In this document: positions 1 to 64,000 of the stretch, piece by piece
How the letters are laid out: every line of letters begins with the position of its first letter
How positions within the stretch are numbered: the first letter of the stretch is position 1
Origin: a virus
Taxonomy: Duplodnaviria; Caudoviricetes
Length of the DNA stretch: 64,000 bases
Direction: 5' to 3' (one strand)
Virus record (IMG/VR): IMGVR_UViG_3300037067_003400
Span: 64,001-128,000 of that record
Notes under the pieces: generated by a model
Databases searched by the model: none
Told to the model about the DNA's origin: nothing
The model's input: the letters and a program-made list of their open reading frames with translations, nothing else
Translations under genes and position numbers: made by a program

Positions 1-44
1 AAGGTTACTGTATAAGTGATAGTAACCTCAAAGATTGTACTGGT

Positions 45-1031
45 ATGAAGTCAATCTTCAGCAGAATTGTTGAAATAGTCAAGAAGCGAAGCCCACGGTT
101 CAAGGATTCCAAATTTAATTATTATGCTTCTAAGTATGTGCTTAATACTGGTGTTAGTGGACAAGACCCAGAGGATTGTGACTGTGACTTACCTACTGAG
201 GTACAAGTATACCTTGATACCAATACTCATTGCTTATATGGGTGGTGTATTTCTGAAGACCCAGAGACCAGGTTTGAAGAGTTATCTGATTATGTTTTTA
301 AGACTGAAGCAGAAGCTATGTCTGTAGCCAGTGAGTATATAAATAGTAATTTTAATCCTTACGTTTTTAATGAGTATACTATAGAGCAAATCAATTCTTT
401 GGGTGATTCCAAAGAAGAAGAAGTTACTGATACTAAGACTGTTGACTCTTCTAATAGTGGTGTGTCAAGTGAAGATAGTGAGTGGTTAGTAGGTAAGGTA
501 TGTTTCTATGACCGTACTACACACAAGCTTCTTAGGATTTTGGCTAAGAATAATGTGGGGCACTGGGTATCCAGTGATACTATTCTTGGTGACCCAATAC
601 CTATATGTGATAGTGAAATATTAGGAATAGCTTTTAGTAAAGTTACTGCTGACATTTTTGACTATGAATATGTAGTGACTAAGTACTATAAGAAATTTGA
701 AGACATGGTCTTCTTTGTTAGTGCTTCACCCTTTGATTCTAATGGAGAAGGTGTTACCAGAATTTGGAAGATTAGTATGACTGATAATAATATAGGTATT
801 GTAAATGCTCTTACTTGTAGGTCTTTTTCTAAAGAAGAAGATGCTATGATAGAGGTGGATAGCTATATAGACTTTCTTAAGAAGGACAAGACTATTAAAG
901 ATTCTTCTGGTTTATTAGATACTAAAGAAACTATAACTTTAGAAGATAGAGTAGTTGAGTTAGAAAAGGATACTGCTTTTCTAAAGCAGACTGTTAGGAC
1001 TCTTAAGAGAATAGTTATGGGGTCTGATTAG
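45..1031 (+). CDS. hypothetical protein with two internal repeat units and a C-terminal coiled coil
   Basis: 328 aa ORF; repeats VFKTEAEAMSVASEYI and SFSKEEDAMIEVDSYI; C-terminal LEDRVVELEKDTAFLKQTVRTL resembles the end of ORF 3443. Confidence 0.6.
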   Translation: MKSIFSRIVEIVKKRSPRFKDSKFNYYASKYVLNTGVSGQDPEDCDCDLPTEVQVYLDTNTHCLYGWCISEDPETRFEELSDYVFKTEAEAMSVASEYINSNFNPYVFNEYTIEQINSLGDSKEEEVTDTKTVDSSNSGVSSEDSEWLVGKVCFYDRTTHKLLRILAKNNVGHWVSSDTILGDPIPICDSEILGIAFSKVTADIFDYEYVVTKYYKKFEDMVFFVSASPFDSNGEGVTRIWKISMTDNNIGIVNALTCRSFSKEEDAMIEVDSYIDFLKKDKTIKDSSGLLDTKETITLEDRVVELEKDTAFLKQTVRTLKRIVMGSD

Positions 1032-1040
1032 AGGTGTAAT

Positions 1041-1403
1041 ATGTTTGTTCTTATTATATTAGTGTTAACAATAATTCTTTTTATTGTTGCCGTGGTTTCA
1101 GACGCTAAGGTATCTTGGAAGTATGGTATTGCTGCTTTTGTAAGTACGATACTTTGTGCTATATTTGGTCTTTACTCTCAGGTGCATCCAGATTATAAGT
1201 TGTATGCTAAAGAACAAGTAGGTAATACTATTATCTATAGATATAAAGATAGTAATAGTAGTTTCTTCCATGCTCCTAATGGAGATACTTTTTATATTAG
1301 TATTGCTGGTTCTCCAAAGATACAAGTGCAAGAGGAGGAAGTAAAGAAGAAGTTATACCCTAAGGAAGAAGCTGGAAAAGTTAAGGAACATATTTTTGAT
1401 TAA
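1041..1403 (+). CDS. hypothetical membrane protein (2 TM)
   Basis: Two N-terminal hydrophobic segments; GAGG RBS upstream. Confidence 0.6.
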   Translation: MFVLIILVLTIILFIVAVVSDAKVSWKYGIAAFVSTILCAIFGLYSQVHPDYKLYAKEQVGNTIIYRYKDSNSSFFHAPNGDTFYISIAGSPKIQVQEEEVKKKLYPKEEAGKVKEHIFD

Positions 1404-1436
1404 TAGTAGGGGTAAGTACATCCCAGAGGCAGAACA

Positions 1437-2048
1437 ATGAATAGTTATGACGCTGTAGTTACAAATAATAAAAAGAATTTAGATGCTTTTATTACTAAGA
1501 CTAATGAGCACCTTAAGAGTAGTGGGTTCTCTATTAAGTTTATTGATAATGAGACTATAGAGGTTCTCTGTGGTAGTATGTCGGTGGATATCATACCTAC
1601 TAAGTGGATTAGTAGATTTGGATATCTGTATTATGGTAAACTTTCTGAAGAAGTATTGGATGTTATCAATAAGTATTCAGTTAATCTTAGCAGTAGGTTA
1701 GCTAAGGAGATGGATTTCACTGGTGGCAGTCCTATATTAACTATACATCAGATAGAAGAAGACCTCAAAGAATTACTGGGAGATGTGTATACTGTACAAA
1801 CTCGTGGTAATTATAGTATTGTTGTAAAGGACCGTAATGAAACTATTCTTGAATGGTTTATGGACATACCAACTTGTTCTACTTGGGATGCTGGAAAAGA
1901 TGTAGCTAAGATATTGGAACGCTTAAATTTAGAGTTCCAAGGTAATAAGCGTGAATGTGAACGACGAGTGAAATTTTATGACGGAAAATTGAAAGAGTTG
2001 TCAGAAAAATCCAAGGCTTTAGTGTCTAAGTATTCTATATATGGATGA
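1437..2048 (+). CDS. hypothetical protein
   Basis: 203 aa ORF, co-oriented and tightly packed. Confidence 0.55.
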   Translation: MNSYDAVVTNNKKNLDAFITKTNEHLKSSGFSIKFIDNETIEVLCGSMSVDIIPTKWISRFGYLYYGKLSEEVLDVINKYSVNLSSRLAKEMDFTGGSPILTIHQIEEDLKELLGDVYTVQTRGNYSIVVKDRNETILEWFMDIPTCSTWDAGKDVAKILERLNLEFQGNKRECERRVKFYDGKLKELSEKSKALVSKYSIYG

Positions 2049-2057
2049 GGCGCAGCA

Positions 2058-2303
2058 ATGGAAAAAGATATTTCCTTAGGTAAGTTGTTAGGTATTGTAG
2101 CTCTTGGTCTTATAGGTGGTACTATATTAGCTATAGTAGATATAGTTACTGGAAAAGAAGGAACTTATCCAACACCAGATGAGAGTATTGTACTTAGACG
2201 TGATAGAGTATGAGAATTAGAAAATAGAGTTGAAGAGTTGGAACATAAATCTCATTATGACCCAGACGCTGACAATAGCTGGTATGGGTTCATAGGATTA
2301 TGA
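2058..2303 (+). pseudogene. small membrane-anchored coiled-coil ORF interrupted by an in-frame TGA at 2211-2213
   Basis: ATG 2058 after GAGG; reads MEKDISLGKLLGIVALGLIGG...RRDRV*ELENRVEELEHK...; the heptad pattern continues across the stop. Confidence 0.5.
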
Positions 2304-2542
2304 GTATGGAGGCTGAAAAAATATGAATCCAGTGATAACAATTGAGCAAATTAATGATGACCATAAAGGTTTTACTTTTAATGGAATAAACATAATCTTT
2401 GCAAGTTGTAAAGAAGATGATGAGTATTATTTACTTATACTTTACAATGATGCTGGTGAAGAGATGGGTTCCATAGAAACTGATAAGTATACTATAGAGT
2501 ATATATAATAGATTTGGGTGGTTGTAACGTTAAGGATTAGCT

Positions 2543-3163
2543 ATGATAGATATTAATTATATAGTAAAGACTTCTAAGAAAATATATCATGCTATAGATA
2601 AGGAGTTTACTAAGAACCCCATTAATGTAGATATACGGGAAGAAGATGATTGTATTTATACAAGACCAGAAAATTCTACTGAGTTTAATAGGAAGTTTAG
2701 AACTTTAGCTTCTCGTTTTACTGCTATGAAGATAACCAATCATCTTGGTAAGATTACTTTTTCTATGGGGCCAGTTCAAGAGGCTCACGGTGGTGGGCAA
2801 TACTGTATGGTGAAGAATAATATATGGATTAGTCCTCATTATGTATGTATCTATAGGGGGAGGGGTTGTGGTTATAGTATCTTAGATGTTATAGTTCATG
2901 AGCTTACTCATTCTATGGATACTTCTCTTACTCCTACTGGAGAGTATGTTCAAGATTACTTACCCTGGGAACTTCAGTCCTGTGAAGTGCTTGCTGTATC
3001 TGCTACCATAGCAGCCAGGATCATTAGTAGTAGACTGGAGACTGGAGATATACCTATCATAGCAAGGATAGTTCTTGATGATTTGGCTATACCTTGGGAG
3101 TATTACAAACGATATTGTAAATTAGCTTTTAGAATGTTGAGAGCTAGTAAATATAAGAGGTAG
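2543..3163 (+). CDS. putative zincin-like metallopeptidase
   Basis: HExxH motif IVHELTHS with downstream Glu residues. Confidence 0.55.
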   Translation: MIDINYIVKTSKKIYHAIDKEFTKNPINVDIREEDDCIYTRPENSTEFNRKFRTLASRFTAMKITNHLGKITFSMGPVQEAHGGGQYCMVKNNIWISPHYVCIYRGRGCGYSILDVIVHELTHSMDTSLTPTGEYVQDYLPWELQSCEVLAVSATIAARIISSRLETGDIPIIARIVLDDLAIPWEYYKRYCKLAFRMLRASKYKR

Positions 3164-3442
3164 TTACTATGTATATATTTTTTTCTTGCTTTAGTTTTCT
3201 CCTTTTTGTTGTTGGTATTCTAATACTAATAGAAGGAATTAAGATTCCTGATGATACTGAGTTCATAGGAGGTACTTTTATTAGTGCTTTCGCTTTTGCT
3301 TTTACTTGTGGGCTTCTTATGACTCATGTTGGGGGTATCTTTAGATACATTACTGTTGGATTGTTTGTTGGCTCTATTATATTTATAATTCTTTTTGCTT
3401 TACTATGTATTTATGATTACTATATTTTGAAAGGAAAGAAAT

Positions 3443-4111
3443 ATGAAAACTGATGAGTATGATAAAACTGTTGAAGGTACATGGGTAGCGTTATTATACC
3501 TACGTGTGTACAGAGACATAGAGATTTGTGTTAGCTGTGATGACAAAGATACTGGTCTCTGGTGTCTTGATGTTAGTTATAGGTTAGAATCTGGAGAAAT
3601 AATTTCTAAGGATTTGGGAACTGATTTTCCTGATTACAATGAAGCGATGATAGTTGCGAATAGGTGGGTGTATAAGGAAGCCGATGATTGGTTGCTTAAT
3701 GTTACAGGTGGAACTGAATCTGATGATACACAAGTAACAGAAAATGCTACCTCTGATATAGAAGACGAGGATTATCTTGAGTATGTAAAAAATGCTAAAG
3801 ATGGTGAAGTTCCTGAAGAAGATGATAGCCCCTTTGATGGGGAGGAATTAATTATCCCAGCTATAGAGACTAAAGACTTTACTAAATGCAATGACTGTAT
3901 ACTATCTAAGATATGTATTCGTCCGAATAGTAATGACTGTGAAGCAGAGTCTACTACAGTAGAGGTAATAGTTTCTGCTATAGATACTGCTATTGCAAAG
4001 ATAGTAGAATTAGAACTTGCTACTAATGAATTGAAAAAGTCTGTCTCTAATTTGAGGACATCCATTGCCCAGCGTGGTAGTAGTGGTAGTGGTTTAATAG
4101 GACTACCCTAA
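3443..4111 (+). CDS. hypothetical protein, partial paralog of ORF 45
   Basis: DFPDYNEAMIVANRWV motif, acidic linker, CxxC...C...C cluster, C-terminal coiled coil. Confidence 0.55.
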   Translation: MKTDEYDKTVEGTWVALLYLRVYRDIEICVSCDDKDTGLWCLDVSYRLESGEIISKDLGTDFPDYNEAMIVANRWVYKEADDWLLNVTGGTESDDTQVTENATSDIEDEDYLEYVKNAKDGEVPEEDDSPFDGEELIIPAIETKDFTKCNDCILSKICIRPNSNDCEAESTTVEVIVSAIDTAIAKIVELELATNELKKSVSNLRTSIAQRGSSGSGLIGLP

Positions 4112-4121
4112 AGGTGTTGCT

Positions 4122-4595
4122 ATGATTCATGTTGTTACTAAAGATATATTTGAGAAACCAGTAGAAGCTTTAACTATACCTATAAATTGTGAGGGTAAAG
4201 TAGAGACTGGGATTCTTAAGAAGTTTAGCATCTTGTTTCCAACAGAAACTTTTTTCTATCAGGAAAATTTATGTACAGCTACTACACGGTGGCGTATGTG
4301 GGATGCGTTTATTTATACTCGGCATCAGTCTTCTCCTAAGTATGTTGCTTTCTTTCCTACTAAAGATTTTTATGATGATGAGGCTACATTAGATGATATA
4401 GGTAGGGGAATTGATGATTTAGCAAATCATATTAGGATCTTTCCTATTAGTTCTATTGCTATACCAGCTTTAGGTTGTGGAAGTGGTGGGTTGCAGTGGA
4501 AAGATGTTAAAGAAGTTATGGAGCATGGTTTAAGACGAGCTGCTTTGCAGTGTGAGATTTATTTACACACTCCTCATACTATTCCTTATGAGTAG
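4122..4595 (+). CDS. macrodomain protein (DarG/YmdB-like), degenerate Gly-rich loop
   Basis: DIF...IPINCEG...FFPTK...SIAIPALGCGSGGLQW motifs. Confidence 0.85.
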   Translation: MIHVVTKDIFEKPVEALTIPINCEGKVETGILKKFSILFPTETFFYQENLCTATTRWRMWDAFIYTRHQSSPKYVAFFPTKDFYDDEATLDDIGRGIDDLANHIRIFPISSIAIPALGCGSGGLQWKDVKEVMEHGLRRAALQCEIYLHTPHTIPYE

Positions 4596-4674
4596 ATTGT
4601 ACATTGTGGACAATTGCTTGTTACATTTGTAAAAAATGCCCTGCCATGGGTTTGGGTAATGTGGAGTTTATATT

Positions 4675-5148
4675 ATGATAACATTTAGTCATGGTAATAT
4701 ACTTGAGGCTAATGTAGAGTGTATAGTTATACCTGTTAATTGTGTAGGTGTAATGGGTGCTGGATTAGCTAAACAGTATAAGGAAAAGTACCCGACAGCA
4801 TTCAGGTACTATAGAGATAGTGTATGTGCTCTTGGTAGATTAACTATTGGCGATGCTTTTATTTACTGTCATGGTAGTAGAAACTCTCCTATGTATTCTC
4901 TTTGGTTTCCAACTAAGGCTGATTGGAGATGTGCTTCTCGTATAGAGGATATAAAAAATGGATTAGATGATATGGTTTTTCATATGAGAGACTCCGGTAT
5001 AAACTCTATAGCTATTCCTGCTTTAGGATGTGGTCTCGGTGGGTTAAACTGGGATGATGTTAAGCCTCTCATTATGAAGGCTATAACTGATGAGTTTGAC
5101 ACTACTAAAATTGAAGTTATTATATACGAACCAGATAGGTATGAGTGA
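4675..5148 (+). CDS. macrodomain ADP-ribosylhydrolase (DarG-like)
   Basis: GNIL...PVNCVGVMGAGLAKQ...FPTKADWR...SIAIPALGCGLGGLNW. Confidence 0.92.
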   Translation: MITFSHGNILEANVECIVIPVNCVGVMGAGLAKQYKEKYPTAFRYYRDSVCALGRLTIGDAFIYCHGSRNSPMYSLWFPTKADWRCASRIEDIKNGLDDMVFHMRDSGINSIAIPALGCGLGGLNWDDVKPLIMKAITDEFDTTKIEVIIYEPDRYE

Positions 5149-5156
5149 GGTGTGGT

Positions 5157-6170
5157 ATGGAAAGAAAGTTAGCATCAGTTCAAGTTGTATCTAATCTTGT
5201 ACCAATAGAGGGTGCAGATTTTATAGAAATGGCAGTCGTTGGTGGTTGGCACACTATAGTTAAGAAGGGTGAGTTCACTATTGGTGGACTTGCTATATTC
5301 TTAGAAGTAGATAGTGTGTTGAATCCAGATCTTTGCTGGGTACAAGAGTATGCTTCTTTTATGGAAGCTCGTAAGTGGAGAGTAAAGACTCTTAAGATGA
5401 AGGGTGTTCTTTCTCAGGGTTTACTAATACCTATGTCTGTTCTGGGAGAATTTGCCGACGCTACTGAAGATACAGATGTAACAGAAGCATTAGGTATCGT
5501 AAAGTATGAAGTTCCAGAATTCACTGGAGTAGGAAGGTTTACTGGTAGGAGAGTTTCTACTTTCCCAACTCACTTAATCTCTAAGACTGATGAGACACGT
5601 ATACAATCTAAGATGAAACTTCTTAGTGAATTAAAAGGCTTGCCTTATTATATTACCGAGAAAGCAGATGGTAGTAGTGTTACATATGTAACAGTAAGCG
5701 ATGAAGTGGTAGCTTGCTCAAGAAACAATATGCTTGACAAGGAAAATACTTTCTGGGAAACTGGAGAACGTTACGACTTATTAAGAAAGTTAACAGAGCA
5801 TCCAGAGATAGCTTTACAAGCAGAGATTATAGGACCTGGTATTCAGAAGAATAGATATAATCTCTATGTACATGAGCTTAGATTCTTTAATGCTTATAAC
5901 TTAGTAGACAGAAGATACCTTGACTTCGAGGGGTTAGTTAGATTATGCCTGGACTGGAACCTTCCAATGGTAGAGGTAGTAGAATGTGGTGATTGTTTTG
6001 ACTATACTTTGGAACAGTTATTAGAATTGGCAAAGGGTAAATACCCAGGGACAAGTAATGACAGAGAAGGTATAGTTGTCAGGCCACAGGACGAAACTTA
6101 TTCCCAGAGTTTACAAGGTAGACTTAGTTTTAAAGTACTTAACAACGACTTCTTACTCAAGGAGAAGTAA
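5157..6170 (+). CDS. ATP-dependent RNA ligase, Rnl2/DRB0094 family with N-terminal OB-like domain
   Basis: RKLASV...PIEGADFIE N-terminus; KTDETRIQ; motif I TEKADGSS; AEIIGPGIQKN; REGIVVR; SFKV. Confidence 0.92.
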   Translation: MERKLASVQVVSNLVPIEGADFIEMAVVGGWHTIVKKGEFTIGGLAIFLEVDSVLNPDLCWVQEYASFMEARKWRVKTLKMKGVLSQGLLIPMSVLGEFADATEDTDVTEALGIVKYEVPEFTGVGRFTGRRVSTFPTHLISKTDETRIQSKMKLLSELKGLPYYITEKADGSSVTYVTVSDEVVACSRNNMLDKENTFWETGERYDLLRKLTEHPEIALQAEIIGPGIQKNRYNLYVHELRFFNAYNLVDRRYLDFEGLVRLCLDWNLPMVEVVECGDCFDYTLEQLLELAKGKYPGTSNDREGIVVRPQDETYSQSLQGRLSFKVLNNDFLLKEK

Positions 6171-9100
6171 ATGAAAGTTATTAGATTTGATGAGAAGGAA
6201 AGGCTACTGAACCCAAAGGATTTAGATGAGCTATTGCGTACTCTTGCTGAGAAACTACAGAGTATGTTGGGAACTGATTTAAATATTACATATATAGTTC
6301 ATGCAAATTCTATTGTTGTCGGAGTATGTACAGATGGACAGGATGATAGCTATTACAAGAGTAATTTTCTTCTTTCTGCATGCAAATCTTCCAAGCCTCA
6401 ATGCTATGATAATGCTAAGATAGTATTAAATGTTGGTATGTGCATCGAGACAATTTTAGGAAATAAGGCACGGCATTTAAGTGATTTGGCACGTTGTATT
6501 ATGGTAGCTCATGACAATGTTAGCAATGTGTGTAATAAATTCTTAAGAGAGAACTAACTATGAGTGTATTTGAGAAACTAATCGGTGACTTAGCATACGA
6601 ACACATACAAGAGAGGGATAAGCGATATCCTTTTGTAAAAACCACTAAGTGTTCACGATGTGGACATAAGTGTCATACTATAAGTCAAAATGATATACAT
6701 TACGTTCCTAAGTTTAGGAGTCCGTTTACAAGCAAGCCTCTTTGTTACACGTGTATTAAAGAAGTGTTCTCTTGGGTGTGTGATATATGTTCTCGTTTCT
6801 CTGATGGTTATGATGATTCATGGGTAGAGATAAAAGGTCGTATGTTTTGTGATAACTGTGTTGAGAAATTGGCAGATAGATTAGTTGATAAACTGGAAGA
6901 GTTAAGCAGATGATTATATATAATAAGACACATAGAAAGAAAGCTAAAACTATAGAAGAGAGACTAACTATATTAGAGAAAGAGTTTAAAGAATTTAGAG
7001 ACTCTACTCCTAAGTATGGTGTCTTCGTGACTCCTTCTAATCAACCTACTTACTTTCCAAGAGAAATTGGGATAAGATACTAATGAATAAGTACATTAAA
7101 CTACTGGAGAATGGTTCTATAAACTGGAAAGAATTGCAGTCTTTTCTTGATGAGTTGAATGAAGAGCTAAAGTTAATTGGGAACTTCACAGTTGCTATTG
7201 AGCCTTTCCTTGAATATGTATGTATCTTTACTGATACACAATATGTGTCTAAAAAGATAGCCATTTCTGATATGTTAGTTGATACTGGAAATATTCTTGA
7301 CTTTGGTAGTCTACGTGATGAGGTGTATGCAGCTGTTATAAGTTGTTTGTATGCAAAAAAATCTTATATTGATGACACTATCATTACAGTTGAGACTAAA
7401 ATAACAGATGCTAAGCAACTTCGTAAGAAGTTTGGTGTTAGGATGGAGACTTAGTTAGTAAGAGTATATTAAATAGGTGGGTTATTATGAAAGATAGAAC
7501 TACTATGACTACTGCTCAGTTAGAAGCAGAGCGTGAAGAGATTGATAATATTATTGCTGATAGGGAAGAAGCTAATGAAGAGAGGGTTGAGTCTCTTAAT
7601 ATAGTACTTCATCCCTTAGGGTTTAATGCCCGGGCACCATACTTTGATTCTATTGGTTTAGCCCTTGGGGTAAATGGTGCAGGTGATTTTAAGAAGTTTC
7701 CTAAAGAGGAGTTCCTTGGAAAAGATGATATGGTAGACACCGAAAAACTTCTTGTTGCTATGCTTCTTGTTATAAGAAGAGAGCTTACCAAAGGTATACA
7801 GACCGCAGAGACAGAGCTAACTACGAATACAGTAGTTTTGCAGGATAGAGTAAAGACATACAAAGCATCTCTTGACAAATGTGAAGAACTTTTATCTAAG
7901 AAACTTTACGGACCTGTTGGAGGGTAGTATAATGTTTAGAAAGATACCTGTTATTAATGGTGATATAAGCAAAGAAGAGATAGGTTGCCTAACAAGGTCT
8001 ATAAACTGGTCTATTCCTGGTATTACTAATATTTGTGTTGAGTATTATACATTAGACTCTGCTAAGATTCTTTCTTCAAAGCGTTTACACTTGAGGAACC
8101 GTGGTACTGAAAAAGAATATGGTAAAGTGTTTCTTCTTGAGCAGTATGTTTGTGAGGATGGGCTTGATACTCTTGCTTTGGCAGCTGATGTTCTTTCTAC
8201 TATTAACGGTCTTGGGATTAAGTTTGATTTAATGAATATATTAGGAAAAGTTGAAAGAGAATACGCAGAAACTTATGTTAATTTGTTTTTACATAATATA
8301 AGTGAGGTTCTTTCTGATATAGGTATCTCTGTTTATACTGATACCAATGAAGTTTATATTAGGAGAGAAGGTAGAAGCTTCAAGTCATTCCTTCTTTCTT
8401 GTCATATGAAAGAATGTATACTCAATGAGAAGACTTGTAGAGATGCTGTTATAAAGAATGCTATGTCTCTACTATCTGAGACATGTGATAGCTGTAGAGA
8501 ACAATTGTCTGAGTGTTTAATGAATATTAAATTCTTGGAAGAATATAAAGATGATTGTAGTAGTCTAAAGTAGCAAGAGTTAGAGAGTGTTACACTGTGG
8601 AGGTGTATTATGACTGAGAAACAAGTGAGACAGGCTATAGGTTTGCCTCCAGAATATAAGAAGATAGATGTATTTGAGTCTGTTTTACTTTATGATAAGG
8701 GTGGGCTGGGGCATGATGGTATGACTTTTCTTAGTAGCCTTGCTCTTAGTATAACCGAGTCCCTTGAAGAACACTCTGATATATGTGAGATAGAAGTTAA
8801 GAGTTATCCTTATGTAGATGAGATTGAAATTTCTATGGATAGTGAAGATATCTTATTTGAAGATGATGCTAATGTATTACATGTTTCAGATTTTATGCAA
8901 GGTGATATCCTTGATGTTAAAGCATTAAGGTATAGTATCTATGCTACTATTTCTAGACTATTAAAAGATGTAGCTGAAGAATATAGGCAACAGTCTTTAA
9001 AGTTTTCGGAGTATAGTAGTAAGACTACTGAACTTTCTAAGAAAGTTTATGATGAAGTGGTGAAAGGATAGTATTATGGTAGAGCTTGTAGAAGATGCTG

Positions 9101-11126
9101 ATTTCTATGTAGATCCAAGTGTCCAGATGCAAATCGAAGCTTTAGTGGAAGCTATTAATGCAGACTTAGAAAGTATTCCTTCTGAGATGTTCTTAGTTTC
9201 TATAGATTACTTCCCTTGTGATATGCAGTTAGAAATAATTGTAGAAGATATAGTTACTTCTGACTTGATAGAATTCCCAGAAGATAGAAATGTAGTAGAA
9301 TTAGATCAGTATATAGAAGGTGAGCATCTAAATACTTCTGCGTTGGTATATAAGTTACGAACAACCATTGATAAGTTGTTTGATGATATAGCTACTGATT
9401 GCAGGGAAACTATTAATAGTGCTGCTGATTATAGCATAGCTGTTCTTGGTAGAGAATGGGGAGATATAGATATTAGTTTAGTAGTACTGAATATGATTGA
9501 AGAAGGTTGAAGCATAGTAAGGAGAACAGTTTATGGAAGAAATATGTTATCAACTTAATGAGTATCATGGGTTTGTAGATGAAGAGGATGATAATGCTGC
9601 TTATGATGCTATAGATAGAATTCTTAATCCGTATAATATAGATTTTTGTTGGGATGAGGATGAGATATCTTTTACAGATCGTGATCCATGGTTTGATGGA
9701 GAGGGAGCTGAATTTGAGTTACCCTCCTTAGATATTGCAAACTATATAGATGATGAGGATGTATTAAACTTATCTCAACTTTTGATAGCTGTTATAAAGG
9801 CAATCAAAGAGCACTTCCAGTGGAAAGTATCACATGCAAGTTCTATATTAACTCTATCTAAGAAACAAGAGAGACAGTTTGCTATGGCAGTTTCGTCTTA
9901 TGTTAAGGAAATAGAATATGAGTAGAGTGAAGTCTTGTGTTCCTGTTAGTCAAGGTATATTCTTTACGATAGCAGAAGCTGGTAGTCGTGTTAAGAAATA
10001 TGGTTATCATGTTACTGGTAGAGCTTCTGATAAAGAAGTTGAGTTAATATTGTGGGGGCCAGCCCCCAGAAGCTCTATCTATAGTACAACCAAGTCTCTT
10101 AAAGATGATGGTACTATTGATACTGATTGCTTAGTTAAGACTGTATGTGTTTTAGCTATACTGGATCTTACTACTCAAGTAGATGAGTTACGTTCTAATA
10201 TAAGAGAACTTTCTGGGATATTTGGTGTCGAGTTTGATGGCATTAGTAGTAAGAATGTAAGTGAGGTAACTTAGATGGTTGCTATTCCTTGGTTGATATT
10301 AGTTATTGGTATGGGGCTTCTTGTTACGTTCTTGTTGTGTGATGATTCAGATCATGCTACTGTATTAAAGCGTCGTAAGAAAGAACGTAAATACTTTGAA
10401 GAAAGAATGAAATGTTATGACAAGAATGTGAATGCTGAGGTATAGATATGAAGATAGAACTTCCCTTTGAGTTTGGTGATTGGGTTTATGTTGTTACTGA
10501 GCAGACGGAATATACAAACTACGAACCTTGTGAACATTGTGGTATGATAAAACCAATAGCACATTCAAGGTATATAGTTGTTAGAATGATTGTAGATTAT
10601 GTTGGGTCTGATGGTGAAGAGATTAACATTAATTTATATGATGAAACAAATGTTCAGGAAACTCTTTATGCTGTACATCCTGATATGGTATTTGTTAAAT
10701 TAAAAGATGCTCGTGCTAAATGTAAGGAGTTGTCTGCTAATGCTTGATAAATATGTAGTGGATATGCTTGGGCATTTTATGGATGAACGTGCCGAGGAAA
10801 CTATAGTCTCAGAAATTAATGAGGTTATAAAACCTTTTGGTTTTACTTTTCATGGTGACCAATATAGTAGACGTATTCTTAAGGGCTATCTTGTTCGAAA
10901 TATTGATGAAGCTGTAGTTCATTCCAATATACCAAAGGGTCATTTTATAAGGGATGGATTCTTTCATGCTAATGTTCTACTAACATTCATACTTAACAAT
11001 ATCGAGAGCCGATTAGAAGATGTTGTAGATGATTGTGAAGAAGAACTTAGAGATGCTAAAAAGAAGTTTGACTCTTTTACTGCGGTAAGAAAGAAGTATG
11101 TAGATGAAAATAGGGATAGTGTCTGA
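6171..11126 (+). repeat. array of about 9 divergent paralogous small ORFs (6171, 7083, 7487, 7932, 8610, 9076, 9533, 9918, 10740)
   Basis: Shared [FY]-hydrophobic-x-[DG]-x-[LI]-[DN]-xxx-L motif followed by a long amphipathic helix. Confidence 0.55.
6560..6913 (+). CDS. zinc-finger protein
   Basis: Four CxxC pairs (CSRC, CYTC, CDIC, CDNC). Confidence 0.6.
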   Translation: MSVFEKLIGDLAYEHIQERDKRYPFVKTTKCSRCGHKCHTISQNDIHYVPKFRSPFTSKPLCYTCIKEVFSWVCDICSRFSDGYDDSWVEIKGRMFCDNCVEKLADRLVDKLEELSR

Positions 11127-11778
11127 TCTGCATGGTGGACAGGGTGGTATATTATCAACACTCCTTGCTTGGATAGAGTATACTAAGGTTGATATGATAC
11201 TTCAACTGGGTGACTTTGGTTTGTATGATTACAAGTTTCCTGTTCCAGTGTATTGGACATATGGAAATAGAGAGTACGAGCCCCGAGTTTCTGAAATGAG
11301 TAACAGATATGCACAACTGTCTAATTGTATTAACAATAATATTCCTATGGTAGATTTAACACCATATTATTTTGGTGATGTTACATGTGTATCATTAGGT
11401 GGGGCTGAGTACCCTAAAGGTGATGGCTATATAGTAGAACATAACTGGGATTATATTAATCATATTATTCCTTCTCTAAATGAGGGTGAAGTAGATATAT
11501 TTATATCTCATGAGACACCTATTAGCAAGAAAGAAAAGTCAATTGTAACTGGAGAAGTTGTTAGCACTCATAATAAAGCTTTGCGGCATTTTGTCAGGAA
11601 GCTTTCTCCTAAGTTCTCTTTCTCTGGGCATTGGCATATAAATATGGAAGAGCTTATTCCTGGGAATAAATTTCCTATCGACTCTTATTGCTTAGGGCTT
11701 CGACCAAGAGACTGGCTCATCTTTGATACTGAATTGTATAAAGCAGGTAAGTTTCCTATTAGTAGATTGGAGATGTGA
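11104..11778 (+). CDS. calcineurin-like metallophosphoesterase
   Basis: SDLHG, LGDFG, YGNRE, ISHE, SGHWH motifs. Confidence 0.9.
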   Translation: MKIGIVSDLHGGQGGILSTLLAWIEYTKVDMILQLGDFGLYDYKFPVPVYWTYGNREYEPRVSEMSNRYAQLSNCINNNIPMVDLTPYYFGDVTCVSLGGAEYPKGDGYIVEHNWDYINHIIPSLNEGEVDIFISHETPISKKEKSIVTGEVVSTHNKALRHFVRKLSPKFSFSGHWHINMEELIPGNKFPIDSYCLGLRPRDWLIFDTELYKAGKFPISRLEM

Positions 11779-12535
11779 TGGTTGTTAGTAATAGATTAGA
11801 AGCAACAGAGATAGTATCTGATACTCCAGATGATTTAAAGATTCCTGTTGTGTGTGTGCTTCGTAATGTAGCTGCAGTACACAATATGATTGTTCTTGCA
11901 AGGGAATACTTATCTGGGTTTAAGAGGACTCCTTATATGGAGTCTATTGATAGCTTTACTTTTAAGTGTAGTGAAAACTCTGTTGTGCTATTAAACAAAG
12001 AGAATACTAAAGTAGAAGCAGAAGATATATTCTTAAGTGTAGGTGCATTCTGGTTCTGGTTTACTGTTGAGTTAGAAGATGAATCTAAGGTTGTATTTTT
12101 TGAAAGAGAGGAAGATTAAGTATGATGTCTACTGATGTATATACTCCTGATATGGTAGTCTTGCAGGATGGTGGTGAGACTATACTTACTGATACTCTTA
12201 CTAATCTTGAGTTGGATATTCAGGACGTAGCTGGTATAAACGGTCTTATAGATAATCTTATTTTGTATTATATGTATGACCCTTCTTATTGTGGAGTTGA
12301 AGCTGATGTTTTATGTAAAGCATCAAGTGATATAACCCCTGCCTCTACCAGACTTCTTCTCTTCTCTAATATTTTAGGGGCAAGAGTATTCCCTAAGAAG
12401 GTTCTACTAACAATAGAAACTATTAAGAAGTCGAAAGCTGATATAACTATCCATGCTTTCATTGATGCGTATGTTTCTGATGATGAGTATGCTTCTTATT
12501 GCATATTAGTTAGGGAAACAGATTAGGAGGATATA

Positions 12536-13608
12536 GTGGCAAACAGTATTAAAAGAATTGTTGCCCTTCCAGGTGATAAAGTTTATATAAAGGGGTGGAA
12601 CTCTACTGCTATACGGGTTGAAGTAATACAAGTATTGTGTCTTAAAACCAAAACACAGTATAGAGTTTGTTCTAACGAGGGTAGATACAGCACTGAAACT
12701 GTGTTGTATGCTACTATTAGTGATTGCAATAAGAATATTTGTATGTTTACTCCTGTAGATAGTAAGAAACTTCCAAAGTTTGATATAGGTGAAACTGTAT
12801 ACTATATATATGAAAGACTTTTGTATGTTAGAGAGTTGAATAAAAATATTCTTTCCTATGTAGTAAAGTCTAATATTATTCAGAACATTATACTGGAAGA
12901 TAATGTAGACTATTGTTTTGTTAAGCTTGGTCCATCTGGTCTTGAGATAAATGAAACAGTTCATATTCCAAAGTTGTATAAAACTTATGACGAGTGTGCT
13001 GCTATAGCAGTATTTGAGGAAAAATAATGAGTATATATGAAGGATTAACTTGGGAAAGTTTATTTGTAGCGTGGATAGGAGATACTGTTTATTCTCCTCA
13101 GTTAGTTGATGGAGACTTTAAAGTTGTAGACTATAAAGTTTCTGGTATAGCTATTGATCAGGGGTCTGTATTTTTTGAGTGCTTTAATCCTATAAATGAG
13201 AAACCTAAAATGTTCTTATTCTCCAGAATATTCTTGACTGATGCTGGAGCTCTAAAGTATTGTGGTATTCTTAATGAGTTACCAAATAAAGGAAGCATTC
13301 CTATATCAGATAAGCTACTTGAGATTAGGGAAGAGAAAGAACCTATCAGTGATAAGGTTAGTAATATAAAGTTTCCTGTTGGTAGTAAAGTTTTTATGAT
13401 AGATCAGGAGGTAGAACGTCTCCCAGAGATTATCAACCTTAATACTGTTGATCTTGTAAGAAGAAATATTATACAAGATGAAGTATTATCTATTAAAGTT
13501 AAAGAGTCTGGGGAAGTTGTATATCAGACTTATTCAAGACAAGCTACAGATTTATTTGGAACTAACGAGGATGCTCGTAAGTTCTTGGCTAATGCTCCAG
13601 ATGAGTAG
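12536..13608 (+). other. two adjacent ORFs (12536-13027, 13027-13608), each with two SH3/KOW-like G-D-x-V-Y repeat domains
   Basis: LPGDKVYI / KFDIGETVYYI / WIGDTVYS / KFPVGSKVFMI. Confidence 0.5.
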
Positions 13609-13621
13609 GGTGGTGATATAG

Positions 13622-14068
13622 TTGTTAACTAAAGAAGCTTTCTCTGATTTAGATGTAAAGTTTAAAACTATTGATACATATGTAGCAGATGGTAAGTTAG
13701 ATGATGCTATTATAATGGCTGACAATGTCAAGAGATCTATTGGAGTTATACAAAGCACAGCTGGAAGAGCTGGTACAGCTATTGGTACTGGTGGAGGAAT
13801 TGTTGGAGGGTTTTGTGTAGCAGGATTCATAGGTGCTGTAGTTGGCGGTATTGTTACACATGTAGCATCTAAGGTACTGTTGGAAAAAGCATTGTATGTA
13901 GCTGGTACTATAGAAGATATAGCAGAGCTTGCATCTGGCATAAAAAGAGAACTAAATGAGATAAAAGATTTGCAAAGAGTGAAAAAGGCTGGGCTTGAAC
14001 CAGTGCAGATACCTCATTTTAGGTCAGCGTATGATAGATATATTAAAATAAAGACAAAGATTGAGTAA
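13622..14068 (+). CDS. glycine-zipper membrane protein
   Basis: GTAIGTGGGIVGGFCVAGFIGAVVGGIV. Confidence 0.55.
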   Translation: MLTKEAFSDLDVKFKTIDTYVADGKLDDAIIMADNVKRSIGVIQSTAGRAGTAIGTGGGIVGGFCVAGFIGAVVGGIVTHVASKVLLEKALYVAGTIEDIAELASGIKRELNEIKDLQRVKKAGLEPVQIPHFRSAYDRYIKIKTKIE

Positions 14069-14102
14069 AAAATACTAAACTTTTGTTTAGGTAGGGGATA
14101 AT

Positions 14103-14479
14103 ATGGATATAATACTTAATGAGTATAATGTAAACACAGACATAGAAAGTCTTAAGGATTTTAAGTTTGGCCCGAAGATGTAGCAACTAACAGAAGAGTT
14201 GTTATAGGTCTTCTTAAAGTTGCTACTTATTACAATGTCTTTACTACTTTGCAGAAGGTGTTAAAAAAGTATGACAAGATTAAAGATAAGTCAGAGTTGT
14301 TCAGGGATGATAAGGAACCTATTCCTGATACTCCTTTGAAGTTGACTACTACTATAGCTGATGGTTATATTTCTACGTATGCTCATCTGGATGATTATGC
14401 TTCTCCAGTTAGAGCAATATTTGTTATAATAGGAATGCCAATAGAGGATTTTAAATCCTTAATAGAGAGGTTAATATGA
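14103..14479 (+). pseudogene. hypothetical gene split by a -1 frameshift near 14166-14180
   Basis: RBS plus ATG 14103 frame stops at TAG 14181; the -1 frame is open from 14165 through the annotated 14249-14479 ORF, which lacks its own RBS. Confidence 0.55.
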
Positions 14480-14853
14480 TAAATAAAGTTATTATGGTAG
14501 GTAGATTGGCTACTAATCCAGAGTTCGACTATGTTGGAACGGATAAGAAGCCTAAGTCTACGTTCAGGATAGCTGTTAAGGGGTATGGTGATAAGTCAGA
14601 CTTCTTTACAGTATCTTCCTGGAACAAGCAAGCAGAGTATGTCTCTAATAATTTAAAGAGTGGAGACATGATATTTGTAGAAGGTAGACTTTCTGTTCGA
14701 GAGACAGAAAAAGATGGAGTTAAGTCTACATGGGTAGAGATAGTATCTAATGAGATACAACGATTAGCTAAGAAGTTTTCCAAAACTGAAGAAGCGGAAG
14801 CTGAACCAGACTCTGGAAGTGATGAGTTATCTGCTTTATTAGAAGGGATATAA
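14476..14853 (+). CDS. ssb: single-stranded DNA-binding protein
   Basis: MINKVIMVGRLATNPE...SDFF...GDMIFVEGRL OB fold; acidic tail. Confidence 0.93.
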   Translation: MINKVIMVGRLATNPEFDYVGTDKKPKSTFRIAVKGYGDKSDFFTVSSWNKQAEYVSNNLKSGDMIFVEGRLSVRETEKDGVKSTWVEIVSNEIQRLAKKFSKTEEAEAEPDSGSDELSALLEGI

Positions 14854-14861
14854 TATAACAA

Positions 14862-15581
14862 TTGACACGGGAACAGCAGTATGCTATCGACAAACTTGTC
14901 GGTTCCCGAGATGAAGAGAGTCGTAGAGAAGTAGCTGAAAAGATATTTCCTACATTTGAGTATTTGATTTACAAAACTATAGATGCAGTGGGAGTTTCTA
15001 AAGATACAGCAGACTATGAAGACATAGTGCAGAATGCAAGAGTCTCTTTATATAGAGCTTTGATGGAGTATTCTCCAGACAAGGGCTCTCACTTTGCAAC
15101 ATATGCTATAACGGCTATACGTAACTCCATTACTAACTCTTTGGTTAGTGTATCTTGGAGTAAGTCAGGACAACGTAAGCAATGGAACTTGTCTAACTTG
15201 AGTCGTAAGTTTGCTATGGAGTATGGAAGAACTCCTAATAGAGAAGAACTCTCAGAATTGTTAGGTGTTCCAGTAGAAGAGTTTGATAACTATATAAAAG
15301 CATCAAGGTCTTCCAAGCCAACAGGTTGCATCAATGAAGACATAGTAGAAAGCATTGATATTATGGATTCTACTACGCCTATTGCATCTATAATTCTTAA
15401 GATAGTAAGTAATCTTGATGACGATTCTAAGTTTTGTATGTTAAAACATTTAGATGGCTATACTTATAGAGAAATTGCTGAGGAATTATGCATATCCTCT
15501 TCTCGTGTGGGTCAATTAATTATAACTGCACGAGAGAAGATAGCTGAAGCCTTAGCAGAACAAGGATATAATTATGACTGA
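14862..15581 (+). CDS. RNA polymerase sigma factor (sigma70 family, FliA/SigB-like)
   Basis: EDIVQ...YSPDKGSHFATYA (region 2), GRTPNREELSELLG (region 3), YTYREIAEELCISSSRVGQ (region 4 HTH). Confidence 0.9.
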   Translation: MTREQQYAIDKLVGSRDEESRREVAEKIFPTFEYLIYKTIDAVGVSKDTADYEDIVQNARVSLYRALMEYSPDKGSHFATYAITAIRNSITNSLVSVSWSKSGQRKQWNLSNLSRKFAMEYGRTPNREELSELLGVPVEEFDNYIKASRSSKPTGCINEDIVESIDIMDSTTPIASIILKIVSNLDDDSKFCMLKHLDGYTYREIAEELCISSSRVGQLIITAREKIAEALAEQGYNYD

Positions 15582-16170
15582 ATATCAGCAAGTAGCTGGA
15601 GAAATCTTTCAGACAGAAAAGGGATTTCTTCTAATGTTAGATAATGGTTTAGCTCTAATAGTTCATGATGAAAAGCAGATGGCGGGATACAAATTCTTCC
15701 CAGAATTTAAAGATGAGACTATTAGACAAGAAACTATTACTAATATGATAGGAGCAGAAGACTTAACTGCTGTTTTCTTGGAGTCTATACTTGAAGAACC
15801 AGTTGATAAGTTTGATCTTGAATATTTTATACACAATGCTCGACAGGTTGTTACCTTTCAGATTAGTCATTCTACTTTAGATTCCAGGGATGCTGGTACA
15901 GAGTACATGAGAGCTACTGAACTTGGTAACAAGGTAAGAGCAGGTGGTGATGTACATACTTTACTACGTGAGTATTTTACTGCTACTGCATTAGACAAAG
16001 ATATGTTATATAAATATTTGAAAAGGGAAGCTAGTGAAGAAGCTAGAGCTTTTATTGATGACGTTCTTACACCGATTGGTGAATATTTTGGAGGAAACGA
16101 TGAGCAAAGTGAAGATACTGAGGAAGAGAAGACTGGGAACTCAGACCCCGAACCAGCAGCAGTTAGTTGA
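15574..16170 (+). CDS. hypothetical protein
   Basis: 198 aa ORF coupled to the sigma gene and overlapping the JAB gene by 71 nt. Confidence 0.55.
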   Translation: MTEYQQVAGEIFQTEKGFLLMLDNGLALIVHDEKQMAGYKFFPEFKDETIRQETITNMIGAEDLTAVFLESILEEPVDKFDLEYFIHNARQVVTFQISHSTLDSRDAGTEYMRATELGNKVRAGGDVHTLLREYFTATALDKDMLYKYLKREASEEARAFIDDVLTPIGEYFGGNDEQSEDTEEEKTGNSDPEPAAVS

Positions 16171-16927
16171 TGGATTTGGCAAGCCTATAGTGCAGACTTG
16201 GCAGAATCCTGCTAACAAGGGTGCAACTACTCCTGCTGTAGAGGTGGTTAGAACTCCGGTTAGCTTGTCTCCAGAACTGGGGAAACTTTTCCGTCAGCAT
16301 TCTTTTGATACTAAAGTAACTTTTGATGCTACTAAAGTAATGGTTCACATATCTCCTATTGCGATGGAGAAAATGTACTATTATGTAGGTATAGTAGCAG
16401 ACGAAGTCAGCTGGATGGGTAAAGTTACAAGGCTAAATAATACAGAGTTTCTTATTGAAGATGTCTATTTAATAGATCAAGATGTGCACCCTACTACTAC
16501 CGAGTTTACTAACGAAGGTAATACAGAATTCCTTACTAAGCTTGTAGAAGAAGAAGGTATAGAAGCTGTCAATAAGATTAGGCTTTGGGGGCATAGCCAT
16601 GTTAAGATGGGAACTACTGCCAGCACAGTAGATGACGAACAGATGAAAGAATTTAGTCAAGTTAATGACGACTATATGATTAGACTTATAGCTAATAAGG
16701 ATGGTAGGATAGAGCTTACCATATATGACTGGAACAGAAATCTGAAGATCGCTGACGCTCCATGGTCTCTCTTTGTGTGTATGGATGATGAACTTCAGAA
16801 TGCTATTAAAGAGGAAGTAAAGGAAAAAGTATTCGTTAAAAAGAATACTGTCACTACCTATGCTAACCAGGGTTACAATGGCAGAAACTATGCTGGTGGT
16901 GGTGCATGGAACCATGAAGGAGTATAA
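16100..16927 (+). CDS. JAB/JAMM (MPN+) metallo-isopeptidase
   Basis: N-terminal Glu (DEVSWMG) and WGHSHVKMGTTASTVDD = HxH-x7-S-x2-D JAMM motif; ATG 16100 follows GGAGG. Confidence 0.88.
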   Translation: MSKVKILRKRRLGTQTPNQQQLVDGFGKPIVQTWQNPANKGATTPAVEVVRTPVSLSPELGKLFRQHSFDTKVTFDATKVMVHISPIAMEKMYYYVGIVADEVSWMGKVTRLNNTEFLIEDVYLIDQDVHPTTTEFTNEGNTEFLTKLVEEEGIEAVNKIRLWGHSHVKMGTTASTVDDEQMKEFSQVNDDYMIRLIANKDGRIELTIYDWNRNLKIADAPWSLFVCMDDELQNAIKEEVKEKVFVKKNTVTTYANQGYNGRNYAGGGAWNHEGV

Positions 16928-16929
16928 CT

Positions 16930-17604
16930 ATGAATTATAGCAGACAGCTTGCTGTTATAGATCCTAACGACTTAAAAGATTTAAGAGTTGATCTTATAGG
17001 AGCTGGTGCTGTTGGTTCCTATATCTCTTGGGAGTTGGCTAAGATTGGAACTAAGAACATGCACTTGTGGGATGCTGATATAGTGCAGGATCACAATGTG
17101 TGTAATCAAATGTTCAATCTTGAACATGTTAATAAACCGAAGGTTCTGGCTGTAGCTGAAATGCTGAAAGCTGGAACTGGTATGATGCCTTCTATGCATG
17201 CTCAAATGGTAGAAGGTAAGACTGAATTTGGTGACTATGTATTTCTTGCTGTGGATTCAATGAAAGTAAGAAAAGATATATGGGAACATAGCATCAAAAA
17301 GAATAGGCATATCTCTCGTATGATAGAAGTACGTATGGGTGCTTCTGATATGCGAGTATATACGATTAATCCAAACCTACCTGAAGACATAGTAGGTTGG
17401 GAAGATAGCCTCTACTCAGATGATGAAGCAGAGGTTTCTTTGTGTGGGAGCTCCGTGTCCATTGCTCCAACAGCCATGCTGACTGCTTCCTTAGCAGTAT
17501 GGCAGTTAATTAGATCCGTTAAGGGAGACCTCAACATAGAGTCCGAGGTGATCATGTCCACAAGGGCAATGGGACTTTATACGAACAAGTTCGTACCAAG
17601 ATAA
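16930..17604 (+). CDS. ThiF/MoeB-family E1-like adenylating enzyme
   Basis: YSRQ, IGAGAVGS, WDADIVQDHNVCNQ, KPKV, LAVDS; candidate catalytic Cys in SLCG; no Zn-binding CxxC pairs. Confidence 0.92.
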   Translation: MNYSRQLAVIDPNDLKDLRVDLIGAGAVGSYISWELAKIGTKNMHLWDADIVQDHNVCNQMFNLEHVNKPKVLAVAEMLKAGTGMMPSMHAQMVEGKTEFGDYVFLAVDSMKVRKDIWEHSIKKNRHISRMIEVRMGASDMRVYTINPNLPEDIVGWEDSLYSDDEAEVSLCGSSVSIAPTAMLTASLAVWQLIRSVKGDLNIESEVIMSTRAMGLYTNKFVPR

Positions 17605-17633
17605 AAATAAATTCTATAGGAGGAATCAATCTA

Positions 17634-17837
17634 ATGGTACATATTATTACAGTAGGTGGAGTTACAAGTTCAGTTCGCTATAGCGCAGGGGCAACTATTG
17701 CCAAGATTCTCGAAGCAGCTGGCATCAATGCTGATGGCTTTGAGGTCAAGTACAATGGTGTAAGAGCCACATCTCTTGATCAGACCGTTTCCGAAGACGG
17801 CACAATTCTCTTAACTCGCAGAGTTAAAGGAGCCTAA
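17634..17837 (+). CDS. ubiquitin-like beta-grasp protein ending in KG-A
   Basis: 67 aa; ATIAKILEAAG, VKYNG, DGTILLTRRVKGA; strong AGGAGG RBS; follows E1. Confidence 0.85.
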   Translation: MVHIITVGGVTSSVRYSAGATIAKILEAAGINADGFEVKYNGVRATSLDQTVSEDGTILLTRRVKGA

Positions 17838-17878
17838 TAAAAACTAACTACAAGATGGACACTTTGTAGGAGCTTACG

Positions 17879-17911
17879 GGAGAGGGTCTTTGACTCTCTC
17901 CTGGTTTTATT
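17879..17911 (+). terminator. hairpin plus T-rich tail between Ubl and E2 genes
   Basis: GGAGAGGGTC-TTT-GACTCTCTCC followed by TGGTTTTATT. Confidence 0.55.
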
Positions 17912-17949
17912 ATAGGTTACACATGTAACCTTTGTTGGAGGATAAAACA

Positions 17950-19635
17950 ATGGATTATGTATTTGTAGTTACAGAAAATCCAGATACTATACTTGGAAAC
18001 TATGGTTCCACTGCGTTTACTGATGATGGGCGGTCGGGAGTTCTTATCCCAGAGGACAGAGTTATAGAATATCTTAATGATATACATGTTCCAGCTGCAA
18101 GAGCAAGTAGATCTAATACAATTTATGCGGGTATAACAGAGCTTACTATTGCGCCTGAAGCTATAACTACTGATGGAGCTACTCTTGAAAGAGAAGAAGT
18201 TATAGCAGATCCAGAACGTGATGAAGATGATGAAGAAGATGAGGATCCTGAAACTGATGAGCCTATAGAAGAAGCTCATGTTGAAGCACCCACTCCTGCA
18301 CGTAATGCTGATGGTGGAAGAATGGCTATACCAATTATAACTGAGGCTGCGCCTGATCCAGATGATGGTGTTAAGCTTAATCCAGAAGATTTTAAAAAGA
18401 GATTTGGTTTTGCTTTAGAAACATGTAAAGGAAATTCTACTGAGTTTCATAGGTTACCTTCTAAAGCTGATAGTACTGGGAATAATATAACCCACGAAAT
18501 TTATATTCCTTGGATGCATAGTGCACAGATTCTTTCTCAAATTATTCCTATTGTAAATGCGTCAGGAAGAGGAGTATCTGTAACCTGGAGCGGTATGGAT
18601 CCTGTTAATCAGTACCCAAGAAATTGGGATAACATGGCTCCACATAATCGTAATATATCTAAAGTTATATTTTATGGTGGTCCTGTTACTGCTGGGCAAG
18701 AGTTTATAACTATAGAGGGTAAGAGCTATGATTTTAAAACTAATGTAGCTAAACTTACAGGGGTTGCTGCTCCAAGATTTGAGTTAGTAACAGATGACAA
18801 GCATGCAGTTATTGCAGCTATAGATACTCAGACGGATAACTTCCATGTCTTTTTAAATTACGGAAGTGCTAGTCAACCATATCCTATGGGGCTTATAAGA
18901 TATATATTTGATGCTTATAAAATATATATATATGCTAAGTTTGGTGTTATGGAAGGTGGCTCTGATCTTGATAGGCTAACTAATAATATCAGAGTAGGTT
19001 TAAAGAAGAAGTTTGTAGTACAGCAAACACAGAAAGCTCAAGCAGAAAGAGATGCATTTATTCATATGCAGGCTCATCAAGAAGAGTATTACAGAGCTAT
19101 TCAAGATTATCAAAAAGCTAAAGACGATCTTAATAAGATATCTGTTGATGAAGAAACATATCTAGGTAAAGTTCTTAATAATATATTAGCTATTAAATCT
19201 GTTATGGGTGTTGAAGATATATCTGTTTCTGGGGATATTATTACCGTCCGAACGAGTATGATGTTCTGTTTAGATCCAAGAGTTAATATAGTTAGAAGGA
19301 TTGGAGTCTTTGATATTCTCATAGATAAGAACACTTCTAAGATATCCTTTAGAAATAATACCTTGTTAGTGAAAGGGTATAACTCTGATTGGTGTCATGC
19401 TCCCCACATATTTGGTAATGGGTCAGCTTGTCTTGGAGATCTTCAGAATTTAGTTCCCAGTTTACTTACATCAGATGATTATGTAAGTGTAGTAGCTATG
19501 TGTATAGACTTCTTGCAGAGTGCTGCTGTATTTGATTCTGCTGGAAAGTATGTTCATAGGTGGCCGAAGGCTACTGATAAAGAAGCTGAACAATTTAGAA
19601 AAGAGTATCCTGTTATAGCCAGAGCTAAAATATAA
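17950..19635 (+). CDS. large protein with acidic N-terminus, coiled coil and C-terminal E2/UBC-like domain
   Basis: C-terminal HAPHIFGNGSACLGDL matches the E2 HPH/HPN-x(5-7)-CL pattern and is followed by two helices; operon context. Confidence 0.75.
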   Translation: MDYVFVVTENPDTILGNYGSTAFTDDGRSGVLIPEDRVIEYLNDIHVPAARASRSNTIYAGITELTIAPEAITTDGATLEREEVIADPERDEDDEEDEDPETDEPIEEAHVEAPTPARNADGGRMAIPIITEAAPDPDDGVKLNPEDFKKRFGFALETCKGNSTEFHRLPSKADSTGNNITHEIYIPWMHSAQILSQIIPIVNASGRGVSVTWSGMDPVNQYPRNWDNMAPHNRNISKVIFYGGPVTAGQEFITIEGKSYDFKTNVAKLTGVAAPRFELVTDDKHAVIAAIDTQTDNFHVFLNYGSASQPYPMGLIRYIFDAYKIYIYAKFGVMEGGSDLDRLTNNIRVGLKKKFVVQQTQKAQAERDAFIHMQAHQEEYYRAIQDYQKAKDDLNKISVDEETYLGKVLNNILAIKSVMGVEDISVSGDIITVRTSMMFCLDPRVNIVRRIGVFDILIDKNTSKISFRNNTLLVKGYNSDWCHAPHIFGNGSACLGDLQNLVPSLLTSDDYVSVVAMCIDFLQSAAVFDSAGKYVHRWPKATDKEAEQFRKEYPVIARAKI

Positions 19636-19656
19636 TTGGTTGAAATTATATTTACT

Positions 19657-19677
19657 GGGTATAATATATATAGGTAG
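19657..19677 (+). promoter_or_regulatory. putative promoter, GGTATAATAT...AGGTAG motif
   Basis: TATAAT at 19660-19665; the same extended motif recurs at 31984 and 37729. Confidence 0.6.
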
Positions 19678-19728
19678 GGGTTGTTACCGAATATTAAAGT
19701 GAACATTATTGTTAATAGGAGTATTAAA

Positions 19729-20376
19729 ATGGAAAATAAAATATTAAACACAAAAATTCATGTATTAAACTCATCCACAAAGGGGAAACCTGGAGTTGGT
19801 AAGATCTTAGACTTTGCTGACATGCTTATATTTAATCCGAAAGTTGGCGATGCTCTAAAAGATGACAATGGAAATGTAAATGATGGGAAGGTTGTTATCA
19901 GTGCTACTGAGTTTAATACAGCTAATCCTGAAAGCAACAAATCGCTCCAGTATTTTCTCGATGTGTCTAAGGCACGATTACTTGCTGAGACTGTTATAAA
20001 TAACTCTTATATCAGCAAGGCTGGAGATGCTGAGAAGATAGAAAACGGGGATAAGATTACTCTCCTTGATTTATGGGGTGGTGGGAAGAATAACTATACT
20101 AAGTATAGTTGTGATTTTCTTTCTCGTCATCTAAAGGTAGAGTATGTAGAAAGAGATAAGAATAAAACTCCGTTAGGTATTGGGCCCTCTGTTGTAATAT
20201 CAATAGAGTATTTCCCTGGTAAGAAGTCTGAGAACGGAGCTATCATTGCTGATGGAGAACGTCTCGATTCTGTTGTGTTCATGAAGAGTACAATGGAAAT
20301 GAAAGAAGCTATGCTTGCAGTAAGAGAACATCTACTCGCTTGTCGAGTTAGAGCTCTTGTATCTGGAGCATTTTAA
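19729..20376 (+). CDS. hypothetical protein heading the RNA cluster
   Basis: AGGAG RBS before ATG 19729; beta-rich with a C-terminal helix. Confidence 0.6.
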   Translation: MENKILNTKIHVLNSSTKGKPGVGKILDFADMLIFNPKVGDALKDDNGNVNDGKVVISATEFNTANPESNKSLQYFLDVSKARLLAETVINNSYISKAGDAEKIENGDKITLLDLWGGGKNNYTKYSCDFLSRHLKVEYVERDKNKTPLGIGPSVVISIEYFPGKKSENGAIIADGERLDSVVFMKSTMEMKEAMLAVREHLLACRVRALVSGAF

Positions 20377-20409
20377 GTAGTTAGGTAGCAACCCCCTACC
20401 TGGGTACAA

Positions 20410-20485
20410 TGCGGAGAGGGCAAACAGTTGAGCCGTCTGTCTCATAAACAGGACATAGAGAGTGCAATTCTCTCCTCCGCTCCCA
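20410..20485 (+). tRNA. tRNA with CAT anticodon (Met or Ile2), atypical
   Basis: GCGGAG/CTCCGC acceptor with T1:T72 mismatch; TCTGT-CTCATAA-ACAGG anticodon arm; GAGAG-TGCAATT-CTCTC T arm; encoded CCA. Confidence 0.8.
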
Positions 20486-20495
20486 AGTAAATGAT

Positions 20496-20564
20496 TAGAG
20501 CCGGATTGAATGGGTTATCATACTTTTGGTGTATATCAATCTCCCATTCTAAACATTTGCTCTA
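20496..20564 (+). ncRNA. Y RNA-like gene 1
   Basis: TAGAGC-C-GGAT pairs with ATTT-GCTCTA (bulged C); GAATGGG/CCCATTC upper stem; TTATC motif. Confidence 0.85.
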
Positions 20565-20575
20565 TCTTATAGTTC

Positions 20576-20697
20576 TGAGAGCCGAGGGTGTTAGGTTACC
20601 GTATGTGTAGGGTTTCCTGGGTGTTTCAAACACCTAATTTAAAGGAACCATCTGAACAAAAAGTTCAATCTTATCTAATGCTATTCACTTGCTCTCA
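20576..20697 (+). ncRNA. Y RNA-like gene 2 (long, structured loop)
   Basis: TGAGAGC-C-GAG pairs with CTT-GCTCTCA; GGTGTTAGG/TCTAATGCT upper stem; TTACC; 73-nt loop with nested hairpins. Confidence 0.85.
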
Positions 20698-20730
20698 TTA
20701 TTAAGTTATAATAATACAACGTATTATTAA

Positions 20731-20806
20731 TTAGGACCGGATGTTATAGGTTACCTATCAATTCTTATGCATTGACGCAATTACCTATTGCAGAAACTTG
20801 TCCTAA
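20731..20806 (+). ncRNA. Y RNA-like gene 3
   Basis: TTAGGAC-C-GG pairs with TT-GTCCTAA; TGTTATAGG/CCTATTGCA; TTACC. Confidence 0.85.
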
Positions 20807-20826
20807 GTTTTAAGTTAGACTCGCTA

Positions 20827-20885
20827 TGGGGGCGTTGTGTGGGCACAGTCCCGGGAAATATAGGTTCGATTCCTATGCGCCCCCA
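20827..20885 (+). ncRNA. minimal tRNA-like element A (no real anticodon arm)
   Basis: TGGGGGCGT/GCGCCCCCA acceptor-like stem; canonical T arm ATAGG-TTCGATT-CCTAT; short D-like hairpin TGTG-TGGG-CACA; only TCCCGGGA at the anticodon position. Confidence 0.7.
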
Positions 20886-20890
20886 CTTAT

Positions 20891-20950
20891 GGGGAGATAG
20901 TTCAGTGGTAGAACTTCTAGAGAACGTGGGTTCAATCCCTACTCTCCCCG
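20891..20950 (+). ncRNA. tRNA-like element B with anticodon arm reduced to about 10 nt
   Basis: GGGGAGA/TCTCCCC acceptor; D arm GTTC-AGTGGTA-GAAC; T arm GTGGG-TTCAATC-CCTAC; only TTCTAGAGAAC between the D and T arms. Confidence 0.8.
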
Positions 20951-20956
20951 TCGTAT

Positions 20957-21033
20957 GGGAAGATAGTTTAATTGGTAAAGCACTCGGGAATGAACACCTG
21001 AGGATGGCTGTTCGAGGCAGTCTCTTCCCACCA
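20957..21033 (+). tRNA. tRNA-like element C with non-canonical 8-nt anticodon loop (undetermined, possibly Phe-derived)
   Basis: GGGAAGA/TCTTCCC + ACCA; D loop AATTGGTA; CTCGGG-AATGAACA-CCTGAG; T arm GGCTG-TTCGAGG-CAGTC. Confidence 0.7.
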
Positions 21034-21055
21034 GTAGAATAAAAGTTTTTAAGAT

Positions 21056-21131
21056 GTGTCGATAGCTCAAATAGTAGAGCACCAGGTTGTGGCCCTGGAG
21101 GCTATGGAAGCATACTCCATTCGATACCCCA
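21056..21131 (+). tRNA. tRNA-His(GTG), atypical elbow
   Basis: GTGTCGA/TCGATAC, C73 + CCA; CCAGG-TTGTGGC-CCTGG; T loop AGCATAC; D loop lacks GG; T rather than G at -1. Confidence 0.8.
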
Positions 21132-21214
21132 TTGAACCTATCTACCATGTGTAGAAAAGGTACACACACCAGTGTATAAGGAATAAGCCCCCTTTCTGTT
21201 GTGTGCTTAAGACA

Positions 21215-21273
21215 TTGAGGCCGGATGTTATGGATTATCGGCTAAATTAACCATAGCAATTAGTTTGTCTCAA
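21215..21273 (+). ncRNA. Y RNA-like gene 4 (minimal)
   Basis: TTGAGGC-C-GGA pairs with TTT-GTCTCAA; TGTTATGG/CCATAGCA; TTATC; 11-nt loop. Confidence 0.82.
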
Positions 21274-21340
21274 GAAGATACGTAGAAAGGTATAGCCTTT
21301 CTGAAGCAACCCACCAGAGGATAGGTAGCTATCCTCACCT

Positions 21341-21379
21341 TGAGGTCTTTGTAGTAATATGAAGACCTCATAAATTTTT
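21341..21379 (+). terminator. terminator-like hairpin upstream of the Ro60 gene
   Basis: TGAGGTCTTTGTA-GTAA-TATGAAGACCTCA followed by TAAATTTTT. Confidence 0.55.
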
Positions 21380-21402
21380 GTCTCTATAATTAGGAGGACG
21401 GT

Positions 21403-22998
21403 ATGAAATACACAGATCATTTTGGATTTAAAAAGACCCCACAGTCTGAGCCTATACCATTTTCTAATATGGTAGCTAACTCAGCTGGGGGTTTTTCTTT
21501 CGCCATAGATAAGTGGGTATCTCTTCGGAGATTTCTTATTCTTGGTGCGGAAGGTGGAACGTATTACATTTCAGAGAAGAAGCTTACAGTTGATAATGCT
21601 AAGTCAGCTTTAGCTTGCTTAACTGAAGATGGTAAGAAAACTTTAGATATGGTAAAGGAAGTAAGTGTAGGTGGTAAGGCTCCAAAGAATACTCCTGCTA
21701 TATTTGTTTTAGCTATGGCTATGTCACTACCTGGTGATCAGTTCATAGCTATTAGACAATACGCCGGAGAAATATTCCCAGAAGTTTGTAGAATTCCTAC
21801 ACATGTATTTACTTTTGCTGAATATATGGAAGCTTTCAGAGGTTGGGGTAGGGTAGCTAAGAGATCAGTTGCTAACTGGTATATTAACAAGACTCCCAAT
21901 GATTTACTTTATCATGCTACTAAGTATAAACAAAGAGACGGTTGGAGTAATAGAGACCTTCTTAGATTATCACATCCTAAGTTTACTGGAGAAGCTAATG
22001 AAATTGCTAAGTATATAGTCTCTGGGAAGATTCCTTCCGACGACTGTTCCCTTAGTGAGCATATCCAGATTTTAGAAGAACTTGAGAACTATGACATATC
22101 TAAAGTAGCTGATAGCATAGTTAGGTTTAACCTTCCAAGAGAAGTAATACCTACTAAGTATTTGAAGGAGAAAGTTATTTGGGATGCCTTACTTTATAAT
22201 GGTATGCCAATGACTGCTATGCTTAGGAATCTTGGTAACATGAGTTCTTATGGTGTCTTTGATACAGAGGCTAATGTTACACGTGTATTAGAAGCATTCT
22301 CAAATAGAGAGAGCTTAAAGAAAGCTCGTATACATCCTATATCTATACTTGCTGCCCTAATGACGTATAGCGAAGGTTCTGGAATAAGAGGTAGTAATAC
22401 CTGGGTGCCTAATGAAGATATAGTTGAAGTATTGAATGAAGCTTTCTATAAAAGCTTTGATTTTGTAGAATCTTCTAATAAAAATATTATGATAGGTATG
22501 GATATTTCTGCATCTATGACTTGGAGCGATGTGTCTGGTATTCCAAACCTTACCCCAAGAGTAGCAGCTGCAGCAATGGCTATGGTTACTGCAAAGACTG
22601 AGCCTAATACTTACGTTAGAGCTTTTAGTGATGAGCTTATCCCTATTACTATGCTTCCTAATGATAAGATTGAGTATATGACTGCAAGGATAGAGAAAAT
22701 GCGTGCTGGTAGTACTGATTGCTCTTTACCAATGTTAACAGCCAAAGTTGAGAAGTTAGATGTAGATGCTTTTGTTGTGTACACAGACTCAGAAACTTGG
22801 TGCGGTAGAACTCACCCAGTACAGGCATTGGAACAGTATGAGAAGTTCATAGGTCATCCTGCTAAGCTTATAGTAGTTGGTATGGTAGCTAATGAATTTA
22901 GTATAGCAGACTCAAGTAAGGCTAACATGTTAGACGTAGTAGGCTTTGATACCTCTGCTCCAAGTGTTATCTCGGAGTTTATAGCAGGAAAGATATAA
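21403..22998 (+). CDS. rsr: Ro60/Rsr TROVE-domain RNA-binding protein with vWA domain
   Basis: NSAGG, LRRFLILGAEGGTYY, KYKQRDGWSNRDLLRLSHPK, MPMTAMLRNLG, RIHP, MIDAS DISASM, TDCSLPM, YTDSET, LDVVGFD. Confidence 0.96.
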   Translation: MKYTDHFGFKKTPQSEPIPFSNMVANSAGGFSFAIDKWVSLRRFLILGAEGGTYYISEKKLTVDNAKSALACLTEDGKKTLDMVKEVSVGGKAPKNTPAIFVLAMAMSLPGDQFIAIRQYAGEIFPEVCRIPTHVFTFAEYMEAFRGWGRVAKRSVANWYINKTPNDLLYHATKYKQRDGWSNRDLLRLSHPKFTGEANEIAKYIVSGKIPSDDCSLSEHIQILEELENYDISKVADSIVRFNLPREVIPTKYLKEKVIWDALLYNGMPMTAMLRNLGNMSSYGVFDTEANVTRVLEAFSNRESLKKARIHPISILAALMTYSEGSGIRGSNTWVPNEDIVEVLNEAFYKSFDFVESSNKNIMIGMDISASMTWSDVSGIPNLTPRVAAAAMAMVTAKTEPNTYVRAFSDELIPITMLPNDKIEYMTARIEKMRAGSTDCSLPMLTAKVEKLDVDAFVVYTDSETWCGRTHPVQALEQYEKFIGHPAKLIVVGMVANEFSIADSSKANMLDVVGFDTSAPSVISEFIAGKI

Positions 22999-23638
22999 TG
23001 TTTCTAATTACAGTTATAAATCAGGATTATGATGACTATGAAACATACTGCTCACTACAAACGATAGTAGCTACAAAAGAAGAAATGGAAGCTACTCTAT
23101 CTAAATTTGTACTGGAGCATTGGGAGTTTTATGCTGGAGACGATGACAATATGGATGAGCATACTGATCCAGAAGACTTGTTCTGGGATAATTCAAATTA
23201 CTGGTACTGCATAACTGAAGTTCCAGGTAAGATTGTGTTACCTACTAAGTACGAATAGATTACTGCATAGTCTACTCATACGTAGACTATGTCTAATTTA
23301 TGTTTAAATTGTAACGAGGAAAGTAATGAGAACTCAAAGTAAATTTTACTGTAGTTATTTAGAAGCCAGTGATTTTTCTACTGCCCATGGTTTCTTTGAA
23401 CAGTTTGCTATATGTCATAGGTTGACACAGCAATTGTTAAATGTAGAAAGTATATCACCTATTACTAAGTATAGTAAACGAGATGGATATTTACTAATGG
23501 ATGTTGAACTTGGTTCAACCAGAGAGTTCGCTAATATGTTCTTTGAATTGTTTTGGACTAAGTTCTTTTATTACTTAGTCGATCAGGTAGATGAGTGTAA
23601 GATTTGTATGAGGTTTAACTGGAAAGGCAGTAAGAGTA

Positions 23639-26600
23639 ATGAGTAATTCATACACCTTTGATGAGGTGTTTGAGGCAACCAAGAATTATTTTGGTGGTGA
23701 TGATTTAGCAGCAGCTACCTTCTTTAAGTATGTTCTTTGTGATGATGAAGATGTATACTATGAGAAGACACCTGAAGATGCTATTAATAGATATGCAAAA
23801 GAGATTCATAGAATAGATTGTAAATATCCAAAGCCTATAGGCTATGGTGACATGATTTATTTGTTAGACCATTATAAAAGAGTTATACTGGGTGGCTCCC
23901 CTATGGCAGGGATAGGTAACGACTTTTCAAGGATGTCGTTATCGAATTGTGTAGTGGCTCCTTCTCCAGAAGATAATATCTCTTCTATATTTGATGTAGC
24001 TAAGATGTTAGCAATCTTCTTTAGTAGAAGAATGGGTGCAGGTTTAAACTTATCTACATTACGCCCGGCAGGTGATGCTGTTAGTAATGCAGCTAAGACT
24101 ACTACTGGAGCCTGGAGCTTTGCAAGTCTATATAGTTTTGTCTGTAGATTGATAGGACAAAATAATAGACGTGGTGCCCTTATGTTAACTATGTTAGTCA
24201 GCCACCCAGATATAGAAAAGTTTATTACAATGAAGCGTAACCTTACTGATGTAACTGGTGCCAATATATCAGTTCTTATAACTGATGACTTTATGACAGC
24301 AGTAGAAGAGGATGGTGATTGGGATTTAGTATTCAATGGTAAGGTGCGTAGAACAGTAAAGGCTGTTGATATATGGAACTTGATTATAGAGAATGCTACT
24401 GCTGCTGCTGAGCCTGGTGTATTGTTCTGGGATACATATAAAAAATACAATCCTTTAAATGAATATCCTGGCTTTAAGATGATTTCTACCAATCCTTGTC
24501 AGCCTGGGTTTGCATACTTACAAGGAGCAGAGAATCTTATTACTATGTATGATGTGAAAGTTGGGGATGAAATATGGAGTCCTATCCCTGGTACTAAAAA
24601 TGCTGGGCAGTTTTCAAAAGTGGTAAGGAAGGTTTCTTCTGGTATAAAGGATGTCTATAGGTATAGAACTACCTTTGGGGAATTTATAGGTACTGAAGAC
24701 CATAAGGTTTATGATGGTGGTAGTAAAGTAAAAGCTAAAGATGCTATGTGTTTAGACAGAGCTGTCTTTGGTGGAACAGTGTTTAATAATCATCAGTTGT
24801 TGAATCCTGAGTATATAATGTATGGATTATTGTTAGGAGATGGCTCTGTTCATAAGGCTTCTAACAACAAAGTCATACTATATATAGGTGATGAAGACCA
24901 GGACTACTTCAATGATTTAGATATAAAACACTTAATAGTTGGTAAGACAGGCATAGGTGAAAAAGCGTATGCTGTTGATTCTAATATCTCTCCAGAGGTA
25001 TTAGTTAGAACTTATGACAGAAGTATACCTAAAGAATTTATGGTTGCTGATAAAGTTAAGGTTCGTAGTTTACTAAGAGGTATCTACTCAGCTAATGGTT
25101 CTATTATTAATGGTAAAGGGAAACGTATATCTCTTAAGTCAGCAAGTTTAGATATGATAACTGATGTTCAGTTATTGTTATCTTCTCTTGGTATTAGTTC
25201 TTATTATACTACTAATAAAGAATCTACAGTTCTGTTTCCTAATGGTGAGTACGTATGTAAACAGTCTTATGATTTAAATATAACTACTGATATGAATAAG
25301 TTCTTTGCTTTGATAGGATTTATCCAACACTATAAGATGTGTGCATTAGTAGATGTTATAGAAAATAAAAAGAAAGCTTCTAAGATTAGAGGAACGCAAG
25401 AGCGTATAGTTTCTATAGAGTATCTTGGTAAGCATGAGGTATTTGATATAACAGTAGACTCTGATTATCATACCTATCTTACGGGTGGAAGCGTTGTAGG
25501 AAACTGTGGTGAGCTCGGGCTTTCTGGAAATGCAGGCTGTATGCTCTCGTCTATTAACCTGAGAGGGTTTGTATTGAATCCTTATACTCCAGAAGCTACA
25601 TTTGATGCTGAGGGTTTTGAGAGTGCAGTACGAAAAACCATTAGGATGATGGATGATATGATAGACCTTGAGCTTGAGGCTTTGGATAAAGTAATAGCTA
25701 AAGCTGATACTCAAGATGTAAAGGATATCTTTAAGTTAGTTCAAGATGTATTTGTAAAGGGTAGACGTATAGGCTTAGGTACTACTGCTTTAGCTGATTG
25801 TCTTATTGCTCTGGGAATCTCTTACGGCTCTGAAGATTCAAAGGATACAATAGATTATATCTATTCGATGTTAGAGTACTTTGCTTATGATGAGAGTGTT
25901 AACTTAGCTATAGAGCGTGGACCATTCCCTATCTTTGATTGGAATACTGAAAAGGATAACCTATTTATAGTTGGGCTACCTTTAGAACTACGAGAAAAGA
26001 TTAAGAAGTATGGTAGAAGACATGGTGCATTGTTAACTAATGCTCCTGTTGGTAGTGGAAGTATCTTAGGGCAGTGTTCCTCTGGGATAGAACCTGTGTT
26101 TGATTTATACTACACACGTAGGAAGAAACTCACAGGAGATATAACATCAGAGAGAGTAGATTATACTGATGCCAATGGAGATAAGTGGCAGTTCTTTACA
26201 GTGGTGCATCCTGAAGTTATGTGTTACATGCGTAACGAGGGTATAGCTACTGCTGGATTAGATAGAATAGCTACAGAGTCTCTACTCATAGATGATTTAC
26301 CTGCTGATTTTATAGAGGCGGTAAAAGAACTCCCAGATTATTTTGTTACTTCTTCTGGTATAAAGTGGGAAGATAGAGTAGAGATACAAGCTATCATAAC
26401 TTCACACTTAGACCACAATTGTAGCAGTACTGTCAATTTACCTGAGGGAACTACTCCTGAAGTAGTTAGTGGTATATATAAGACAGCCTGGAAGTCTGGA
26501 TGTAAAGGTATTACCGTTTATGTACAAGGTAGTAGAGATGGTGTGTTGGTTTCAGCAAGTCCTTGTGCCAAGACTTTAGATGAATGGTATGATAGACCTG

Positions 26601-27133
26601 AAGCTTTATTCTGTGAGGTTCATTATATAGAAGCTACTTTTGATAAGGTAAGAAAGCCTTATGCAGTTATAGTATCCTTTAAAGATGATATACCTTTTGA
26701 AATATTTGGTGGTGAATACTCAGCGGAAGAGGTGTCTTCCCAGTTTCCTCCGTATGTAAATGATAAAGTAATGAGTGGATTGATTACTAAGAAAGAGCTG
26801 GCTGCTGGAGCTAAGTATACATTAACCATAGAGGGTAATGGAGTTATACAGAACTTAGGTGGAGAGTTCCATTACGGACAGACAGCTACTATCAATAGGG
26901 TTATGTCTCTTTGCTTGCGTAGTAGACCAGATAACCTTATTCATTTGATAAAGCAGATTTCTAAAGACAGAAACTATGCTGGATATATGAAAGCTGTAGG
27001 TAGAGTACTAAAGAAATATATCCCAGATGGTACAAGTTCAAGATTAACCTGTCCTCAGTGTGGGCAGAAGACCTTACGATATGAGGGTGGTTGCACAGTG
27101 TGTCAGTCGTGTGGATATAGTGGATGTAGCTAA
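23639..27133 (+). CDS. nrdJ: class II (B12-dependent) ribonucleotide reductase with intein
   Basis: SLSNC, RRGALM, HPDIEKFI, GANISV, AEPG, TNP|intein|CGE, RRIGLG, APVGS...SSGIEP, SSTVNLP, GCKGITVY, C-terminal Zn ribbon; no NrdB in the window. Confidence 0.93.
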   Translation: MSNSYTFDEVFEATKNYFGGDDLAAATFFKYVLCDDEDVYYEKTPEDAINRYAKEIHRIDCKYPKPIGYGDMIYLLDHYKRVILGGSPMAGIGNDFSRMSLSNCVVAPSPEDNISSIFDVAKMLAIFFSRRMGAGLNLSTLRPAGDAVSNAAKTTTGAWSFASLYSFVCRLIGQNNRRGALMLTMLVSHPDIEKFITMKRNLTDVTGANISVLITDDFMTAVEEDGDWDLVFNGKVRRTVKAVDIWNLIIENATAAAEPGVLFWDTYKKYNPLNEYPGFKMISTNPCQPGFAYLQGAENLITMYDVKVGDEIWSPIPGTKNAGQFSKVVRKVSSGIKDVYRYRTTFGEFIGTEDHKVYDGGSKVKAKDAMCLDRAVFGGTVFNNHQLLNPEYIMYGLLLGDGSVHKASNNKVILYIGDEDQDYFNDLDIKHLIVGKTGIGEKAYAVDSNISPEVLVRTYDRSIPKEFMVADKVKVRSLLRGIYSANGSIINGKGKRISLKSASLDMITDVQLLLSSLGISSYYTTNKESTVLFPNGEYVCKQSYDLNITTDMNKFFALIGFIQHYKMCALVDVIENKKKASKIRGTQERIVSIEYLGKHEVFDITVDSDYHTYLTGGSVVGNCGELGLSGNAGCMLSSINLRGFVLNPYTPEATFDAEGFESAVRKTIRMMDDMIDLELEALDKVIAKADTQDVKDIFKLVQDVFVKGRRIGLGTTALADCLIALGISYGSEDSKDTIDYIYSMLEYFAYDESVNLAIERGPFPIFDWNTEKDNLFIVGLPLELREKIKKYGRRHGALLTNAPVGSGSILGQCSSGIEPVFDLYYTRRKKLTGDITSERVDYTDANGDKWQFFTVVHPEVMCYMRNEGIATAGLDRIATESLLIDDLPADFIEAVKELPDYFVTSSGIKWEDRVEIQAIITSHLDHNCSSTVNLPEGTTPEVVSGIYKTAWKSGCKGITVYVQGSRDGVLVSASPCAKTLDEWYDRPEALFCEVHYIEATFDKVRKPYAVIVSFKDDIPFEIFGGEYSAEEVSSQFPPYVNDKVMSGLITKKELAAGAKYTLTIEGNGVIQNLGGEFHYGQTATINRVMSLCLRSRPDNLIHLIKQISKDRNYAGYMKAVGRVLKKYIPDGTSSRLTCPQCGQKTLRYEGGCTVCQSCGYSGCS
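24497..25504 (+). mobile_element. intein (336 aa) with LAGLIDADG homing endonuclease in nrdJ
   Basis: Begins CQPGF after TNP; TEDH block B; GLLLGDG and LRGIYSANG; VFDITV...VVGN|C. Confidence 0.93.
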
Positions 27134-27215
27134 GTTCCCATAATTGGCAATGGCCCTGACTGTTAATCAGAGTGCCCGAAAGGGGATATAGGTTCGAGTC
27201 CTATCTTAGCTGCCA
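27128..27215 (+). tRNA. tRNA-Asn(GTT) with long class II variable arm, overlapping the nrdJ stop codon
   Basis: AGCTAAG/CTTAGCT + GCCA; CTGA-CTGTTAA-TCAG; variable arm GTGCCCGAAAGGGGAT; ATAGG-TTCGAGT-CCTAT. Confidence 0.85.
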
Positions 27216-27263
27216 AATTTTAAGGGAGGGGTTTCCCCCCTCCCGATTATGTGTGAGGATTAC

Positions 27264-27998
27264 ATGATAATATTTGCTAAAGAGAAGAGTGATACTATCG
27301 TAGATATTATAACTGGTAAGAATACAGTTGTTACACTTGTGGATACCTATAGACATATCACTCCTTCTTATGGAAGTACTTTTTTGAAAGTTATAATGTA
27401 TGAGTTCTTTCCTACTGTAGGACATTGGTTTGTTTGGGTTACTGCGTCTGGGATTTTTGGTAACTCATTCTTAGAAGGGTTAGCTGGACCATTACCCAAG
27501 ACATTTGATTATTACTATCCTATTCTTAGAAGCTTACATCCTTTTTTAAATGATATAGAAGGAACTGTTAGGTTTGAGGATCCATATTACGGTGGGTATT
27601 CATTAGATAAAAAATGTTATCTTTATAGTATACGTACTGGATCATATTCGGACCATAGATTTGTTACAAAGGTACGTAGTTCTGATGATAAATTAAAGTA
27701 TATAAATCCATCATGTAAGAATTGGGAGACTCTTATTAGGGAGTACGATCTATATGATTTGTCTGCGAGTAGTTCGGAAGAACATATTTTTAGACAAAAG
27801 TTTAGTGAAGAAGTATTATTTAGTATTCCTACTAATTTTAAGCACCCTAATAGAAAATGTACTGAGTGCAAGAATTGTGAAAGTTGTAAGGATTGGGAAC
27901 AGAATTATGTAAGCCCACATGCTTTACTACTTAATGAATACTTAGCTGCATATTGTGGTAGCTTTGTCTGGGAGGCAGATAATGTTCGGCGTTTCTAA
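27264..27998 (+). CDS. hypothetical protein with C-terminal CxxCxxCxxC cluster, paralog 1
   Basis: YEFFPTVG, AGPLPKT, KCTECKNCESCKDW. Confidence 0.65.
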   Translation: MIIFAKEKSDTIVDIITGKNTVVTLVDTYRHITPSYGSTFLKVIMYEFFPTVGHWFVWVTASGIFGNSFLEGLAGPLPKTFDYYYPILRSLHPFLNDIEGTVRFEDPYYGGYSLDKKCYLYSIRTGSYSDHRFVTKVRSSDDKLKYINPSCKNWETLIREYDLYDLSASSSEEHIFRQKFSEEVLFSIPTNFKHPNRKCTECKNCESCKDWEQNYVSPHALLLNEYLAAYCGSFVWEADNVRRF

Positions 27999-28716
27999 GG
28001 AAAAGAATCAGTTAGCAATAGATACTATAATGGGTAAGTCTACAGACATACGCTTCACAGATAGGTTTCGTCATATAGATAGACCAGGGAGTGGTGAGCT
28101 TAGCATATACGCTTACGAGTTTTATCCAACCTTAGGAGTGTACTTTGCTTGGGTGTATGTTAATCATAGTTCAATATGCTGTGACGAAAGGATATTAGTA
28201 GGACCATTACCTAAGACACTTGAGTTATCATATCCAGTCTTTAGAAGTTTTGTTCCAGTAAGGCCTGGACATGGTATAGCTGGTATAGAAGTTAACGAAA
28301 CTACATTTGGAAAGTGGTATATTAAAGAGACTACTTCTATTATTAATATTAGGTATTGGATAGATGATTACGGCGGTGTACAGTTTAATTATAATACCAG
28401 AGCTACTCCATACCTTAATATAGGATGGGATACTGTTACAGCAGACGATATTCCTACCATATTTAAAAAAATGGAGAGAGATTTTAGTAAGTCTCAATCT
28501 TTCTTAAGTAATTTCTTGCATATGTTTCCTATGAAAGATGTGCTTACTGTAGCATCCCCCTTTAATGAGTTGCCTAATAGGTGTACCAGCTGTAAGCATT
28601 GTGCTGTCTGTAAAGACTGGGGACAATATAAGGATAGCTCTTATATGAGAGAGCTTAATAAGATGTGTGCCTGTTACTGTGTGATGTTTGAGGATAGCCA
28701 TGAAGATATTTTCTAA
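27982..28716 (+). CDS. hypothetical protein with C-terminal CxxCxxCxxC cluster, paralog 2
   Basis: YEFYPTLG, VGPLPKT, RCTSCKHCAVCKDW. Confidence 0.65.
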   Translation: MFGVSKEKNQLAIDTIMGKSTDIRFTDRFRHIDRPGSGELSIYAYEFYPTLGVYFAWVYVNHSSICCDERILVGPLPKTLELSYPVFRSFVPVRPGHGIAGIEVNETTFGKWYIKETTSIINIRYWIDDYGGVQFNYNTRATPYLNIGWDTVTADDIPTIFKKMERDFSKSQSFLSNFLHMFPMKDVLTVASPFNELPNRCTSCKHCAVCKDWGQYKDSSYMRELNKMCACYCVMFEDSHEDIF

Positions 28717-30814
28717 GAAGAAGCCTCCTTATGTAAAGCCTAAAGCTATGCTGGTTGTAGGTGGAGCTGGATTTATAGGTTCTCATTTTGTAGAAGCGGT
28801 AGTTAATAATACTTCTGATGTAGATACTTCTGGAGTAGAGGTTGCTGTAGTAGATGCTTTAACTTATGCTGGGAATAAAGATTATCTGAGCTCCGTAGAA
28901 GATAAGATAAAGCTTTGGGTAGAAAATATATCTAATGATGATTTCTTTAATTCTATGCGTACTATATTTCCTATGTATGATACTATTGTTAACTTTGCTG
29001 CTGAGAGTCATGTGGATAGATCTTTTGAAAACTACAGAACCTTTATAGATACTAATATAAAAGGAGAGGCTGCTATTTTAAAAGCTATATATAAGGCTAA
29101 GAATCTTAGACACTTATATGTATCTTGTTATGATACTGCTACTCGTGCTCTAACTAAAGACGGGTTGAAATATTATGACGAGTTAAAAATTGGGGATGTT
29201 GTATTTACATTAAATGCTTCTGATAATTTGGAAGAACAGCCTATAGAAAACATTATAATTCAAGACTATTCAGGAGATATGATTAGTCTATCTAATAGAC
29301 GTGTAGATATATTAGTTACACCTAATCATAGGATGTATGATAGAAACCTAAATGTTTTTGAAGCATGTGATTTGTTAAGAGGTTCTAAGTATAAATCTTA
29401 TGAATTACCATATCCTGTAGTAGGTATTGGTTGTAAAGATAGTATAATAATAGATGGTAAAGAAGTAGATTTGTGTGATTTGTTTTATTTATCTGGTATT
29501 TTTATAGGGGATGGTTTTTTAGCTTATCAGGAAAAAGAACTTGTAAATAAAAGTGGTCTAAGTAGACAAGGTTTTTTGAGCAGAAGAAATTCTAAAGGGC
29601 AGTTTGTTTCAGGTAGAACGGGAGATGTTTCTACTACTACCTCTAAGGGTTGGCGCATTTTTATTGACGTACCAGAAAATGATAAATGTAGAAAACGTTT
29701 GGAAGATACTTTAAGTAGATTGGATATAAATTATTCTATACAAAAGGGTAAGTCTGGAGAGCATATATACTTCACTTCCGAAGTGTGGTCTGATTATTTT
29801 AAACAATTTGGTGAGTATGCACAAAACAAAACTATACCAGAATGGATGCTACAATATGATCCACAGTATCTTATGTGTTTGTTTAAAGGACTTATGGATT
29901 CAGACGGCCATGTCATAGATCATAGTTGCTTTATGTATTCTACTGTTTCTATTAAACTTACAGAAAAGATATGCGAGCTTGGTTTAAAAGTAGGGTACTA
30001 TCCGAAGGTATATGATAGATATTGTGAATCATATATAGATGGAAGGAAAATTTCTGGTAGTAGCAAACAAATATTATTTGGTATGCGCCCTAGAACTATT
30101 AGGTACGATAAAATATGTACCAAAGAATATAATGGTAAGGTTTGGTGCATTAAGGTAAAGAATAAAAACTTCTTAACTGAAAGAAATGGTTGTTTTTCTT
30201 TTTCTGGTAATACTGATGAAATTTATGGGACTCAATCTTATGTCCCATCAGTAGAAACTACTCCAGCTGATCCTACTAATATTTATTCTATAACTAAGGT
30301 AGCTGCTGAGCAGTTAGTTGCCTACTACCATAAGAATTATGGAGTTAATACAATTGTAACAAGAGGCTCTAACACTTATGGAACCAGACAATATCCAGAG
30401 AAAGTTATTCCCTGGTTTATAAATAACTTACTAAAAGGAATTAAGTGCCCTGTATATGGTAAGGGTGAAGCCAGAAGATACTATATGCATGTGGATGATC
30501 ACGTTAATGGTATACTACATGCTCTTTACTATGGTGAAGCTGGTGAAGCTTACAATGTAGGAGCTACTAATAGCGAGTATAGTACTGTAGAACTTGCTAC
30601 TATATTAATTAGTGTCATAAAGAAGATTAGTATAGAGGAAGCTAAAGACTCTCTAAGTAACTATATAGAATTCATAGAAGATAGAGTTGCTAATGACAGG
30701 CGGTACATGATGAATTCCCAGAAACTAACAGAACTATCAGGATGGTATCCTAAGAGAACTTTAGTTGATGGTATAGAAGAAGTTATTGATTACTATAGAG
30801 AGAGGATTATTTAA
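28700..30814 (+). CDS. rmlB: dTDP-glucose 4,6-dehydratase with intein
   Basis: GGAGFIGSHF, DALTYAGN, NFAAESHVDRS, VS|intein|TDEIYG, YSITK, NTYGTRQYPEKVIP. Confidence 0.92.
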   Translation: MKIFSKKKPPYVKPKAMLVVGGAGFIGSHFVEAVVNNTSDVDTSGVEVAVVDALTYAGNKDYLSSVEDKIKLWVENISNDDFFNSMRTIFPMYDTIVNFAAESHVDRSFENYRTFIDTNIKGEAAILKAIYKAKNLRHLYVSCYDTATRALTKDGLKYYDELKIGDVVFTLNASDNLEEQPIENIIIQDYSGDMISLSNRRVDILVTPNHRMYDRNLNVFEACDLLRGSKYKSYELPYPVVGIGCKDSIIIDGKEVDLCDLFYLSGIFIGDGFLAYQEKELVNKSGLSRQGFLSRRNSKGQFVSGRTGDVSTTTSKGWRIFIDVPENDKCRKRLEDTLSRLDINYSIQKGKSGEHIYFTSEVWSDYFKQFGEYAQNKTIPEWMLQYDPQYLMCLFKGLMDSDGHVIDHSCFMYSTVSIKLTEKICELGLKVGYYPKVYDRYCESYIDGRKISGSSKQILFGMRPRTIRYDKICTKEYNGKVWCIKVKNKNFLTERNGCFSFSGNTDEIYGTQSYVPSVETTPADPTNIYSITKVAAEQLVAYYHKNYGVNTIVTRGSNTYGTRQYPEKVIPWFINNLLKGIKCPVYGKGEARRYYMHVDDHVNGILHALYYGEAGEAYNVGATNSEYSTVELATILISVIKKISIEEAKDSLSNYIEFIEDRVANDRRYMMNSQKLTELSGWYPKRTLVDGIEEVIDYYRERII
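29126..30211 (+). mobile_element. intein (362 aa) with LAGLIDADG endonuclease in rmlB
   Basis: CYDTATRALTKDG start; VTPNHRM block B; GIFIGDG and GLMDSDG; YNGKVWCIKV...FSGN|T. Confidence 0.93.
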
Positions 30815-31246
30815 TGAAGAATTCTATGAATATATGTATAAGATTAAATATGGCTAACCCCTCAGATTGTTTCGATGAAGACTTTGAAAGAGTTGTTACC
30901 ATCCCTATAGATATATCAAGGCAAGAACTTTTAAACAAAGTTTCTGAAGCTTATTTTGAAGCTGTTACTGAGCTATGTGATAGTTTCGAATATTATAAGA
31001 GTGAAAGTAATGTTTAAGTTTGATGTGAATACGGATATAATAAGAATATTAGAAACCTTTGTAGAGATGGTAGAAGTAAAAGCAGAGCAGGAGATTCTTG
31101 TTTCCTCTAATTCTAACTTGAAATTAGAGGTTACACAGGTAATAGAGGGTGCACATTATAGAGCTATGCACACTGTGCTTAACGATTTAAAAAGTAGTTT
31201 GAGTAGGGAGGGCAGCGTATGAACCTTTAGCAATGGAGGTTAGTAC

Positions 31247-31879
31247 ATGAAAATAGTAGAACCAAGTTATGAAATATTGTATCCAGTAGATGATCTGGAA
31301 AGTTTGTCTCAGCTTAGAAGGATAGAACTTGCAGCAAGAACGTGCTATAAATCAGAAGACAAGATAACTGTTGATAGTTATAGAAAGTTTATCAAGATGC
31401 TTGTAGATAAAGAGCATGATGCTATGCTGGGATTTGGAGAAATGCACGTCAAGTTTATTTGTGACAGAGGTGTGTCACATGAGTTAGTTCGTCATAGACT
31501 GTGCGAATTTGCACAAGAGTCTACAAGATATTGTAACTATAAGTCAAAAGGTATCCAGGTTGTATGCCCTGAAGAAGTTTATACTAAAGATGATGATACT
31601 TATGCTATATGGGAAGATACTATGGATACATTAGAAGTTGCATATGATAAACTGATAGAGTCAGGGTGTAAACCTCAGATAGCAAGGTCGGTACTTCCAA
31701 CGTGTGTTAAGACAGAGATACATATGAAGGCTGACTTTCAAGAGTGGAGACATATATTTAAACAGAGAACTTCTGTAGCTGCCCATCCACAGATGAGAGA
31801 GCTTATGGTACCATTACTTGCTAATGTAAAAAGTCTTATTCCTGTAGTGTTTGATGATATTGAAGTGTGGAATGGATAA
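31247..31879 (+). CDS. thyX: flavin-dependent thymidylate synthase
   Basis: AARTCYKS, RGVSHELVRHR...QESTRY, ARSVLP, WRHIFKQR, AHPQMR. Confidence 0.95.
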   Translation: MKIVEPSYEILYPVDDLESLSQLRRIELAARTCYKSEDKITVDSYRKFIKMLVDKEHDAMLGFGEMHVKFICDRGVSHELVRHRLCEFAQESTRYCNYKSKGIQVVCPEEVYTKDDDTYAIWEDTMDTLEVAYDKLIESGCKPQIARSVLPTCVKTEIHMKADFQEWRHIFKQRTSVAAHPQMRELMVPLLANVKSLIPVVFDDIEVWNG

Positions 31880-31880
31880 T

Positions 31881-31954
31881 GGGAGTTTGGTACAGTGGTA
31901 GTATGTTGGTCTCCAAAACCAAAGACAGTAGTTCGATTCTACTAACTCCTGCCA
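31881..31954 (+). tRNA. tRNA-Trp(CCA)
   Basis: GGGAGTT/AACTCCT + GCCA; TTGGT-CTCCAAA-ACCAA; AGTAG-TTCGATT-CTACT. Confidence 0.92.
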
Positions 31955-31983
31955 CCTTAAAGTGGACATAGGTACTATGTATA

Positions 31984-32001
31984 TGGTATAATATAAGGTA
32001 G
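31984..32001 (+). promoter_or_regulatory. putative promoter (extended -10 TGnTATAAT)
   Basis: TGGTATAATATAAGGTAG upstream of dut. Confidence 0.6.
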
Positions 32002-32049
32002 TAAATAATAGGAGTAGAATATTTTTTATATCCTACGTAGGAGTACTTA

Positions 32050-32484
32050 TTGAAGATACCAATACAATCTAAGAGACTACATAAGAATGCTATACTACCT
32101 AAGTATGCATTTGAAGGTGATGCAGGTGCTGATTTATTCATACCAACAGATTTAGTTATCTACCCTGGGGAAATCCTCGCTGTGGGTACTGGATGGGCAA
32201 TGTATATCCCACCAGGGTATGAGCTACAGATAAGGTCCAAGTCTGGACTTACATTAATATATAAAATAAAAGTAGCTAACTCTCCAGGTACTATAGATAG
32301 TAATTATACTGGAGAAGTTAAAGTGTTGTTAGAGAACAATGGTAAAGAGGATAAAGTATTTGTAGTTGGTGACAAGATTGGACAGGCAGTTCTTGCCCCA
32401 GTGTTGAAGGCTGACTATCAAGAAGTACCAGAGCTTCCAGAAACTGATAGAGGTGCTGGAGGTTTCGGACACACAGGTTATTAA
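32050..32484 (+). CDS. dut: trimeric dUTPase
   Basis: AGADL, RSKSG, GTIDSNYTGE, DKIGQ, RGAGGFGHTG. Confidence 0.95.
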   Translation: MKIPIQSKRLHKNAILPKYAFEGDAGADLFIPTDLVIYPGEILAVGTGWAMYIPPGYELQIRSKSGLTLIYKIKVANSPGTIDSNYTGEVKVLLENNGKEDKVFVVGDKIGQAVLAPVLKADYQEVPELPETDRGAGGFGHTGY

Positions 32485-32837
32485 GAAGAGGGGTATCCTC
32501 TTCGATTAATAGAGAGAGGAGGGCATGTAGATGAAGGTTACGGCACAACTGATTGAGCAGTTCGGATTGCCAGAGGAAAGCCTTGGTGGTTTTTACTTTG
32601 TGCATTTCGAAAGAGTGAAAGACGTAGACCCTACCGCTCCAGCGAATGTTGCTACTCATCTCACAGGTAGATGTGAGGCGAAGTTAGAACTTCCGAACGG
32701 TAGTTGTTATCAAGCTGAATCTAAGTTACATCCCAAGGATAAGTATAAGTTTAGCAAACGCTTATCCCATACGATTGTAGTTAATCGTATAAAGCATCAA
32801 ATGCACAATATATAATAATAAAATAAAGAAACAATTT

Positions 32838-32871
32838 GGGCAGCTTAACTACGGTTAGGCTACCCCCTTTT
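32838..32871 (+). terminator. putative intrinsic terminator
   Basis: GGGCAGCTTAAC-TACG-GTTAGGCTACCC followed by CCTTTT. Confidence 0.55.
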
Positions 32872-32979
32872 ATTGATGGTGGTATGAATGCACGTACTTA
32901 TAATAATAGTAGTAGCTATTCTAATTGTGTTTGGTATTATAACAGGGGTGTATTTTTTATCTAACCTGTTTAGATTGGG

Positions 32980-33354
32980 GTGGTTTCATTGAATACTGAG
33001 GAACTTAACAAGAAATTAGAAAGTAGGTTCTGTGAAGGGTGTTGGCCTTTCTGTGATATAGAAGATGGCTGGGCTGATTTAGTTTCTGAGTTGGATGACA
33101 AGATAAGTGCTTTAGATCCAGGTTATACTTTAGCACAGGTAAAAGAAAAGTATGGTAGTTTAAGATACTATACTCTTTTAATTAAGTCTGATGTAGCTGA
33201 TACTATCTTCTCTTTGATTGATGAGTATGAGGAAAAGAGTTTGCATGTCTGTGAGATATGTGGAGAAGAAGGTTCTTTAAAAGAAAAGAATAAGTGGTTT
33301 AAGACTTTATGCGATAAGCATTATGATATGTGGCTGAGGAACAAAAGATGGTAG
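32980..33354 (+). CDS. conserved phage hypothetical protein with C-terminal Zn finger
   Basis: GWADL...QVKEKYGSLRYY...CEICG...TLC..H. Confidence 0.6.
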   Translation: MVSLNTEELNKKLESRFCEGCWPFCDIEDGWADLVSELDDKISALDPGYTLAQVKEKYGSLRYYTLLIKSDVADTIFSLIDEYEEKSLHVCEICGEEGSLKEKNKWFKTLCDKHYDMWLRNKRW

Positions 33355-33968
33355 CTAACATGTGGGTATACTCTGGTAAGTATGTAGACGTTCTTAATAT
33401 CACACCAGAAGATATTACTCTAAAGGATATAGCTATTCCTTTGTCTCGACTTAATAGATTCAATGGACACACAAAACATCCCTGGACAGTAGGAGATCAT
33501 AGCTTACTGTGTCTCAGAATATATCATGAGAACAAAGAAAAGATAGCAAGAGAATATGAGGAAGGTATAGACCCTATTGTAGAGTTGCTTATACTAACAC
33601 ACGATGCTTCTGAAGCTTATCTGGGAGATGTTATTAACCCACTAAAGCATAATGGTGAGTATGATTTTTACAGGGAGCTTGAGTATAAGACTCAGATTGT
33701 TATACTGGAAGCTATGGGATTAGATGGATATATGCTACATGCTATGCATGCAGAGTATGTTAAATCTTTTGATATGAAAGCTTTAAGTTTGGAATGCAAT
33801 AAGTTTCTTAGGAATATTCCCAAGGAGTTAGTGCAAGAGTATGACGTTCCATTCCTTGAATACACAGGACACTTTCGTCATGACGAACAGATAGCAAGTA
33901 TCTACGAGGAGAATGTAAAGCGTCTCATTAAAGAGATTGGTTGCATACCCTCACCGATGTTTATGTAA
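33348..33968 (+). CDS. HD-domain nucleotide phosphohydrolase (YfbR/YfdR-like)
   Basis: RFNGHT...TVGDHSL...LTHDASEAYLGDVINPLK. Confidence 0.88.
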   Translation: MVANMWVYSGKYVDVLNITPEDITLKDIAIPLSRLNRFNGHTKHPWTVGDHSLLCLRIYHENKEKIAREYEEGIDPIVELLILTHDASEAYLGDVINPLKHNGEYDFYRELEYKTQIVILEAMGLDGYMLHAMHAEYVKSFDMKALSLECNKFLRNIPKELVQEYDVPFLEYTGHFRHDEQIASIYEENVKRLIKEIGCIPSPMFM

Positions 33969-34024
33969 GCATACATAGACATATTAACATCCAAGATAGC
34001 GTCTTGGGAAAGGACTTAGTGCTT

Positions 34025-34573
34025 ATGTTAAAGTTGTCTACCTTACTACAGATAGCTGCAATTGCTTTTGTTTTTGTTGCTGCTGTAAACTGTGATAAGA
34101 ATAGACCACAAAAACTAGAGCAGGTAAAACCAGCTGTAGTTAGGAGCTACACTGCTACGCAGTCTAAGACTGCCAGCAAAGCAGAGATAGACAAGAAGAA
34201 GTCTATTGGGAAGGAAGCTCCAAGGTTAGTACCCCAGAAGAAAGTTACCAAGAAAGTAGCCTGGAATCTGGGGACCATAACAGTCTATCATAGAAAATTT
34301 GAAGGGCGAAGGACTGCCCGAGGCGATGTCTTTAGACATAGCAAAAGAACTGTAGCATGTAATCACGGTAAACTGGGTAGGAAGATAGAGATAATGTATA
34401 ATGGTAGGCATAAGACTGTTGCTGTTGTTAATGATAGAGGTGGTCTGCCCTACGATAAGCCAGGAAAGTATCAGTTTGATGCTACTAATCGCATAGCTAA
34501 AGACCTTGGCTTATATACATTGACTAAGAATGGTTCTACAAATAGAACTGTGAAGTGGCGGTACGTAGATTAG
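34025..34573 (+). CDS. exported RlpA-like double-psi beta-barrel protein (lytic transglycosylase-like)
   Basis: N-terminal hydrophobic signal; TARGDVF...TVAC...VVNDRGG...FDAT. Confidence 0.75.
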   Translation: MLKLSTLLQIAAIAFVFVAAVNCDKNRPQKLEQVKPAVVRSYTATQSKTASKAEIDKKKSIGKEAPRLVPQKKVTKKVAWNLGTITVYHRKFEGRRTARGDVFRHSKRTVACNHGKLGRKIEIMYNGRHKTVAVVNDRGGLPYDKPGKYQFDATNRIAKDLGLYTLTKNGSTNRTVKWRYVD

Positions 34574-34590
34574 TCTACTTGCCTAATGGT

Positions 34591-34664
34591 GTAGTGCTGA
34601 GCCGAATTAATTGGGTTACCACTTGAAATGATACTCCCAATTAAACTAACTTGCTTAGCACTAT
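34591..34664 (+). ncRNA. Y RNA-like gene 5 (orphan)
   Basis: GTAGTGCTGAGC-C-GA pairs with TT-GCTTAGCACTAT; TTAATTGGG/CCCAATTAA; TTACC; intergenic. Confidence 0.85.
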
Positions 34665-35040
34665 AATTATTTGAGGTGCTATATGATTAATTTAGCAAAG
34701 CTTGAAGCAAGTATAAAGGAGCTTAAGTATATAATAATTGACTTGGAACTACAACTTAAGAAGAAAGATAGAAAAATCTTTGAGTTGGAACAAGAGTTAG
34801 CAAAAGCACAAACTACTATTGTATGTATGAAAACGTTTAATGATAAGGATAGTTTGGGTATATACTAATGAAGGTTGATAAAGCTTTTCCACTTGCTCTT
34901 ATTGTATTAAGTGTAGGTGCTGGGGTAACTTACTTTTGCACTGGGGATATTCGCCGGGGCATTTATTGGGTAGCAGCTGCTATCCTTAATATCTGTGTAA
35001 CTTTTTAGAAGGTAGCGAAGCTACAGAGAGGATATTGTTA

Positions 35041-35403
35041 ATGAGCGTAACTTATAAAGAATTGGTAAAGTTTGTTAAAGACCATCCATGGTTGAAGAAA
35101 GAAGTTGTCAGTGTTTATGACAATGATGAGGGCATCAGCTTTGAAGTTGATTCCATTGAGGGTGGAGAACTTATCATAAAAGATTATGATGAGGAATGTG
35201 AAGATGAATGTTGCTGTGAAGATTGCTGTGAAGAAGATGATGAGTGCGACGAAGATTGTGACTGTGACGAATGCAATGAAGATGAGCCAGACGTTATAAT
35301 CAGTCCTATCATAGATTGTGGTAGTATAGAAAATCCTATAAGACCAGACTTCACTGTGATAACACCACAGAATACACGTGTAAACATTGTAATAGAAGAT
35401 TAA
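35041..35403 (+). CDS. small protein with Cys/Asp/Glu low-complexity tract
   Basis: DEECEDECCCEDCCEEDDECDEDCDCDECNED. Confidence 0.6.
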   Translation: MSVTYKELVKFVKDHPWLKKEVVSVYDNDEGISFEVDSIEGGELIIKDYDEECEDECCCEDCCEEDDECDEDCDCDECNEDEPDVIISPIIDCGSIENPIRPDFTVITPQNTRVNIVIED

Positions 35404-36114
35404 GTAATATGAGTAGGAAGTAGCGACTCCTACTCTATTATAATGAGGTAGCATTATTGATTGTTTGTAAAGATTGTGACAAAAAAGAAAAGAATGATAC
35501 AAAGTTTGAGGATTGCGTAATAGGTAATCCTTATTTTTGTGGTGAGTGTTATACTAATAAGACTAAAGAAAGTGAGGAAGCCAAATGAAATACTTTCCTG
35601 TTATATTTATTATACTTATGCTTGTGGCATTGTATGTATTGGAAGAGACTTGGGTTCCTAAATCTGTTGGGCCCACGTCTGGAATATATAGCTTTGAATT
35701 CAAAGTCTTACAAGGGTTGGGAGCTAACGAAGAAAAAACTATAAGAGTAATTAGTCATAAAGATAAGTATACTATTAATGTTAATGGTGAAGATTTTTAT
35801 GGAGTTCAAGAAAGTAGAGAATTTAAAGTAGGCAGAGTAATACTTAATAGGCTTCCTAATGATAGGCTTGAAGTATCTGTTGGTCAGGAATTTGTTGATA
35901 TAGTAGCTCTTACTAAAGAAGATAAAAGGTATCCTACTAATAAGAATCTTAATGGATTACCTATTAGATATGAAGAGTTTGACTTAGATGGTGATATAGT
36001 TTATGACTATACTTATTACTCTAAGAACTATGGTGTATGGTCAACAGTAGAGAAGAAGACTACTAAGTATCCTAAATTATTTATGGATGTAGCAACTTCT
36101 TTTAAGGAGCTATA

Positions 36115-37470
36115 ATGAAAATTATATTAGTTATATTTTTAATGTTATGTTCGTTAGTTGTTAACGCACAAGCTCCCTTTCCAGTGTATGAAAAGACTAT
36201 AGAACTCCCAGGTAATATAGAATACTTTTTAGGAGAGTGGAACCCTACTCTTACTCAGACACAGCCTGGTGGTATGTTAATAACTGCCCGCTTTGATGAT
36301 TTTGATGCCCCATTTGGTGGCTATAACTTTAGGGTATTGCAACATAATGGAAGAGTATATCCTTTGTTTCCTCTAAATAGGTGGGGGCTTAATGTCTTAA
36401 CAGGATATACTATGTTGTATTATCCAACTAAGATATCCCCAGGCAAAGCATACATGCCAGTGTGGTTAGCCAGTAGCTTGTTTGGTAGTCATAGAGTAGA
36501 GATGCATGGACAAATTAAAGAAGAGAAGTCTTTTGGTAACTGGATGCTTCAGACTGATAAGAGGTGGGCTAATGAATTATATGGTAAGTATAAGAACACA
36601 ACTATTTCTAAATATGGTTGTTGTTTTATTTCTTACTGTATGGCTGAGTCTGCCTGGCTTGGTAGAGACATAGATCCTATTGACGCTAATGATTACCTAC
36701 ATAGTCAGAAGGATGGCTACATGGGTAAGAGTGGGCTGTTAGTTAATGGTGGAGCTATGGCACGGTATGCTACTGAGAGATTAGGATTTCCTATGAGATT
36801 AGTTTCTTCTGGGATGTCTCTTTCCGAAAGTTTAAGTAGAGGCTTGTCTCCTATTGCAAAGTATAATAACAGGGGACACTGGGCTATGGCTTATGGTAAA
36901 CGTTGGAATGGTAAGAGTTTTGATTACTTAAACTGGGACCCTATGGGTAGAGGTTACTATGATACTGTTGCTGGTTATGGTGGACTTAGTGAAAACAATA
37001 CAAGAGTTCTCATTCCAGTAGTGGAAAGGTTAACTTCTACAGCAATGGTTGCAAGAGATGGTGACTACGAACCTGGAAAGCTTCCTATGTGTGTAGCGTT
37101 AGCTCCAGAAATTACACGTGTAACACCTGCGGCACGAACAATTTCCCAGGACTATGGACAAAGTAGTATAATAGCATTTGTAGATAGTGGTAATGTATCT
37201 TTATCCTTATGGTATAGACAAATGCCTATAGCTCAATCTATCACAGAACATATAGAAAGTTGTGATGGAACTAACTCTATAGGAGAAACCATTATGGAAG
37301 TTTACAATCTACCTTTAGGTAGTTATATGCTACAGATTTCAGGTATGCCTAAACAATCTTATAGAGTTGTTGTCTGGGAATATAATTATCACGGAGACTT
37401 ATTGGATAGGGTTATAACTGGAGTTATACCTTACAGTAGAAATAGGTTTGTAAATATATTACATATGTAA
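36115..37470 (+). CDS. exported protein with C39-like cysteine peptidase domain
   Basis: Signal peptide; QTDKRW...YGCCFISYCMA...GHWAMAYG...WDP (Q/C/H/D). Confidence 0.75.
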   Translation: MKIILVIFLMLCSLVVNAQAPFPVYEKTIELPGNIEYFLGEWNPTLTQTQPGGMLITARFDDFDAPFGGYNFRVLQHNGRVYPLFPLNRWGLNVLTGYTMLYYPTKISPGKAYMPVWLASSLFGSHRVEMHGQIKEEKSFGNWMLQTDKRWANELYGKYKNTTISKYGCCFISYCMAESAWLGRDIDPIDANDYLHSQKDGYMGKSGLLVNGGAMARYATERLGFPMRLVSSGMSLSESLSRGLSPIAKYNNRGHWAMAYGKRWNGKSFDYLNWDPMGRGYYDTVAGYGGLSENNTRVLIPVVERLTSTAMVARDGDYEPGKLPMCVALAPEITRVTPAARTISQDYGQSSIIAFVDSGNVSLSLWYRQMPIAQSITEHIESCDGTNSIGETIMEVYNLPLGSYMLQISGMPKQSYRVVVWEYNYHGDLLDRVITGVIPYSRNRFVNILHM

Positions 37471-37728
37471 GGGAAATTATTATGATTGAGCCTATAGATG
37501 TTTGTAGATTCACTGGGTGCTACCTCGATGCCAAGAGTAGAGTTGTTACAGTTGTAACAGCTGGTAGGAGATGTGAACATAGTATGTTAGGTGAGTACAA
37601 TTGTGACAAGCATGCAGAGTATGAAGCTAAGTTTAATACTATGAGTGTGTTCTTATGTAGAGACCACATGGAAGAGTTTATAGATACTAATGAACTATAT
37701 AAGAAAGTAGATTAACCTGGTCTTAAAT

Positions 37729-37751
37729 TGGGTATAATATTTATAGGGTAG
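37729..37751 (+). promoter_or_regulatory. putative promoter upstream of the methyltransferase
   Basis: TGGGTATAATATTTATAGGGTAG followed by hairpin AGGGTA-GCAA-TACCCT. Confidence 0.6.
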
Positions 37752-37779
37752 CAATACCCTTAATTTTTTGGAGGGTGTT

Positions 37780-38550
37780 ATGGATGTAGAATTTAAGGAT
37801 GTAGTAAAAAAGGATTCCCAGATTGCTCTTTATAATGATGATTGTTTGAATGTGCTACCAACTCTTAAAGATAAGTCTGTAGATCTTATACTATGTGATC
37901 TTCCATATGGAGTAACTAATAATAAGTGGGATTCTGTTATTCCCTTGGACTTTTTGTGGGAACAGTATAAGAGACTCATAAAAGATAGAGGAGTTATAGT
38001 TCTTACAGCAGCACAGCCCTTCACGTCTATACTAGTTGTTAGCAACTTAGAGATGTTTAAATATGATATAGTATGGGAAAAGACAATAGCTTCTAACCAA
38101 CTTAACGTAGCGCATCAACCTCTTAGAATTCATGAGTCTATTTTATTATTTTATAACAGTCCAGCTACATATAATGAGCAGTTGAGTATAGGCAAACCTT
38201 ATAAAATAACTAGAAAAGCTGAGTATAAAAATGAGAGTTATGGTAAACAGGCTAGTTCTGAAAAAGATAATACTGGATTTAGACATGCTACTAGTGTCAT
38301 TAAAATATCTAATCCTAGAATAAAAGGTGGTCATCCAACTCAGAAGCCAGATGAGCTATTGAGATATTTAATTAAAACATATTCTAACCCAAGTGATTTA
38401 GTATTAGATAATGCTATGGGCAGCGGGTCTACTGGGGTAGCGGCTATAGCTGAGAGTAGACGTTTTATTGGTATAGAATTAGATGAAACATACTATAGTG
38501 GTGCAGAAAAGTATATTAAAAATATTGTTAGGAAGATGGAGGCAGAATAG
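37780..38550 (+). CDS. DNA amino-methyltransferase (N6A/N4C, beta class)
   Basis: LILCDLPYG, HPTQKP, VLDNAMGSGSTG, FIGIE. Confidence 0.93.
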   Translation: MDVEFKDVVKKDSQIALYNDDCLNVLPTLKDKSVDLILCDLPYGVTNNKWDSVIPLDFLWEQYKRLIKDRGVIVLTAAQPFTSILVVSNLEMFKYDIVWEKTIASNQLNVAHQPLRIHESILLFYNSPATYNEQLSIGKPYKITRKAEYKNESYGKQASSEKDNTGFRHATSVIKISNPRIKGGHPTQKPDELLRYLIKTYSNPSDLVLDNAMGSGSTGVAAIAESRRFIGIELDETYYSGAEKYIKNIVRKMEAE

Positions 38551-38551
38551 T

Positions 38552-39127
38552 ATGTTAACAGATGAGCAATTCGCTGATATTAAGTTTTGTGCTTCAGTTT
38601 TAGATTACGTTAGAAATCTACCAGAAGCTAAAAGTACTACTGGTTTTTTTGATGAACCTATTGATAGATTCATTGCTATTATGAGGATGTTTAATCCACA
38701 ATCATATGGATCAAGAATAGAAAAAAGAATAATACATGATGGTGGTTTTATATCTGTAGCAGGTAAAGATAAAGGAGACTGTAGAGATGGTTTGGGAGAC
38801 CATTATGAGGTGAAAGCTTCTATAATTACTAATTATAACCCAGTTCTAAATTTAGTACAGTTGCGCCCTTGGCAGGATATAAAAGGTTATTTATGTATAG
38901 CTTTTGATGTTAGGGTCGAACCTATGGGGATAGAAGTTTATCGTTTAGATATCAACCAAATGAAGTCTGAGTGTGAGTTGCTACATGCAACTTCTGCACA
39001 CGGAACCCAAGAAGCTAATAGAAATAATGAAAATATAGAGTTGGCTTTGAGAGTTCCAATGAATAAGGAAGATGCTAATTATATTAGATGGCAGAGATAT
39101 AGAAGTACATTTAGTTTTAATAGATAA
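38552..39127 (+). CDS. putative PD-(D/E)XK endonuclease (restriction-like)
   Basis: GDCRDGLGDHYEVKAS, VQLRPWQ; starts 1 nt after the MTase stop. Confidence 0.6.
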   Translation: MLTDEQFADIKFCASVLDYVRNLPEAKSTTGFFDEPIDRFIAIMRMFNPQSYGSRIEKRIIHDGGFISVAGKDKGDCRDGLGDHYEVKASIITNYNPVLNLVQLRPWQDIKGYLCIAFDVRVEPMGIEVYRLDINQMKSECELLHATSAHGTQEANRNNENIELALRVPMNKEDANYIRWQRYRSTFSFNR

Positions 39128-39626
39128 TAATTTATAGGAGGTAGTTATGATTTATGATAGATATAATAAGTCAAAAAAGAAACTCAGATGTTCTGCTGGT
39201 ATAAGTAGAAGACGACTTGAGGAAGAGAACAGATTGCTTAGAGAAAGACTTGAAAGAGAAAAAAGGAATAGACCCAGTGAGCATCCAGAATCTTATGGGA
39301 ACTGGGAGTAGAGGAGATTTGTATGTCAAAAGTTGTTGATTTAAAGAAAGAACATAAGATATTTACTAAGTACTGGGTTGGGGATTCTTTTTACGAAGTG
39401 GACCGCAATTGTATTAAGTGTTATATAGTAAGGGGAATCTCTATAGATGGAGATAACATTAGTTATAATTGTACTTGTTCCACTCTTAGTACAATGGGTA
39501 AGTCCCCTGGGAATATAACTGCGACTATAGCAGTAGGGTCAGAGGATAGGTACCTTGATTCTTTAGATTATTCCATAGCTGAGTTTTCTAAGAGAGTAAT
39601 AGAAGATGTAACTGCATTCTTTAAGG

Positions 39627-40010
39627 ATGCTGCTGAGAAGGCACGAGTTGCTTAGGGAGTATATATTTTATCTAATACGCTGGCAGTTGTCTACTCCTAT
39701 ATTGGCTTGGTGCATAGTCTATTTTGGTTCACTGGGAAGCGGTTGGTCTACTGTGTTAGCAAATTTAATAGGTGGCTTACTCTTCTTCTGGGTAGACAAG
39801 TTCCTTATCTTTAGGAATAAGACTACTACTGAGATATGGGAAGTGTTACATGATAAAGAATGTTACAGGTGTAACAAGATTGGTAGAGTGTACAGATTGG
39901 TTAAGAAGGACAAATATGATAAGACTGTGTCAACTCCTGTATATTTATGTGAACAATGTTCTGATAAGAAGTATCGAAAGATACTGGAAAGTGAGTTTAG
40001 TAATGGTTAA
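39627..40010 (+). CDS. GtrA-like 2-TM protein with C-terminal Zn ribbon (start uncertain)
   Basis: YLIRWQLSTPIL...VLANLIGGLLFFWVDKFLIF; CYRC...CEQC. Confidence 0.5.
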   Translation: MLLRRHELLREYIFYLIRWQLSTPILAWCIVYFGSLGSGWSTVLANLIGGLLFFWVDKFLIFRNKTTTEIWEVLHDKECYRCNKIGRVYRLVKKDKYDKTVSTPVYLCEQCSDKKYRKILESEFSNG

Positions 40011-40413
40011 AAATTCCAAGCCACCACGTCCTGGTGGAACTTATGAACTAATAGATAGTGCTAATGGTATTGGTGTGGTGCATCCAGATGTTTTTGATAG
40101 ATTAAGTAAATACAATCCCTGGTTCTGTTCTGTGTTGGAAGACATAGCTGAGACTACATTAGCAAAGGGTGCTGACTACAATAAGGATACTCCATTCGAT
40201 ACCTTTATTTATGGTGGGCAGATAGCAGAGATATCCCCAGAGAAAAGTATACTTAGTCAGATAGGTGTTAAGATATCACGTATACTTAGTCTCTTTGGTA
40301 GTGGTAAGACTGAGAAGAATGAGAGTAGAGAAGATACACTATTAGATTTATCGGTGTATATTCTACTTTACTTTGCATACACGAGAATGAAAGAAGAAAA
40401 AGATGAAAGCTAA
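40003..40413 (+). CDS. nucleotide-modification-associated domain protein (DUF1599/Nmad1-like)
   Basis: KGADY...KISRI...ESREDTLLDLSVY. Confidence 0.75.
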   Translation: MVKNSKPPRPGGTYELIDSANGIGVVHPDVFDRLSKYNPWFCSVLEDIAETTLAKGADYNKDTPFDTFIYGGQIAEISPEKSILSQIGVKISRILSLFGSGKTEKNESREDTLLDLSVYILLYFAYTRMKEEKDES

Positions 40414-42578
40414 ATGTGCCAGATGTAAAAAAGAACTTCCTAATGTTCCTGACTACTTAGCTAATGCTACCTGGCTCTGTAAAGAACATTCAGATAGTAA
40501 GGGCAGCACTAAATCTTCCCAGGAAAGTAAATCAATAAAGACAAGTATATGTGTAGAGTGTGGAAACTTCTTTGAGTTTAGTAAACATAATAAGTATAGA
40601 AAGTTCTGTGATGAGAAATGCAGGGTAGTTTATAATAATAAAAAAGCTATAGCTAAAAGAAGAACTCCAGCCGCAGTTGCTATAGTTAAATTATTAGGAG
40701 GATAACAATGAACTGTAAGTTTGATATTGATGATGTGTTCTATACCTTTGATAGTAGTAATATAAGTAAATGTACTGTGACTGGGATAAGTAGAAACCAA
40801 CAGAACAAAGAGCTTATGTATTCTTACAGTGCTATATGTGTAGATTTTTGTGGTAGAGTGCATGAAGAAAATAGATATGACTCGGTGGACTATATATATA
40901 AGAATGCCAGTACAGACTTGGAAGTTTTTACGGAAAGGTTTATGCAGAGTGTGAAAGAGAATTTAGGTAAATGGTTTAATGTTGTAGATAATAGAGAGAG
41001 GGCTAAGAAATGAGTAGAGACGCTATAGATTTAGAAGCCACACTTCTTTTCCAGGAGTTCATGGCTAAGGATTCTAAATATCCTGTTAAGAAATTTCGTA
41101 AAGATAATGGTCTTAATAGTGTTGAGTATATATTTGAGGTTAGAGTTTCTTGGTTTAAAACTATTTACATTGGTATTATAGAGAGTGATGATATAGGTTG
41201 GAGACAGGGATGGAAGATGTATGAGGTCGTCTTCTATAAAAATTGTCATTTCGTTGGAGAGAATGTAAAGGCCAGATTAAAAGGTGAAGCTGAGGAACTT
41301 GCTAAGTGGTGGGTGGCTTCTTATAGGGCAGATTCGTTGAAGTGTAAGTATACAAATGATATGTCTATCTTGGAATCTATAAAGAAGTTTATTAGGAGAA
41401 AGTAATGATTAACAATAAGTTTAATGTTAATGATATGGTATGGTATGTAAGACTGGAAGAGTGCAGAGTTGTTTGTATAAATCTTTGCAAGGTAAATATA
41501 GTAAAACAAAAAGCTTCTGGCATATACTATGAACTTGGTTTGTTTTGCTGGAAGAGCCAGCTAATAAAACCATCTGATGAAGGTGTTATATCTGCTCCTG
41601 AAGACCATATATTTTATGATCTTAGTGATGCTGCAGATTTTGTAAACTCTCTGAAGTTTAGTAAATAGGAAAAAGAAATGATTAATGAAGATATTAATGG
41701 GTATTGGAGATGTCTTACTTGTAGAGAGTTTAAAGATGTGTCAGACCCTCGATGGAGGTGGAATGGTAGTAGTTGGGAGCATCATCATGGGTATCCTATT
41801 GGTTATGTAGAAGCGAAGCTGATAGACCCAGTGAAAACTATACTTGAGTTGGAAGCCAAAGTAAGTAAGCTTGAGGTAGAGTTTTTAGCTGTAGTAAAAA
41901 ACTTTCTTAGAGATGAGTGTGTGTATGAGTGCACACATGAAGACCATAATAGTGATTTGTTATACTATTGTGATATGGGTGACTATAATATTCAGTGCCA
42001 GAATAGTGAACACTTTGAATTAAATGTTATTGACTTAGAAAAACATAAGTATTGTTCCATGTGTGGTAAACCTATTAGAATAGTTAAGAAGGTGACATAA
42101 TGACTAATGTAATTGTTTTAATAATAGTTGTAGTACTTGGTTTATGTTTTGCTTACTTTGCTATAGCAGGACTCTACTATCTATTGAGTTGGTTGTTTAT
42201 TAAATGTGGGTGGAGGAAATAAGATGCTTAAATTTGATAGAACTTTTATTAGTGATGAGCGTTATGAGTTTCCTGTGTCTATATCTATTGGGAAAGAAAA
42301 GAAGTTTGAGCAATTAGTAAACAATTTTGCTGAGTCTTTTCGTGCCTTTAAGGATATGGAGCCAGACCTTCACCAGATTTCTAAGCATATTTATGCTGAT
42401 GACTATAAACTAAAGTGTTATGTTTTTGGTAACAAGAGAGACCATATGGTTTTTTACAAAGACTTGGTAAGTATTGTTTGTTACAGTTGTACCCTTATCT
42501 ACATTGTTATATCTGATGATGACCATACTAATTTTGCTGAGTATGATGTAAGTGATTTGTTAGAGGAAGGAATTTGTT

Positions 42579-43751
42579 ATGAATGATGAAGAGCTAATTG
42601 TAGAAGCAGTAGAACCTATTGAAGATAAGGTAGTAGATAAATTAGCAGCAGCTAAGAAGATAATGGCTTCATTAAATGCTGCTAAGAAGAAAGCTAAGCC
42701 GTTAGATACAAGGCCAGCTGTTTATATAGCTGGTGAGCATCCTGAGTTGTTAGACCATGGTATTGTTAGAAGCAGTAATACTGCTTTTAATGTAGGTGTA
42801 CATGGTGGATTAAGAAGAGGTATACTTACTATCTTCTGGGGTAAAGAAAACACTGGGAAGTCCTCTGCCGCCTATGAGTTTATAGCACAAGTTCAAAAGG
42901 AAGGTGGAGTAGCTGCAGTGGTTCATTCGGAATCATTGTTCCCAGCTGAGTCTGCCAAAGAGTTAGGTGTTAATCTTGATGAACTAATTATGATTCAGGA
43001 TTTTACTTCTGGAGAGGACGCTGTTAACTCTCTCTTTAAGTTGATGTATGATGTAAAGACAGGCGTGCCATTAAACATATTAGATATAGTAGTTATTGAT
43101 TCATTAGCTTCTTTGGTTCCCAAGTATGTTGTGGACAAGATGGATGATGAGGGCTTTGAAGCTCAGAGTATGGGTGCTCATCCTAAGATGATAACTGGTA
43201 TGGTTAATAGAATCTTTGGCACTGGAGCTTCGGCTAAGACTGCTATCATAGGTATCAATCAGTTAAGAGAAAAGATTGGTGGCTATGGTAACCCAGAAAC
43301 TCAGGGCGGTGGTCATGCCTTAGCTCATATGGGTAAGCTTGTATGTAAGTTTGCTACATATTCAGCCGATAGAATCTTCGAAGGCAAAGGTGATGATAAG
43401 AAGCGTGTGGGGCATACTGTCCATGTTATAATAGAGAAGAACCAGTCTGGACTTGGTGGGCATCCAGGGGAAGAGTTCTCTTATGATGTGTACTACCATA
43501 AAGGTAGTGATAGTATACAACCTATTATAGATGCTGCTTTAGTGGATGGTTATATAGAAGAACCATCTAAAGCCTGGTTCCAAGTACTTCCTAAAGAAAT
43601 TGATTTCATTAAAGAGATGGGACTTTGGGATGAGAAGAAGAATGCTCCCCTTAAGATTCAGGGTAAGCCAAAGCTTAGAGAGATTGTAGCTTCTAATGAA
43701 AAACTACTTAATAGGTTAAGAGATTTAGTAGAAAAAACAGAAGGAATATAA
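42579..43751 (+). CDS. recA: RecA/UvsX-like recombinase
   Basis: Walker A GKENTGKS, VVIDSLASLVP, INQLREKIGGYGNPETQGGGHAL. Confidence 0.92.
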   Translation: MNDEELIVEAVEPIEDKVVDKLAAAKKIMASLNAAKKKAKPLDTRPAVYIAGEHPELLDHGIVRSSNTAFNVGVHGGLRRGILTIFWGKENTGKSSAAYEFIAQVQKEGGVAAVVHSESLFPAESAKELGVNLDELIMIQDFTSGEDAVNSLFKLMYDVKTGVPLNILDIVVIDSLASLVPKYVVDKMDDEGFEAQSMGAHPKMITGMVNRIFGTGASAKTAIIGINQLREKIGGYGNPETQGGGHALAHMGKLVCKFATYSADRIFEGKGDDKKRVGHTVHVIIEKNQSGLGGHPGEEFSYDVYYHKGSDSIQPIIDAALVDGYIEEPSKAWFQVLPKEIDFIKEMGLWDEKKNAPLKIQGKPKLREIVASNEKLLNRLRDLVEKTEGI

Positions 43752-44752
43752 TGAATGCTTCCCAGAAATTAAAACTTAGATATGTTATCAATAAGTTGTA
43801 TCCTCTGGGTACTATGTTTTTTGATGGTAGTAATATATTAGGGTATCACTATGAATTTAGTGGTACCAATGAATTTCTTCATATGGATTATGGAAGAGAA
43901 TATCTATTTAAGGTAAACTTAGATACTGCTAATATCATATTTACCAAAGAAAAGATAATATTCCAGATACCCTATCATACTGGTGGATATCATGACCATT
44001 ATCTTAAGTTTGTTAAGACACTAGATGTTTTAGAAATGTCCGAGCGTGTCGTGGAGTATGAGTAATGAGTTTTACAGATACTGGCGTTATGAATAGATTC
44101 ATTGATGTGTTTACTGCACAGAGAGAACTTGATAATAGTATACGTGTAAGTGGTGTGGACTATACGGACTGGGCAGTTAATATATCTAAGTTAGATGGCA
44201 CTATATGGTTGTGTTGTGCAGATACACCTCGAATTTATTTTAATATAAGTGACATTATATTCTATGAGCATTCTATTTATATAGAAAGTATTAACCTATA
44301 TTTACAGTTTGTTAGTAGAGAGGGAGAACTTTTATTTTGTAGAGGAGTAGTATATGAGTAGTACTTTTGTTCCTGATCTCTCAATGTTAACTGATAACTT
44401 TATATATGATATAGGATTAACCAGAATATATTCCAGGGTATGGAAAGAAACACCATTAAAGTTTAGAATGTTGTATAATTATTTAAAATATGTTGGAAGA
44501 AATAAGTTTGAGTTGACGTACAATGCATTACCTATAAAGTATATTGAGTTTAAAGGTACTGGTGATCCCAAAGTTTATAGCTTAGCGATTAGAGCTGAAG
44601 ATAAGTTTGTAGATCTTTTTATATTTAAGAATGATATTATTTTTAGGGGTGATCTTGTTTTGTTATTTTGTGAGAGTGTGCAACTTAAAGCTGTTGATCA
44701 CAAAGGTAATCCTATAAAAGCATGTATGTATGAAAGCTATGATTACGAATAG
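43751..44752 (+). repeat. three tandem paralogous small ORFs (43751, 44065, 44354), with a fourth at 47398
   Basis: Shared [ND]-I-I-F-x3-I/L-I/Y...L-x-F-V motif; the three tandem ORFs all end in YE. Confidence 0.5.
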
Positions 44753-44769
44753 TATAAGTGAGGAATACA

Positions 44770-45729
44770 ATGATTTATGAGAAGGCTATTAACTATTGTG
44801 CAGATAGATGGCCAGAAGTTTTTACTGAGGAAGCTTTAGAAAAGATTAATTACAAGTGTACTCCTAAGGGCATGCTTACTCAGTTACTGTACTTAGCTAA
44901 GGTAGCTTGTGATAAGTGTGATAGATGTGATTCACAGGCTAATAGATATGGTAGTAAATCTGTCTTTGCTGATGGTGATATAGGTGCTAAGATATTCGTA
45001 GTAGGAGAAGGCCCTGGGCAGTTCGAGCAAAGAACTCTTATTCCATTTACTCATTATGTAGAATGGATAAGTAGTAGGTGCGGTTTCTGTAATAAGTTAG
45101 ATGCTTGCTATCCAAGGAAGACTATGCTATCTGGGGAACGTTTGCCGATGACAGAGTGCAAGCAAGCCTACTGTGAGGATAGTGAAGTAATTAAGAGGTC
45201 AGAAGATAGAACTCGTGTACCTGCTACTGTAAGCAATATTCTTAATAAAGCTATCTATCCAGAGTTTACAAGAGATTGCTGGAATAAGGTTAAAGCTATT
45301 AGAGGGAAGGCTCGTGTAGAGTCTGACTTATATATAACTAATGTGGTTAAGTGTAGGTCAGTAGCTTTTGGAAAAGATATCCAGCCACATGTTCCATGTA
45401 GGAATGCTTGTAAAGTGTGGATGGATATACAACTTACTTTAGTTCAGCCTAAGATTCTAATTTTATTGGGTGGAGTAGCTGGTCAATACTTCTTAGGTAA
45501 AGACTTTATGATTAGTAAAAGCAATGGTCTTTTTAATGAGGTGAAAGCTTTATCTATTGCGTACGAAGGACTTCCCAGAAGTGTAGAATATATAGGGTGT
45601 GGCTATCATCCTTCAGCTATAGGTAGAGTAGAAGATGATGTTACTAAGAAAGATATGCTTGCTGGATTAAAGGGTGTCTTTGTGAAAGCAAGAGAACAAC
45701 TTGATAAGAAAGTGGAGGTAACTGTATGA
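44770..45729 (+). CDS. uracil-DNA glycosylase family 4-like with Cys-rich insertion
   Basis: CDKCDRC, VVGEGPG..E...PF, YITNVVKCR, PKILILLGGVA, YHPSA. Confidence 0.85.
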   Translation: MIYEKAINYCADRWPEVFTEEALEKINYKCTPKGMLTQLLYLAKVACDKCDRCDSQANRYGSKSVFADGDIGAKIFVVGEGPGQFEQRTLIPFTHYVEWISSRCGFCNKLDACYPRKTMLSGERLPMTECKQAYCEDSEVIKRSEDRTRVPATVSNILNKAIYPEFTRDCWNKVKAIRGKARVESDLYITNVVKCRSVAFGKDIQPHVPCRNACKVWMDIQLTLVQPKILILLGGVAGQYFLGKDFMISKSNGLFNEVKALSIAYEGLPRSVEYIGCGYHPSAIGRVEDDVTKKDMLAGLKGVFVKAREQLDKKVEVTV

Positions 45730-46259
45730 TAGATCAGGTAAAGACTCGTGTTACTGGTATAACAGTAGAGAATCATCAGGATATTGTAAAGTATCTGAAG
45801 AGTAAAGATATTAAAATGCTCTTCCTATATAGAGAACCAAAGAATCAGTATGATCCTTTTGCTATAGCTGTAAAGGCTAAACTGTTTAGTGTTAGTTATG
45901 GCTGGTATACATGTTTAAAGTGTGAACATAAGTGGGAAGAAAAGGCAGATAAGTGTCCTAAGTGTGACAGCCCTGATATATTCCCAGGTAAGTTAGCTCG
46001 TATTGGTTACATACGTAACAGAGGTATACAATGTACTACTTGCGGATGGGAAGATAATGTAAAAGCTGGACAGGAGATACCTACTATATGCTCTGCTTGT
46101 GGTAGTGAAACCATCATGAGAGCTGGATTAGCTACTGAGTTGGCTAAAGCAATGGATAATGGTGTTAATTATGCATGTGAAGTTTTAGAATATACAGGAG
46201 GCGAAACTGACAAGAAGACAGTAGGCGTTAATATAATGATAACTAAGTTAGAACAATAG
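45726..46259 (+). CDS. HIRAN-domain protein with two inserted Zn ribbons
   Basis: VTGIT, LYREPKNQYDPFAIAV, RIGYI; four CxxC pairs. Confidence 0.75.
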   Translation: MIDQVKTRVTGITVENHQDIVKYLKSKDIKMLFLYREPKNQYDPFAIAVKAKLFSVSYGWYTCLKCEHKWEEKADKCPKCDSPDIFPGKLARIGYIRNRGIQCTTCGWEDNVKAGQEIPTICSACGSETIMRAGLATELAKAMDNGVNYACEVLEYTGGETDKKTVGVNIMITKLEQ

Positions 46260-46586
46260 GAGGCATTTGTGATTGTTATAGATATAGTAAAGATAGTAGC
46301 CCAGTCTCCTTCTGCTAAGAAAATTGTTGTATATACCATAAGCGCAGCTCTCGGGGAAATTGCTAAGATAAAGGGTAGACAAATAATGCATGCTCGAGAA
46401 CTAAAGAATAGACAGAACGCAATGGTAGAAAAGAAGCCTGTAGTTTCTAAGCTTGTTGATACTGTTAAAAGATTATCAAAAAGAAAGCCTACAGAAGAAG
46501 TTGTAATTGAGGAGATAACTGTAACAAAGTAGAATAATTTTTACCTTCAGACTATAATATATATGGGGATAATATGGAGTATATTA

Positions 46587-47393
46587 ATGTCTGAAGAATG
46601 TGAAGAGTTTGAAGTAATTGAGAACAAACCTTATGTAAGTTTTTCTCAGTTGAATATGTGTCAGAGATGTCCTATGCAATGGTTCTATAGATATGTGGAA
46701 GGTATTAAGTCGCCTCCTGGAATTGCGTTAGCAAAAGGAAGTGCATATCATAAAGCATTAGAAACTAATTTCTCTCAGAAGATACAATCTGGGGTGGACT
46801 TGCCGATAGGTGATGTAAAAGATGCCTTTGTTACTGAATACTCAAGGATATTTTCTGAGGAAGAAGTAGTTATTCAGGAAGGTGAGTCATCTCATGAGGC
46901 TAAAGATTCTGGTGTTGCAATGGTTGAGTCATACTTTAGAAGTGGTGTTACTAAAACTATGCAGCCAGTCTCCGTAGAGAATAAGTTGACGGTTCCCATC
47001 CCAGATACTGAATATGATTTAGTTGCTGTTGTTGACTTAGAGTTAACTAATGGTAAAGTTATAGATCATAAGACAGCTTCTAAAAAATGGTTTGGCAACA
47101 AGGCTCTGTTAGATCAGCAATCTACTACGTATGCTATAGCATTGAATAGGGAGCCTCTCAATTTTGAATTTCATGTGATGGTAAATGAAAAGGTGCCTCA
47201 ACTATATATACATCCAGCACATAGAGATTCTGAAGACATAGCCTGGTGGCTAAGTAATGTAAAAGGTCTCATTAAAGAGATGGAATTACTTAGAGAAGGT
47301 GCATTCTTACCACGACCAGATGGCTGGTGGTGTGATAAAAGATGGTGTGGGTACTATGATAAGTGTATGCCACATCGCTTTAGAGGGAGGTGA
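46587..47393 (+). CDS. Cas4/RecB-like PD-(D/E)XK exonuclease
   Basis: SFSQLN..CP, GSAYHKALE, VE...VVD...IDHKT, Q...Y, C-terminal C...WCGY...C. Confidence 0.88.
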   Translation: MSEECEEFEVIENKPYVSFSQLNMCQRCPMQWFYRYVEGIKSPPGIALAKGSAYHKALETNFSQKIQSGVDLPIGDVKDAFVTEYSRIFSEEEVVIQEGESSHEAKDSGVAMVESYFRSGVTKTMQPVSVENKLTVPIPDTEYDLVAVVDLELTNGKVIDHKTASKKWFGNKALLDQQSTTYAIALNREPLNFEFHVMVNEKVPQLYIHPAHRDSEDIAWWLSNVKGLIKEMELLREGAFLPRPDGWWCDKRWCGYYDKCMPHRFRGR

Positions 47394-47681
47394 CAATATG
47401 AGATCTGACATTTTCATGTTGAATGAAATGCTGCAATCTAATGAGTTTTCTGAGATTCTTGTAGATTGTAATAAGGTAAAAGAGATTAAGATAACAGAAG
47501 ACCATCCTGATATGTATAGTCTTAGATATAAGTTTGATGGAGAGCCTAAGAATACTTTATCTAAGTATGGTGGTGCTTTTGATTTATGGACAAGGACTAT
47601 CCATTTCGATGATGATGATATACTGATAACAGTAGAGGGTATGTATACTCATCGCATTACATTTGTAAGAAAGGATAATGA

Positions 47682-48170
47682 ATGAGAAAGGTATTGAAAG
47701 TGTTGCTGGCAACGTGTGTTGCCGGTGTGTTTGCAATCTCTGCATTGTTTGCAGATGATTTTAGTGTAGGAGTGTTTACTCCTAAAGAGCTTGGTACTCA
47801 GAGGTCTGTTATATCAGTTACTGCATCAAGAGTAATTGATACTAATGAATGGGCAACTACTGAGTCAAGGCTTGAAGCTGCTGCTTCTTTCACACAGCTC
47901 AATCAGTTTAATACGTATCAGAAATATGGACTTAGCGTTGGCAAGTTTGTCAACGTAGGAGACCCTGCTGGATTCCTTGGAATCAAGGTAGGGGCTGGTC
48001 CTGGTGTATACTGTACAAATATTGATGAGAATGTGAACGTTGATTTTGGTGGATTCGTAGAAGGTAGACTACGGCTTACTGATAATATGTATTTCCAGGC
48101 TGTATATACTGACATTAGAAATAGCACTAACGGAGACGGTTGGAATTTTGCATTAGCTTATAAATTTTAA
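47682..48170 (+). CDS. putative outer-membrane beta-barrel protein
   Basis: Signal peptide, alternating amphipathic strands, C-terminal WNFALAYKF. Confidence 0.65.
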   Translation: MRKVLKVLLATCVAGVFAISALFADDFSVGVFTPKELGTQRSVISVTASRVIDTNEWATTESRLEAAASFTQLNQFNTYQKYGLSVGKFVNVGDPAGFLGIKVGAGPGVYCTNIDENVNVDFGGFVEGRLRLTDNMYFQAVYTDIRNSTNGDGWNFALAYKF

Positions 48171-48196
48171 TTTAAATAAACAATAAAATAAAAGTG

Positions 48197-48233
48197 AAGG
48201 GTACTATCTTTATGGTAGTACTCTTAATTTTTT
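48197..48233 (+). terminator. putative terminator after the OMP-like gene
   Basis: AAGGGTACTATC-TTTAT-GGTAGTACTCTT followed by AATTTTTT. Confidence 0.55.
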
Positions 48234-48245
48234 AGGAGGATTATT

Positions 48246-48725
48246 ATGGGATATACAACTGAGTTTGATGGTGAGTTCTTTTTAGATAAGGAGCTAACTG
48301 ATGCTCATTATAATTACCTTGTAGCTTTTGCTAATATACGTCATCTTGAGAGGAGAGCTAATGGTAATGTTCTAAAACCTGACCCTATTAGAGAGACAGC
48401 TGGGTTACCCTACAATCCAGATTATTATGTAGGTGATGATGGTGAGGGTAGGTTTGATGATATAATAGATATAAACAAACCCCCGAAAGATGTTCCTGGT
48501 TTATATTGTCAGTGGGTTCCTACTGAAGATAGACAAGGTATAAGCTGGGATGGTGGAGAAAAGTTCTATGAGTATATAGAATGGTTGGAGTATCTTATTA
48601 AACATTTCCTTTCTCCCTGGGGATATACTGTTTCTGGCGTTGTTAGATTTAGAGGTGAAGATTTTGATGACATGGGAGAACTAACTGTAGAAGATAATAA
48701 AGTAGATATGAGGTATTACAGTTGA
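48246..48725 (+). CDS. conserved phage hypothetical protein
   Basis: MGYTTEFDG...PGLYCQW...WDGGEKFY..IEWLEYLI; strong RBS. Confidence 0.6.
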   Translation: MGYTTEFDGEFFLDKELTDAHYNYLVAFANIRHLERRANGNVLKPDPIRETAGLPYNPDYYVGDDGEGRFDDIIDINKPPKDVPGLYCQWVPTEDRQGISWDGGEKFYEYIEWLEYLIKHFLSPWGYTVSGVVRFRGEDFDDMGELTVEDNKVDMRYYS

Positions 48726-48948
48726 TTACTTCACTGGGAATAGTAGATGATCATGATGCTGTTACTCTTAGAAAGTTACGCAATAAAGTAAAGCCAGAAA
48801 CTTGTTGTAATAAAAAGGTAAGGTATTTTGATATAGATTCTGCTATATTGGGTATAAGTAGAATAAAGGATAGAAATAAAAGAGCTGGGAAGTTGGACGT
48901 ATACAGATGCCCACTCTGCAATTACTATCATATAGGTCATGGTAAACA

Positions 48949-49917
48949 ATGAAGAAGATTTTTTATGGTTCTAATAAAGAACTTGTTAGGTATATAAGCA
49001 CTAAAGAAATCAATAAAGTAAAAGTTGCCGGGGGTATTTATAGATATATAGATGATGTAGAAGAACTGGAGATGGTTCTTAAGTCTGTTGCTTTATTCTT
49101 TTTTCCATCTTGTCCTACTACTTATATATACACCGGCAAAGATTTTGCTAAGGTAGCTTCTATTGAATGCAATACAGATAATGTCTATGTTGTATTTCCT
49201 GGGAGTTCTGTGCCGCAAGAGTTTGCTAAAAACAAATGGATGCTTGTGTGTTGTGATGTGAGTGACTCTGTACTTGCTGAGTTTATATCTGGAGAATGTG
49301 ATAAGTATATTAAGAAGCTAAAGTTTATTGATGATCCAGTTCCAGTTATAAAAGAACTGCTTGCTACGTACAAAATGGATCCTTGGAAAACAGAAAATGA
49401 ATTCTTTAGATATCTACTTCTTAATACTATAGGAAACGTGGAACAGGAATATAGTTTTGATATTTCTGAGCCTGATAATATAGTTTATATTGTAGTAGAT
49501 GGTATACTTGATAAAGATTTTTCCTGGATAGATTTAACTAAAGATATAACTGTTACAGATGTAATAGGTATTAATAAGTTATTATATATTAAACTTTCTA
49601 TGCTACTACAGATTGAAATGTTAATAGAAACTGGTAAGATAGTAGACTTAGATGCATACTGTTCCATAGGTAAACAAACAAGAACATTTACTATGTTTTC
49701 TAATGATATAAAGGAAACAGTTTTTGGATACATAGGTAGAACTAAATGGTTATATAGTAAGTTCATGCAATACAGTAAGCTGTGGACTATAGATGAGATT
49801 AATGATGTATTGTTAGCTGTTAGTAAGACTAAGATAAACATATTGGAAGAGTACTACTTAAGTTATCCTGCTGGGATTGTATATAATATAATCTTTAGTT
49901 GTTTTGGGAGGTATTAA
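48949..49917 (+). CDS. putative clamp-loader delta (HolA-like) subunit
   Basis: 322 aa, no Walker A, abuts dnaX; weak pattern DPWKTENEFFRY. Confidence 0.45.
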   Translation: MKKIFYGSNKELVRYISTKEINKVKVAGGIYRYIDDVEELEMVLKSVALFFFPSCPTTYIYTGKDFAKVASIECNTDNVYVVFPGSSVPQEFAKNKWMLVCCDVSDSVLAEFISGECDKYIKKLKFIDDPVPVIKELLATYKMDPWKTENEFFRYLLLNTIGNVEQEYSFDISEPDNIVYIVVDGILDKDFSWIDLTKDITVTDVIGINKLLYIKLSMLLQIEMLIETGKIVDLDAYCSIGKQTRTFTMFSNDIKETVFGYIGRTKWLYSKFMQYSKLWTIDEINDVLLAVSKTKINILEEYYLSYPAGIVYNIIFSCFGRY

Positions 49918-50949
49918 ATGTCTCTTTACAATAAATACAGACCGACTACGTTATCTCAAGTAGTAGGGCAGGAACACATTAAAGCTGTGATAAAAGCTTC
50001 AAGTGTTAATGATGTATTTAATCATGCATATTTATTAATAGGGTCTCGTGGTATAGGTAAGACTTCTATTGCAAGAATAATAGCTAAGCTTGTTAATTGT
50101 TTGTCTCCTAAAGATGGGGAACCTTGTAATAAGTGTGAGAATTGTTTGTTGATTATGTCTGGTAAGACTCCAGATATAATAGAATTTGATGCGGCATCTA
50201 ACAGAGGAGTTAGTGATATAGATGCTATGTTAGATGCTATTAATTATGCACCCGTGTCTTTAAAGAAGACAGTATATATAATAGATGAGATACATCAGTT
50301 ATCTTCTACAGCTAAGGACTCTTTATTAAAGACATTAGAAGAACCTCCTGGTAGTGTTATGTTTATATTAGCTACTACCGAAGGGAAAAGAGTGCCTCCT
50401 ACCATAAGATCAAGGTGTCAATTTCTTGAGTTTCGGAAGGCATCTGTCCCAGAATTAATTAAATTGTTATCAGCTATATGTAAGTTAGAGAAGATAGCTT
50501 GTACAGAAGCAGGGTTATCTACTATTGCTACATATGCTAATGGTTCTTATAGGGATGCGCTTACTATATTAGAAACAGTCTCTGTAGTCGGAGATGTAGA
50601 TGAAGATACTGTATGCAAAGTAACTGGAGTTCCAGAAGAAAGACTCGTTAAGAGTGCTGTGTTAGCTATGTCTAAGAAGGATGTGTCTGATCTTATAAAA
50701 GTAAGTGCTGAAGTTAAGTCTTCTGCTGTAGTAGTAGATAAATTTATAGAAGCATTAGTGCTATATCTATTTGTTATAATAGGTAAGCTAAGTGCTGGGA
50801 ATTCTTCCGACCCGAGATTGGATAAGTTATTGTCTACTGCTTTATATGTAGCAAATGTTAGGAAGGATTTAGATTATAATATAGACTCTCTTGCATTAGA
50901 CATAGTTTTGTTTGGTGCTCATAAGATTATGCAAAGTAGTGGTGAATAG
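49918..50949 (+). CDS. dnaX: DNA polymerase III gamma/tau-like clamp-loader ATPase
   Basis: KYRPTTLSQVVGQEHI, GSRGIGKTS, Zn module, DAASNRGV, IIDEIH, LLKTLEEPP, TIRSRC, GSYRDAL. Confidence 0.95.
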   Translation: MSLYNKYRPTTLSQVVGQEHIKAVIKASSVNDVFNHAYLLIGSRGIGKTSIARIIAKLVNCLSPKDGEPCNKCENCLLIMSGKTPDIIEFDAASNRGVSDIDAMLDAINYAPVSLKKTVYIIDEIHQLSSTAKDSLLKTLEEPPGSVMFILATTEGKRVPPTIRSRCQFLEFRKASVPELIKLLSAICKLEKIACTEAGLSTIATYANGSYRDALTILETVSVVGDVDEDTVCKVTGVPEERLVKSAVLAMSKKDVSDLIKVSAEVKSSAVVVDKFIEALVLYLFVIIGKLSAGNSSDPRLDKLLSTALYVANVRKDLDYNIDSLALDIVLFGAHKIMQSSGE

Positions 50950-50950
50950 T

Positions 50951-52063
50951 ATGTTAGCTGAATTTGAGACAACAGTATTTCTTGATGACTTATTAGTGTT
51001 GTCCAGAGTTATAGAAAGTAAATCTGCCCAGCCTATTCTTGGCACTATAGTTTTTAGATTCTTAACTAATGGAAAACTTATTATGACTTCTACTGATGCT
51101 TCTACATATGTTACTCGTGTAATAGATATAGAACCATTGGAAGAAGAATGTGTATTTGCTATAGATGCTACTATACTTAAGCAATCTGTAGCTTCTCTGA
51201 AAAAGGATAAGTTTTGTATAGACTATGTGCCAGGAAAAGGTGAGGCTATTATAAGTGCTGGAGCTTCTAAGATATGGTTACCTATTATAACTGATATGAA
51301 TGTTATGCCAGCTATTAGAAAATGTAAGACAGAGGGAAATGAAGAAGTATCTTTATTGTTTGATGAATTTAAAACTTCTGCTAAGACAGTAGCTATAGCA
51401 TCTGATCCTGCAAGTATTATACCATGTATGACTGGTATAGTGGTAACTGTTCATGATGACACCACAGAATTAATAGGGTTGTCAAATTTTATGCTGGCTA
51501 AAGATACTTTAGAGCCAGTAAGTTATTCTAATGATATAGAGTTTCTTATTAGTCCTAAAGTATTAAAGATATTATATGCTATCAAGAAAGATTGTAAGTA
51601 TATAAACATAAGTATTGGTAAAAGAGACATGCTTATTACTGTGGATCCATATGTTATAGTATCCCGTCGTATGTTAAGTGATATATTAGACTGGTCTCGT
51701 TTCCTAAAAGGTTTATATACTACTAAAGTTAAGGTAGCAAAGAAGATATTGTTAGAGGCTATTAATAGGTCACGAGTTATTGGCTCTTATGCTGATAACT
51801 TTGTTAGATTAGAAATAAAGAAGGATGGTATTATTATTTCTACGGAAGGAAAGGCTGGAAGTTCTGAGGATAAGTTACCTATAGAACTTGAGGGCCCTGA
51901 AGTAGTAGTAGCATTTAATTCTTCTTTAGTATCTAAAGGATTATCTGTATTGAATACAGAGTTTGTATATTTAAACGTAGCTACAAGCAACTCTCCAGTG
52001 ATGGTAGAGTGTGATGATATAAGTAAAGTTCAAGTATGGGGAACCATAACTTTACAAGAATAA
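50951..52063 (+). CDS. dnaN: beta sliding clamp
   Basis: 370 aa; SAQPILG, STDA, AFNSSLV...L..L pattern; follows dnaX. Confidence 0.82.
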   Translation: MLAEFETTVFLDDLLVLSRVIESKSAQPILGTIVFRFLTNGKLIMTSTDASTYVTRVIDIEPLEEECVFAIDATILKQSVASLKKDKFCIDYVPGKGEAIISAGASKIWLPIITDMNVMPAIRKCKTEGNEEVSLLFDEFKTSAKTVAIASDPASIIPCMTGIVVTVHDDTTELIGLSNFMLAKDTLEPVSYSNDIEFLISPKVLKILYAIKKDCKYINISIGKRDMLITVDPYVIVSRRMLSDILDWSRFLKGLYTTKVKVAKKILLEAINRSRVIGSYADNFVRLEIKKDGIIISTEGKAGSSEDKLPIELEGPEVVVAFNSSLVSKGLSVLNTEFVYLNVATSNSPVMVECDDISKVQVWGTITLQE

Positions 52064-52076
52064 TTTGGAGGAATAT

Positions 52077-52724
52077 ATGTTAGATTTAAGTAAACTTTAT
52101 GATTTGCCTATGACGAGTAGATCTATAGAAATGGCTGCTGGATTAGATGCTGCACTTGGTGCAGAGCATTGGTCTACTGAATGCTGGGTAGCTGAAAAGA
52201 GTGTTATAAATGCCAGTATAAGTATCGTTGATGGTGGTTCTACTTGGCTACGTAGAGACTGGGTAGCCGATACTTTCGAGAAAGCATTTGTTAATGCGGC
52301 TCTTATGTTAGGATACGCTAGAAATAGCTTAAATGGTATAAAGAAAGTAGTAGTAGGTGCTACTAATAATAGTATTGGGGAAACAGCTGTTGATGCTGGG
52401 TGTCAGTTTGTTATGGAGTTTGATGATGTTGTAAAGGATGAAGATACATTGCTTCCAGAAGATATAGCAAGTGATGATGATTTTAGTAAAGATGCTGTTG
52501 ATGACTTAGATCCAGTAGCTATGCTTCACTCTCAGCTGGACGAAAAAGATATCCCAGTAGAAGCTGGAATAGAAGCTAAACCTGCTACTGTTGCTACTAT
52601 AGAGCAGGATCCTGAACATCCTATGTGTGTGAGTTGTAATAAGAAAATAACTATTACAAGATTTACTAAACTAACTGAAGCTAACTTGCCTATTACATGT
52701 TTAGCTTGTGAGGATAAAGTGTAA
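52077..52724 (+). CDS. possible divergent Rad52/Sak-like annealing protein with acidic linker and Zn finger
   Basis: LDAALGAEHWS and FEKAFVNAALMLGYAR resemble Rad52-family motifs. Confidence 0.4.
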   Translation: MLDLSKLYDLPMTSRSIEMAAGLDAALGAEHWSTECWVAEKSVINASISIVDGGSTWLRRDWVADTFEKAFVNAALMLGYARNSLNGIKKVVVGATNNSIGETAVDAGCQFVMEFDDVVKDEDTLLPEDIASDDDFSKDAVDDLDPVAMLHSQLDEKDIPVEAGIEAKPATVATIEQDPEHPMCVSCNKKITITRFTKLTEANLPITCLACEDKV

Positions 52725-52918
52725 TGCCAACATATGAATACGTCTGTGACAATGAAGGATGTGATGTTTACCAATTTAGTAAGAGTGTAAAAGTAAAGGA
52801 TTCCAATAATGTAAGTTGTATTAAGTGTGGATGTCCTGCTACTAAGGTTCTTACTAAACATTTTGGTATAGCATTCAAGGGTCCTGGTTTTCATAGTACA
52901 GACTATAGGAGTAAGTAA
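52724..52918 (+). CDS. FmdB-family zinc ribbon protein
   Basis: MPTYEYVC...C...CIKCG...FKGPGFHSTDY. Confidence 0.88.
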   Translation: MPTYEYVCDNEGCDVYQFSKSVKVKDSNNVSCIKCGCPATKVLTKHFGIAFKGPGFHSTDYRSK

Positions 52919-53571
52919 TGAGTATACTAATAAGTGTATGTGTAGTAACTACAGATGAACGTGTAAAGAATCTTGATAGGCTAAAGAAAAGCCTTGATGA
53001 TGTATTGTGGTGGCCTGATACACACGAAGTTATAGTTAAGAGCAATGATAGTATAGCCCTTGGTTATAATGAGGCTGCTTCTGAAGCTGATGGACAATAT
53101 TTGTTCTTTGTGCATGATGATGTAGAACTTAGAGGGCATAGACCTCTATTGTTTTCTATGTTAGAACTACTTAAGAAAGAAAAGACTGGGTTAGTAGGTA
53201 TGGCTGGTACCCGTGTGTTCCCTAAGAATGGCGTATGGTGGGAAGATAAGTCTTCCCTATCAGGTGCTGTATATCATACTGCTAATGGTAATACCTGGGA
53301 TACTTCTTTCGGTGTATTTGGTAGGGTAGTCGTATTAGATGGAGTGTTCCTATCTATAGAAAGAAAGAAGTTTGAAGAGATAGGTGGGTTCCCTATTACA
53401 ATGACTGGCTTTGATTTCTATGACCTTGCTATTTGTATGGAAGCAAGGAAAAAAGGTTATGATAATTATACTTTCCCGTTTCCTATATTGCACCACTCTT
53501 TAGGTGATGTTACTAATAGGGAAGGCTGGCATGAAAACAGAACTAAATTCTTGGAGTTATACAATGGCTAA
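52918..53571 (+). CDS. glycosyltransferase, GT-A fold (GT2-like)
   Basis: SIALGYN, LFFVHDDVE, LDGVFL, FDFYDLAIC. Confidence 0.85.
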   Translation: MSILISVCVVTTDERVKNLDRLKKSLDDVLWWPDTHEVIVKSNDSIALGYNEAASEADGQYLFFVHDDVELRGHRPLLFSMLELLKKEKTGLVGMAGTRVFPKNGVWWEDKSSLSGAVYHTANGNTWDTSFGVFGRVVVLDGVFLSIERKKFEEIGGFPITMTGFDFYDLAICMEARKKGYDNYTFPFPILHHSLGDVTNREGWHENRTKFLELYNG

Positions 53572-54087
53572 AGATGCTGAGTATCTCATTTGGAGAGAGG
53601 GCACAAGAGATATTTTATGGACATCTAATCACGCCCTCCTTGTTTTTGCAATACAACATATAGGTAACAAGGAATTTAAGAAGGATTCTTTGGTTACCTA
53701 TACATCTCCGGGTGGTAAGGCTATAGAGTGGCAGATACCACTTAAGATAACTAACCGACCTAAGTTAGATGAAGCTATAAAAATCTTCTATGAAAAGAAA
53801 GGTAAGAAGTCAAGTGGAAAAGCTGATTGAATGTTTACAAGCTAAGTTAAAGTTAGCTGATGATGTGATACATTTATATGCTCCAAGAAATGTTAAGATG
53901 AAACTATACAAAGCTTGGAAAGAACTTGATGAGAAATTAGAAGAGGTGCCTATTAGTACTGTTCCCTATCCTGTTAGGACAGGAGCAAGTTTTACTGGTG
54001 GCGTTAATGAACTTAAGAAAACAATGGAAACATTTGCAAGAGTTGAAAAAGATAGAAATAGATTTGGGAGTCTAAAGAAAAAGCACA

Positions 54088-54675
54088 ATGGATGAGTGGG
54101 TCAAACAAGAAAAGAAGTTGAAGAAAATACACAGGGGTTTTAGAACTCCTGGCTCTGGTAACAAAGGTATTAAGGCTGATGTTATAGGAGATGTGTTTGT
54201 AATAGAAGCTAAGTTCTCTGGAGTAACAGACTCTAAAGGTAGAAAATATATGGATGTGTCAAGAGACTGGCTACTCAAACTTTCTAATGAACTTAGAGGA
54301 ACTAAGATTCCTTTGCTTAACTTAAACATAGGGAATCTAACTACTCTTTCTATAATTCCTGCTGATCAGTATGATACACGTGTAATGGGAACCATAGATT
54401 TTAATGATAAGAAACAAGTTAGAATCTATGCTGAAGATACTGTTGAGCATTATACTGTTCTTATACCACATAAGAAGTTTCCAGAGTGGATTATACTATC
54501 GGACGATGATATAGAAGAGATACTTGATGAAGTTCGTGGTCCAGAAATAGAGATTAAAGTTCCTAAGATTTCTAAAGAAGAAAAGATACGACAGAAAGCT
54601 GATGTCAAAGCTTTCAGGAAAGCAGAGTATAGAAGATACAAACGATTTAAGAAGGGATTACCTATAGATGACTGA
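54088..54675 (+). CDS. Holliday junction resolvase-like PD-(D/E)XK nuclease
   Basis: E...RTPGSG...ADV....IEAK. Confidence 0.75.
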   Translation: MDEWVKQEKKLKKIHRGFRTPGSGNKGIKADVIGDVFVIEAKFSGVTDSKGRKYMDVSRDWLLKLSNELRGTKIPLLNLNIGNLTTLSIIPADQYDTRVMGTIDFNDKKQVRIYAEDTVEHYTVLIPHKKFPEWIILSDDDIEEILDEVRGPEIEIKVPKISKEEKIRQKADVKAFRKAEYRRYKRFKKGLPIDD

Positions 54676-55690
54676 CTTTATGAATCTATTTGAGAAACAT
54701 TTAGGACATGGCATGAAATGTGGCGACAATGTTATATTTAGATGTTTTAGATGTGACAATAGTGGCACTGGACATTTATATGTTAATGCAAATGATGGCA
54801 GATATTATTGTTTTAAATGTGGAAATGACTCAGATGGTCAGGGTAAGGGTAATCCCCGTTCGTTTGCTATATTAATGGGAGAAGATCCAACTCAATATGA
54901 GAATGCTAATGCGTATAGGAATGTTCCTAATAGACATGACTTTGCTGATTATGATTTGATTAGTAGTATCTATACATATGTGTTTAGTAAGCTTAATCTT
55001 TCTGATGAGCATAGAGATTATCTTATAAGTAGAAGTATTGATTTAAGATTTGGGTTTAAGAGTTCTGATAAAGCATTTGATGTGCTAAGAGATAGGTATG
55101 ATGACTCTACTATAGTTAGTTCTGGATTAGCTAAGTATTCTCCTGCTGGGTATGTTATTCCGGCGGTTGCAATAGAAGCTAATAGAATCTTAATACCCTA
55201 CACTCAAGAAGATAGAGTGGTGTATTTTAGGAGTAGGGCATGTGGTGACTCTACTCTTAAGTATGCCAGCCCTATTGGTGTAAGTGCTAATAGATTTGTG
55301 TGGTATGATACTATATCTAATAAGCTTCTTGTTATCACGGAGGGAGAGCTTAAGGGTATGGCATCTCTCTCTGCTGGTGTTAGTACTATAGCTACTCCTG
55401 GTATGAGGTCTTCTCATGAAACAGTAGCTAAGCTATGTGTTAAGAACTCAGTAGAAAATATCATACTGTGTTTTGATAACCAAATTGAAAACTTTAGAGA
55501 TGTTTGTTCTGCAAAAACTAAGTTAGTAAGTTATATATCTAAATTGTATACTCCAAGAATATATGATTGTGTGCTTCCTTTTCTTCCTATGGTAGAAGAG
55601 GGTAAGAAAATAGATATAGACTCTTTTATAAATGTTTTAGGTAAAGATAAATATATAAAAACTTTATCTAAGGCAAGGAGGATTCTTTAA
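54668..55690 (+). CDS. DNA primase (Zn finger + TOPRIM)
   Basis: CFRC...HLY...CFKC; ITEGELK; LCFDN; DIDSF. Confidence 0.85.
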   Translation: MTDFMNLFEKHLGHGMKCGDNVIFRCFRCDNSGTGHLYVNANDGRYYCFKCGNDSDGQGKGNPRSFAILMGEDPTQYENANAYRNVPNRHDFADYDLISSIYTYVFSKLNLSDEHRDYLISRSIDLRFGFKSSDKAFDVLRDRYDDSTIVSSGLAKYSPAGYVIPAVAIEANRILIPYTQEDRVVYFRSRACGDSTLKYASPIGVSANRFVWYDTISNKLLVITEGELKGMASLSAGVSTIATPGMRSSHETVAKLCVKNSVENIILCFDNQIENFRDVCSAKTKLVSYISKLYTPRIYDCVLPFLPMVEEGKKIDIDSFINVLGKDKYIKTLSKARRIL

Positions 55691-57513
55691 TGGGTGCTGA
55701 TGGTTCTGTAGTTTTGGATCCTGCACAGTTGAAAGTAGTAGAAGATACAGAAGGTCCTTGTATTATATATGCTGGGCCTGGTAGTGGTAAGAGTAGAAGT
55801 TTAGTTCATAGAGTAGCACACCTTGCGAAAAAGGGTGTAGCTACTCATAATATTTTAGTAGTAACTTTTACTAATAAAGCGGTAGATGTATTAGTAGAGC
55901 GGTTAGATAAGTTAATTGGTAGTGATCATAAGGTTCATGTATCTACTTTTCATTCTTTATCAGCAGTAATACTTAGAAGGTATTGGAATAATACTTTTTC
56001 TATTTACGATGATGACGATAAGAAAAAACTTATTACATCTATAATAAAAGATAAGCAATATGATAAAGATATAACATCAATTGTTATGGATAACTTAGGA
56101 GAAGCCGCTAAACGAAGTACAAGCTTTGGTAATATAGATAAGACTGGAGATTCTATTGTTGATAATGTTATTAGTATATACTATTCTGAATTAATAAAGG
56201 CTAATGCTTTAGACTTTGATTCTATAGTTACTAAATGCGTTGATATATTAAAAGAAAATGATAGTGTACGTAGTTTAGTTCAGAAGACTTACAAGTATAT
56301 CTTGGTAGATGAAGCTCATGATATGAATACTGCTCAAGGTGAGCTTGTTAAGCTTATGGTTGGTGAAGCTCAGAATGTTTGTCTTGTAGCTGATGTAGAT
56401 CAGTCTATCTATGGGTTCAGGGGTGCTGATTTCGAAGTAGTTTGGGAACTTGCAGATTATTTTAAAGATACTAAGGTCTATAAATTAGAAAGAAATTATA
56501 GGTCTACACGTGTAATAGTAAATTCTGCAAGAAAAGTTATAACTAACAATGAGAATAGAGTACCTATGAACTTTGAATCTATGAGAGATTCTGGTACTAC
56601 TATTAGGGTTGTAGATTTAATGTCTTCTGAATCAGAAGCTACCTGGGTAGCAGATGATATACAATCTAAAATAGAGGCGGGGAAATATTCCCCAGAAGAC
56701 ATAGCTATATTGTATAGAGTAACAGCTATGTCTGCTTCATTTGAGTCTAAGTTAATGTATAGGGGGATTGCTTATAAGGTAATAGGTAGTCGTACTTTTT
56801 TTGCGAAGGCAGAGATAAAAGATATTCTTGCTTATCTTAGGGTTATTCATAATAAGCGTGATAATGTAGCAGTGCTAAGAATTATAAACTTACCTAAGCG
56901 TGGGATAGGTGCTGCTATGGTAAAGGATATAGTTAATAAGAGTAATATACTTGATATGTGCTATATAGATACTATAAGAGCTATGTGTAAGCAAAAGAGT
57001 AATCCCAAGTTAGAAAGTTTCCTATCTTTTATTGATAGTATATCTAAAAGTGGAAAGCTTACTACTATGGTTCAGGATATATCAAGAGTAGTAGCAGATT
57101 TTTATAGTACTGATACTAACTTAGATGAGCGTATAAATAATATAGAGCAACTGTATGGGTTAGTCTCTATGTATGATGGAGTAGATGCTCTTTCTAATTT
57201 CATAGAAGACATGAGCCTTTCCATTTATGACGAAGAGGGAGCTGAAGACTTAGGTGTATACCTTATGACTATGCATCAGTGTAAAGGTTTGGAGTTTCCT
57301 TTAGTATATGTAGTAGGAGCAGAGCAAAATGTTATTCCTTATTATAAAGCTTCTACTAAGGAACAGGTAGAAGAAGAACGTAGATTGTTCTATGTATCTA
57401 TGACAAGAGCTATGGATGAATTAGTTATAACTCATGCCAGAGCCAGAGCTTTATATGGAAAAGTATCTTATAATAGAACGTCTATGTTTGTGGAGGAGCT
57501 TAGACGTGGGTAG
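55690..57513 (+). CDS. uvrD: UvrD/PcrA superfamily 1 helicase
   Basis: AGPGSGKS, TFTNKA, STFHS, LVDEAHD, DQSIYGFRGA, NYRST, MTMHQCKGLEF, EERRLFYVSMTRA. Confidence 0.95.
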   Translation: MGADGSVVLDPAQLKVVEDTEGPCIIYAGPGSGKSRSLVHRVAHLAKKGVATHNILVVTFTNKAVDVLVERLDKLIGSDHKVHVSTFHSLSAVILRRYWNNTFSIYDDDDKKKLITSIIKDKQYDKDITSIVMDNLGEAAKRSTSFGNIDKTGDSIVDNVISIYYSELIKANALDFDSIVTKCVDILKENDSVRSLVQKTYKYILVDEAHDMNTAQGELVKLMVGEAQNVCLVADVDQSIYGFRGADFEVVWELADYFKDTKVYKLERNYRSTRVIVNSARKVITNNENRVPMNFESMRDSGTTIRVVDLMSSESEATWVADDIQSKIEAGKYSPEDIAILYRVTAMSASFESKLMYRGIAYKVIGSRTFFAKAEIKDILAYLRVIHNKRDNVAVLRIINLPKRGIGAAMVKDIVNKSNILDMCYIDTIRAMCKQKSNPKLESFLSFIDSISKSGKLTTMVQDISRVVADFYSTDTNLDERINNIEQLYGLVSMYDGVDALSNFIEDMSLSIYDEEGAEDLGVYLMTMHQCKGLEFPLVYVVGAEQNVIPYYKASTKEQVEEERRLFYVSMTRAMDELVITHARARALYGKVSYNRTSMFVEELRRG

Positions 57514-57835
57514 TGAAGATGGAGGTAGGCTGTAATGAAGAAGGGTGCATGGAAAGTAAGAGTAGTTCCTGTTGATGAACTTACATCCTTAGTCAATGTT
57601 GATGTAGCTTTAAAAGAAATAGATATTAATGCTGGTATAAATGAAGATAAAATAAAAGAAGAGTCTTTTAAGTTGTTAAAGTATATAACAACCAGAGATG
57701 AGTTCGCAAGTTTGATAGAAAGATGTTTTGGTCTTAATATTATTGTAGATTATGAGAATATGTTTTATGTGTGTTATTATATAGATTCTGGTGATGTTGT
57801 TGTCAAGTATAATTCGAAAGCGATGGTAAAAATTA

Positions 57836-59602
57836 ATGGAAATAAAACTAATAAATAGCAACGTAGAGGGTATAACTAAACATTTGAATTCTGATTGCTT
57901 AGCTATTGACTTTGAAGCTTCTGGGTTAGATCCATACACTACAGTGCCCTGGTTATTTTCTGTTAAGCCATCTAATCATAATGTTACATATGTAATAGAC
58001 GTACAGAAATGCAGTTTAGAACCTATTAGAAATGTATTAGAGTCTTCATTATTGATAGGTGCTAATATATCTTATGACTTAAAGCTTCTTAGGCATATGG
58101 GCTTTAGACCAAGAAGAGTTTATTGTGTTGTTGTAGCTGAACGTGTGTTATCTGCTGGTATAAGAGTAGGAGAAAATGATTTAGCTTCTATTATAAAGAG
58201 AAGGATTGGTGTATCGTTAGATAAAGAAGTACGAAGTTCTTTTATTATGTTATATGAAGATGCTAAGAAAGTGGATAAGAATATAAAATGGGCTGAAGCA
58301 CAGGTTATGTATGCTGCTAAAGATGTAGAGTATTTGCATCCTGTATATATAAGCCAGTTAGAAGAAGCACATAGAGCTGATGTTGAGTATGTTATAAAGT
58401 GTGAGTCTAATCTTGTTCCAGTAGTAGCTGATATGGAGTATGTAGGTATAGGTTTTGATAAAGAGAAGTGGCTTAAGCTTGATGAGGAGCATAGACTACA
58501 AAAATCTATACTTTATGGTGAAATTTGTGACGAATTAGTTATACCTAAAACAAGGATGACTTTGTTCCCAGAGACAACGGGAAGTATCTATGATTTAAAT
58601 ATAGATAGCCCTATCTTAGTTAAGAAGCTATTGAGCAGTTATGGTATAGATGTTCCAGATACTAAAGAAGAAACTCTTAAAGATATTGATGTTCCTATAT
58701 GTAAGAAACTTATTGAGTATAGAAAATTAGAGAAGAGTATAACATCTTATGGTAGGAATTGGCTGTCTTATATTAACCCAGTAACTGGTAGAATACACAG
58801 TTCCTTCAACCAAGTTCGCTGTGATACTGGAAGATTTGGGAGTAGTGAGCCTAACTTACAAAATATCCCAGCTACTATAGAGTATAGGTCTTGTTTCATA
58901 GCACCTAAGGGTAGAAAGCTAATCACTGCAGACTATGCTGGTATAGAACTTAGAATAATAGCAGAGTTTAGTAGTGATGAGACTATGATAAAAGCATTCA
59001 ATGGTACTAATGATGTTCACTCTGAAACAGCTGCTCTTATATTTGGGCTTCCAGTAGAGGAGTGTGGTAAGGGTACTAAGTATAGAGATATTGGTAAGAC
59101 TTTAAACTATTCTTTGCTATACGGACAGGGAGATGATAAGTTAGCTATTAAGTTAGGTGTGTCATTAGAAGAAGCTGCTAAGATTAGAGCTGCTTATAGT
59201 GAGAGGTTTGCTAATATAATGTCTTGGTTAGAAAAAGCTGGTGAAGAAGCAGTTAAAGAAGGTTATTGTGCTACTCCTTTAGGTAGAAAGCGATGGTTTA
59301 CAAAGAACACTTCTCTATATGAGATGAAAGCCTCTGGTAGGAACACACCTATTCAGGGAACTTCTGCCGACATGATTAAGATAGCTCAAATTATTTTAAA
59401 TAAAAAGTTGCTGATTGCAGATACTGATGCCTTCATGGTTGATGTTATACATGATGAGCTATTAGTAGAAGCTGATGAAAATATAGTAGATGATGTGTCG
59501 AAGGTTATAGAAGAAAGTATGGTAGAAGCTGGTAGTATTTTCTTGAAGAGGGTACCTATTAAAGTATCCCTTAGTGTTGGTGATTGCTGGAGTAAGGATT
59601 AA
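57836..59602 (+). CDS. polA: family A DNA polymerase with 3'-5' exonuclease domain, no 5'-3' exonuclease
   Basis: IDFEASG, YAAKDV, TGRFGSSEPNLQNIP, ADYAGIELRI, KTLNYSLLYG, NTPIQGTSAD, IHDEL. Confidence 0.95.
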   Translation: MEIKLINSNVEGITKHLNSDCLAIDFEASGLDPYTTVPWLFSVKPSNHNVTYVIDVQKCSLEPIRNVLESSLLIGANISYDLKLLRHMGFRPRRVYCVVVAERVLSAGIRVGENDLASIIKRRIGVSLDKEVRSSFIMLYEDAKKVDKNIKWAEAQVMYAAKDVEYLHPVYISQLEEAHRADVEYVIKCESNLVPVVADMEYVGIGFDKEKWLKLDEEHRLQKSILYGEICDELVIPKTRMTLFPETTGSIYDLNIDSPILVKKLLSSYGIDVPDTKEETLKDIDVPICKKLIEYRKLEKSITSYGRNWLSYINPVTGRIHSSFNQVRCDTGRFGSSEPNLQNIPATIEYRSCFIAPKGRKLITADYAGIELRIIAEFSSDETMIKAFNGTNDVHSETAALIFGLPVEECGKGTKYRDIGKTLNYSLLYGQGDDKLAIKLGVSLEEAAKIRAAYSERFANIMSWLEKAGEEAVKEGYCATPLGRKRWFTKNTSLYEMKASGRNTPIQGTSADMIKIAQIILNKKLLIADTDAFMVDVIHDELLVEADENIVDDVSKVIEESMVEAGSIFLKRVPIKVSLSVGDCWSKD

Positions 59603-59945
59603 TGGAACATGAAATAGTTATGGATGGTAAGTATGAGAAGCATACTTATTCTAGTGAGTGTAGAGTTGAGTGTTGTTGTAATACCTGTGAGTTTGATAGT
59701 AGCAATGGTGCCGAAAAACCTTGTAGTGTGTGTCAGGATATGGAAGAAGATGGAACTGTTAAGTGGTGCTATCATAAAGATAAGGGAGTTATATAATGGG
59801 ACTTAATATTTTTATGACTATTATTTCTGTCATAGCTATATACATATTTGTAAGAACTGATATGGCATGGTGGAAAGTTGTGGATGCACTCAATGAAATG
59901 GATGAAGAAATGAAATTAAATAAAAAGATAGGTAAGGAGTAAATT

Positions 59946-60647
59946 ATGGAATTAGAAAAATTGTCTGAAGGTATGTCTGAAGAAAGTAAGAAACAAACAA
60001 GAGAACTTATAGAGTCATTTGGTGATGAGTTCTTGATAGAAGTTTCTAAGATAAAGAACTTAGTAGTTAAATTATTTACTGAAGCTAAGCTAGATATAAA
60101 AGTAGCTTCAGTTGAAACATCTATATCTTTAGCATTTGCTATGGTTTTTGGTGGTATGCCCATAATAGCATCAGAAGATTTACCAAAAGAAAAAGCTATA
60201 GAGATGAATGAGATTGCACGGGCTAAAGAGTTTGAGAACTTTAGGAATAAGTTACTCAATGCTTATGATATAGATGGAACATTAGATGAGTTACCATCTA
60301 AGGAAACAGCTCTTGTTATGATACATGAGCTAAATGCTAAAATGGTAGCCTTGTCTATAGGAGCTATACTTGATATGAGAAAGAAGTACGCTGCTGGGGA
60401 GCTCGAAGTTAAGTTGTATAATAGTGCAGAGCTAATGGTTATAGGTGAAGCTCTACAGAATATTCTTTATGTTCCTAATATAAATCATCTTGCTGTTAAT
60501 AATATTAATATGGAGGTAATTGATGATGATGGTATTAATGGTATGGTAATCACTGTTACAATGGAAGATGATTCTACGTTAGAAGGTTTTGGAGATAATT
60601 TGTTAGATGCTATTAATGATCTAATGAATCAAACAAGTGCTGAATAA
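59946..60647 (+). CDS. hypothetical acidic protein
   Basis: 233 aa ORF with AAGGAG RBS. Confidence 0.55.
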   Translation: MELEKLSEGMSEESKKQTRELIESFGDEFLIEVSKIKNLVVKLFTEAKLDIKVASVETSISLAFAMVFGGMPIIASEDLPKEKAIEMNEIARAKEFENFRNKLLNAYDIDGTLDELPSKETALVMIHELNAKMVALSIGAILDMRKKYAAGELEVKLYNSAELMVIGEALQNILYVPNINHLAVNNINMEVIDDDGINGMVITVTMEDDSTLEGFGDNLLDAINDLMNQTSAE

Positions 60648-60700
60648 TGATAGTAAAAAAAAATGGGACACCGAAGTGCCCCTAAGGTTGGAGGAAGTTT

Positions 60701-61120
60701 ATGGTAGGAAAAGTTCTTAATAAAATAGTAGAGTGGCATGATGATTTGTATGCTAAACATGAATTTAAAACCACTCCAGAAGAGCATTATGGTGGGCCTA
60801 AGGAATCTAATGGCCCACTATGGCAGTATATGCCTGAGGAATCTAAAGATACATTTATAAAAGTGTTTGGGTCTATATGGAATACATGTGTTGCTTTAGC
60901 TGAAGAAGAGGCAGCTAATAAGGCAGCTTTTGAAGCAGGAGAATGGAAGTATTTAGGATGTAGTGCTTATGCTATTATTGAGGTTCCTGGTAGTAACGAT
61001 ACTATTAAGATAACGACACCAGGTGTATCAGGTATACCATCTTCATCACCAGATGATTACCTTAAAGAAATAGAACGTAGCCAGATGGAGTTGCTGGAGT
61101 TAATGCTATCTTCTAATTAG
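60701..61120 (+). CDS. hypothetical protein, last gene of the + strand block
   Basis: GGAGG RBS; its stop overlaps that of the convergent ORF 61117. Confidence 0.6.
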   Translation: MVGKVLNKIVEWHDDLYAKHEFKTTPEEHYGGPKESNGPLWQYMPEESKDTFIKVFGSIWNTCVALAEEEAANKAAFEAGEWKYLGCSAYAIIEVPGSNDTIKITTPGVSGIPSSSPDDYLKEIERSQMELLELMLSSN

Positions 61121-61356
61121 TTATATCCAAGCTGAGATAGGTAATCTTTATTTTTTAGTTGAGAATTAAGTTTCCTATCTTTAGCTTTCTTTTTAATGAG
61201 GTTGAATAAACACTGTATATCACAGAAGAGTATTCCTTTTTTTGAGGTTTTAGTAACAATTACCATAGAGGTATCGGGGTTAGGAAACTTTCCACAGTTG
61301 GCGCAGGTAGTGGCAGTATCGTAGATAGCTGTGATTTTAATAACATCATCTTGCAT
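61117..61356 (-). CDS. small treble-clef/TRASH-like Zn-finger protein
   Basis: CANCGK...FCDIQC. Confidence 0.55.
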   Translation of the reverse strand: MQDDVIKITAIYDTATTCANCGKFPNPDTSMVIVTKTSKKGILFCDIQCLFNLIKKKAKDRKLNSQLKNKDYLSQLGYN

Positions 61357-62051
61357 TATCTTAGTCTCCTTATGTCATCTCTAAAGAATTTAGCTAACAC
61401 TTTCTTAGCAGCACTTAGGTGATTCCGTAGTGTCCTCTCCGTCCCTATGTGTAAAACTTCAGCTGCTACTGTTTCTGTAAAGCCATCAGCATATATCATC
61501 TTGATGATAGCTCTCTGTAAGGGAGTAAGTCTATCCCAGCCTTCTCCTGTTGTGATACCATTTACCCATGACATGTTTATTTCTACCTCTTCGTCCTGGG
61601 CAGACTTGTACGTATCAATATCACGAAAGATCCCTGCTTGTTTAGTCTCTACTGTTTTACAAACCAATGGGTCTTTCACTAAATCTTTTAGTTGTCTCTT
61701 GAAGACATACTTGAAATTGCTTGCTATAGCTGTATACTTTCTTGCTGTTGTAAGTAAAGCTAATACAGCTTCTTGGTTTATATCTTCTGGGTCATAGGCT
61801 TTAAGTAGTATTACAAGTTCTTCTACTGTAGTTTGTAAGTCGTCACCTCCTAACATTGAAAGAAAGTGCCTTATGTCTTTGTCGTGCTTATCCCAGATGC
61901 CAAGTGTGCATAGTCTTACATACTTATCTGTTATAGGGGCAAAAGCTTCTATTAGTTCCTGGGATGCTATTGCGTCCCCTTCTCTATAGCGTGTAACTAT
62001 GTCGTTTAGCTCTTCTGTTGTGTGGTAAGTGTAAACTTTATTTTTATTCAT
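61356..62051 (-). CDS. second, divergent sigma70-like factor
   Basis: YREGDAIASQELIEAF, EDINQE, LTPLQRAII...GFTETVAAEVL..HTH. Confidence 0.75.
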   Translation of the reverse strand: MNKNKVYTYHTTEELNDIVTRYREGDAIASQELIEAFAPITDKYVRLCTLGIWDKHDKDIRHFLSMLGGDDLQTTVEELVILLKAYDPEDINQEAVLALLTTARKYTAIASNFKYVFKRQLKDLVKDPLVCKTVETKQAGIFRDIDTYKSAQDEEVEINMSWVNGITTGEGWDRLTPLQRAIIKMIYADGFTETVAAEVLHIGTERTLRNHLSAAKKVLAKFFRDDIRRLR

Positions 62052-62100
62052 AAGAGTATGTTTGGGGAAGTTTAGGAAAGCTTCCCCGTTACGTGTGTAA

Positions 62101-62688
62101 CTACTGTTTAGTTCTCACTTTTAACTGGTCTGGCGTAAATAGCCCAGTCCCAGGAGCAGTAACTATTCTATTTGACTGTAGCTGTAGTAGAACGTCTACT
62201 AAGTACAGCATCTTGAGATCAGCTGGTCCTATGCTAATAGGGCATCTCTTAGCTTCAATGTGTTTAAGGAAACCATTGTCTGTAAAGTACTGTACTAACC
62301 AATTAAACTCAAACTGAGATTTAGTATTGATATAGATATCCCTTACTCGAGCATCTGGTTGTACCTGAATGCTTTGACGTATAGCTTGATCTACCTGTGG
62401 GTCTTCTATAAACTGATAGCTTAGGTACCAGTTAAAGAATGTTTCCTCTGAACCTGGCCTGTACAATATCTGGAGAATCTGGTCTCCATCTGCCATTCTT
62501 TTTTGAATATCTGCACCTACTGCTTCAAAAAATGCAGTAAGCTGGTCTTCTGGTAAACTGCCTAAGAGATCATAGTTAGGGTCAGCTGCCAATTCCTCTA
62601 GGGATTTAGTTGGCTCTGTGATATGCCCTGTCTCTACTTCGATATCTTTAGCTTTATCATTCTTTGGTGTTAATGTCTTCGGCATTAA
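62101..62688 (-). CDS. hypothetical protein (likely start MPKTLTPK)
   Basis: GGAGG precedes ATG 62688 on the - strand. Confidence 0.55.
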   Translation of the reverse strand, partial: LMPKTLTPKNDKAKDIEVETGHITEPTKSLEELAADPNYDLLGSLPEDQLTAFFEAVGADIQKRMADGDQILQILYRPGSEETFFNWYLSYQFIEDPQVDQAIRQSIQVQPDARVRDIYINTKSQFEFNWLVQYFTDNGFLKHIEAKRCPISIGPADLKMLYLVDVLLQLQSNRIVTAPGTGLFTPDQLKVRTKQ

Positions 62689-62823
62689 TGTCCTCCATCT
62701 TTTTGGTATGTCTCTTTTTCTTCTTCCACTCTTCAGAAATCTCATCGTCTTCTGGTTCTCCATTAGGGTTTAGTATTCCTAACGTTCGTCCTGTATTAGG
62801 GTCTACAACTTCTATCTTTTCCA

Positions 62824-63192
62824 TTATCTTCCTCTATTATGTACGTTAGTAAGTCTTGTTTGCTGGTCTAATATTTCCTGCATGGTTTCTTCCCACTTAT
62901 CTTCGTACGCTACTGGAACTTTAGTTTCATATTCTGATTGGTACTTAGGTCTATTCTGTGTGAAGAATGGAACCTTTAGAAAGTCTGTTACTTTCTTGTA
63001 GTTAAGCTTAGTATGTGGCTTACACTCACATGTTAGTCTTGGATACTTTCTATCTTCACAGGCTATACACATTTGATTATGGTGTTTATAATTTTCACAT
63101 AGTTTACATATAGAGCACTGCTTAAAGGATGGGCACTTAACCATTACATGGTTATTGTAAAACTCTCCCATTAACATTCTTGGGGTATCCAT
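62824..63192 (-). CDS. Cys-rich hypothetical protein
   Basis: Multiple Cys clusters; coupled to neighbours. Confidence 0.55.
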   Translation of the reverse strand: MDTPRMLMGEFYNNHVMVKCPSFKQCSICKLCENYKHHNQMCIACEDRKYPRLTCECKPHTKLNYKKVTDFLKVPFFTQNRPKYQSEYETKVPVAYEDKWEETMQEILDQQTRLTNVHNRGR

Positions 63193-63606
63193 TAACTATC
63201 ACCTACACAACTTGGAATGCCCTCGTCTAATATATAGAAGTCACAATTAGAATCTTCTAAGTATGCTCCAAATATACTAAGTCCCGGTTTATCATCATCT
63301 AAACCACGAAGTAAAGTACTATCAAATATAAGTAGGTCTGGTTGCAAGGCAGTTATAATAAGTCGTACATCTAAGGGTTTCTGATATTGAACAACACTTA
63401 CTCTTCCAAACTCTCCAATAGTAAATATTCTATCTATCAAACTTCTATTAAAGTCAATTTGTTTTTCTTTAAGTAGTTGATATATTTCTTCTTCTATTTG
63501 AAAGGTATTGCCTGGTGTTATATATACTATCCTTTTCGTTTCTGTTATTTCAGAAACTATAGTACTTGCAGAAGAGGCAGTGATTACTACTTTTGGGCAG
63601 TCTATT

Positions 63607-63960
63607 TTATTCTTTCGAAGGTTGTCCATCTTCGTCCTCATCTGTTGACACTTCCTCTAAGATTGCTATGATGTCACCTTCCATAACCGCAGTTACTTCT
63701 TGGTGCCCTGGTAATTCCCATCGTACAGGTGCGTGTCTGTGAACTAAAACTAAATCTCCCCGTTTTACAAGCATAGGGATAGGTTTTCCATCTGGTGTAA
63801 TAGGCCCCGTGCCTACTGCTGTAACTCTTGCTATACAAGGAATCTCCTTTGCTTTATCTGTGAGAATAATTCCTCCAGCTGTGACTTCCTCTACCATTTC
63901 TTCCAGCATATCTATGATTACATAGTTATATAGCGGTTTGATTCTTAAAGTTGTTGACAT
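63607..63960 (-). CDS. groES: co-chaperonin GroES
   Basis: IKPLYNYVII, TAGGIIL, AVGTG, VKRGDLV, EGDIIAI; AGGAGG before ATG 63960. Confidence 0.92.
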   Translation of the reverse strand: MSTTLRIKPLYNYVIIDMLEEMVEEVTAGGIILTDKAKEIPCIARVTAVGTGPITPDGKPIPMLVKRGDLVLVHRHAPVRWELPGHQEVTAVMEGDIIAILEEVSTDEDEDGQPSKE

Positions 63961-64000
63961 TTGTCCTCCTATAATATCTTTCTTAGATCCCATACTAAGG

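What the first reader, a model, noticed from the sequence alone, without database searches (positions are those of the whole stretch)
16100..19635. Complete phage-encoded ubiquitin-like conjugation cassette (JAB - E1 - Ubl - E2)
Seen: four consecutive genes encode a JAMM protease (HSH-x7-S-x2-D), a ThiF-type E1, a 67-aa beta-grasp protein ending RRVKG-A, and a large protein ending in an E2-like HAPH...CLG domain. No thiamine, molybdopterin or sulfur-transfer genes are in the window. Established: bacterial Bil/Bub and CBASS Cap2/Cap3 systems use E1/E2/JAB enzymes, with JAB trimming the modifier to expose a C-terminal Gly; the characterised Bil and CBASS examples are host anti-phage systems. Inference: the phage runs its own protein-tagging pathway, in which JAB removes the terminal Ala and the Ubl is conjugated to host or phage proteins. 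It may counter host defences or remodel host machinery.
Basis: partly seen in the sequence, partly recalled or inferred. Interest (0 to 1): 0.9.

Follow-up and report, generated by a model that had tools for sequence, protein, structure and literature searches.

The report
Phage-encoded ubiquitin-like protein-tagging cassette
A 211-kb uncultured tailed phage carries a complete four-gene kit for ubiquitin-style protein tagging (trimming protease, activating enzyme, small tag, carrier enzyme). The kit belongs to a large family that no paper or domain library I checked describes. That family is shared by big phages, tiny CPR bacteria and Melainabacteria, and what it tags is unknown.

Summary
Four co-oriented genes, three of them checked and preceded by GGAGGA ribosome sites, encode:
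- a JAMM/MPN+ peptidase (16100-16927);
- a minimal 224-aa E1 (16930-17604);
- a 67-aa SAMP2-like beta-grasp tag ending Gly-Ala (17634-17837);
- a 561-aa protein (17950-19635) whose C-terminal 160 residues are predicted with high confidence to adopt the E2/UBC fold, with a P-H-x7-C motif in register with the E2 HPN...Cys active site.

The strongest evidence is gene linkage. The E2-like domain has about 1,090 cluster representatives and no Pfam, PHROG, PADLOC or NCBIfam model. In every locus I fetched with enough flank, it sits beside this JAB, E1 and Ubl: 10 phage contigs and 27 MAG contigs.

So this is a new, sequence-distinct variant of the Bil/CBASS kind of prokaryotic ubiquitin-like conjugation system. 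It is not phage-only, because it also lies among housekeeping genes in Saccharibacteria, Paceibacterota and Melainabacteria.

Conjugation, the targets and the purpose (counter-defence, phage competition, proteolysis) are inferred, not shown. I found no paper describing it. Earlier AI notes of this scan report the same family in at least eight other genomes.

The parts
16100..16927 (+). JAMM/MPN+ (JAB) metallopeptidase, 275 aa. Predicted to trim the Ubl after Gly66 and to remove conjugates.
   Evidence: GGAGGA lies 4 nt before ATG 16100. The profile hits Rpn11 at 1.1e-6, plus BRCC36, CSN5 and AMSH. E102 (nt 16403), H165, H167, S175 and D178 are conserved at 97% or more in 38 homologues. The gene overlaps the upstream ORF 15574-16170 by 71 nt.
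16930..17604 (+). Minimal E1-like adenylating enzyme, 224 aa, with candidate catalytic Cys172 (nt 17443).
   Evidence: Pfam ThiF 5e-17. The profile hits the Uba1 active adenylation domain, UBA5 and ThiF at about 1e-16. The ATP-site residues and C172 are invariant in 35 homologues. It has only two Cys, so no 4-Cys zinc site. It starts 2 nt after the JAB stop codon.
17634..17837 (+). Ubiquitin-like beta-grasp tag, 67 aa, ending K-G66-A67. It is a pro-form that needs removal of Ala67.
   Evidence: The profile hits P. furiosus SAMP2 at 1.5-2.1e-10 and H. volcanii SAMP2 at 8.6e-5. The terminal Gly is invariant and is followed by 1-2 residues or by another Ubl repeat across the family, mostly G-N. 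A GGAGGA ribosome site is present.
17877..17903 (+). Terminator-like hairpin (12-bp stem, then a U-run) between the Ubl and the E2-like gene.
   Evidence: intergenic fold -38.3 kcal/mol, z -5.6. Its function was not tested. It may raise the amount of tag relative to the carrier enzyme.
17950..19014 (+). N-terminal about 355 aa of the E2-like protein. It has a small N-terminal unit, an acidic low-complexity stretch and an unassigned alpha/beta region. I propose it is the target-selecting part.
   Evidence: No homologue was found, even in the nearest phage L002, where the alignment starts only at residue 286 of the ORF counted from TTG 17932. There is no Pfam, PHROG or NCBIfam hit. The single-sequence AF2 model is unusable, pLDDT 36.
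19015..19143 (+). Long helix (coiled-coil-like) preceding the E2 fold.
   Evidence: AF2 model m1aafe6c2d686, helix at model residues 2-44. The whole-protein family profile matched only coiled-coil proteins in the PDB over this part.
19150..19635 (+). E2/UBC-like domain with predicted active site Pro485-His486...Cys494 (motif nt 19396-19437).

Best explanation
The four genes form a self-contained ubiquitin-like conjugation cascade that the phage expresses in the infected cell.

Proposed steps (all inferred):
1. The JAB peptidase cuts the pro-Ubl after Gly66 and removes Ala67.
2. The minimal E1, probably a homodimer like ThiF/MoeB, uses ATP to adenylate Gly66. It then takes the tag as a thioester on Cys172 in its crossover loop.
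3. The tag passes to Cys494 of the E2-like domain.
4. The E2-like protein transfers it to a lysine of a target. No E3 gene is present. The E2-like protein has a fast-evolving 355-aa N-terminal region and a coiled-coil helix, so it most likely acts as an E2/E3 hybrid: the N-terminus picks the target and the helix makes it oligomeric.
5. JAB can also take the tag off again.

What is shown: domain identities, active-site conservation, and strict four-gene linkage across phages and bacteria.

What is inferred: every chemical step, the direction of transfer, the role of the N-terminus and the targets. The purpose in the phage is open. I rank the options as manipulation of host or phage proteins during infection (including counter-defence), then exclusion of competing phages, then marking proteins for proteolysis.
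For: (1) All four domain calls are supported.
- JAB: profile hits Rpn11 at 1.1e-6 with the full JAMM motif.
- E1: Pfam ThiF 5e-17, with an invariant ATP site and Cys172.
- Ubl: profile hits SAMP2 at 2e-10.
- E2-like domain: AF2 pLDDT 92. E2 enzymes top the Foldseek list and both VIA-align lists. The domain profile ranks UBE2A/B first, with P-H-V-x3-G-x-x-C-L laid on H-P-N-V-x3-G-x-I-C-L.

(2) Linkage.
- All 5 loci found from the E1 have JAB next door, and 4 of them have the E2-like gene.
- All 6 viral loci found from the E2-like domain alone (5 distinct) have JAB, E1 and Ubl.
- 27 of 31 MAG loci have JAB and E1 beside the E2-like gene. The other four stop at a contig or locus end.

(3) Marks of a conjugated tag rather than a cofactor carrier.
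- The tag ends Gly plus 1-2 extra residues.
- In relatives it occurs as 2-3 tandem repeats, each ending R/K-G-N.
- Loci with two E2-like genes keep the P-H...C-x-G motif in one copy and often lose the Cys or His in the other, as in E2/UEV pairs.

(4) BilA likewise ends Gly-Ala, is trimmed by its JAB, and is conjugated through the E1 and E2 cysteines (PMC10557695).

(5) The genes look expressed as a unit. GGAGGA sites precede the JAB, Ubl and E2-like starts, and the E1 start follows the JAB stop codon by 2 nt.
Against: There is no biochemical evidence of any kind.
- The E1 is no larger than sulfur-carrier E1s, and it lacks any known E2-docking domain (UFD, CYS domain, zinc site).
- The tag's nearest solved relative, SAMP2, works without an E2 and doubles as a sulfur carrier.
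- A terminator-like hairpin separates the Ubl from the E2-like gene.
- One related phage locus (L006) has Ubl, JAB and E1 but no detectable E2-like domain.
- No E3, no target and no RNA data are available.
Confidence: 0.68

Rival explanations
1. Sulfur-carrier system. The E1 adenylates the trimmed Ubl, which becomes a thiocarboxylate and donates sulfur to a cofactor, a nucleoside or a tRNA, as in ThiS/ThiF, MoaD/MoeB, TtuB/TtuC, QbsE/QbsC/QbsD or CysO/Mec. The E2-like protein would be an accessory.
For: The E1 has ThiF/MoeB size, and ThiF is among its best profile hits (9e-16). The weak NCBIfam matches are to ThiF and ThiS. SAMP2, the tag's nearest solved relative, also carries sulfur for tRNA thiolation (established knowledge). 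JAMM trimming of a C-terminal extension is known in the QbsE/QbsD sulfur pathway (my own knowledge, not checked here). The phage invests in RNA biology: Ro60, tRNA-like RNAs and an RNA ligase.
Against: The whole 211-kb genome has no PP-loop sulfurtransferase (PF01171) and no rhodanese (PF00581). All ThiF, MoeB and UbaA NCBIfam scores are far below their cut-offs, for example 49.6 against 159 bits. This reading does not explain the obligate partner with a conserved E2-type Cys/His site, nor the poly-Ubl precursors.
Confidence: 0.07
2. SAMP-like conjugation without E2 catalysis. The E1 alone conjugates the Ubl, as UbaA does with SAMPs. The E2-like protein would be a non-catalytic UEV/RWD-type adaptor or a substrate.
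For: The tag resembles SAMP2. The UBC fold has many non-catalytic members: RWD domains of Knl1 appear among the fold hits. Some paralogues in this family have lost the Cys. L006 lacks a detectable E2-like gene. A hairpin separates the Ubl from the E2-like gene.
Against: In the copy that is always present, Pro, His, Gly and Cys of the active-site loop are 96-100% conserved over 158 domains. The window's single copy is of this intact type. Such conservation is not expected for an adaptor.
Confidence: 0.1
3. Same chemistry, different purpose. The cassette is a Bil-like defence module that the phage carries to tag and disable the virions of competing phages (superinfection exclusion), not to act on the host.
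For: The only characterised four-gene Ubl/E2/JAB/E1 operons (Bil) tag a phage structural protein and protect the cell (PMC10557695). The E2-like N-termini vary strongly between related phages, as expected in an arms race. One phage carries two cassettes, and several carry 2-3 E2-like genes.
Against: No PADLOC model fits beyond weak Cap2-type E1 matches. In four sampled cellular loci the neighbours are housekeeping genes (rpoB, recG, trigger factor, transketolase, ClpB/ClpC-type ATPase), not defence islands. Here the cassette sits in the replication/early region, after an SSB and a sigma factor.
Confidence: 0.15

Closest known systems
Bil systems (BilABCD, Types I and II; operon classes 6d/6c of Iyer, Burroughs and Aravind 2006; PMC10557695, PMC1779556)
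   Same: The same four parts are present: Ubl, E2, JAB peptidase and E1. The Ubl has a conserved Gly followed by extra residues (E. aridi BilA ends Gly97-Ala98, this one Gly66-Ala67), which the JAB must remove. Relatives have multi-domain Ubls. There is no E3.
   Different: No Bil-type PADLOC model was listed for the Ubl, E2-like or JAB proteins, and no Bil chain appeared in the PDB searches. The E1 here is one 224-aa adenylation domain, with no inactive domain, no CYS domain and no zinc site. BilB's catalytic His lies after the Cys (Cys138/His151), whereas here it lies 8 residues before, as in classical E2s. The E2-like protein carries a 400-aa N-terminal extension. Gene order differs. Bil is a host defence found in defence islands.
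Type II CBASS Cap2 (E2-E1 fusion) and Cap3 (JAB)
   Same: It uses E1, E2 and JAB chemistry. Cap2 is the best single-sequence PDB and PADLOC match of the E1 (1.8e-5; 3e-13).
   Different: The match covers only the Rossmann segment (residues 12-92). By profile, Cap2 (6.6e-11) ranks below Uba1, UBA5, ThiF and MoeB. The NCBIfam 6A-MBL cap2_3 model scores 41 bits against a 320-bit cut-off. There is no CD-NTase gene and no E2-E1 fusion, and a free Ubl is present.
Archaeal sampylation (SAMP2 / UbaA / JAMM1)
   Same: The tag is most like SAMP2 (2e-10, including the chain solved with PfJAMM1, 5lda). It pairs a small E1 with a JAMM peptidase.
   Different: Sampylation has no E2. SAMPs end in Gly-Gly without an extension (my own knowledge). 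The UbaA NCBIfam model scores 18 bits against a 450-bit cut-off. The host is a phage or a bacterium, not an archaeon.
Eukaryotic and Caldiarchaeum-type E2 enzymes (UBC fold, HPN...Cys)
   Same: The predicted fold and the active-site loop agree: P-H-[VI]-x3-G-x-[AP]-C-[LFM]-G against H-P-N-[IV]-x3-G-x-[IV]-C-L-D. Relatives have inactive UEV-like paralogues.
   Different: Pfam UQ_con and the Prok-E2 families do not match. His replaces the Asn of HPN. The sheet is predicted to have six strands rather than four. No RING or HECT E3 is present.
Bub pathways (PMC11601596)
   Same: It is a diverged bacterial E1/E2/Ubl operon. BubCD is a distant E1 hit (1.6e-9).
   Different: Bub works through oxyesters, its E1 lacks a catalytic Cys, and its protease is a Ser-His enzyme. 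Here both Cys are invariant and the protease is a JAMM.
E1-like 'ThiF' genes of cultured phages (crAss001 gp76, Flavobacterium FpV4 gp50, Xanthomonas PhiXhv-15)
   Same: They are the nearest relatives of the E1 in GenBank phages (25-31% identity). In crAss001 the gene lies next to a metalloprotease-domain gene.
   Different: Their flanks hold no E2-like domain and no BLAST match to the window's Ubl. The small ORF after the PhiXhv-15 E1 does not end in Gly. They are probably a different system.

Membership tests
JAMM/MPN+ metallopeptidases | E...HxH-x7-S-x2-D zinc site within an MPN fold | tested here: met
   The motif is present (E102, H165, H167, S175, D178) and conserved at 97% or more in 38 homologues. 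The profile hits Rpn11 at 1.1e-6. Pfam Prok-JAB matches 3 of 6 homologues.
E1-like (ThiF/MoeB/Uba) adenylating enzymes | Rossmann GxGxxG ATP site with the conserved Arg, Asp and Lys, and a Cys in the crossover loop | tested here: met
   Pfam ThiF scores 62.3 bits against a 28.1-bit cut-off. R5, G24, G26, G29, D48, K71, D109, R135 and C172 are invariant in 35 sequences.
ThiF, MoeB, UbaA or PRTRC-ThiF equivalogs (NCBIfam) | Score above the curated equivalog cut-off | tested here: not met
   ThiF scores 49.6 against 159 bits, MoeB 27 against 266, UbaA 18.3 against 450, and PRTRC_ThiF 24.3 against 144.75.
E2/UBC superfamily | UBC fold: helix, beta-meander, active-site loop, C-terminal helices | tested here: met
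E2/UBC superfamily | Catalytic Cys preceded by the HPN-type loop | tested here: met
   Pro485-His486-x7-Cys494. HMMER aligns it on P-N-x7-Cys of UBE2A. It is 96-100% conserved in 158 domains. His stands in place of Asn.
E2/UBC superfamily | Recognised by Pfam UQ_con or the Prok-E2_A to Prok-E2_E models | tested here: not met
   The protein and ten homologues have no Pfam hit at E 0.1 or 0.01.
Ubiquitin-like beta-grasp modifiers | Beta-grasp domain with a C-terminal Gly available for adenylation | tested here: met
   The profile hits SAMP2 at 2e-10 over the full length. Gly66 is invariant and is followed by one residue, so processing is needed. No structure was predicted.
Bil (BilABCD) | Four genes: Ubl, E2, JAB and E1 | tested here: met
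   This covers gene composition only.
Bil (BilABCD) | Sequence membership of the E2 (CEHH/BilB type, His after Cys) and a multidomain E1 (IAD+AAD+CYS, zinc site) | tested here: not met
   The E2-like protein and the Ubl have no PADLOC hit. I did not verify that PADLOC holds Bil models. The His lies before the Cys. The E1 is 224 aa with two Cys. The Bil features are taken from PMC10557695.
Type II CBASS (Cap2/Cap3) | E2-E1 fusion next to a CD-NTase and an effector | tested here: not met
   The E1 and E2-like genes are separate. The Pfam/PADLOC scans of the neighbours found no CD-NTase. The PADLOC E1-E2 hits cover only residues 12-95.
Bub | E1 without a catalytic Cys, oxyester intermediates, Ser-His protease | tested here: not met
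   C172 and C494 are invariant and the protease is a JAMM. The chemistry itself cannot be tested here.
Any conjugation system | Formation of E1~Ubl and E2~Ubl thioesters and of isopeptide conjugates | not testable with these tools
   This needs biochemistry.

The most novel reading that the evidence does not exclude
Large phages run their own ubiquitin-style tagging of host or rival proteins. The carrier enzyme is an E2/E3 hybrid whose hypervariable N-terminus chooses the victim. This phage-diversified system would also be the source of the shallow, cross-phylum set of copies now fixed in the chromosomes of CPR bacteria and Melainabacteria. It would be the first virus-encoded complete E1-E2-Ubl-DUB pathway in the prokaryotic world, and a new branch of ubiquitin-like signalling with its own E2 family.
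Probability: 0.35. Interest if true: 0.9.

Novelty: new variant of a known kind. Interest (0 to 1): 0.7.

Why it matters
In the papers I read, complete prokaryotic Ubl-E1-E2-JAB conjugation systems (Bil, and the related E1/E2/JAB machinery of type II CBASS) have been characterised as host defences against phages. Here the same logic sits on the virus side, in a family with its own E2 clade of about 1,090 cluster representatives that no Pfam, PHROG, PADLOC or NCBIfam model matched in my scans.

If it is active, three things follow.
- Phages could rewrite host or rival proteomes by covalent tagging.
- The variable N-termini of the E2-like proteins would be a ready-made catalogue of targeting domains.
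- The chromosomal copies in CPR bacteria and Melainabacteria would point to a housekeeping ubiquitin-like pathway in bacteria that lack other known tagging systems.

The E2-like domain keeps the classical His-before-Cys active-site layout. It is therefore also relevant to how eukaryote-type E2s arose.

Tried and rejected
- Complex prediction (E1 + Ubl 1-66 + E2-like domain) returned 'no answer' (score 0.00, controls not run). It is not used as evidence either way.
- A single-sequence AF2 model of the E2-like N-terminus (residues 1-354) has pLDDT 36 and is unusable. The Atlas feature search of residues 140-345 gave no usable hit, and phmmer against all fetched relatives found nothing. The N-terminal fold therefore stays unknown.
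- The whole-protein family profile A2 against the PDB gave only coiled-coil noise. A domain-only profile (A7) was needed.
- blastn and tblastn of the cassette or the E2-like domain against 50,697 GenBank phages and 72,556 plasmids found no match. No cultured phage carrying the E2-like gene was found.
- The window's E1 alone, and the alignments A1 and A2, found nothing or could not be used by the search for related loci. Smaller alignments worked. A back-translated motif scan of the viral contigs gave only 2 loci.
- The word-based homologue search found only the protein itself. The exhaustive HMMER search was needed.
- The look-up of sequencing runs listed no RNA holder.
- The cultured-phage 'ThiF' loci (crAss001, FpV4, PhiXhv-15) were examined and set aside as a different context.
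- Terminase_6C, HK97 capsid and sheath Pfam models found nothing in the genome, while Terminase_6N and Baseplate_J did.
- No Bil or Cap2 E2 chains were listed among the fold matches. That shows nothing about their relatedness.

Full report
**Setting.** The window is bases 64001-128000 of a 210,951-bp IMG/VR virus record, judged 98% complete.
- The record is 33-40% G+C and almost all genes lie on the + strand.
- The window carries a replication set: family A DNA polymerase, UvrD-type helicase, clamp and clamp loader, a RecA-like protein, an RNR with a LAGLIDADG insert, an RNA ligase, Ro60 and tRNAs.
- The same contig holds a large terminase (Terminase_6N, 36.4 bits) and Baseplate_J (E 2e-31), so it is a tailed phage.
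- The DNA is found whole in one groundwater metagenome run and in part in a landfill run. The host is unknown.

**Observation.** GGAGGA ribosome sites precede ATG 16100 (JAB), ATG 17634 (Ubl) and ATG 17950 (E2-like), and the E1 ATG (16930) follows the JAB stop codon by two bases. The product is 561 aa. Residue numbers below use that start.

**JAB.** Alone the protein is barely recognisable: no Pfam hit, Rpn11 at E 0.06, PADLOC JAB at 0.018. A profile of it and five homologues from related phage loci hits Rpn11 at 1.1e-6, followed by BRCC36, CSN5 and AMSH. All of these are JAMM/MPN+ isopeptidases. Glu102, His165, His167, Ser175 and Asp178 are kept in at least 97% of 38 homologues.

**E1.**
- Pfam ThiF scores 5e-17.
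- Over 35 homologues the arginine finger (R5), the GxGxxGS loop, D48/D50, K71, D109, R135 and Cys172 are invariant.
- The single sequence is nearest to Cap2 (1.8e-5). The family profile, however, is about equally distant from the Uba1 active adenylation domain, UBA5, UBA6, ThiF, MccB and MoeB (1e-16 to 1e-13), with Cap2 and BubCD further off.
- Every NCBIfam equivalog (ThiF, MoeB, UbaA, PRTRC-ThiF, 6A-MBL Cap2) scores far below its cut-off.
- The protein has 224 residues and only two cysteines. It therefore has neither the four-Cys zinc site of MoeB/ThiF/BilD nor any extra domain.

**Ubl.** The 67-aa protein ends K-G-A-stop. A six-member profile matches Pyrococcus SAMP2 (1rws, and 5lda where it is bound to JAMM1) at about 2e-10 over its whole length, and Haloferax SAMP2 at 8.6e-5. 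Across 51 non-identical Ubl domains from related loci, all but one end in Gly followed by one more residue. That residue is nearly always Asn, and here it is Ala. After it comes a stop, one or two further residues, or a linker to the next repeat. Many relatives encode two or three tandem repeats. Such precursors need an endopeptidase, as polyubiquitin does.

**E2-like protein.** No Pfam, PHROG, PADLOC or NCBIfam model matches it. The word-based search found only the protein itself.
- *Family size.* The exhaustive HMMER search found 1,089 cluster representatives at E 1e-3 or better (425 at 1e-10 or better). All of the 149 listed hits besides the query's own entry match through the C-terminal 170 residues or so. 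The Atlas labels the nearest clusters as mostly viral hypothetical proteins.
- *Motif.* In 158 aligned domains Pro485, His486, Gly491, Cys494 and Gly496 are 95-100% conserved, along with an Asn, a D-x-x-G and a W-P further on.
- *Register.* A domain-only profile (54 sequences) ranks UBE2A/UBE2B first in the PDB. The scores are not significant (E 0.23-0.49). HMMER's alignment nevertheless lays the family's P-H-V-x3-G-x-a-C-l-g on H-P-N-V-Y-A-D-G-S-I-C-L-D, so Cys falls on the catalytic Cys. I could not inspect the structural superposition residue by residue.

**Linkage, the strongest argument.**
- *Found from the E1.* Five IMG/VR loci with 33-50% identical E1s all have the JAB gene immediately upstream and a small Gly-ended ORF nearby. 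Four of them have one to three E2-like genes.
- *Found from the E2-like domain alone.* All six viral loci (five distinct, from contigs of 42-207 kb) have JAB, E1 and Ubl beside it. One phage has two cassettes.
- *In species-representative genomes.* Of 31 loci, 27 have JAB and E1 next to the E2-like gene and 26 have a detectable Ubl. The four exceptions end at a contig or locus edge.
- *Paralogues.* Where two E2-like genes lie in tandem (most of the Melainabacteria loci, two Gammaproteobacteria loci and one phage), one keeps the P-H...C-x-G motif. The other often has Arg, Gln, Tyr, Leu, Thr or Asn in place of His, and Phe, Ile, Leu, Gly, His or Val in place of Cys. This recalls E2/UEV pairs. 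The window has a single, intact-type copy.

**Distribution.** The cellular loci come from Saccharibacteria, Paceibacterota/Parcubacteria, Melainabacteria/Obscuribacterales, a Flavobacteriaceae MAG, Gammaproteobacteria and Thermoanaerobaculia. Some lie on contigs of 0.36-1.2 Mb. In four sampled loci the neighbours are rpoB, an ABC transporter, recG, malic enzyme, PilM, trigger factor, transketolase and a ClpB/ClpC-type ATPase. These are housekeeping genes, not prophage or defence-island genes.

In an E1 tree the phage sequences are deep and long-branched. Twenty-two of the 24 cellular sequences, from six phyla, form one shallow cluster nested among them. The window groups with two phages of 213-217 kb (96/83 support). 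The root is midpoint only, so the direction of transfer is not settled. No GenBank phage or PLSDB plasmid has the E2-like domain. The 'ThiF' genes of crAss001, FpV4 and PhiXhv phages are more distant relatives (25-31% identity) in another gene context.

**Mechanism.** The best reading is a thioester cascade. JAB exposes Gly66. The E1 adenylates it and carries it on Cys172. The tag moves to Cys494 of the E2-like domain and then to a target lysine, and JAB can reverse the modification.

There is no E3. The first 285 or so residues of the E2-like protein cannot be aligned even with the nearest phage, whose E1 is 50% identical. A long helix precedes the E2 fold. I therefore propose that the N-terminus selects targets and the helix oligomerises the enzyme. 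All of these steps are inference.

Bil gives direct precedent for three of them: Gly-Ala trimming by the JAB, dependence on the E1 and E2 cysteines, and E3-free conjugation (PMC10557695).

A 12-bp hairpin with a U-run lies between the Ubl and the E2-like gene. It may set their expression ratio or split the unit.

**Rivals.**
- *Sulfur carrier.* This is made unlikely by the obligate E2-like partner, the poly-Ubl forms, the sub-threshold ThiF/MoeB scores, and the absence of PP-loop and rhodanese genes in the genome. It is not excluded, because SAMP2 has both roles.
- *E2-independent, SAMP-like conjugation.* Here the UBC domain would be an adaptor. The near-invariance of the Cys/His loop argues against this.
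- *Purpose.* Host manipulation, exclusion of other phages and a link to proteolysis cannot be told apart with these data.

**Comparison and novelty.** By composition this is the Bil kind of system. By sequence and architecture it is none of Bil, Cap2/Cap3, Bub, PRTRC or sampylation. I found no paper describing a phage-encoded E1/E2/Ubl set or this E2 family. Two jumbo-phage surveys (PMC7824862, PMC13282480) do not mention one. An Asgard-virus preprint reports viral E1-like genes only. The search covers open-access text only.

After I had reached these conclusions, the scan's own notebook showed that earlier AI readers had reported the same family in at least eight other genomes, including phages, Saccharibacteria, other CPR bacteria and Melainabacteria. 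Those notes agree with mine but are not independent evidence.

**Verdict.** This is a new variant of a known kind, and the biochemistry and targets are entirely open.

Noticed in passing
window 17877-17903: A 12-bp G+C-rich hairpin followed by a U-run lies between the Ubl stop codon and the E2-like start codon. The intergenic fold has z -5.6. It may be an internal terminator or attenuator.
   Followed up: partly
L024-L048 (mostly Melainabacteria MAG loci, with two Gammaproteobacteria loci, L028 and L037), L012: Tandem pairs of E2-like genes occur in which one copy keeps P-H...C-x-G and the other has often lost the His, the Cys or both. These look like UEV-like inactive partners. Several of these genomes carry more than one cassette.
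   Followed up: partly
L014, L016, L023, L029, L032, L034, L039-L041, L044-L046, L048: These loci encode poly-Ubl precursors of two or three beta-grasp repeats. Each repeat ends R/K-G-N (G-A in L016). Gly-Asn is the family-wide tag end, whereas the window has Gly-Ala.
   Followed up: partly
L016 (IMG/VR contig of 188 kb): One phage locus carries two complete E2-like/JAB/E1 cassettes within 10 kb. In L014/L015 the JAB reading frame is split into two ORFs.
   Followed up: no
L006 3028-6645: An outlying phage locus has a Ubl (ending GG-RK), a 547-aa unknown protein, JAB and E1, but no detectable E2-like domain. The 547-aa protein may be a very diverged E2 or a replacement for one.
   Followed up: no
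L039 12616-15078; L002 6899-7201: A ClpB/ClpC-type AAA+ ATPase lies directly after the E1 in one Melainabacteria locus. A 100-aa ORF that looks GroES-like by eye lies between the Ubl and the E2-like gene in the nearest phage. These are hints of a proteostasis link, with too few cases to judge.
   Followed up: no
window 20891-21128 and 21403-22998: A Ro60 (TROVE + vWA) gene is preceded by a cluster of tRNA-like elements: three Rfam tRNA hits, one of which ARAGORN reads with a 4-base anticodon. It lies 1 kb downstream of the cassette. Other entries of this scan cover it.
   Followed up: no
window 23639-27133 and 28688-30814: The ribonucleotide reductase carries a LAGLIDADG homing-endonuclease insert and is intein-like. 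A 708-aa NAD-dependent epimerase/dehydratase has its Pfam match split into two distant stretches, which suggests a second insertion.
   Followed up: no
window 15574-16170 / 16100-16927: The JAB gene overlaps the 3' end of the upstream 198-aa ORF by 71 nt in another frame. That ORF and the downstream 231-aa ORF (19681-20376) have no homologue in any related locus and no family hit.
   Followed up: partly
L007 (crAss001 gp75-gp78), L009 (FpV4 gp49-gp52), L008 (PhiXhv-15): Cultured phages carry a more distant E1-like 'ThiF' gene in a conserved position beside large unknown proteins, one of them annotated as a metalloprotease. They have no E2-like gene and no Gly-ended Ubl. This may be a separate, unstudied phage E1 system.
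   Followed up: partly
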